Below are positions 1 through 34,937 of a stretch of 34,937 nucleotides of DNA, one piece after another. How positions within the stretch are numbered: position 1 is the stretch's first letter; every line of letters begins with the position of its first letter. Under the pieces are notes generated by a model that did not search any database, had not been told where the DNA came from, and saw nothing but the letters and a program-made list of their open reading frames with translations. Location of the stretch: contig JBGPNU010000001.1 of the NCBI GenBank assembly GCA_041487675.1, positions 1 to 34,937 on the forward strand, given 5' to 3'. Position numbers and translations under genes: made by a program. This DNA is from Candidatus Binatus sp. (GTDB taxonomy: Bacteria; Desulfobacterota; Binatia; Binatales; Binataceae).

Positions 1-1
1 C

Positions 2-145
2 CGCGTGATCGGCGGACACAACTACTACGAGTACCGGGGCTACAGGATCTGCCTGAGTTATCCGCACGGCGGTTTCATCTGCGTCCTGGTCTCGCGACGC
101 GCGATGAATCAGTTCGTGCAGGATATCGTCGCCTCCGAACCCTAG
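2..145 (+). CDS. 3' end of an unidentified protein gene (partial, enters from left edge)
   Basis: Open frame from window edge reading ...RVIGGHNYYEYRGYRICLSYPHGGFICVLVSRRAMNQFVQDIVASEP, TAG at 143-145; G/C-rich third positions like neighbouring genes; no family recognised. Confidence 0.3.
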   Translation, partial: RVIGGHNYYEYRGYRICLSYPHGGFICVLVSRRAMNQFVQDIVASEP

Positions 146-154
146 TTTGTCTTA

Positions 155-171
155 CCTCGCCCGTTATTTCA
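155..171 (+). repeat. R1 hairpin repeat, left half (split by the IS insertion)
   Basis: CCTCGCCCGTTATTTCA. Joined to 2597-2616 it rebuilds CCTCGCCCGTTATTTCACGGGAGAGGTTAGGTGAGGG, identical to the intact copy at 27068-27104. Confidence 0.85.
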
Positions 172-195
172 GGCGAGTATAACGGACTTGACACC
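172..195 (+). repeat. IS left terminal inverted repeat (IRL)
   Basis: GGCGAGTATAACGGACTTGACACC, exact reverse complement of 2565-2588; preceded by target duplication TTATTTCA (164-171). Confidence 0.9.
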
Positions 196-217
196 AAGAC
201 CGATTTAGGTGTAAAGT
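188..217 (+). promoter_or_regulatory. Putative inward-facing sigma70-like promoter partly inside IRL
   Basis: TTGACA (188-193), 18-nt spacer, TAAAGT (212-217). Only 6 nt separate the -10 from the transposase ATG at 224, so the mRNA would be leaderless or nearly so. Confidence 0.4.
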
Positions 218-223
218 CTGTTC

Positions 224-1156
224 ATGATCAGCCTTCGACAAATTCACGAGCAGTACAAAACACAAGATGCGTGCATGAAATTGTTGGTCAGCCTTCGCTG
301 GCCCGATGGTGTCCGTTGCCCACGCTGCGGCAATGAAAGGGTTTTCAAGATCAAACATCGCGCTTGGAATTGGGTATGTAAGAGCGGCAAAGAAAGCGTG
401 AACGAGCAAACTGGCGAAGTGCTGGTCTGCAAGAAAAACGGCTATCGCTTTTCGCCGCTGGTCGGCACCGTCTTTGAAAATACCAATTACCCACTGCCGA
501 TTTGGTTCGAGGTGATCTATCTCATTTGCCAGAGCAAGAAGGTTATGAGCGCGTTGCAGGTCCAGCGGATGCTGCAAGAGGATGGTAGGCCGACAGCGTA
601 CAAAACCGCCTTCTACATTTGCCATCGCGTGCGCGCGATGTTCAAAGACGATTCGTTTTCTCAACTGATGGGCGAAGTTGAAGTGGACGAAACCTACATC
701 GGCGGGAAGGACACCAATCGCCATTGGGGCAAGAAACACCACAAGACTGGCGGATGGGATAAGACTCCGGTGATCGGCGCGATTGCGCGCAAAGGTAACG
801 TGGTCTGCAAGATGATCGAGAATGCAGATATGCCGACGATGAGCCGGTTCGTCGCTGAAACGGTCAGCAAGAAAGTCTCGCTGGTTGCGACCGATGAACA
901 CTCCGGCTATCAATACCTTGAGCGCTGGCAAAATCTGCCGCACCAGACCGTGAACCATCGCGATCATGAGTACGTTCGCGGATTGGTTCATACCAATAAC
1001 ATCGAAAGTTTCTGGTCGCTCTTGAAGCGCGGAATCATCGGCACGTACCACAACGTGAGCAAGAAATATCTGCCGCTTTATCTGAATGAATTTCAGTGGA
1101 GATTTAACAACCGGAAAAATCCCGACATTTTCAGAGCGGCAATAAGAGGATGCTGA
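224..1156 (+). CDS. IS1595-family transposase (N-terminal zinc-ribbon plus ISXO2-like DDE domain)
   Basis: 310 aa. CPRCG...C zinc-ribbon near N-terminus, then VEVDETYIGG, ATDEHSGY, HTNNIESFWSLLKRG and YLNEFQWRFNNR blocks typical of the IS1595/ISXO2 transposase family. Confidence 0.9.
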   Translation: MISLRQIHEQYKTQDACMKLLVSLRWPDGVRCPRCGNERVFKIKHRAWNWVCKSGKESVNEQTGEVLVCKKNGYRFSPLVGTVFENTNYPLPIWFEVIYLICQSKKVMSALQVQRMLQEDGRPTAYKTAFYICHRVRAMFKDDSFSQLMGEVEVDETYIGGKDTNRHWGKKHHKTGGWDKTPVIGAIARKGNVVCKMIENADMPTMSRFVAETVSKKVSLVATDEHSGYQYLERWQNLPHQTVNHRDHEYVRGLVHTNNIESFWSLLKRGIIGTYHNVSKKYLPLYLNEFQWRFNNRKNPDIFRAAIRGC

Positions 1157-1304
1157 AGCGACCGAACTGGCGGGCGCTTCAGCCGCATACCAGACCGATA
1201 CAGTTGGAACTTTTCGCAACGCGCCACACTCCGCTTGCTGCACGAAATCGCGGTCGCTAGCATGGGAAATCACCGCTAAAAAGCAAAGGGGGTATCAAGC
1301 CAAA

Positions 1305-1484
1305 ATGACCGACAACGACCGCCGTCTTATTGAAGACGTTTACGTCGCTCAAGTCTTAACCCTAGCGAAATCCCTTCAATCTGAGGATTCTCAAAAAGGT
1401 ACGTGGACCAGCGAGGACGGTATCGGTAGGGCCTTAAAACTTATCGATAAGGAGCGCTCTCAAATTCTTTTCGGAAAGCCTTGA
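1305..1484 (+). CDS. Hypothetical small protein (59 aa), IS cargo
   Basis: ATG at 1305 preceded by AAAGGGGG (1285-1292). Reads MTDNDRRLIEDVYVAQVLTLAKSLQSEDSQKGTWTSEDGIGRALKLIDKERSQILFGKP. Below the ORF-track size cut-off; no family recognised. Confidence 0.25.
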   Translation: MTDNDRRLIEDVYVAQVLTLAKSLQSEDSQKGTWTSEDGIGRALKLIDKERSQILFGKP

Positions 1485-1656
1485 GATTTGTGTTCGCCGC
1501 ATCAACTTTGTGGCTTGTCATGAGCATGCGCCTAACTTGTTCGATCGTCTCAAACGCGTCGCATAGGCGCATGCCATCGAGCAGCGGTATGATTTTGAAT
1601 GTCGCGGCTGTTGTCGCGCGCTCGCTGGATGTGTTCATAAACCGACTTTTGCACAC
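1441..1656 (-). CDS. Hypothetical small protein (71 aa, or 65 aa from ATG at 1638), IS cargo
   Basis: ORF track; helical-looking sequence IIPLLDGMRLCDAFETIEQVRRMLMTSHKVDAANTNLKAFRKEFE. Its 3' end overlaps the convergent 59-aa ORF by 44 nt; no family recognised. Confidence 0.25.
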   Translation of the reverse strand: MCKSRFMNTSSERATTAATFKIIPLLDGMRLCDAFETIEQVRRMLMTSHKVDAANTNLKAFRKEFESAPYR

Positions 1657-1783
1657 CGCGCGCGTGCCAATTTGGATGAAAAAAGTGCCGGAGTGAGACG
1701 CTCGGCTTCAAAGTATCCGGGTATTCCATTTCATTCTCGTAGCAGGCACGCGGTAAAATCAGCTAAGAATTGACGGATAATCT

Positions 1784-1927
1784 ATGCCCAAGCAAGAAGA
1801 CGACAAGCCGGTGTCGCTCCATCCCCTCAGCTTTGAGGATGCGTTGAAGCGGATGTTAAGAACTCCGCCAGTGAACCCAGCGAAGCGCAAGAAGCGACCT
1901 AAAGCAGCAAAGAAATCTATGCGATGA
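1784..1927 (+). CDS. Hypothetical small basic protein (47 aa), IS cargo
   Basis: ATG at 1784. Reads MPKQEDDKPVSLHPLSFEDALKRMLRTPPVNPAKRKKRPKAAKKSMR, TGA at 1925-1927; overlaps the 3' end of the convergent 206-aa ORF by 11 nt. Confidence 0.25.
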   Translation: MPKQEDDKPVSLHPLSFEDALKRMLRTPPVNPAKRKKRPKAAKKSMR

Positions 1928-2537
1928 ATTGGCAGAGATGGGGCTTTTGTTTTACGTCTCGAAAGTGAACTGCGAAATCGGCCCGTACGCCAAGCTTCTT
2001 TATCCTCTCTGGATAGTCGCCATCAAGTCGGAATCGTAGCTCTACATGCCTGAGAGCCCCGGTTGGAATCTCATTGCAGGAACAATCTCCATCGGGATAG
2101 GACACGCCGAACGGTTCGAATAAGAGGCCAGGCACAAGTTTCGGAATTTCAAGTTTCCAATTCTCGGCAATCGTCGGCTCGCCAGCGTTTCGCACTGACA
2201 TCGTAAATCGGATCACTACCGAGCTTTGTACAACGTGCCGTTCGTCTAACTTCGTCTCGGTTGAAATCGCTATTGGGCCATCAACAACCGGAATCAGATC
2301 GTAGGGTACATATTCGGCGCGCCAAGCTGCGTAAGCTCCTACGCAGAATGCCCCGATAAAAAACAGGAATAGCCAAAAGGACGAAAGTCCGAATAGATTC
2401 GTTATAACGAATATCAAGACAGCGCTAACCCCTGCGCCCATTATCATGTCGGCCCAGCGTGCCCGGATTCTGTCGAGAAACACGCCGAACAGGGTATATC
2501 GCGAAAGGTAACTCCGAACGCCGTCGCACCATGCCAT
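1917..2537 (-). CDS. Hypothetical two-TM membrane protein with soluble beta-rich C-terminal domain, IS cargo
   Basis: 206 aa. Two hydrophobic helices (GAGVSAVLIFVITNLFGL and FWLFLFFIGAFCVGAYAAW) followed by about 130 residues of unknown fold. Starts 5 nt downstream of a near-consensus promoter embedded in IRR. Confidence 0.55.
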   Translation of the reverse strand: MAWCDGVRSYLSRYTLFGVFLDRIRARWADMIMGAGVSAVLIFVITNLFGLSSFWLFLFFIGAFCVGAYAAWRAEYVPYDLIPVVDGPIAISTETKLDERHVVQSSVVIRFTMSVRNAGEPTIAENWKLEIPKLVPGLLFEPFGVSYPDGDCSCNEIPTGALRHVELRFRLDGDYPERIKKLGVRADFAVHFRDVKQKPHLCQFIA

Positions 2538-2542
2538 GCGAC

Positions 2543-2572
2543 GTTATACGGCGCTAAGTCGTTAGGTGTCAA
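2543..2572 (-). promoter_or_regulatory. Putative inward-facing sigma70-like promoter partly inside IRR
   Basis: Minus strand reads TTGACA (2572-2567), 18-nt spacer, TATAAC (2548-2543), then 5 nt to the ATG at 2537; mirror image of the IRL promoter. Confidence 0.45.
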
Positions 2573-2588
2573 GTCCGTTATACTCGCC
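2565..2588 (-). repeat. IS right terminal inverted repeat (IRR)
   Basis: GGTGTCAAGTCCGTTATACTCGCC, exact reverse complement of 172-195; followed by target duplication TTATTTCA (2589-2596). Confidence 0.9.
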
Positions 2589-2616
2589 TTATTTCACGGG
2601 AGAGGTTAGGTGAGGG
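2589..2616 (+). repeat. R1 hairpin repeat, right half (split by the IS insertion)
   Basis: TTATTTCACGGGAGAGGTTAGGTGAGGG, continuing the half-copy at 155-171. Confidence 0.85.
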
Positions 2617-2704
2617 TTCTGCCAACCGCTTGCGAGCGCAACCTTGTCTCGATTATGAGGCGACCATAGAGTACTAGCCGCATTGTCTGCGGGGGAAAGA
2701 TTTA

Positions 2705-3400
2705 TTGCGAAAGGCAGCTAATTTTATTGTGGCGGCGATCGCCGGCGCCGTAATGCCGATCTCTGCTGCGGTATGGGCAGGACCCGATAGCGCGGGCGTC
2801 CTGCTGGTCCAGGACAATTGGGTTCGGGTACCTTCGTCCGGTGGCAGTGATGACTCAGAACCTGCGCGTCACTCGAGTTCGCAAGACCGCCAGGTGAGCG
2901 CAGACCATCCGCAGCTCGGCGGCGACAACGCGTCGATAACGATCGTGGAATACTCCGACTTCCAGTGCCCGTATTGCCGCCAGGCGGAAAGTTCACTCAG
3001 GCAAGTGCTGAAAAAGTATGGCGACCGGGTGCGGCTGGTGTACATGGATTTCCCGTTGTCTTTTCATCAACACGCCATGGAAGAAGCCATGGCGGCGCGA
3101 TGCGCCAATGAGCAGGGCCAGTTCTGGGCCTATCATGACGCGCTCTTTGAAAATCCGTCGGGACTCTCGACGCCTGCATTAAAGACGGCTGCGGCGCAGC
3201 TTGGGCTGGACCGCGCAAGTTTCGATGCGTGTCTCGATGAGCACAAGTACAAGAGTGCCGTAGTCGCCGATCGGACGCAGGGCGAGATGGCCGGTGCGAG
3301 CGGGACACCCTACTTCATAGTAGGTGGCCATTCGATGAGTGGCGCACAGCCGCCTTCAGCATTCGAGTCAGTGATCGACCAGGAGCTTGAGAGCCGCTAG
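2705..3400 (+). CDS. Secreted DsbA-family thiol:disulfide oxidoreductase (thioredoxin fold)
   Basis: 231 aa. N-terminal signal-like segment AANFIVAAIAGAVMPISAAVWA, thioredoxin active site FQCPYCRQ, DsbA-like C-terminal GTPYFIVGG. TTG start from ORF track. Confidence 0.8.
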   Translation: MRKAANFIVAAIAGAVMPISAAVWAGPDSAGVLLVQDNWVRVPSSGGSDDSEPARHSSSQDRQVSADHPQLGGDNASITIVEYSDFQCPYCRQAESSLRQVLKKYGDRVRLVYMDFPLSFHQHAMEEAMAARCANEQGQFWAYHDALFENPSGLSTPALKTAAAQLGLDRASFDACLDEHKYKSAVVADRTQGEMAGASGTPYFIVGGHSMSGAQPPSAFESVIDQELESR

Positions 3401-3422
3401 TTCTCCGACGAAAGCGGCCCTT

Positions 3423-3489
3423 CTTACCTCGCCCGTTATTTCACGGGAGAGGGGGCCGGCCGCCTTGCGGCCGGCAGGTGAGGGTTCTG
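3423..3489 (+). repeat. R1 hairpin repeat, long form (with inserted GC hairpin)
   Basis: CTTACCTCGCCCGTTATTTCACGGGAGAGG + GGGCCGGCCGCCTTGCGGCCGGC + AGGTGAGGGTTCTG. Inverted partner at 3793-3858. Confidence 0.85.
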
Positions 3490-3490
3490 C

Positions 3491-3706
3491 GCGATCGTCG
3501 TAGCGCTTTTGCGCGTCTGCGTGCTGTTCTCCATCGAGTTCGACGATCAGCCTTGCACCGATGCAGCAGAAATCGACAATGAACGCGTCGATCGCAACCT
3601 GTCTGCGGAACTTCCAGCCACCAAGCTTCCGATTTTGGAGGATCGACCAGAGCCGCTTCTCAGCGTCGGTCTAATCGCAGCGGAGTGCGCGCGAACGATT
3701 GAGCGG
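3491..3706 (-). pseudogene. DUF559 (Vsr-like endonuclease domain) gene remnant: in-frame stop and 3' truncation
   Basis: Minus strand reads LNRSRALRCD*TDAEKRLWSILQNRKLGGWKFRRQVAIDAFIVDFCCIGARLIVELDGEQHADAQKRYDDR. This matches the DUF559 pattern (TxAExxLW...FRRQ...DF...vElDGxxH...D). TAG at 3671-3673. The expected C-terminal R..L...G..v.RF block is replaced by repeat R1 (3423-3489). Confidence 0.8.
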
Positions 3707-3792
3707 TTTCTTCCTATCAGTCGCGGCGGCGTGAGATCGGCCATCGCTCGACAATCGCACATTTGAACGCGGAGATGAAACGGCGATCGATC

Positions 3793-3858
3793 CAGAACCC
3801 TCACCTACCGGCCGCAAGGCGGCCGGCCTCCTCTCCCGTAAACATAACGGGCGAGGTA
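3793..3858 (-). repeat. R1 hairpin repeat, long form, inverted
   Basis: Reverse complement reads TACCTCGCCCGTTATGTTTACGGGAGAGGAGGCCGGCCGCCTTGCGGCCGGTAGGTGAGGGTTCTG; near-identical to 3423-3489. Confidence 0.85.
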
Positions 3859-3922
3859 TTGGAGGCAGACGGCGAGGCATCGAGCCGATCGCGAGGGGTG
3901 AGGTGCTGCCACCGCGCGGGCG

Positions 3923-5419
3923 TTAGCGGCGGTCGTCCTTCAGCCCGTCTTCATTGGCGAGAAACAGATGCAACTGCGAGGGGCCGTTGTCGCTTGGAAT
4001 CTCAACCGGATAATTGCCGGTGAAGCAGGCGTCGCAAAATCCCTCGCGGCTCTCGCCATTGAACGAGTAGAGGCCGTCCCAACTTAGATAGGCCAGCGAG
4101 TCGGCCGTGATGTGACGGCGAATCTGTTCGATCGAGTGCGACGATGCGAGCAGTTCCTCGCGCGTGGGTGTGTCGATTCCGTAAAAGCACGAGTTCGTGG
4201 TCGGCGGCGCCGCGATGCGCATGTGTACTTCGCGGGCGCCCGCCTGCCGGAGCATCGGGATCACTTTTCTGAGCGTGGTCCCGCGCACCAGCGAGTCCTC
4301 GATCAGCACGATTCGCTTGCCGCGCAACAATTCGGCCACCGGGTTGAACTTGATCTTCACGCCGAAATGGCGAATCGACTGGCGCGGCTCGATAAACGTG
4401 CGCCCGACGTAGTGGCTGCGCACCAGTCCCATCTCGAACGGAATTCCCGATTCCTCCGCATAGCCGAGCGCCGCGGGCGTGCCCGAGTCGGGCACCGGCA
4501 CCACGATATCCGCAACCGCGGGAGCTTCGCGCGCGAGCGCGCGGCCCTGCTGCTTTCGCACCTGGTACACGCTGCGCCCGTACACCTGGCTGTCGGGGCG
4601 GGAGAAATATACGTACTCGAAAATGCATCGCTTGGCCGGCGCATGCGCAAACGGACTCAGCGAACGCATCCCGCTGTCATCGACGACGATCATCTCACCG
4701 GGATTGATCTCGCGAATATACTCGGCGCGCACCAGGTCGAGCGCGCAGGTCTCCGACGCCACTATCGTTGCGCCATTCAGTTGTCCGAGCACCAGCGGAC
4801 GGAACCCATGCGGATCGCGCACCGCAAGCATCGCGTCTTCGGTCAGCACCACCAGCGAGTACGCGCCGCGCACCTGCGCCAGCGCCTCTGCCACCCGCTC
4901 GGACAGCGTGGGCGCGCGCGACGCCGCGATCAGATGAATCATCACCTCGCTGTCCGACGACGACTGAAAGAGCGATCCGCTCGACTCCAGCCGCTCGCGC
5001 AGTTCCTTGAAATTGACCAGGTTGCCATTGTGCGCGAGCGCCAGCGCGCCGTGCGCATACTCTCCGACCAGCGGCTGGCAGTTGTTGATCGTAGTCGAGC
5101 CGGTCGTCGAGTAGCGGTTATGTCCGATCGCGCTGGTGCCTTCGAGTTTGGCGATGATCGTGTTGTTGAAGACGTCGGCGACCAGCCCCATCCCGCGATG
5201 CGAGATCAGCGACCTGCCGTTGGACGAGACAATCCCCGCCGATTCCTGCCCGCGATGCTGCTGCGCGTACAGCCCCAAGTACGCGAGGTTGGCCGCCTCG
5301 GGATGCCGATACACGCCGAAGACGCCGCATTCCTCGTGGAAAACATCGAGGTTAGATTCTTCGAAGTCCGATTCGATGTCCGATTCTTCGACCGCTATGA
5401 CCGCGTCTTCTTCAGTCAC
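3923..5419 (-). CDS. purF: Amidophosphoribosyltransferase
   Basis: 498 aa. Ntn catalytic Cys context [16 protein letters not shown], PRTase loop [14 protein letters not shown]-terminal Cys cluster. GTG start overlaps the purL stop by 8 nt. Confidence 0.93.
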
Positions 5420-7649
5420 CGCCGGCTAGCCTCCTCGGAATCGCGTTTTCGTAAATTCGCATCAGCTCCGAAACGTCCTCGTCGAGCGCCGTGCCAATCT
5501 TGAGCCGGTGCTCGCTTGTTACGCGCCCGATAACTGCGAATTCAAGCCCGCGCGATGCAAACGATCGCTCGACCTCCGCTATGTCGCCCTCGGCCATCGA
5601 CAGCAACACCGTCGATGCGCCCTCGCCAAAAAAATCAACCGCGTCAGCGTTTCCAGCGCGCCCAAGTTCGACTTCGGCTCCCAGAATCGCCCGCGGATTG
5701 AAACAGGCCTCGGCGATAGCCACGACAAGCCCGCCCTCGGCGATATCGTGAGCCGATCTTATCAGCCCCCCTTCGGCGCCAGCAACCAGCCCCTCGACCA
5801 GCGCCGCCTCGCGCGCAAGATCGATTGAACCGAGCGGCCCGCCGTCGATTCCGAAGATTGCCGAGTACTCGCTCGCGGCGAGCGACGGCCGCGCCGTGCG
5901 GACCAACGCAATTACATCACCGGGATTTTTGAAAAACTGGGTCACATGCTTCGACACGTCGAGCATCACGCCCAGCACCGCGATAGTCGGCGTGGGCGGA
6001 ATCGCGCGGCCTTCGGTCTCGTTGTAAAAACTCACGTTGCCGCTGACTACCGGCGCGCCAAACGCCAGCGACGCATCGCGGAGTGCCTCGACCCCGCGGA
6101 TAAATTGCCACATCACTTCGGGCCGCTCCGGATTGCCGTAGTTCAGGCAATTGGTGATTCCCACCGGCCGCGCACCCGCGCACGCAACGTTTCGGACTGC
6201 TTCGCATACCGTGCCGACCGCGCCCAGGTACGGATCTAGCGCGCACGCGCGCGGATTCGAATCGACCTTGAGCGCGATCCCCCGCCGCGAATTCTTGATT
6301 CGAAGCACCGCGGCGTCGCTGCCGGGTCCCTCGACCGTGTTGCTCTGCACAAGAGAGTCGTATTGGCGAAAGACCCACTTCTTCGACCCGACGTTGGGAC
6401 TATCGAGCAACGCGCGAAGCGCTTTCGCCGGTGTCGGATGCGGTTCGCTGGAGGGCGGCTTTCTTACCGGCTGAATCTTCGGCGCTGCGGCCGGCCGATC
6501 GTATAGCGGCGCGTCTGCCGCGAGCGACGCAACCGGGATGTCCGCGACGACCTGCCCATGCCAGCGCATCCGCCATCGCCGGTCGTCGGTCACATGGCCG
6601 ATCACCACCGCGTGCAGGTCCCACTTTTCGAACACCGCCTGCAGCTCGGCCTCGCGCCCGCGCTCGGCGACAATCAGCATCCTCTCCTGCGACTCGGAAA
6701 GCAGAATTTCATACGGGGTCAGTCCCGCTTCGCGAAGCGGCACCAAATCGAGATCGAGTTCGATCCCGAGTCCGCCCCGATCCGCCATCTCGCTCGACGA
6801 CGACGTGAGTCCCGCCGCACCCATGTCCTGGATCGCCACGATCGCGCCGGTCCTGCCGGCTTCCAGGCATGCCTCGATCAGCAGTTTCTCCGTGAAGGGG
6901 TCCCCGACCTGCACCGCCGGACGCTTGGCTTCGCTCTCCTTGTCAAACTCTGCCGAGGCCATCGACGCACCATGAATTCCGTCGCGTCCCGTCGCAGAGC
7001 CAACGTACAACACCGGATTACCGGGACCGCGCGCCCGCGCGCTCATCATCTCGTCTTTGCGCACCAGGCCGAGACAGAACGCGTTGACCAGGATATTTTC
7101 GTTGTACGCCGCGTCGAACATTACTTCGCCCGCGACCGTCGGCACTCCGACGCAGTTGCCGTAGCCGCCGATTCCGCCGACCACGCCGCCGAGCAGGTAG
7201 CGGGTGCGGGGATGGTCGAACGAGCCGAACTTGAGCGAGTCCATGCTCGCGATCGGCCGCGCGCCCATCGTAAAGATGTCGCGCAAAATTCCGCCGACGC
7301 CGGTCGCCGCGCCTTGGTACGGCTCGACGAACGACGGATGGTTGTGGCTCTCGATTTTGAAAACCGCGGCCCATCCGTCGCCCACGTCGATCGCGCCGGC
7401 GTTCTCGCCCGGCCCCTGCACCACCAGTTCGCTCTTCGACGGCAGCGTCTTCAGATGGCGGCGCGAAGACTTGTACGAGCAATGCTCCGACCACATGACC
7501 GAAAAAACGCCCAACTCCGTATAGGTCGGAGTGCGCCCGATGATTTGCTCAATCTTGCGATACTCGTCGGCGGCAAGGCCGTGCGCGCGGCCTTGCTCGA
7601 GATCCACTTTCGGTTCGCCGGGGAGAGCGGCCGGCGCGCGCTCGCTCAT
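5412..7649 (-). CDS. purL: Phosphoribosylformylglycinamidine synthase subunit PurL
   Basis: 745 aa. PurL blocks [26 protein letters not shown], duplicated AIR-synthase-like domains. 4-nt overlap with purQ. Confidence 0.93.
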
Positions 7650-8335
7650 CGCGCGCTCCCGGCTATCGATTGAAATATCTTGAGACCGTCGGTTCCGCCG
7701 AGCATCGGTTCCACCGCGTGCTCGGGATGCGGCATCAGGCCGAACACGTTGAATCGCTCGTTGGCCACGCCCGCTATCGCGCGCATCGAGCCGTTCGGAT
7801 TGGCGGACTCGGTCTCGCGGCCCTCCGAATCGACGTAGCGCAAAATCACCTGTCCGCGCTCCTCCATCTGGCGGAGTTCATCTTCGGGCGCGACGTAAAG
7901 TCCCTCGCCGTGTTTGATCGGAAGCCGCAGCAGGTCGCCCTGCTTCGCCGCGCGGGTAAACGGCGTCTTCGCGTTCTCGACCCGAAGCCAGACCCACTCG
8001 CATATGAACGAGAGCGAGCGGTTGCGCGTGAGCGCGCCGGGCAGCAGATGCGCCTCGCACAGAATCTGAAATCCGTTGCAGGTGCCGATCACGAGTCCGC
8101 CATCGGCGGCGAATTTCGCGACGCTCTTCATTATCGGCGAGAAGCGCGCAATAGCGCCGGTGCGCAGGTAATCGCCGTAGCTGAATCCGCCCGGCAGCAG
8201 CACGCATTCAGCGCCGCCGAGCGTGGTGTCCTTGTGCCACAGGATGCGCGCGTCCTGGCCCATCACGTCCGCGAGCGCGTACAATGAGTCACCGTCGTCG
8301 AGCGAGCCGGGGAACCGTACGACGCCCCACTTCAT
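7646..8335 (-). CDS. purQ: Phosphoribosylformylglycinamidine synthase glutaminase subunit PurQ
   Basis: Start placed at [11 protein letters not shown] (ATG 8335), giving an ATGA overlap with the purS stop. Motifs [21 protein letters not shown] (nucleophile Cys), MPHPE. The ORF-track start at 8395 is probably too long. Confidence 0.9.
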
Positions 8336-8577
8336 TCGCCATCGACCTCGAAACGAAAATCTTCGATCACGGGGTTGGCGAGCAGCGCCTCGCACATTTT
8401 TTTTGCTTCGTCACGCGCCTCCGACGGGGTCCGCGCCTCGACTTCGAGCAGGATATATTTGCCGACTTTGACGCCCGAGACATTTTTGAAGCCGAGACTA
8501 TGCAGCGAACTTTCGACCGCGCGGCCCTGTGGATCGAGAATTCCCTTGCGCGGCGTGACGAAGACTCTTACTTGCAA
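8332..8577 (-). CDS. purS: Phosphoribosylformylglycinamidine synthase subunit PurS
   Basis: 81 aa, V.V..K.G.LDPQG pattern, NP.IE motif near the C-terminus, position between purC and purQ. Confidence 0.88.
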   Translation of the reverse strand: MQVRVFVTPRKGILDPQGRAVESSLHSLGFKNVSGVKVGKYILLEVEARTPSEARDEAKKMCEALLANPVIEDFRFEVDGE

Positions 8578-8619
8578 CTCAAATCCTCGATTCGCTTTTC
8601 GTTCACGTGCGCGCCGACG

Positions 8620-9336
8620 TCAGCTCTCTACCCTGCGGAGCATCTCGTGATAGGCCTCCTCCACGCCGCCCAAATCGCGCCGGAACCGATCCTTGTCGAG
8701 TTTCTGCCGCGTCGCCTTGTCCCAGAAGCGGCAGGTGTCGGGGCAGATTTCGTCGCCGAGCAGGATTTCACCATGATGGCGCCCGAACTCGAGCTTGAAA
8801 TCGACCAGGATGACGCCGCGCTCGTCGAGGAATTTGGTCAATACTTCATCGACCTTGAGCGCATTAGCATCGATTTTTTTGAGTTCCTCCGCCGTCGCCC
8901 ATCCGAACGCAATCGCATGCTCGCCGAGAATCAGCGGATCGCCGAGCTGATCTGATTTGTAGTAGTACTCGACGATCGGATGCTTCAGCGGTTCGCCCTC
9001 TTCGCGTCCTAGCCGCTTCGCCATCGAGCCTGCAATGATATTCCTGACCACAGTTTCGACCGGGATGATGTCCAGGCGCTTGCACAGCATCTCGCGATCG
9101 TTCAGGCGGCGGACGAAATGCGTCTTCACGCCATGCTTCTCGAGCAGGATAAAGAACAACTCGGAGATCCGGTTGTTCATCACGCCCTTGTCCTCGATGG
9201 TGTCGCGTTTCTTGCCGTTGAACGCGGTCGCGTCGTCTTTGAAGTAGGCGATTACGAGGTCGGGGTCGGACGTGGAATAGAGCTTCTTCGCCTTGCCCTC
9301 GTAAAACATCTCGAGTTTCTGCGGAGTCGTTTCCAC
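8620..9336 (-). CDS. purC: Phosphoribosylaminoimidazole-succinocarboxamide (SAICAR) synthase
   Basis: 238 aa. [33 protein letters not shown] motifs. GTG start preceded by AAGGGAGAA. Confidence 0.92.
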
Positions 9337-9424
9337 GCTTCGTTCTCCCTTGGGCGCAGTGCGGACGATCTTAAGGTAATCATCTTACCGGTCGGTTGCC
9401 GCAGGACAACGAAGTCCCGCGCCG

Positions 9425-9433
9425 TTATCCACA
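9425..9433 (+). promoter_or_regulatory. Perfect DnaA-box consensus
   Basis: TTATCCACA in the purB-purC intergenic region. Confidence 0.4.
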
Positions 9434-9482
9434 AATCTTTTCCGATTATGCACATCGCGCGAATATCACGATAAGGTCACGA

Positions 9483-9491
9483 TGTGGATAG
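9483..9491 (-). promoter_or_regulatory. DnaA-box-like site (8 of 9), inverted relative to 9425-9433
   Basis: Plus strand TGTGGATAG, reverse complement CTATCCACA. Confidence 0.3.
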
Positions 9492-9497
9492 ATCTCC

Positions 9498-10913
9498 TCA
9501 ACTGCCCGATTTCGGAGCCGGCGGCGCGAAGCGCTCGACCAGTTTCGCGGCCAACCCGACATAGTTGCGCGGATTCAACTCGCGCAGCGCTTTTCGCGCG
9601 CCCTCGTCGAGCGGCAGCGACGCGATGAACTCTTCGATCACACGCCGATCGATTCGCCGCCCGCGGGTCAGTTCCTTGAGCGTCTCGTACGGCCGCGGCA
9701 TCCCATGCCGGCGCATGAGAGTCTGAATCGCTTCGGCGACGACTTCCCACGCCTGCTCGGCGTCGAGATCCTCCGCGATACGGGCCTCGTTGACTTCGAC
9801 TCGCGCGAGTCCGCGCTCGAGCGATTTTAGCGCGACCACCATGTGCCCGAACGCCGTTCCCATCGAACGAATCGCGGTGCTGTCGGTCAGATCGCGCTGC
9901 CATCGCGAGATCGGAAGCTTGTCAGCGAGATGTTGGAACAACGCGTTGGCAATTCCCAAATTGCCCTCGCAGTTTTCGAAATCGATCGGATTGACTTTAT
10001 GCGGCATCACCGACGAGCCGGTCTCGCCGGCCACGACTTGCTGAACGAAGTAGCCAATCGAGATGTAGCTCCACATGTCGCGGCAGAATCCGAGCAGGAT
10101 CGTGTCGATTCGCATCATGATCCCGAACAGCTCGGCGATGAAGTCGTGGCTCTCTATTTGGGTGGTCAGTGGATTCCAGGTCAGCCCGAGTCTCTGCACG
10201 AAATTTTGGGAGTGCGCGATCCAATCGACTTCGGGATGCGCGAAGTGATGTGCGTTGAAGTTGCCGACCGCGCCGTTGAGCTTGCCGAGAAATTCCTGGC
10301 GCTTAAGCTGCCCGAGCTGGCGCGTGAGCCGCATCGCGAAAATCGCCATCTCCTTGCCGACCGTCGTCGGCGAGGCTTCCTGGCCGTGCGTCCGCGCGAG
10401 CATCGGGAGCGACTTGTAGCGATACGCCAGCTTGATGATCGGCGCGATTGCCGCTTCGATCCGTGCAGTCAGATCGTTCGCGGCGAACTCCTGCAAGATC
10501 AGCGCGTAGGCAAGATTGTTGATGTCCTCCGAGGTACACGCGAAATGCACCATCTCGACCGGGAGCTTCGAATCGATTGCGGCGACTCGTTCTTTGACGA
10601 AGTACTCGACCGCCTTGACGTCGTGATTGGTGGTCGCTTCGAGTTCCTTGACGCGGCGCGCGTCGTCGAGCGCGAAGTCCTCGTAAACGGCGCGGAGCTT
10701 TTTCGCGTTCGTGGGTGCGATCGGCTTGAGTGCGACGATCGCGGGATCGGCGGCGAGTGAGAGATACCATTCGATCTCGACACGGACCCGGTAGCGAATC
10801 AGCGCCAGCTCGCTGAAGTAGGCTTCCAATGCCCGAGTGCGCGCGCGGTAGCGGCCGTCTATAGGCGTCACCGCGGTCAGAGCCGCGTCGGTATCGGTTT
10901 GTTTTTCTTTCAC
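9498..10913 (-). CDS. purB: Adenylosuccinate lyase
   Basis: 471 aa. TPIDGRY near N-terminus, fumarate-lyase signature region SSVMPHKVNP, full length. GTG start. Confidence 0.92.
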   Translation of the reverse strand: MKEKQTDTDAALTAVTPIDGRYRARTRALEAYFSELALIRYRVRVEIEWYLSLAADPAIVALKPIAPTNAKKLRAVYEDFALDDARRVKELEATTNHDVKAVEYFVKERVAAIDSKLPVEMVHFACTSEDINNLAYALILQEFAANDLTARIEAAIAPIIKLAYRYKSLPMLARTHGQEASPTTVGKEMAIFAMRLTRQLGQLKRQEFLGKLNGAVGNFNAHHFAHPEVDWIAHSQNFVQRLGLTWNPLTTQIESHDFIAELFGIMMRIDTILLGFCRDMWSYISIGYFVQQVVAGETGSSVMPHKVNPIDFENCEGNLGIANALFQHLADKLPISRWQRDLTDSTAIRSMGTAFGHMVVALKSLERGLARVEVNEARIAEDLDAEQAWEVVAEAIQTLMRRHGMPRPYETLKELTRGRRIDRRVIEEFIASLPLDEGARKALRELNPRNYVGLAAKLVERFAPPAPKSGS

Positions 10914-10931
10914 CGAAACTTGGGATTCACG

Positions 10932-10963
10932 TTTTTCACTTTTTCACTTTTTCACTTTTTCAC
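10932..10963 (-). repeat. Tandem 8-mer array, GTGAAAAA x4 (minus strand), in the purB 5' leader
   Basis: Four perfect contiguous TTTTTCAC units on the plus strand. Degenerate units continue at 10923-10930 and into the purB start (GTGAAAGAAAAA). Confidence 0.9.
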
Positions 10964-11042
10964 GCGCCCAATGCTGATACGAAAAATAGCGATATCAATA
11001 AATTACGTGGTCTCAGCCGCGCAATCGAGAGGGCGCGCGATA

Positions 11043-11486
11043 CTAGCGGCCGGTATGTCCGAAGCCGCCGGGTCCGCGCGAAGTGGGCGCGAGTTCATCG
11101 ACCTCGACAATCTCGGCGCGAACGACCGGCGCGATAACGAGCTGGGCGATCCGATCGCCGGGATTTATCAGGATCGACTGTTCGCCCAGGTTGATCAGCA
11201 ACACTTTTACTTCGCCGCGATAGTCGGCATCGATGGTTCCCGGCGAGTTTACCAGGGTGAGACCGTCCTTGATCGCGCGGCCGCTGCGCGGGCGCACCTG
11301 CCCCTCGTACCCAACCGGAATCTCGACCGCGATGCCGGTCGGGATTGCTCTCCGCTCGCGCGGCGCCATCTCGATTGGCGCGCCGACATCGGCCATCAGA
11401 TCGATTCCGGCCGCGTGCTCGCTCTGATAGGCGGGCATCGGGGTTGGACTTTTGCGCACTCGCGCGATTTTGAGAGTCGGTGGCAT
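11043..11486 (-). CDS. dut: dUTP diphosphatase
   Basis: 147 aa. AAGIDL, RSG motif region, GTIDADYRGE, and C-terminal RG.GGFGHTG. Confidence 0.92.
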   Translation of the reverse strand: MPPTLKIARVRKSPTPMPAYQSEHAAGIDLMADVGAPIEMAPRERRAIPTGIAVEIPVGYEGQVRPRSGRAIKDGLTLVNSPGTIDADYRGEVKVLLINLGEQSILINPGDRIAQLVIAPVVRAEIVEVDELAPTSRGPGGFGHTGR

Positions 11487-11560
11487 CGCTCCAATCTCGT
11501 AAGGCGAATCGGCCGCGTTGGCAAGCTCTCAACGGAACGGGCGGAGGGAAGATCTGCGGA

Positions 11561-12823
11561 TTATGCGAGCGGGGCGAAGACTTCGGCGCCGAGTTTGCGG
11601 CCCTTCAGATCGCCAAGCAGAACCATCGCGAGCTTTTCGGGCTTGAACCACGACGAAGCCAGCTCGACGACATTGTTGTTGGTGACCGCCTCGATCCCGT
11701 CCGACAATTCCTCGAGCGGAACGTCGCGGCGAAACGAGATCTCGTTGCGGGCGAGCCGATTCATGCGGCTGTCGGTCGATTCCATCCCGAGCAGCATGTT
11801 GCCCTGAAGCTGGCTCTTGGCGCGCGCAAGCTCGGTGGGCGCGAGGCCGTCGTGTTCGACTTTGCGGAGCTCTGCGACCGTCACTTCGAGCACTTCGTCC
11901 ACCCATTCGGGATTGGTTCCCGCGTACACGCCGAAGTAACCGGAATCGATGAACGACGAGATGAACGAGTAGATGCTGTAAACGCGGCCGCGCTTCTCGC
12001 GGACTTCCTGGAACAGCCGCGACGACATCCCGCCGCCGAGCGCGGTATTGAGCACGAAGCCGGCGTAGCGGAGCGGATGCACTGTGCTGATACCGGGGCC
12101 GCCGATGCAGATGTGCGCCTGCTCGAGTTTCTTCTCGCGATTCAGCACCAGCGGATGATTGACCGGCGGCGAGATTTTCTCCACTTTGCCGTTACCCGCA
12201 ATCACGCCGAACAACCCGGCGCATTTCGCGGTCAGACGCTCGTGCTCGACCTGGCCGGCGGCGGCGATAAAGACCCGGCTCGAGCGGTAGCGCGCAGCCA
12301 TGAACGAAGTCAGCAGATCGCGGTCGATCTTGTTGACCGTCTCGACCGAGCCGAAAATCGGCAACGCGAGCGGATGACCCTTCCAGAAGTTTTCGGTGAA
12401 CAGGTCGTGGATGAAATCGTCGGGGGTGTCCTCGGCCTGCGAGATTTCCTGCAAGACGACCTGGCGCTCGCGTTCGATTTCGGCGGGATCTAACACCGAC
12501 TCGAGAAAGATATCGGCGAGCACCTCGGTCGCCATCTCGAGGTCCTTGCCGAGCACCTTGGCGTAGTAGCAGGTGTACTCCTTGCCGGTGAACGCGTTGA
12601 GCACGCCGCCGACGCTGTCGAAAGCCTCGGCGATTTGCGCGGCGGTGCGCTTTTTGGTGCCCTTGAAGAGCAGATGCTCGATGAAGTGGGAGACCCCGTT
12701 CTCGGCGGGCGCCTCGTAGCGGGAGCCGTTCTCGACCCATATTCCGATCGACGAGGACACCACCTGCGGCATCGCCTCGGTCAGAATCCGCACGCCGTTT
12801 GCAAGGACGCTTTTTTGAATCAT
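11561..12823 (-). CDS. M16-family (pitrilysin/insulinase-like) zinc peptidase
   Basis: 420 aa. Inverted zinc motif HFIEH followed by LLFKGT; position immediately downstream of pnp, as in many bacteria. Confidence 0.88.
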   Translation of the reverse strand: MIQKSVLANGVRILTEAMPQVVSSSIGIWVENGSRYEAPAENGVSHFIEHLLFKGTKKRTAAQIAEAFDSVGGVLNAFTGKEYTCYYAKVLGKDLEMATEVLADIFLESVLDPAEIERERQVVLQEISQAEDTPDDFIHDLFTENFWKGHPLALPIFGSVETVNKIDRDLLTSFMAARYRSSRVFIAAAGQVEHERLTAKCAGLFGVIAGNGKVEKISPPVNHPLVLNREKKLEQAHICIGGPGISTVHPLRYAGFVLNTALGGGMSSRLFQEVREKRGRVYSIYSFISSFIDSGYFGVYAGTNPEWVDEVLEVTVAELRKVEHDGLAPTELARAKSQLQGNMLLGMESTDSRMNRLARNEISFRRDVPLEELSDGIEAVTNNNVVELASSWFKPEKLAMVLLGDLKGRKLGAEVFAPLA

Positions 12824-12830
12824 GCTTGCG

Positions 12831-14927
12831 CTAGTTGCCTTTGGGCCCCTGATCCTGCTTCGCCTCGCGAAGCGAGAGCCGGATTTTGCCGCTGCGATCG
12901 ACGTCGAGCACCTTCACGTCGATTTCGTCGCCCTCGTGCAGGACGTCCTCGACGCGCCGGATCCGCTCGGTCGAAATTTGCGAGATGTGGAGCAAGCCGT
13001 CGGTGCCGGGCATGATCTCGACGAAGGCGCCGAACTCGACGATTTTGCGGACCGTGCCGTGATAGATCTTGCCGATTTCCGGCTCCGCGGTGATCGCCTG
13101 GATCATATCGATCGCCTTTTGCATCGCGACCCCGTCGGCCGACGCGATCAACACGGTTCCGTCATCTTCGATATCAATCTTGCAGCCGGTCTGCTCGACC
13201 AGGCCGCGGATAACCTTGCCGCCCGGTCCGATCACTTCGCGGATCTTGTCGGGCTTGATATGCAGGGTGACGATTCGCGGCGCGTAGGACGAGACGTCTT
13301 TGCGCGGTGAAGCGAGCGCCTTTTCCATCACGCCGAGCACGAACAGCCGCGCGTCGCGGGCCTGATGCAGCGCCTGGCGCATGATGTCCTTGGAGACCCC
13401 GCCGGCCTTGTTGTCCATCTGGATCGCGGTCACGCCTTCCTTGGTGCCGGCCACTTTGAAGTCCATGTCGCCGAGATGATCCTCGTCGCCCAGGATGTCG
13501 GTGATGACGCGGACCTGGTCGCCTTCCTTGACCAGGCCCATCGCGATTCCCGCGACCGCGGCCTTAATAGGCACGCCGGCGTCCATCAGGGCGAGGCTGC
13601 CGCCGCAGACCGTGGCCATCGAGGAGCTGCCGTTGGACTCGAGCACTTCCGACACGACCCGAATCGTGTACGGGAAGTCGGCTTCATCCGGAAGGATCGG
13701 CGCGAGTGCGCGTTCGGCGAGCGCACCGTGGCCGATTTCGCGCCGAGACGGAGCGCGCAGAAATTTCACTTCGCCGGTTGAGAACGGGGGGAAGTTGTAA
13801 TGCAGCAGGAATTTTTTGAAACGCTCGCCGAGCAACGCGTCGATCTTCTGTTCGTCGGACGAGGTGCCGAGCGTGACGGTCGCGAGCGCCTGGGTCTCGC
13901 CGCGGGTGAAGACCGCGGAGCCATGGGTGCGCGGCAGCACCTGGACCTCGGCGCTGAGCTGGCGAATGTCGGTGGATTTGCGATCGTCGATTCGCTTGTC
14001 GTCGTCCAGAATCGACATTCGCACCCGCATCCGCACCAGGTAGTCGCACGCGTCCACGATTTCCGCAACGCGGTCGGGAAACTTCTCGCCAAGCTCGGCA
14101 ACGGCCTTGTCGCTGAGCGCGTAGAGTCCCGCCGCGCGCTCCTTTTTGCCCTTGATTGCGAGCGCCTTTTCCATACTTCCGCCGATATTTTTTTCCACCG
14201 CCGCAAGCAGCGCACTGTCGCGCTCCTTGGGCACGAATTCGCGCTTGGGCTTGCCCGCGCGCCGGCGCAACTCTTCCTGCATGGCGAAGATCGGGTGCAT
14301 CGCTTCATGCGCTGTGAAAAGTGCTTCGAGGATGGTCTCTTCATCGACGATATGCGCGCCGCCTTCGAGCATCATGATCGACTCGGGATTAGCCGCGACG
14401 ACCAGCGACACATCGCTACCTTCCAGATCGCCGTGGGTTGGATTGACGACGATTTTGCCGTCCACCCGCCCCATCCGGACGCTCGCGACCGGTCCTTTGT
14501 GGGGAATATCGGAAACTCCGAGCGCCGCCGACGCCGCTATCAGCGAGAGCATGTCGGGATCGTTGTCGCGATCGGCGGAGAGGACGGTCACGATGATTTG
14601 GGTTTCGCGATCGTAGCCCTTGGGAAACAGCGGGCGCATCGAGCGATCGATCAACCGCGAGGTCAGAATTTCCTTTTCGGAGGCGCGTCCCTCGCGCTTG
14701 AAAAAACCGCCGGGAATTTTGCCCGCGGCGAAAGTCTTTTCGACGTAGTCCACCGTGAGCGGCAGAAAGTCCATGTTGGGGCGAGCGTCGTACTGCGAGA
14801 CAGCGGTCGCAAGCACCACGGTATCGCCATAGGTGGCGAGCACCGCGCCATGCGCCTGCCGGGCGAGCCGGCCTGTTTCGAGCGAGAGTTTACGCCCGGC
14901 AAAATCAATTTCGAGTTTCTGATACAT
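12831..14927 (-). CDS. pnp: Polyribonucleotide nucleotidyltransferase (PNPase)
   Basis: Start placed at MYQKLEIDFAGRKLSLETG (ATG 14927), matching typical PNPase N-termini; the ORF-track start at 15032 is probably too long. Two RNase PH domains, KH (GPGGKVIRG) and S1 (G.V..I..FGAFVE) at the C-terminus. Confidence 0.93.
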   Translation of the reverse strand: MYQKLEIDFAGRKLSLETGRLARQAHGAVLATYGDTVVLATAVSQYDARPNMDFLPLTVDYVEKTFAAGKIPGGFFKREGRASEKEILTSRLIDRSMRPLFPKGYDRETQIIVTVLSADRDNDPDMLSLIAASAALGVSDIPHKGPVASVRMGRVDGKIVVNPTHGDLEGSDVSLVVAANPESIMMLEGGAHIVDEETILEALFTAHEAMHPIFAMQEELRRRAGKPKREFVPKERDSALLAAVEKNIGGSMEKALAIKGKKERAAGLYALSDKAVAELGEKFPDRVAEIVDACDYLVRMRVRMSILDDDKRIDDRKSTDIRQLSAEVQVLPRTHGSAVFTRGETQALATVTLGTSSDEQKIDALLGERFKKFLLHYNFPPFSTGEVKFLRAPSRREIGHGALAERALAPILPDEADFPYTIRVVSEVLESNGSSSMATVCGGSLALMDAGVPIKAAVAGIAMGLVKEGDQVRVITDILGDEDHLGDMDFKVAGTKEGVTAIQMDNKAGGVSKDIMRQALHQARDARLFVLGVMEKALASPRKDVSSYAPRIVTLHIKPDKIREVIGPGGKVIRGLVEQTGCKIDIEDDGTVLIASADGVAMQKAIDMIQAITAEPEIGKIYHGTVRKIVEFGAFVEIMPGTDGLLHISQISTERIRRVEDVLHEGDEIDVKVLDVDRSGKIRLSLREAKQDQGPKGN

Positions 14928-14996
14928 GCGATGATACCTGAGGGAGGACTGAGGCGGCGCGACGATTGCGGTTTTAAGTCCCGCGAGGCGCCGCAG

Positions 14997-15044
14997 GGGG
15001 CGCGCCTTTCTGCCGGCCGGGCGGCCGGCCAAGGCCCGCGCGCC
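14997..15044 (-). promoter_or_regulatory. Long interrupted GC stem-loop in the rpsO-pnp intergenic region (processing or attenuation candidate)
   Basis: Outer stem GGGCGCGC (14997-15004) pairs with GCGCGCCC (15037-15044). Inner stem GCCGGCC (15011-15017) pairs with GGCCGGC (15022-15028). No U-tract. Confidence 0.4.
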
Positions 15045-15078
15045 CGAATGTTGCGGGCGGCGCGGCAGATTGCACAGC

Positions 15079-15348
15079 CTATCTCCGGATACCCAGCTTT
15101 TCGATCAACCCTTTGTAGCGCGAGAAATCGCGCGAATGCAGGTAATCAAGCAGCCGACGACGCTTGCCGACCAGGCGCAACAGTCCACGGCGCGTATGAT
15201 GATCCTTCTTGTGCGCCGCGAGATGCTCGGTCAACTGGTCGATCCGGGCCGAGAGCAGCGCGACCTGGACCTCAGGCGAGCCGCTGTCATTGCTGGTTCG
15301 AGCGTTGGCTTGTATGACTTCCCGCTTACGGGTTGCTGGAAGAGGCAT
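15079..15348 (-). CDS. rpsO: 30S ribosomal protein S15
   Basis: 89 aa. [15 protein letters not shown]...HKKDHH.RRGL; position upstream of pnp. Confidence 0.95.
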
Positions 15349-15441
15349 TCGGAGTTCTTACTTTCCCTTTTCCTTTATCTTTAGCCGCCCAAATTAACAG
15401 AGCCGGTCAGCGGAGTAAAGGTAGGGTTATTTCAGGGAAAA

Positions 15442-15545
15442 ACCAAAAAAGAAATGCGAAACCTCACGCAGGTGGAGTTTACCCTGAGCGAAGCCGAAGG
15501 GCGCTTCCCGTTGGTTAATCGCAAAACGCCGCGGACGACGCTTCG
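15442..15545 (-). repeat. R3 repeat copy (inverted orientation) with a 27-nt internal insertion
   Basis: Aligns to the reverse complement of 16571-16660: CAAAAAAGAAA..TGCGAAACCTCACGCAGGT[insert GGAGTTTACCCTGAGCGAAGCCGAAGG]GCGCTTCCCGTTGGTTAATCGCAAAACGCCGCGGACGACG. Confidence 0.8.
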
Positions 15546-15579
15546 ATCCGATATTCGGTGAAACCGGCGGAGTCGGGAA

Positions 15580-16488
15580 TCAGGTATGCGCGCCTTCCGG
15601 ATTGAAGATTCGCTCGATGATCGCCGTGACGCGCGAAGATGTCCGTGCGATCGCAATCAGCTCGCCTGCCGCGGAGACTACCTTGAACAGCCTGGTGCCC
15701 GGCGGCGCAATCGAATCGAGCGCTCGCGAATCGCCGTTGCGGAGCCGAGCCTCAACAACCGCATCGACGGTGAGCTCGGGTGTGTCCGGAAGCGCCGCGC
15801 GCAAACTGAGAATCCGAGGGATCGGCGCGCCGGAATCGAGCGCCGCGATGACGTCATCCAGGGTGGACGCGTCGGCTATTGAGAACGCGCCGTTGCGGGT
15901 GCGGCGGAGTTCCTCGAGATGCGCGACTGTGCCGAGCGCGACGCCGATATCCCGCGCGAGCGCCCGCGCGTACGTGCCGGGAGTGCATACCGCGACGAAT
16001 CGAATGGCGTCGGCACTCGTGGCATCGCGGGCGAGCTCGAGGCGCTTAATCTCGACGCGGCGGACAGTGGGAGGTTCGACGCTCTCGCCCCGGCGCGCGA
16101 GCCGATAAAGCGGAACGCCGGCGCGTTTGATCGCTGAGTACACTGGAGGAACCTGATCGATCACGCCGGTGAATCGCGCCACGACCTCTGCAATTTTTTC
16201 AGGCGATATGGCGGGCACCTCGGCGCTGCGAACGACGGCGCCATCGCGATCCAGGGTGTCAGTCTCGGTACCGAGCCGGATCAGGCCCGCATATGTTTTA
16301 TCGCCACCGCCGATAAATGGCGCGAGCTTGGTCGCCTCGCCGATCATGATCGGCAGCAATCCAGTCGCGAAGGGATCGAGCGTGCCGAGATGTCCGACCC
16401 GCGCCGGCTTGACCCGCGACTTGATGCGCCGGACCACGTCGGCCGATGAGATGCCGGCGGGTTTATCTACGAGCACAATTGCATTCAT
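15580..16488 (-). CDS. truB: tRNA pseudouridine(55) synthase
   Basis: Start placed at MNAIVLVDKPAGISS (ATG 16488); an upstream ATG at 16530 is possible. Catalytic motif GHLGTLDPFATG. Confidence 0.9.
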   Translation of the reverse strand: MNAIVLVDKPAGISSADVVRRIKSRVKPARVGHLGTLDPFATGLLPIMIGEATKLAPFIGGGDKTYAGLIRLGTETDTLDRDGAVVRSAEVPAISPEKIAEVVARFTGVIDQVPPVYSAIKRAGVPLYRLARRGESVEPPTVRRVEIKRLELARDATSADAIRFVAVCTPGTYARALARDIGVALGTVAHLEELRRTRNGAFSIADASTLDDVIAALDSGAPIPRILSLRAALPDTPELTVDAVVEARLRNGDSRALDSIAPPGTRLFKVVSAAGELIAIARTSSRVTAIIERIFNPEGAHT

Positions 16489-16570
16489 CGGGAGATCTTT
16501 GAGCCTATCCGCTCGGAGGGCATTGAACAAATCGCAGCCGCAGACTCAGCAGTTTTCCCCCCTATTCTCA

Positions 16571-16660
16571 GAGCGAAACGTCGTCCGCGACGTTTCGCGA
16601 TTAGCCAACGGGAAGCGCGAAACCTGCGTGAGGTTTCGCATCTCTTATTTCTTTTTTTGC
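16571..16660 (+). repeat. R3 repeat copy with two hairpins
   Basis: GCGAAACGTCG-TCCG-CGACGTTTCGC, then TTAGCCAACGGGAAGC, then GCGAAACC-TGCGTGA-GGTTTCGC, then a T-rich tail. Lies in the divergent truB/ndh intergenic region. Confidence 0.8.
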
Positions 16661-16700
16661 GCATTCGATCCGCGCGGACGGGACCGATACGATCGCAATC

Positions 16701-18011
16701 GTGAGTCCCGCATCGTCCCCTGAAAAGCATGTGGTGATTATCGGCGGCGGATTCGGAGGAATCGCAGCCGCGCGAGCGCTCAGGAGAGCGCCGGTGCGGG
16801 TGACGCTGGTTGACAGACGCAACCATCATCTGTTCCAGCCGCTGCTCTACCAGGTCGCGACCGCGGCGCTGAATCCGAGCGATATCGCGTCGCCGATTCG
16901 GCGGATTTTACGCCGTCAGCGCAATGCCAGCGTGATTCTCGGCGAAGCGATCTCGATCGACACGGCAAAAAAAATTGTACAACTCATCGACGGCGAAGTT
17001 GGGTACGACTATCTGATCGTTGCGGCCGGCGCGACGCATTCGTACTTCGGCCACGAGGAATGGCATGGGGCGGCGCCGGGCTTGAAGACGGTCGAGGATG
17101 CGCTTGAGATTCGGCGCCGGGTGCTGGTCGCCTACGAAGCGGCCGAGCGCGAGACCGATGCGGATGAAGTCGCCAATTGGATGACGTTCGCGATCATCGG
17201 CGCGGGGCCGACCGGGGTCGAGATGGCGGGCGCGCTCGCCGAGATATCACGGCGCGTGCTCGAGCGTGACTTTCGGCGAATCGATCCGGGCCGCGCACGA
17301 ATCATACTGATCGAGGCGGGTCCGCGCGTGCTGCCTGCGATGTCTATGGAGTCATCGGCGAGCGCGCGGCGGCAACTGGAGCGGCTGGGAGTCGAAGTCA
17401 TCACCGAGTCGCCGGTCACGGCGATAGACGATCGCGGCGTCACGCACGGCGGATTGCGAACCGACACGCGCACGGTTATCTGGGCCGCGGGAGTGGCCGC
17501 ATCGAGGCTCGGTCAGAGCCTCGGTGCGGAGTTGGATCGCGCAGGCCGCGTAATCGTGAATCAGGATCTTTCTGTGGCGGGCGCCGACGCCGTGTTCGTG
17601 ATAGGCGATCTCGCGGCGATCAAGTCGGACGGAAAGCCGGTGCCGGGACTGTCGCCGGCCGCGATGCAGGAAGGGCGGCATGCGGCGAAAAACATCGCGC
17701 GCATCGTACGCGGCGAGCCGACGCTCCCGTTTCGTTACCGGGACAAGGGGACGCTCGCAACAATCGGAAAGGCCGCCGCAGTCGCCGACCTCGGCAGGCT
17801 GCATTTGAGCGGCCTCGTTGCATGGTTGATGTGGCTATTCGTGCACATCTTTTTTCTGATTGGATTTCGCAACCGGTTCCTCGTGATCGTGGAATGGGCG
17901 TGGATGTATATCCGCAACGATCGCGGCGCTCGATTGATCACCGGCGACGTGGAGCCGTTGCTGGAACGCGGCGAACGGCCGGAGGATCGTGAGCGGATGC
18001 TTACAAAGTGA
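16701..18011 (+). CDS. ndh: Type II NADH:quinone oxidoreductase (NDH-2 family flavoprotein)
   Basis: 436 aa. Two dinucleotide folds (VVIIGGGFGG and FAIIGAGPTGVE), GD motif VFVIGD, hydrophobic C-terminal segment. GTG start from ORF track. Confidence 0.85.
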   Translation: MSPASSPEKHVVIIGGGFGGIAAARALRRAPVRVTLVDRRNHHLFQPLLYQVATAALNPSDIASPIRRILRRQRNASVILGEAISIDTAKKIVQLIDGEVGYDYLIVAAGATHSYFGHEEWHGAAPGLKTVEDALEIRRRVLVAYEAAERETDADEVANWMTFAIIGAGPTGVEMAGALAEISRRVLERDFRRIDPGRARIILIEAGPRVLPAMSMESSASARRQLERLGVEVITESPVTAIDDRGVTHGGLRTDTRTVIWAAGVAASRLGQSLGAELDRAGRVIVNQDLSVAGADAVFVIGDLAAIKSDGKPVPGLSPAAMQEGRHAAKNIARIVRGEPTLPFRYRDKGTLATIGKAAAVADLGRLHLSGLVAWLMWLFVHIFFLIGFRNRFLVIVEWAWMYIRNDRGARLITGDVEPLLERGERPEDRERMLTK

Positions 18012-18077
18012 AAATCGCGCTCAGTCTCAAGAAGCGCTCTCGCGCGGAAACCTTCTCCGGCGTTAGAATCAGCCAAC

Positions 18078-18527
18078 ATGATTGATGGTCCATTCACGGG
18101 CGTATGCGTCTGCAAATCGATCCGATACGAAGTCGATCGGGTCTTCGATGTTATCTACTGCCACTGCAATCAGTGTCGGCGGAGCAGCGGTGCTCCTGTG
18201 CTTCTGACCGCGGCTGTCGCGGGCAATGCTTTCCGGGTGACGAAGGGCACGCCCAGCGTCTATCCCACTTCGGCATCGGGGAGCAGCCACTTCTGCGGAA
18301 AGTGCGGCACTGGACTATACGGCGAGTATCGGCCTGAAGCGCATCCGCTGGTGAGGGACGGAAGATACTTTTCGGTGAGGGTCGGCACCTTCGATGAGCC
18401 CGAGCGCATTCGCCCGCAGATTCATCAGTTCGTCGAGAGCAAGCTCTCATGGTTCGACACGACCGACGATCTGCTGCGGGTCGAGGGCAACACTCTCCCG
18501 CATCCGGACAAACGCAAGCCTGGCTAG
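18078..18527 (+). CDS. GFA-family protein (glutathione-dependent formaldehyde-activating / CENP-V-like Zn-binding fold)
   Basis: 149 aa. Cys pattern C.C......CHC..C....G plus FC..CG typical of the GFA family. Confidence 0.8.
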   Translation: MIDGPFTGVCVCKSIRYEVDRVFDVIYCHCNQCRRSSGAPVLLTAAVAGNAFRVTKGTPSVYPTSASGSSHFCGKCGTGLYGEYRPEAHPLVRDGRYFSVRVGTFDEPERIRPQIHQFVESKLSWFDTTDDLLRVEGNTLPHPDKRKPG

Positions 18528-18616
18528 CACTAGAGCCGGTCCTGGCGCAATTCGCGCAAATCGACGGAAAACTTCACCTTACCGCGCATTTTATGCTGTG
18601 GTGATCATGGCACAGC

Positions 18617-18673
18617 GGGAGTGCTCAGTCTTTGAGGAGTGGATTGTTTCAGTAGTGTGTTGATGCGGGCGGC
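18617..18673 (-). pseudogene. Decayed duplicate of the last ~18 codons of rbfA
   Basis: About three-quarters nucleotide identity by eye, with one 1-nt indel, to 19082-19137. Minus strand reads AARINTLLKQSTPQRLS versus authentic AARIDALLKQSAPKD-stop. Confidence 0.7.
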
Positions 18674-18684
18674 TTGTGGCGCTC

Positions 18685-18766
18685 GCGAAGGAAAAGGCAT
18701 CCTTGCAGCAGACCCTCACCCGACGCGCGATGACGCGCGTCGGCCTCTCCCTGATAGAGAGAGGCT
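18685..18766 (+). repeat. R2 hairpin repeat
   Basis: GCGAAGGAAAAGGCATCCTTGCAGCAGACCCTCACC + hairpin CGACGCGCG-ATGA-CGCGCGTCG + GCCTCTCCCTGATAGAGAGAGGCT. Paralog at 27159-27239. Confidence 0.8.
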
Positions 18767-18873
18767 TGGAAGGTTCCGGGATTCGCTACAGCAACTTTCG
18801 CTTCAGAATGACACAAAGACCGAACGATACAGAATAAGCAGGGAACGACGTAGCACACTTGCATCTTGAGCCG

Positions 18874-18940
18874 CAGAACCCTCACCTACCGGCCGCGATG
18901 CGGCCAGCCGCCTCTCCCGTGAAATAACGGGCGAGGTAAG
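18874..18940 (-). repeat. R1 hairpin repeat, long form, inverted
   Basis: CAGAACCCTCACCTACCGGCCGCGATGCGGCCAGCCGCCTCTCCCGTGAAATAACGGGCGAGGTAAG. Confidence 0.85.
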
Positions 18941-18975
18941 AATCGGACTTCACCAGCGCCTCCACCCTCAACCCG

Positions 18976-19069
18976 TTCTAACAGGGACGAAGTCCCGCAT
19001 CTTCTCCTAATACTAAGGTGCAGGGGTTACCCCTGCCCAGGGAAGTGTGAAACCCACGGTGGGTTTCAC
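18976..19069 (+). repeat. Composite repeat block: TTCTAACAGG module, GCAGGGG-TTA-CCCCTGC hairpin, GGGAAG + GAAACC hairpin (R3 core)
   Basis: Hairpins at 19020-19036 and 19047-19069 (GTGAAACCCA-CGG-TGGGTTTCAC). Ends 21 nt 3' of the rbfA stop. Related blocks at 27249-27336 and 30970-31085. Confidence 0.75.
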
Positions 19070-19089
19070 GTTCAATTAAGCGGAGGTGC

Positions 19090-19440
19090 TCAGTCCTTGG
19101 GGGCGGATTGTTTTAGGAGCGCGTCGATGCGGGCGGCGCGTTCGAGTCCGGGATCGAATTCAAAATTCAGCTCGGGCGTGTATCTGAGCGCGAGCGCTTT
19201 GCCTATTTCGCGGCGGATAAATCCGCTCGCGCTCTTGAAGCCCGCGATCGCGGCGGGCGCGCGCGGGGAACCCTCGAGATGGGAAAAATAGACGCGGCCG
19301 TGGCGCAGGTCGTCGTCCATCTTGACCCCGGTGAGCGTGATACCGCGCAGGCGCGGGTCGCGGAGATCGCGCATCAGCATCGCGGATAGCTCGCGGAGCA
19401 GAGCCTCGGCGACGCGCTCGGGTCTTCGGCCTTCAGGCAC
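19090..19440 (-). CDS. rbfA: Ribosome-binding factor A
   Basis: 116 aa. R..RV...L..EL..ml...l.DPR, then T.V....DL..A.VY pattern; GTG start preceded by GGTGA; operon position after infB. Confidence 0.9.
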   Translation of the reverse strand: MPEGRRPERVAEALLRELSAMLMRDLRDPRLRGITLTGVKMDDDLRHGRVYFSHLEGSPRAPAAIAGFKSASGFIRREIGKALALRYTPELNFEFDPGLERAARIDALLKQSAPKD

Positions 19441-19503
19441 CTTGATTCACCGGTATCAAGAATTCAGCGCGGCTGCGGCAGTCTCGCGTGAAACCTCTCC
19501 CTA

Positions 19504-19527
19504 ACCCTCTCCTTGGACAAGGAGAGG
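19504..19527 (+). repeat. R2-like CTCTCC hairpin between DUF503 gene and rbfA
   Basis: CCCTCTCC-TTGGACAA-GGAGAGGG, preceded by ACCTCTCCCTAA. Confidence 0.6.
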
Positions 19528-19563
19528 GGACTGGAATGCCAGCTGCTTTGCCTTGCCATGATT

Positions 19564-19851
19564 TCAGTAGTTTATAATCTCGAGTTGTTCTTCGCCGAGC
19601 GGGACCAGGCCCAGCGAATCGATAAAGTTCACGACCTCACGCAGAGCCTTGTCCACGAAGGCGCGATCGCTGCCGACCTGGCAGATGCCCAACTCGGCAC
19701 GCTGCCACATATCGTGGCCGTCCGACTCGGTAATCGAGACGTTAAACTTGTTGCGGACGCGATCTTTGATCGCGCGCAGCACCTGTCGTTTGCCCTTTAG
19801 AGAATGGTTTTCCGGCAGAAACAGGGTCAGCCGCATAACGCCGACGACCAT
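19564..19851 (-). CDS. ylxP: DUF503 family protein (YlxP-like)
   Basis: Start placed at MVVGVMRLTLFLPENHSLKGKRQV (ATG 19851), preceded by GGAGGAGGGGG 6 nt upstream. Conserved SLK.KR motif. Position between infB and rbfA. Confidence 0.85.
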   Translation of the reverse strand: MVVGVMRLTLFLPENHSLKGKRQVLRAIKDRVRNKFNVSITESDGHDMWQRAELGICQVGSDRAFVDKALREVVNFIDSLGLVPLGEEQLEIINY

Positions 19852-19908
19852 GATACGCCCCCTCCTCCACGCGACGACTTCGACGCGTCCGGGACGACCG
19901 CGCAAGAT

Positions 19909-22794
<2,886 letters not shown>

Positions 22795-22804
22795 TACAGT
22801 TATA

Positions 22805-23089
22805 CTATTCGACCTTGAGGTTTCTATCCAGTCGGCGTTTAATTGCCTCGGCGATCATGAGCCGCTCGGAACGATCGATCTTGCGCCGGAGCGCGCGAAA
22901 TTCCTTCACCTTTGAATTGACGAATCTGTCGGCGCATTCGAGCGTCGGATGCAAATAACCGCCGCGTCCGGCGCGGCGCGCCTCAAAATCCACTTCGACC
23001 TTTTCATTCACGACCGCAATCCGCAGCATCGCGGACTTCGAATCTTTTTTCATACATCCGATGCAGGTGCGCTCGGGAGCTCGCTCCAG
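22805..23089 (-). CDS. ylxR: YlxR/RnpM-family (DUF448) RNA-binding protein; start probably non-canonical
   Basis: Family motif GRGGYLHP inside the ORF. The family's conserved N-terminal RTCIGC motif is encoded in frame at 23056-23071, upstream of the first ATG/GTG/TTG (23053). The only plausible in-frame initiators are CTG 23089 or ATC 23107. Stop at 22805. Confidence 0.7.
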
Positions 23090-23100
23090 CCGGTTCGAGT

Positions 23101-24552
23101 TTACGATTTTTCTCCCGCATCTTCGCTCGCCGCGGGAGCGGAATCTTCGCTCGCCGCAGGAGCGGAGTCTTCGCTCGCCGCAGGCGCGGGCTCCTCCGCA
23201 ATTGTCGCGGCGGCCGCTTCCGCCCCTTCGGCTTCGGTTGCGGCGAGCGCTTCGGCGGCGGCAATCTCCGCGGCGGCAGCTTCCGCAGCGGCGGCCTTGG
23301 CTTCCGCCGCAATCTTTTTGTTGGCGACGTGCTCGCGCGCCGCGTTGATTATCTGGGTGGCGCGCTCGGCGCTGATACCCTCGACGTCGAAGGCGGTCTC
23401 ATCGGCCTCGGACAATTGCTCGGCCGAGCGGAAGCCCCACTGGTAGAGCAACTCGGCGTTGATGTCGCCGATGCCGGGAATCGCGTTCAGCGAGGCGCGC
23501 GCGGAGCGGGCCTCCTCTTCGGCCTCGGCCTCGCTGCGCACATCGAGCTTCCATCCGGTGAGCCGATGCGCCAGGCGCACGTTCTGGCCGCGCTTTCCAA
23601 TCGCGAGCGAGAGCTGATCGTCGGGCACGATCACTTCCATGGCGTGCTCGTCCTCGTCGATAATGACCTTGGAGACTTTTGCGGGCGCGAGCGCGCGGCA
23701 GACCAACTCGGCCTGGTCGTCGGTCCACGGCACGATGTCGATTTTTTCGCCGCGCAGCTCCTGCACCACCGATTGCACGCGGGTGCCCTTCATCCCGACG
23801 CAAGCGCCGACCGGATCGACGTCGGAATCCTTGGAATAGACCGCGACTTTGGCGCGTCCGCCGGGCTCGCGGGCGCTCTGGCGAATCTCGACGATGCCCT
23901 CGTAAATTTCCGGCACTTCCTGCTCGAACAGCTTCATCAGGAAGTCGTTGGCGGTGCGCGAGAGCACGATCGAAAGCCCTTTCTCCGACAGATCGACGTC
24001 GAGTATCAGCGCGCGGATGCGATCGCCCTGGCGATAGCGCTCGTGCGGGATCTGCTCCTTCTCGGGAAGGATCGCCTCGGTGCGGCCGAGATTCACGATC
24101 ATGTTCTTGCGCTCGAAGCGCTGCACGATTCCCGAGACGACTTCGAGCTTGCGATCTTTATATTCGTTGAAGATCTGTTTGCGCTCGGCGTCGCGGATAT
24201 GCTGGATGAGATTCTGCTTGGCCGCCTGCGCCGCGATCCGGCCCATCGTGGCAGTGTCGAGCTTGATCAAGATTTCGTCGCCGACTTCCGCTTCTGGATC
24301 GTACTTGGCGCGCGCTTCCGCCACGTCAGCCTCGGCGGCCGAGTTGGCCACTTTTTCGACGACCGTCTTGATCTCGAACAGCTCGATCTCGCCAAGCTCG
24401 GGATTGAACCGCGATTCGATATTGCGGTCGGGGCCGAAAGTGCGGCGCGCCGCCGAATGCATCATTTCCTCGACCGCGTTGATCACGATCGTCTTGTCGA
24501 TGCCTTTTTCCTTGGAGACCTGCTCGATTACCCGGTTCAGATCGACCTGCAT
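23101..24552 (-). CDS. nusA: Transcription termination/antitermination factor NusA with Ala/Glu-rich repetitive C-terminal tail
   Basis: 483 aa. NusA N-domain, S1 (G.IV.G.V), KH1/KH2 (VGACVGMKG.R, AIGKRGQNVRLA), HhH region, then an AAEA-rich tail. GGAGG 5 nt upstream of the ATG. Confidence 0.95.
   Translation of the reverse strand: MQVDLNRVIEQVSKEKGIDKTIVINAVEEMMHSAARRTFGPDRNIESRFNPELGEIELFEIKTVVEKVANSAAEADVAEARAKYDPEAEVGDEILIKLDTATMGRIAAQAAKQNLIQHIRDAERKQIFNEYKDRKLEVVSGIVQRFERKNMIVNLGRTEAILPEKEQIPHERYRQGDRIRALILDVDLSEKGLSIVLSRTANDFLMKLFEQEVPEIYEGIVEIRQSAREPGGRAKVAVYSKDSDVDPVGACVGMKGTRVQSVVQELRGEKIDIVPWTDDQAELVCRALAPAKVSKVIIDEDEHAMEVIVPDDQLSLAIGKRGQNVRLAHRLTGWKLDVRSEAEAEEEARSARASLNAIPGIGDINAELLYQWGFRSAEQLSEADETAFDVEGISAERATQIINAAREHVANKKIAAEAKAAAAEAAAAEIAAAEALAATEAEGAEAAAATIAEEPAPAASEDSAPAASEDSAPAASEDAGEKS
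23120..23191 (-). repeat. 3 x 24-bp in-frame tandem repeat in the nusA 3' end
   Basis: Units TCTTCGCTCGCCGCGGGAGCGGAA / TCTTCGCTCGCCGCAGGAGCGGAG / TCTTCGCTCGCCGCAGGCGCGGGC, encoding PAPAASED SAPAASED SAPAASED. Confidence 0.9.
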
Positions 24553-24645
24553 AGTGCCTCCCCGGGGCGCGAAGAGAGAGACGCGCCAATAGTTTTAGGC
24601 CGCTCCCGGTGACGGGGGCGGAATGAAAGTGATGATTCCATGCGC

Positions 24646-25131
24646 CTACTTATCAAAGTCGTACTCGTAATTCGCTCCAGACATCTCGTTGAAACCGATC
24701 GTGAGCCTTTTCCGGCTCGTTTCATCGTCAAGCTCGATTCCCGCAACGTTCACCGACAGCAGTTTGCCGACGAACGACTTTTGCCCGTCGCGCGCGCGAC
24801 GCGTCCGTACCTTCACGCGCTCGCCCTTAACCGCCTCGAAATGCTCGAGCTTGCGCAGCGGCCGGTTTATACCGGGCGACGAAACTTCCAGCGTGTAGCG
24901 ACCTTCGACCGGATCGTACACATCGAGCAAATCGCCGAGCGTCGGGCTCAGCTTCTCAAGCTCGCTGAGTGCGATTCCACCGCCCGGCTTATCGACCAGC
25001 AGCCGGAGGATCGAATTGCGCGTGCCCTTGCGAAAGTCCACCGAAACCAGTTCATAACCCTGGCGTTCGACGTGCGGCGCCAGCAGCCCGAGCACCTTTT
25101 CGGCGGTCGGATGAAGCGTCAGGGCCACCAT
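24646..25131 (-). CDS. rimP: Ribosome maturation factor RimP
   Basis: Start placed at ATG 25131 (MVALTLHPTAEKV...), 7 nt downstream of GAGGTGA; the ORF-track GTG at 25137 abuts that SD. Reads LEVSSPG..RPL; position upstream of nusA. Confidence 0.88.
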   Translation of the reverse strand: MVALTLHPTAEKVLGLLAPHVERQGYELVSVDFRKGTRNSILRLLVDKPGGGIALSELEKLSPTLGDLLDVYDPVEGRYTLEVSSPGINRPLRKLEHFEAVKGERVKVRTRRARDGQKSFVGKLLSVNVAGIELDDETSRKRLTIGFNEMSGANYEYDFDK

Positions 25132-25208
25132 CGGCACTCACCTCTTCCGCTCGCTCCGGCAGCCGGCCCCGGAGCCCCAAGTTTTTCCACGGTTCGTTTA
25201 AACGACGC

Positions 25209-25237
25209 CAACAAAAAAGTGGGCACGCGCCCACTTC
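25209..25237 (-). terminator. Intrinsic terminator on the minus strand, inside the rimP-nusA-infB upstream region (attenuator candidate)
   Basis: Minus strand reads GAAGTGGGC-GCGT-GCCCACTT followed by TTTTGTTGG (T-run TTTTTT counting the last two stem bases): 8-bp GC-rich stem, 4-nt loop, T-run. No minus-strand gene lies upstream to terminate. Confidence 0.55.
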
Positions 25238-25432
25238 ACGTGAGCAAGATACCACTGGTGCCGGCCTGTCGGCAAGGCGGCGAATTTACGGCGTTTATCA
25301 CACGAGCAGCCGCTTTTGACGATCGAAGGATTTCCCGCGATCAAGCAGGTCGCGAATCTCGATTCATGGCGCCGCTGTATTCAGTTCCTGGGCAAGCATT
25401 TGGGTTGATATTCCAGTAGCATCGCAATCTCG

Positions 25433-26722
25433 ATGCCCGAGCTGACCGGCCCCAATTCTCCCGCACTCGGATTTCTGCTCGCACTTGCGATCGGTTTCCT
25501 GGTGGGCCGCACGCGAGAACCTGCCGCCGCAGGTCCGCCCCGCCCGGGGACGCGCGACTTCCTGATAATCGCGCTGCTCGGCGCGGTGGCTGGTCACGTT
25601 GGCAATTACCTGCTGGCGACCGCGCTGTTCGCGGGCGTGATCGGCGCGATCCTTGTAATGAGGACGCAGCATCGGGAGCGCAGCGGAATCACCACGGAGC
25701 TTGCCGCGATCGCGACCTTTGCGCTGGCGGCGCTGTGCCTCACTTCGGATCGCCAATTTGGCGCCGGGCTTGGAATCGTGCTCGCGCTAATCCTGGCGGA
25801 GCGCGATCAGCTGCGCCATTTCGTGCTCGAAGGAATCTCCGATCAGGAATATATCGATACGCTGACTTTCCTCGGCCTGATTTTCATCATCTACCCGCTG
25901 CTTCCGACCGGCACCTACGGACCCTTCGGATTTTTCGATCCGCGCAAGATCTGGCTATTCGTAATCCTGGTCTCAGGCGTATCGTATGTCGGCTACTTCC
26001 TGACCAAGTTCGCCGGTAACGAACGCGGCGCGCTGCTGACTGCGGTGTTGGGGGCGCTCGCCTCGACGACTGCGTACACGAGCGGAATTTCGCGCGCGGT
26101 GGCCGAGGCGCCCGATACGGCGATACCGGCGGCCCGCAACGCGCTGATCGCCAATTCGATCCTGTTCCCGCGGATGCTGCTCATAGTCGCCGCGGTCAGT
26201 CCGGCGCTGGCGATAGCGGGGGTCCCGGCGTTCGCCGCGATGACGCTCGCCGGCTTCGGCGCGGCGTTGATTCTGGGGATTGCAGCCGACAAAACCGGAG
26301 CCACGGTCGCGGCCTCGACCTTCCGCAACCCGTTCTCGCTCGCTCCCGCGCTCAAGTTCGGGGTCGTATTTACGGTGGTTCTGTTCGTGGCCCGGATCGC
26401 GAAGAATTATATGGGGTACGGCGGCCAGATGGCGGTATCGGCGGTAAGCGGACTGGTGGACGTCGATGCGATCTCGCTCACGCTCGCGAGTTTCGTTAAC
26501 GCGCGGACCAGTTCCGCGCGCGACGCGGTAATCGGGATGACGCTCGCAGCCGGAGTCAACGCAATCTTCAAGTCGGCGATCGCGCGATCGAGTCGTCAGC
26601 CGGCATTCTATCTGCGCCTGATGGCGGGGTTCGCGATCATGTTCGCGGTTGGCGCAGCCACGATCATGTTTGTCGATCCACTCGCTGTCACCGAACTGGT
26701 TAATCGCATTCAGGCCAACTGA
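25433..26722 (+). CDS. Polytopic membrane protein, MgtC/SapB-like N-terminal region plus DUF4010-like repeat
   Basis: 429 aa, about 10-12 hydrophobic helices. Architecture and length resemble MgtC-family/DUF4010 proteins; assignment from recollection only. Confidence 0.55.
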   Translation: MPELTGPNSPALGFLLALAIGFLVGRTREPAAAGPPRPGTRDFLIIALLGAVAGHVGNYLLATALFAGVIGAILVMRTQHRERSGITTELAAIATFALAALCLTSDRQFGAGLGIVLALILAERDQLRHFVLEGISDQEYIDTLTFLGLIFIIYPLLPTGTYGPFGFFDPRKIWLFVILVSGVSYVGYFLTKFAGNERGALLTAVLGALASTTAYTSGISRAVAEAPDTAIPAARNALIANSILFPRMLLIVAAVSPALAIAGVPAFAAMTLAGFGAALILGIAADKTGATVAASTFRNPFSLAPALKFGVVFTVVLFVARIAKNYMGYGGQMAVSAVSGLVDVDAISLTLASFVNARTSSARDAVIGMTLAAGVNAIFKSAIARSSRQPAFYLRLMAGFAIMFAVGAATIMFVDPLAVTELVNRIQAN

Positions 26723-26766
26723 GTATAGCCATCGAGCCTGACAAAACGGTCGAAGGAGTATTCGCG

Positions 26767-27039
26767 ATGCATGAAATCAAGTCGTTCGAGATTTTCCAGA
26801 CTGCGAAGGTGATGGCGGTGCTTTACACGATCATGGGCGCGTTCTTCGCGGTGTTCGTCGCCTTTATGTCGCTCCTGCATGGACATCCGGGACGCGCGAT
26901 ATTAGCGATTATCTTTCTTCCGATCCTCTACGGCATCTTCAGCTTCATCGGCACAACGTTCTTCTGTTGGCTCTACAACGAGGTGGCGAGCCGCCTCGGC
27001 GGCATCGCATTCGAACTAACTCCACGAAGCGGGAATTGA
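26767..27039 (+). CDS. Small two-TM membrane protein, unknown function
   Basis: 90 aa. AAGGAG 8 nt upstream of the ATG. Two hydrophobic helices (VMAVLYTIMGAFFAVFVAFMSLL and AILAIIFLPILYGIFSFIGTTFFCWL). Confidence 0.5.
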   Translation: MHEIKSFEIFQTAKVMAVLYTIMGAFFAVFVAFMSLLHGHPGRAILAIIFLPILYGIFSFIGTTFFCWLYNEVASRLGGIAFELTPRSGN

Positions 27040-27067
27040 AATCGAGAGCTCCCTACTTCGCCCGTTC

Positions 27068-27104
27068 TTGTCTGGTCCCTCGCCCGTTATTTCACGGGAG
27101 AGGT
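27068..27104 (+). repeat. R1 hairpin repeat, short form, intact
   Basis: CCTCGCCCGTTATTTCACGGGAGAGGTTAGGTGAGGG, identical to the sequence rebuilt by excising the IS at 172-2588. Confidence 0.85.
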
Positions 27105-27158
27105 TAGGTGAGGGTGCCGTCAGCGCATGACACAACCGCGAGAGCGCGTGCGAAAACC

Positions 27159-27239
27159 GCGAAGAAGGGCATCTTAGCAAGTGGACCCTCACCCGCGCCT
27201 CGAAAACTCGGCGCGGCCTCTCCCTGTCAGGGAGAGGCT
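27159..27239 (+). repeat. R2 hairpin repeat
   Basis: GCGAAGAAGGGCATCTTAGCAAGTGGACCCTCACC + hairpin CGCGCC-TCGAAAACTC-GGCGCG + GCCTCTCCCTGTCAGGGAGAGGCT. Confidence 0.8.
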
Positions 27240-27248
27240 ATTTGGGAG

Positions 27249-27336
27249 TTCTAACAGGGCCCTTCGACTACGCTCAGGATAAACTCCGCCCGCATGCGGG
27301 TCACACGGGAAGTCCGAAACCTGCGTGAGGTTTCGG
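27249..27336 (+). repeat. Composite repeat block: TTCTAACAGG module, CCCGCATGCGGG palindrome, GGGAAG + GAAACC hairpin (R3 core)
   Basis: Hairpin CCGAAACC-TGCGTGA-GGTTTCGG at 27314-27336, ending 17 nt 3' of the acs stop. Confidence 0.75.
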
Positions 27337-27352
27337 GATCCTCGTTCTTCGA

Positions 27353-29311
<1,959 letters not shown>

Positions 29312-29331
29312 CGCGATTTGGAGGCGGGCGA

Positions 29332-30786
29332 CTATACCCGGCCGCGAGCTTCGCGCGTTTTCAGACTCAGGTACAGAGTCGCGGCGTCGCCATTCTCGCG
29401 CCGATTCGAATGGATATCGCGCAGCCGGTCGAGCAGCTCGCTTTCGATGCTTGCCGAATGCTCGGCGGCGAGTTCCACTGCGCGAGCGGCCCATCTGAGC
29501 GCGATGCGCCCTTCGAGACCGCCGAAATCGTCGAAGTACCACGCACAACTGGTCAGCGACGCCTGCCCCGCACGCACCATCTCGAGCATCCTGAGCAAAG
29601 TCTCGCGAGGGCCTTCGTCGCCGACTTTGAAGCGCTTGAAGAACTCGGCGTGAACCGCGGGATTCGTATCGATCAGCAGCCGGATTCCCTCGCGCAGTAA
29701 CGCCTGATGCTCTTTCACGAGAGCCGGTGCGAAGCGGTCGTAAGTCGCCTCGGCGTGATTCTTAACGAAATCCATCGCGGCGCGAAATGGGCCGCGCCAA
29801 TTCTGCGAGGTGTTCGGATCGAGGCGGCATCCGCAGTTCGCGCGCCATCGTTCGACGCCATGCGGACAGCTCCACGAACTCGCAGAATGAATCTCGAACG
29901 ATCCTGCCGCAGGATGGGCCGCGAGGTAGCCGGCGCAGTTGATCAGCAGCACGTCGTCGCGGCCCTCGAGGGTAAACAGCGCGCGAGCGAGTTCGGCCGC
30001 GCCATGTTTATTATGATGCCCAAAGGTTTCGCCGTCGGTCGCAATCATAAATGCGGCGCCCGGTTCCAGGCCAAGCGCGGCGGACGCAAGCCACTCGGCC
30101 AGTCGGGCGCCGTCGGCCAATCCGTCGCCGAAAGAGATCGTAGCCGACAATTCGCGATCGTATCGGAAGACCGCAAGATTCAATTCGCCACTTCGCCATT
30201 GGAAAGGGCCGGCCGCGCGCGACTCGGCACCCGCACCGCGGAAGCTGCCCTGGTCCGGCGCGAGGATAACGAACTCGATTCCGGCGGTCGCGACCGATGC
30301 GAGCGTGTCATCGTCGGCGGCGCACTCGGGCAGCCACATACCGACCGGCCGCCGTCCGAAGCGGAAGACGAAATCCTCGATACCCCATGCGATCTGCAAG
30401 TCGCGATCGCGCGGCGGCAGCAGGGGCAAAATCGAGTGATTGTACGATTGTGCGATCGCGTTGCCGTGACCGCCGAGACGCTCGGCGGAGAGCGCATCGC
30501 CACGAGTCATCGCACGGTATGCGGACTTGCCGTGGGTCTGCATCCATCCGGCCAGCGTCGGCCCGAAGTCGAAATTAAGCCGCTCGTAATTGTTGCGGAC
30601 ATGGACCACCGAGCCCTGCATCGTGTGAGCATGGGCGTTGGCGGTGTAGCATTCGCTGAGTATTCGCTCGTTCCAGTTCTGAAACGGCGCCGCACCATGC
30701 TCGGGGCTGATCAACCCGGTCCACGGGCTTTCGCGCGGGGGTTGATAGAAGTGGCCGTGAATTATGAGGTAGCGCGGTTCATCCAT
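29332..30786 (-). CDS. Glycoside hydrolase family 57 protein (alpha-glucan-acting)
   Basis: 484 aa. GH57 conserved regions [18 protein letters not shown] (nucleophile Glu region) and [10 protein letters not shown] (acid/base Asp region). Confidence 0.8.
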
Positions 30787-30969
30787 CTGAAATTATGTTC
30801 CGCCTCCAGGCCTTGGCGCGAAAGACCATCGCCCCGGCGAATCGGCCACTTTTGCGGTCCAACTTTACGGGTGCCTTGCAGTAAAACTTATTCGTCTTGT
30901 TTGCCGGATTCTGTCCGGCTTATCAAGGCGCGGGCGGATTTCGCATGCTAACTATCCACAATCCTTGAA

Positions 30970-31085
30970 GCAGGGGCCAGCCCCTGCACCCAATGTAGGA
31001 TTTCTCCTCTCCTCACTCATACTTCTAACAGGCTGTCAGGCCGCATCCGGCTCACAGGAAGTCCGAAACCCAGTGTGGGTTTCGG
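30970..31085 (+). repeat. Composite repeat block: GCAGGGG-CCAG-CCCCTGC hairpin, TTCTAACAGG module, GGAAG + GAAACC hairpin (R3 core)
   Basis: Hairpins at 30970-30987 and 31063-31085 (CCGAAACCCA-GTG-TGGGTTTCGG), ending 31 nt 3' of the MaoC gene stop. Confidence 0.75.
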
Positions 31086-31115
31086 GAACTCTGAATCCTT
31101 TCCTCTGATGCCTGC

Positions 31116-31538
31116 CTATGCGCAGGCGGCGCGGAAGCTGCCGCGGATCGCCGGCTCGCCCTTTTGATTCAGCACGATCAAGTCGCCCTCGATCTGCTTC
31201 TCGCCGTCCTTCTCTACCTTGCCCGTGATTTTGCCGGTGCAGGTGACGACGTCGCCCGGCCATACGCGGGTGGCGAAGCGCACCTGAAAGCGCCGCACGT
31301 TTCCGATCCCAACGAAGTCGGTGACCGCCTTCGAGAGCAGACCCGCGGTGAACATCCCCTGCGCGAAGACGGTCGGGATTCCGGCCGCCTCGACGAAAGT
31401 CTGATCGTAATGCAGCGGGACGAAGTCGCCCGACGCGCCTGCATAGCGCACGAAGTCGGGACGGGTCACGCCCTCGACGACGTACTTGGGAATCTCGTCG
31501 CCGACCTTGACCGAATCGAATTTCAGTTTTGCCGCCAT
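31116..31538 (-). CDS. MaoC-like (R)-specific enoyl-CoA/ACP hydratase, hot-dog fold
   Basis: 140 aa. DFVRYAGASGDFVPLHYD matches the MaoC dehydratase active-site region (D....H); hot-dog fold size. Confidence 0.8.
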   Translation of the reverse strand: MAAKLKFDSVKVGDEIPKYVVEGVTRPDFVRYAGASGDFVPLHYDQTFVEAAGIPTVFAQGMFTAGLLSKAVTDFVGIGNVRRFQVRFATRVWPGDVVTCTGKITGKVEKDGEKQIEGDLIVLNQKGEPAIRGSFRAACA

Positions 31539-31594
31539 TTTGATTCTCCGCTTGAAGAGGTCTGCATCTTGAAGATTTCCGCGTCGCTCGCCGT

Positions 31595-32053
31595 TCAGGC
31601 CTTGACCGCCTGGCCGGTCTCGATAAGCGTCGCGCGCGCGGTCGCGACCTTCTCGCCCTTCTGGTTGGTGTACTCGGTTTCGCTGACGAGAAAAGTCATC
31701 TTGCCGCCGCGTCCGCCTTCTTTTTCATAGAAGTCGGCGATTTTGGTCACACCGGTAAGCGTGTCTCCGACGAAGATGGGCTTGAAGAACTCGAATTCTT
31801 GTTCGCCATGCAGGATACGGCGCAAATCGAAGCCGCCAAAGCCGGGGCTTGAAGTCTCGTCGGTCCAGAACGCGCTGGTCTGCAGAAAAGTCACCGGCAC
31901 CGGGATTCCACCGACTTCTTTCTTTGCGACTTCGGGATCGAAGTAGATGGGATTCGGATCCTTGATCGCGCGGGCGAACTCACGGACCTTGCTCCAATCG
32001 ACGTGCATCTTGAACGGCTTGCCGGTTTTACCGACGACGCTTTTGTCGGCCAT
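31595..32053 (-). CDS. MaoC N-terminal-type (FAS1-like) dehydratase subunit, partner of the adjacent MaoC protein
   Basis: 152 aa. Hot-dog-like, lacks the D....H catalytic pair. Tandem arrangement resembles heterodimeric HadA/HadB-type dehydratases. Confidence 0.65.
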   Translation of the reverse strand: MADKSVVGKTGKPFKMHVDWSKVREFARAIKDPNPIYFDPEVAKKEVGGIPVPVTFLQTSAFWTDETSSPGFGGFDLRRILHGEQEFEFFKPIFVGDTLTGVTKIADFYEKEGGRGGKMTFLVSETEYTNQKGEKVATARATLIETGQAVKA

Positions 32054-32230
32054 GTGATTGAACCTCTTTTTTTAAGTCAGCCGCGGACCCGTCGATCACC
32101 GCGAAGCGCCGGTTGGGCCAAGTCCGCGGTGGTATCGGATCAGCGGTTGAAGATGCCGTACCACGGCGCGCCGCTCCCCGACAAGCGGAGAGTAAACGCA
32201 CCTTGGCTATCAGCGCGACAATCGCGCCCC

Positions 32231-32259
32231 TTGTTCCAATGCCCGGCGATTCATATGAT
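32231..32259 (+). promoter_or_regulatory. Putative sigma70-like promoter of the methyltransferase gene
   Basis: TTGTTC (32231-32236), 17-nt spacer, TATGAT (32254-32259), 8 nt to the ATG at 32268 (very short or no leader). Confidence 0.35.
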
Positions 32260-32267
32260 CTCGTGAT

Positions 32268-33125
32268 ATGCAAGAGGCGATTGTACGGCAGGGACGGACC
32301 ACCCACAGAATCCGTCATGGAGACGCTCGCGAGCTGGATTGGATTCCCGACAAGTCGCTTCATTTGGTTCTCACATCACCCCCATACTGGACGCTCAAAG
32401 AGTATCCCGCACAGGAACGTCAGCTCGGGGGAGTGCTTGATTACGAGCAATTCCACGATGAACTCGACAAGGTTTGGGGCCACTGCCTCAGGGTGCTCGT
32501 CCCCGGAGGCCGTCTGATTTGTGTGGTTGGCGATGTATGTCTTTCGCGCAAGAAACACGGCCGACACATGGTGATGCCTCTTCACGCTGACATCGTTGTC
32601 CGCGCGCGGAGAATAGGATTCGACAATCTGAGCCCCATCTTCTGGTACAAGATTTCGAACGCAAAATACGAGGTCGAAAACGGCTCTGGCGGGTTCCTTG
32701 GGAAACCCTATGAACCGAACGCCATCTTCAAGAATGATGTCGAGTTCATCCTGATGCTTCGCAAAGCGGGAGGATACCGAAAGCCCACCGAGGAACAGCG
32801 AGCGGCTTCGAAGTTGACCAAGGAAGAACATCAGGCGTGGTTTCAACAGGTTTGGAATCTAAATGGAACATCAACACGAGACCATCCGGCCCCATATCCT
32901 CTTGAGTTGGCTTATCGACTGGTGCGGATGTTCTCGTTCACTGGCGACACTGTGCTGGATCCTTTTATGGGAACCGGAACGACTCTACTGGCTGCCGCGA
33001 AGTGCGGTCGTAACAGCATCGGAGTCGAAATTGATCGGCACTACGTGGCCGATTCGAAAGTTCGGCTCGAAAATGAACTCTCAGATCTGTTCGCCGAGAA
33101 TCAAAGCGTCGTCGCCGCTAGGTAA
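32268..33125 (+). CDS. Beta-class amino DNA methyltransferase (SPPY motif IV; N4-cytosine or N6-adenine), type II R-M
   Basis: 285 aa. Motif IV LVLTSPPYW precedes AdoMet motif I VLDPFMGTGTT (beta-class order). HPAPYP region. Confidence 0.85.
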   Translation: MQEAIVRQGRTTHRIRHGDARELDWIPDKSLHLVLTSPPYWTLKEYPAQERQLGGVLDYEQFHDELDKVWGHCLRVLVPGGRLICVVGDVCLSRKKHGRHMVMPLHADIVVRARRIGFDNLSPIFWYKISNAKYEVENGSGGFLGKPYEPNAIFKNDVEFILMLRKAGGYRKPTEEQRAASKLTKEEHQAWFQQVWNLNGTSTRDHPAPYPLELAYRLVRMFSFTGDTVLDPFMGTGTTLLAAAKCGRNSIGVEIDRHYVADSKVRLENELSDLFAENQSVVAAR

Positions 33126-33825
33126 AGCGCCTAGAATATAGCTTTGCGATCCGTTTGATGAAGTTCCCGTAGTTGAGCGGACTGTCCTTCGGCGGAGATG
33201 GCGGACCAGTCACAAGCTTAGACGGGCTCGCGCCGTCGTAGCTAACGATGATCACTGCCAACGCCTCGGGCTGATCCGAGGGTTCGTCAGGTTGCTCTCG
33301 AAGCGGAAGATTTGCAAAGAGCTCGACCGTGGCCCCAACCACCTTGAGCATGTCGAATTTTGCGCGTTTCAACGCCGTAGCAAAAGGATCCGGATTTTTG
33401 TAGGCGCCAGAAAAGTTGATCACCAAGATTCCGGCGGCGATACAGTCGCGGTTATGGTTGTGGATATGATTGGAGTAGGCGATAAGATCGCCGAACCGGT
33501 TTTTTCTAGCCTTGCCGTGCGCAGCCATAATCGTCTTGTTTTCTACCGCGATGACAACTCTGCCCGGCGCCTCTACATTGCTCTCGCAAATCACGAGATC
33601 GACATTTCGTCCCACTACTTGGGTTTGTACTTCGGCGTTCCGAACTTCGCGGAGTTTTCCTGAGGTCAATGCCGCGTCAATTTGTGCCGAAGCCTTTCGC
33701 AAATCGGTGACGACGAATTCCGAGAGTGCGTTTGAGCTCTTCTGGCTTCTGGGGTTAAAGCCCGGATGAGCATTGATCCAATTGATATACGCCCGCGGGG
33801 CCGACATAGCGCGTTTATGTAACAT
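33118..33825 (-). CDS. Putative type II restriction endonuclease (PD-(D/E)xK candidate)
   Basis: 235 aa. Convergent with the methyltransferase gene and overlapping it by 8 bp. Candidate catalytic motif NVDLVI...(17 aa)...AVENK. No family recognised by eye. Confidence 0.55.
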   Translation of the reverse strand: MLHKRAMSAPRAYINWINAHPGFNPRSQKSSNALSEFVVTDLRKASAQIDAALTSGKLREVRNAEVQTQVVGRNVDLVICESNVEAPGRVVIAVENKTIMAAHGKARKNRFGDLIAYSNHIHNHNRDCIAAGILVINFSGAYKNPDPFATALKRAKFDMLKVVGATVELFANLPLREQPDEPSDQPEALAVIIVSYDGASPSKLVTGPPSPPKDSPLNYGNFIKRIAKLYSRRFT

Positions 33826-33886
33826 ACTGCAAATTTGAGCTGAACGACTCTCTAACTCATTCTCTCAGGTGCCGACATGAATATAT

Positions 33887-34156
33887 TTGTGTGCCCCAAA
33901 ATGCGGATACGGCAGCATCAACGAGCTGTCACTGTGCGTCGTGATGCATCGTGTAACCGAATGGGATCTTACGGGCAGCCCCGAAGAGTTTGGCGAACCC
34001 GAAGTCGATTGGGAATCTGATATGCCGTACGACGCGCTGGGCGGGCCGCCGGATCGAGAGCCGAAACTCACCTTCGAGTGCTGCCGCTGCGGCGAACAAT
34101 TTGAAAAGCCAAAACCGGCAGATATAGCTCGACGAATAGCTGACTGGCTCGTTTGA
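33887..34156 (+). CDS. Small acidic four-Cys (zinc-ribbon-like) protein; 5' end probably frameshifted from ATG 33877
   Basis: The ORF-track TTG start has no SD. ATG at 33877 has AGGTG 5 nt upstream and reads MNIFVCPK, then leaves frame in the C4A4 run (33894-33901). Removing one base gives MNIFVCPKCGYGS...FECCRCGEQF. Confidence 0.45.
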   Translation: MCAPKCGYGSINELSLCVVMHRVTEWDLTGSPEEFGEPEVDWESDMPYDALGGPPDREPKLTFECCRCGEQFEKPKPADIARRIADWLV

Positions 34157-34165
34157 ACCCTCCAC

Positions 34166-34937
34166 TTACTCGATGGTGCGGGGGGCTTCGCCGCCGTCGA
34201 TGATCAGCAGCGCGCCGGTGATGTAGCTCGACGCCTCCGAGGCCAGGAACATGCACGGATACGCGATCTCCTCGACCCGGCCGAAACGTCCGAGCGCGCG
34301 CGATCGCGCGACCATCTCTTTGACCTTCGGATTGGGCCATACGCGCGGCGCCGCGCCCTCGGTGTCGATAGGTCCGGGTGCGATACAGTTGACGCGAATT
34401 CCGTTGCGGCCCCATTCGCCGGCGTGCGAAACGGTCAGGTTGATAACGCCCGCTTTTGCAGCCCCATACGGGAGCATCGTCGGCGAGCCATGCACGCCCG
34501 CAGTGGACGAGATATTGATGATCGAACCGGGGCTCTTCTGCTCGATGAACTGACGGGCCGCCGACTTCGAGCAGAAGAACACGCCGTCGAGGTTGATTCC
34601 GACCACCGCGCGCCATCCGTTGGGCGATAGATTCAGCGTCGGAGCGGTAATACTCGCGCCGTGATTGTTAATCAGCACATCGAGGCGGCCAAATTGCCGG
34701 ACCGCCTCGGCGACCATCTTGTCGCATTGGTCGGCGTCGCGGACATCGACGGGCGTCATCTCGCATTTGCCGCCGGCCTTGCGAATTTGGTCGCGGACAC
34801 GCTCGAGGTTTTCGACCTTGCGGCTCGCGATCAGCACGGGCGCTCCGGCCGCCGCGAACTCCTTGGCGATCGACTCACCGATTCCGGTTCCGCCGCCGGT
34901 GACGATGGTAACCTTGCCTTCGACACTAAATGGATTC
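34166..34937 (-). CDS. Short-chain dehydrogenase/reductase (SDR), 5'-partial at window edge
   Basis: The frame stays open beyond the ORF-track start to the window end (NPFSVEGKVTIVTGGGTGIGESIAKEF...). Rossmann TGGGTGIG motif, NNHG, S...Y..AK catalytic region (YGAAKAG). Resembles dienoyl/enoyl-CoA reductase-type SDRs. Confidence 0.85.
   Translation of the reverse strand, partial: NPFSVEGKVTIVTGGGTGIGESIAKEFAAAGAPVLIASRKVENLERVRDQIRKAGGKCEMTPVDVRDADQCDKMVAEAVRQFGRLDVLINNHGASITAPTLNLSPNGWRAVVGINLDGVFFCSKSAARQFIEQKSPGSIINISSTAGVHGSPTMLPYGAAKAGVINLTVSHAGEWGRNGIRVNCIAPGPIDTEGAAPRVWPNPKVKEMVARSRALGRFGRVEEIAYPCMFLASEASSYITGALLIIDGGEAPRTIE

Follow-up and report, generated by a model that had tools for sequence, protein, structure and literature searches.

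A DUF559 pseudogene between inverted BoxC/PIT/TM-type repeats in Candidatus Binatus and the recurrence of this arrangement in other bacteria

The window analysed here, a stretch of 34,937 nucleotides from Candidatus Binatus sp., holds between positions 3421 and 3908 a disrupted nuclease gene of the DUF559 family, enclosed by two copies of a dispersed repeat in inverted orientation. The layout is that of a cassette, i.e. a DUF559 gene with copies of the BoxC/PIT/TM repeat, in the variant proper to its host genome, on either side; this cassette recurs in at least five phyla, E. coli ycjD included. In this repeat, a pyrimidine stem and a loop precede a purine stem, which is followed, with or without an intervening hairpin, by a mirror purine segment. 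The repeat is also present in many solitary and doublet copies. We tentatively interpret the segment at 3421-3908 as a decaying copy of this widespread cassette of about 0.5 kb, which would be maintained through a partnership between nuclease and repeat, and we give this interpretation nearly an even chance. Judged from their association, a partnership resembling that of RAYT and REP or that of homing systems is plausible. The repeat itself is already known, and what is new is its link to DUF559. A link of DUF559 or ycjD to BoxC, intrastrand-triplex or REP repeats is not described in the literature searched, in agreement with an earlier note on this DNA, which knew of no such system.

The DUF559 pseudogene and its flanking repeats

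The pseudogene (3492-3744, minus strand) was delimited by its PF04480 match, by translation and by alignment with intact cassettes. It matches the Pfam profile with E=2e-24 and 86 bits (gathering score 20.6), and the DUF559 core that the earlier note had quoted, TDAEKRLW...KRYDDR, is indeed encoded at 3670-3494. MTES_1575 was the only other Pfam family matched, weakly, and the Vsr family was not reported. Since the match spans only profile positions 4-74 of 109, about 35 C-terminal residues of the domain are absent. The true start codon is the ATG at 3744-3742, which yields MADLTPPRLI, the beginning also seen in intact homologues. It is parted from the core by a -1 frameshift near 3713 (near codon 11); this lesion had been overlooked when the gene was called dead on account of the in-frame TAG (3673-3671, minus strand) and the missing C-terminal residues, both of which stand. 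At the 3' end, a deletion of about 146 nt (columns 493-645 of the alignment with intact cassettes) joins codon ~84 to the repeat. Owing to the frameshift, the TAG and this deletion, no open reading frame here holds a complete DUF559 domain. The pseudogene is up to 92% identical to intact Binatus proteins of 120-152 aa. A microhomology deletion between two CGCTACG motifs was considered as the source of the 146-nt loss; it is suggestive in the orthologous cassette L126 but not demonstrable.

The bracketing repeats, termed R1, proved to be near-identical and inverted as originally described, with their extents amended to 3421-3491 (plus strand, 3' flank of the gene) and 3793-3858 (minus strand, 5' flank). 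They carry the same central hairpin, and the inverted-repeat arms comprise 50 nt with 94% complementarity (3440-3489/3793-3842) and 15 nt with 100% complementarity (3425-3439/3844-3858), the two pairs being separated by a 1-nt indel within the hairpin loop. The copy at 3421-3491 reads CCTCGCCCGT-TATTTC-ACGGGAGAGG, followed by the GC hairpin GCCGGCCGC-CTT-GCGGCCGGC and then by GGTGAGGGTTCTG. By this order of segments it is a BoxC/TM-type element whose second loop holds an extra hairpin. DNA folding predicts two hairpins for this copy (-22.7 kcal/mol, z = -3.2) and gives -20.7 kcal/mol (z = -4.5) for the copy at 3793-3858. The upstream R1 is separated from the start codon by a conserved spacer of 48 nt (3745-3792, minus strand), which has homologues at the same position in the loci L069, L012, L126 and L116 and presumably corresponds to the cassette's 5' UTR or promoter; a sigma-70 promoter scan of the intact cassette L069 returned no consensus. 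A degenerate third R1 (3859-3908, plus strand) abuts the cassette. It is orthologous to a solitary R1 in the interval between gene X and purF of a related genome, L043: when the window is aligned with L043 by BLAST, the match starts at 3877, within the R1 of L043, and a regex match at 3830-3904 backs the degenerate copy. The pseudogene has a DsbA-like gene and purF/purL as neighbours, and no cytosine methyltransferase was found near the locus.

Intact cassettes in Candidatus Binatus

The order R1-DUF559-R1 was found in essentially all Binatus paralogues examined; the gene has 127 close homologues. For instance, L069 carries an intact DUF559 gene with an inverted R1 on either side and the homologous 48-nt spacer, and R1 is also present on both sides in L115-L117, L119, L120 and L202. 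The inverted R1 upstream of intact cassettes lies at the same distance as the copy at 3793-3858 in the window. The central hairpin is usually common to both ends of one unit and differs between units. Moreover, intact paralogues often take their stop codon and the ~17 codons before it from the 3' R1: R1 in the orientation of 3421-3491 codes for ...QNPHLPAARRPASSPVK*, and 24 of 73 full-length homologues run into R1 and end in this sequence or in QNPHLTSPVK*. Thus, a check of intact paralogues for flanking repeats, which the earlier note had proposed, found them flanked, at a background of about 0.03 per zone and with 1 such tail in 497 control ORFs.

Comparison of orthologous sites revealed that L126, from another genome, contains a full-length cassette with frameshifts that differ from those in the window, and decay must have been independent in the two copies. 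L043 carries a single R1 at the orthologous site and lacks both the cassette and dsbA. No polymorphism between a gene-less doublet and a cassette was found, and no target-site duplication was seen in the flanks of the aligned cassettes, where inverted ends are present. Each Binatus paralogue occupies one fixed locus across samples, with several diverged paralogues at different loci, and some DUF559 subfamilies are syntenic across taxa, such as the one between metF and metH. These fixed positions suggest that movement is rare at best. The proposal that DUF559 mobilises the repeats is reduced to an association, with neither a target-site duplication nor a clean insertion polymorphism found. The idea of a burnt-out master copy is not supported: the cassette in the window belongs to a set of paralogous cassettes that occupy different loci, and nothing singles it out as a master.

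Dispersal of the repeats

The window contains five R1 copies and two copies of a related repeat, R2, and the R1 central hairpin core occurs six times where 0.10 occurrences are expected. The repeat is dispersed well beyond the window, as had been claimed: more than 112 exact-core matches were obtained, and 80 of the 80 listed records come from Binatus/Binataceae-type MAGs. The loci of such MAGs contain 179 elements in 873 kb, i.e. about one per 5 kb. DUF559 is present at only 3 of 112 R1 loci, and most R1 copies are thus solitary.

A solitary short-form R1 (150-2625, plus strand) is split into the parts 150-171 and 2589-2625 by an IS1595-family insertion sequence (172-2588; Pfam PF12762/PF12760, ORF 224-1156) with an 8-bp duplication, TTATTTCA. 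This element is an example of a true target-site duplication. A solitary long-form R1 (18872-18942, minus strand) shares 93% identity with the copy at 3421-3491, and the DUF559 HMM gave no match next to it. A weak tblastn match at 18631-18924 was considered as a second DUF559 remnant; this match stems from the tail that R1 encodes, and the HMM gave no hit in the interval. The R2 copy at 18711-18766 (minus strand) is composed of the CCTCTCTC hairpin, a variable GC hairpin and GGGTGAGGG, and has the same architecture as R1. Finally, a doublet at 27073-27239 consists of a short R1 (27073-27115, plus strand) and an R2 (27184-27239, minus strand) with no gene between them. Its inner ends face each other as they do around DUF559, and this orientation predominates among the doublets in the Binatus loci (14 versus 0). 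The 68-nt spacer of the doublet (27116-27183) was rejected as a collapsed DUF559 gene because its conserved part belongs to R2 (compare L108). Likewise, gene-less inverted R1 pairs that lie 170-250 nt apart (L007, L042, L079, L084 and L108) do not resemble the gene at either the protein or the DNA level and were rejected as decayed cassettes. Inverted repeat pairs surround ordinary genes as well, namely truB in the window and tag in L059.

Identity of the repeat

By its sequence, R1 is a Binataceae variant of the "intrastrand triplex" repeat known as BoxC, PIT or TM(ECO) and not a new family (Bergler 1992; Hoyne and Maher 2000, 2002; Holder et al. 2015). BoxC was first reported in the paper on the fabI/envM sequence (Bergler 1992), and 3610 TMs have been counted in 262 proteobacterial genomes (PMC4666352). 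The triplex has been demonstrated in vitro, by CD and NMR, for E. coli TMs only, and TMs mark unstable loci (PMC4666352). Neither an associated enzyme nor a nearby mobility gene has been reported for the repeat (Holder et al. 2015, PMC4666352).

R1 and BoxC/PIT/TM share the order of segments, which is a C-rich stem, a loop, a G-rich stem, a short loop and a mirror G-rich segment. The short R1 reads CCCTCGCCC..GGGAGAGG-TTA-GGTGAGGG and the E. coli type "A mm" reads CCCTCGCCCC-TTT-GGGGAGAGGG-TTA-GGGTGAGGGG; both have a G.A mismatch in the stem and a TTA loop. Moreover, both repeats are dispersed and intergenic, occur singly or as inverted doublets, and have been connected with local rearrangement. 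However, the stems of R1 are one base shorter than those of the E. coli TM and its first hairpin is lengthened by CGT/ACG. The published TM pattern is CCCTCNCCC N3-6 GGGNGAGGG N3 GGGNGAGGG. The short R1 at 27078-27114 does not match it, having 8-nt stems and a longer first loop, and the flanking R1 copies fail it because a 24-nt GC hairpin replaces the 3-nt second loop. As the segment order, the mismatch and the TTA loop are common to both and the pattern is not matched, R1 is to be regarded as a variant rather than as a strict member of the TM class.

The third segment mirrors the purine stem, and the two co-vary across lineages (GGGAGAGG/GGTGAGGG, GGGAGAAGG/GGATGAGGG, GGGGGAGGG/GGGTGGGGG and GGGAGAGAG/GAGAGAGGG). 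Watson-Crick fold prediction, by which only Watson-Crick hairpins are predictable, leaves the R1 tail GGTGAGGG single-stranded. A G-quadruplex reading of GGGAGAGGGNNGGGTGAGGG was discarded because the published NMR data favour a triplex, which the mirror covariation fits as well. In Rfam, the family RF01762 (whalefall-1) resembles the repeat in having two hairpins and GGGUGAGG. The R2 copy at 18711-18766 aligns over the whole model (positions 1-56) with 24.3 bits, below the gathering score of 37. No match at gathering level was obtained in the window or in 20 loci, and whalefall-1 was matched below threshold by R2 only. Whalefall-1 is probably a DNA repeat of the BoxC/TM-type family and not an sRNA.

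Pairing of DUF559 genes with the repeat in other bacteria

A survey of 80 diverse DUF559 loci from metagenomes revealed an element upstream in 53 of 76, downstream in 54 of 70 and on both sides in 40 of 66 cases. With a background of 0.029 per zone, this is an enrichment of about 25-fold. At least one flanking element was present in 36 of 48 clusters (70% identity), and the element is absent at 20-30% of the DUF559 loci. The repeat also encodes protein tails in 25 of 39 and 68 of 105 homologues. The tail pattern is found in 33-65% of DUF559 proteins versus 0.2% of control ORFs. On one and the same contig, the repeat variants agree between DUF559 flanks and solitary copies. Further flanked examples were found in Neisseria, Deinococcus, cyanobacteria and Azospirillum. 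The orientation of the flanks differs between phyla: the hairpins point outward in Binatus and in most Proteobacteria but inward in Deinococcus, Azospirillum and Synechocystis, whereas Neisseria and Picosynechococcus have direct copies. This variability counts against a simple model of a transposon with terminal inverted repeats. Plasmid carriage was rejected as a sign of mobility because DUF559 is rare on plasmids (35 of 72,556 records, many of these being chromosomes or chromids). DUF559 has been reported to be 14-fold enriched among inverted-repeat-flanked "programmed inversion" targets.

In E. coli, the DUF559 gene ycjD terminates in a BoxC remnant, and TM#9, the BoxC copy next to fabI/envM, lies 167 nt from ycjD. 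Some E. coli strains have 1-2 TMs and others 18-30 (Holder Table S1, PMC4666352). In a spread sample of 60 of 5426 E. coli genomes, the median number of matching places was 16 with ycjD versus 3 without it, and ycjD is present in A/B1/C. We take the strains with 18-30 TMs to be those of A/B1/C and the strains with 1-2 TMs to be B2. The repeat count thus tracks the presence of the gene in E. coli, as the earlier note would have it, but the correlation relies on few independent, phylogenetically linked contrasts and is confounded by phylogeny, and about 10 TMs persist in E. coli O157:H7, which lacks ycjD. None of the best 120 YcjD homologues is a Salmonella-named protein, and TM(ECO) is absent from Salmonella (PMC4666352). 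At adk-hemH, the sole E. coli TM locus compared, strains without the TM have a different spacer of 55 nt where the others have the 160-nt TM-bearing segment; this is a segment replacement and neither a clean insertion nor decay. By the strands listed in the MG1655 table, four of five tandem inverted TM sites face like the Binatus doublets (PMC4666352).

Relation to known systems

Several features are shared with REP/RAYT: one nuclease-type gene lies between copies of a repeat dispersed in its own genome, the repeat forms singlets and inverted doublets, gene and repeat variants co-vary between lineages, and the gene is mostly chromosomal. The REP/RAYT-like geometry that had been noticed at this locus recurs in Binatus paralogues and in most DUF559 genes of other phyla. 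However, DUF559 is a Vsr-like PD-(D/E)xK nuclease, whereas RAYT (TnpA-REP) is a HUH/Y1 transposase, and membership in the REP/RAYT family fails for this reason. In addition, R1 is a triplex-type motif and REP a GTAG-headed palindrome, and Binatus has several diverged DUF559 copies instead of one.

The closest solved relatives are the DUF559 structure 3HRL of N. gonorrhoeae NGO0050, which an intact homologue matches at 1e-20, the homing endonuclease I-Bth0305I (3R3P) and Vsr. The fold resembles that of I-Bth0305I (Foldseek E=2.6e-5, TM-score 0.78 on target; phmmer E=0.024). With this EDxHD/Vsr-like enzyme DUF559 shares the catalytic fold as well as selfish-gene behaviour and decay after fixation; I-Bth0305I differs in residing in a phage group I intron and in having an extra DNA-binding region, whereas the DUF559 cassette is free-standing between repeats. 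Vsr and VsrA of Caulobacter belong to the same fold superfamily, and VsrA carries a DUF559 domain. In contrast to these, the Binatus DUF559 genes are multi-copy, decaying and repeat-flanked and have no adjacent cytosine methyltransferase. VsrA has been linked to cytosine methylation and DNA damage, not to repeats: the protein brings about SOS induction upon deletion of a cytosine methyltransferase.

Possible functions of the cassette

In the explanation that we favour, the DUF559 nuclease would recognise the repeat as a hairpin, triplex or duplex and nick or cut there. The breaks would be repaired through recombination between repeat copies, and this repair may maintain, homogenise and occasionally copy both repeats and cassette. 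RAYT and REP/REPIN would be related in a similar way, but here another enzyme class and probably host recombination instead of transposase chemistry would be at work. A redundant cassette copy would then decay by a frameshift, a stop codon and an internal deletion in this order, as in the window, and doublets and solitary repeats may be the end products.

Alternatively, DUF559 could be a host repair nuclease that mends T:G mismatches like Vsr or processes non-B DNA, and the flanking TMs could be its own cis-acting expression elements; we consider this unlikely, though it accounts for several observations. The upstream GGTGAGGG near the start codon would act as or mask a ribosome-binding site and, by pairing with the downstream CCCTCACC, tie the 5' end of the mRNA to its 3' end. 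The hairpin would have a stabilising role, and solitary TMs would be unrelated copies or substrates. The SOS induction that involves the DUF559 protein VsrA in Caulobacter, the conserved syntenic positions of subfamilies and the rarity of the gene on plasmids (35 of 72,556 records) are in line with a repair function, as are the stop codon within the hairpin loop and the presence of GGTGAGGG 5-20 nt upstream of the start codon in many lineages. However, the Binatus spacer of 48 nt is too long for a role in ribosome binding, the neighbours are a DsbA-like gene and purF rather than a methyltransferase, and both the repeated independent pseudogenisation and the multi-copy, diverged paralogues of Binatus are unlike a needed repair gene. 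Nor does a repair function explain the variable flank orientation between phyla or the genome-wide dispersal of one lineage-specific repeat variant.

It is also conceivable, but quite unlikely in our view, that the cassette is a homing-type parasite, i.e. a free-standing gene whose homing-endonuclease-like product cuts a TM doublet or cluster, whereupon recombination copies the gene into the site with the flanking TMs as homology arms. The TMs themselves would spread by other means, and the window copy would represent the decay stage of a cycle of invasion, fixation and decay. Such a cycle agrees with the closest characterised structural relative being the homing endonuclease I-Bth0305I, with pseudogenised copies at orthologous sites, with several paralogues at different loci and with the persistence of TMs in E. 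coli lineages that lack ycjD. Gene-less TM doublets of cassette-like facing, the supposed targets, are common as well (14 versus 0 in Binatus loci, the one at 27073-27239 in the window, and four of five in MG1655). However, no site was seen with a gene-less doublet in one genome and the cassette in another, a single split target site is at odds with the direct or oppositely oriented flanks of other phyla, and the lower TM numbers in the absence of ycjD are left unexplained unless phylogeny alone suffices.

That two copies of an abundant repeat landed by chance around an unrelated pseudogene is very improbable: the genome is repeat-rich (roughly one element every 5 kb of the loci sampled) and inverted pairs also bracket truB and tag, but the layout, the homologous spacer and the R1-encoded C-terminus recur in intact paralogues and at the orthologous locus, and both the enrichment of about 25-fold across 80 diverse loci and the tail pattern (33-65% versus 0.2%) speak against it.

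Implications

The nuclease-repeat partnership can be extended to a wider proposal, which we regard as speculative and somewhat unlikely. DUF559 nucleases, including YcjD of E. coli, could be the missing trans-acting partners of BoxC/PIT/TM repeats throughout bacteria. They would form a second REP/RAYT-like replicator that is based on a Vsr-like PD-(D/E)xK nuclease recognising hairpin or triplex DNA, and no known insertion sequence would be as small as its autonomous unit of about 0.5 kb, a gene between two repeats. BoxC/PIT/TM, known since 1992, and DUF559, a very large family for which a structure has been solved but no role agreed upon, would then explain each other. The association across at least five phyla makes both orphans approachable in E. 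coli K-12, where YcjD can be studied together with 23 TM sites. The pairing also explains why DUF559 scores as a "programmed inversion target" and why many annotated DUF559 proteins end in odd PSPxPSP or PHPxPLPxGEG tails, and it extends to the Rfam "sRNA" whalefall-1, which may be a DNA repeat. As for the window, its seemingly unique oddity would be a common cassette caught partway through its decay.

An inactivated DUF559 gene between inverted R1 copies

The plus strand at 3423-3858 carries two inverted copies of the dispersed hairpin repeat R1 (~66-70 nt each), of which the inner arms (3440-3489/3793-3842; 50 nt) are 94% and the outer arms (3425-3439/3844-3858; 15 nt) 100% complementary, the two arm pairs being split by a one-base loop indel. 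The GC-rich central hairpin of R1 occurs six times in the window, while 0.10 occurrences are expected. As single-stranded DNA, each copy is predicted to form two hairpins, the first (CCTCGCCCGT/ACGGGAGAGG) containing a single G.A mismatch and the second being GCCGGCCGC/GCGGCCGGC, leaving the 3' GGTGAGGGTTCTG unpaired (-22.7 and -20.7 kcal/mol; z = -3.2 and -4.5). The minus-strand peptide between the copies matches PF04480 (DUF559) with E=2e-24, and the match is confined to positions 4-74 of the 109 in the profile. These values bear out the near-identical inverted copies around a DUF559 core described in the earlier note, which had also recognised the gene as dead from its in-frame TAG (3673-3671). 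The boundaries could be refined and one lesion added: the true start is the ATG at 3744-3742, from which MADLTPPRLI is read in common with intact homologues, the added lesion is the loss of one base near 3713, which throws this ATG out of frame, and ~146 nt (~49 codons) are gone between ...KRYDDR and the downstream R1. The remaining gene retains the ...VDF...ELDGEQH... segment and lacks the last strand and helices. The cassette, i.e. a DUF559 gene between two such repeats, is adjoined by a degenerate extra R1 (3859-3908) and has a DsbA-like gene (2705-3400) and purF (3923-5419) as neighbours.

A different dispersed repeat brackets truB (15580-16530, minus strand) with inverted copies at 15438-15558 and 16561-16657 (58 nt at 84% and 36 nt at 89%; hairpin CGAAACCTCACGCAGGTTTCG), and has more copies near 19038, 27305 and 31054; inverted repeat pairs around ordinary genes thus exist in this genome. 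Moreover, an inverted long R1 pair surrounds an ORF that resembles 3-methyladenine DNA glycosylase I (Tag) in the Binatus locus L059 (5440-6220), the only non-DUF559 gene found so enclosed in 112 R1 loci. Because of the truB and tag pairs, the geometry of the window locus alone is not convincing.

R1 and R2 belong to a known repeat family

A literature search with sequence strings led to the element 5'-CCCTCNCCC N3-6 GGGNGAGGG N3 GGGNGAGGG, which is BoxC (Bergler 1992), PIT (Hoyne and Maher) and TM(ECO) (Holder et al. 2015; PMC4666352). BoxC was first described in the envM (= fabI) sequence paper. TM(ECO) has 3610 copies in 262 proteobacterial genomes and 23 in MG1655, and is reported to be tied to locally variable DNA and devoid of promoter or terminator activity (PMC4666352). 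Short R1, with TTA between GGGAGAGG and GGTGAGGG, agrees with the E. coli TM type 'A mm' in how its segments are ordered, in the G.A mismatch of its stem and in its TTA loop. Long R1, a BoxC/TM variant, has a variable GC hairpin at this place, in the second loop. R2 follows the R1 plan with a different first hairpin; its layout is that of Rfam whalefall-1 (RF01762), although the match is weak (24.3 bits against the whole model for R2 at about 18712-18767, minus strand; gathering score 37). The repeat family of R1 and R2 is therefore already known, and the candidate sRNA motif whalefall-1 may be a further member whose second loop carries a hairpin.

The 26-nt core of R1 has more than 112 exact matches in the genome collection, and all 80 records among the matches listed belong to Candidatus Binatus, Binataceae or related 'delta proteobacterium' MAGs. 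Their R1-bearing loci share 80-86% identity with parts of the window, which places the window in a Binataceae genome. A relaxed pattern detected 179 R1-type elements in 873 kb of these loci and seven in the window. DUF559 is present in only 3 of the 112 R1 loci; hence most R1 copies are solitary. One R1 copy (150-2625 with its insert) is interrupted exactly in the hairpin loop by an IS1595-family insertion sequence (172-2588; 8-bp duplication TTATTTCA, terminal inverted repeat GGCGAGTATAACGGACTTGACACC) with a transposase ORF at 224-1156 (PF12762 and zinc ribbon); a Pfam search with its second ORF (1917-2537, minus strand) gave no match. Another R1 (18872-18942) lies with a further hairpin region in a ~240-nt repeat (18837-19080) that is found at 73-86% identity in no fewer than 11 loci of Binatus (L001, L010, L036, L055, L059, L060, L075, L085, L086, L088 and L104). 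Three tandem 24-nt units (TCTTCGCTCGCCGC[G/A]GGAGCGGA[A/G]) are located at 23120-23196 within a long ORF region.

Intact cassettes in Binatus

The window fragment has 127 close homologues of 120-152 aa with up to 92% identity. Among the full-length ones, 24/73 terminate with ...QNPHLPAARRPASSPVK or ...QNPHLTSPVK, which are translated long and short R1, respectively, with the stop codon in the first-hairpin loop; in the others, the stop lies just ahead of R1. For instance, locus L069 has an intact DUF559 gene between inverted short R1 copies, and the 48 nt between its upstream R1 and the ATG are homologous with window 3745-3792. R1 is present on both flanks in L115-L117, L119, L120 and the P0040 locus (L202, L203, L205); in L012/L197, it is present on the 3' flank and in degenerate form on the 5' flank. 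Both R1 of one unit usually share the central hairpin, which differs between units; L202 is an exception. L202 and L203, from two Binatus assemblies, also differ by an HTH-domain gene beside the 3' R1 (3450-3890), the cassette being otherwise identical.

The DUF559 paralogues occupy separate fixed loci that are stable across samples: dsbA|purF (as in the window), dacC...|kdsB-pyrG and nrd|HTH. At the orthologous site of another genome (L126; 79.5% DNA identity in the dsbA-like gene), the cassette is full-length, inactivated by other frameshifts and has TTG in place of the TAG, showing independent decay. In L043, from a related genome, purF-purL is orthologous (85% identity), dsbA and the cassette are missing and a single R1 is present; a segment found in one genome and absent from the other is thus delimited by R1 copies. 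The order in L043 (2836-2902) is gene X (end FVQDIVDSEP*), one R1, purF, and in the window (150-3908) gene X, R1 with the IS, dsbA, R1, DUF559 pseudogene, R1, degenerate R1, purF. This 3.3-kb segment between direct R1 copies is consistent with recombination between the repeats.

The pairing recurs across bacteria

Scanning metagenomes with the protein alignment as query gave 80 DUF559 loci, of which 72 are only 42-62% identical to the query. Most of the ORFs have tails like PHPNPLPxGERE, PSPRPSP or PLPNPSPARGEG, and the downstream element reads CCCTCACC, optional hairpin, CCTCTCCC, loop, GGGAGAGG; an inverted upstream copy ends 5-20 nt ahead of the start codon. Flanking exceeds the background of 0.029 per equal zone and strand: the element is found upstream in 53/76, downstream in 54/70 and on both sides in 40/66 loci. 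At 70% identity, 36 of 48 clusters have at least one flank and 23 have both, and 1/497 control ORFs of at least 100 aa on the same contigs has an element-type tail. The frequencies are unchanged in loci of this set whose tblastn match left out the tail, which rules out selection as the source of the enrichment. The variant at DUF559 is that found elsewhere on the same contig (e.g. CCTTCTCCC/GGGAGAAGG/GGATGAGGG or CCCTCCCCC/GGGGGAGGG/GGGTGGGGG), and the third segment always mirrors the purine stem.

In N. gonorrhoeae, directly oriented TM-like elements lie to either side of NGO0050, whose structure is PDB 3HRL (L207 470-520 and 1085-1130; copies of a ~110-nt repeat with a TM-like motif). In two Deinococcus species, Azospirillum and Synechocystis, DUF559 is flanked by TM-like elements with the hairpins inward, and Picosynechococcus has direct C5/G5/G5 repeats. 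The flanks at two unrelated Deinococcus loci (L210, L212) are inverted CCCCTCCC-CCTCCCCC-loop-GGGGGAGG with hairpins toward the gene, opposite to Binatus and Proteobacteria. The link covers at least five phyla and its geometry is not uniform. The window locus is a new, dead member of these DUF559-plus-TM cassettes, one decaying copy of a conserved cassette.

ycjD and TM copies in E. coli

The E. coli DUF559 protein YcjD (b1289) ends with ...RRSPSP*, and its last codons and stop lie within CACCCTCTCCC-TGAAAGAG-CGAGGGG, a degenerate BoxC; the canonical copy TM#9 follows at 167 nt, between ycjD and fabI. In MG1655 (L193 1700-1930), the stretch between ycjD and TM#9 contains a degenerate TM and part of the ycjD 3' end in duplicate (GGAGACGGTGCTGGAGAATATTC...), and in other strains the ORF runs on to ...GPLAPLGRGLG, the translation of TM#9, which indicates a past tandem rearrangement. 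Nearly all enterobacterial homologues terminate with ...LPSPRPSP*, the stop being in the hairpin loop. Salmonella, reported to be without TM(ECO) (PMC4666352), does not appear by name among the best 120 YcjD homologues.

The ycjD gene occurs in phylogroups A, B1 and C, and elsewhere eefRABCD takes its place. With the strains assigned to their presumed phylogroups, the published per-strain TM counts are 1-2 in B2, 6-7 in F, 10-11 in E, 12-15 in D, 13-24 in A, 23 in C (APEC O78) and 25-30 in B1 (Holder et al. 2015; PMC4666352). A combined ycjD+TM query found ycjD in 3377/5426 complete genomes. In an evenly spaced sample of 60 of the 5426, ycjD+ genomes have 9-22 matching places (median 16) and ycjD- genomes 1-14 (median 3; Mann-Whitney p = 1e-9, uncorrected for phylogeny). 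At the adk-hemH TM locus, strains without TM have a different 55-nt spacer in place of the 160-nt TM-bearing segment; clean TM insertion or motif decay was rejected, as this is a replacement.

What the association may mean

The reading that we rank first, based on the association in sequence, is a RAYT/REPIN-like partnership in which the nuclease would act on the repeat, and nuclease-made breaks, repaired by recombination, would maintain and occasionally copy the repeats. The interpretation in the earlier note is partly supported; the nuclease-repeat cassette recurs, and the repeat family is known. Caution is called for by the positional stability of the cassettes, by flank orientations that vary among lineages and by the TMs retained in some E. 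coli lineages that lack ycjD. No target duplications were seen at the flanks of aligned cassettes. A serious rival is that DUF559 is a homing-type parasite of TM doublets: the AlphaFold model of an intact homologue (mean pLDDT 68, core in the 80s, R1-encoded tail disordered) matches 3HRL (DUF559) best, followed by the homing endonuclease I-Bth0305I, which favours this rival, and Vsr, in agreement with the sequence search. Another serious rival regards DUF559 as a nuclease of host DNA repair whose structured flanks would be regulatory. A chance pairing of two repeats around an unrelated pseudogene is excluded by the same layout in intact Binatus cassettes, the control tails (1/497) and the background of 0.029.

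A 14-fold enrichment of 'DUF559 domain-containing protein' among 'programmed inversion' targets flanked by inverted repeats is listed, uncommented, in one survey. In the literature on DUF559, ycjD, BoxC, intrastrand triplex and REP+Vsr, no paper joining DUF559 to the repeat was found, in line with the earlier note, which knew of no such system. As far as found in this literature, the general DUF559-TM cassette is thus undescribed, and E. coli K-12 offers a direct test of it.
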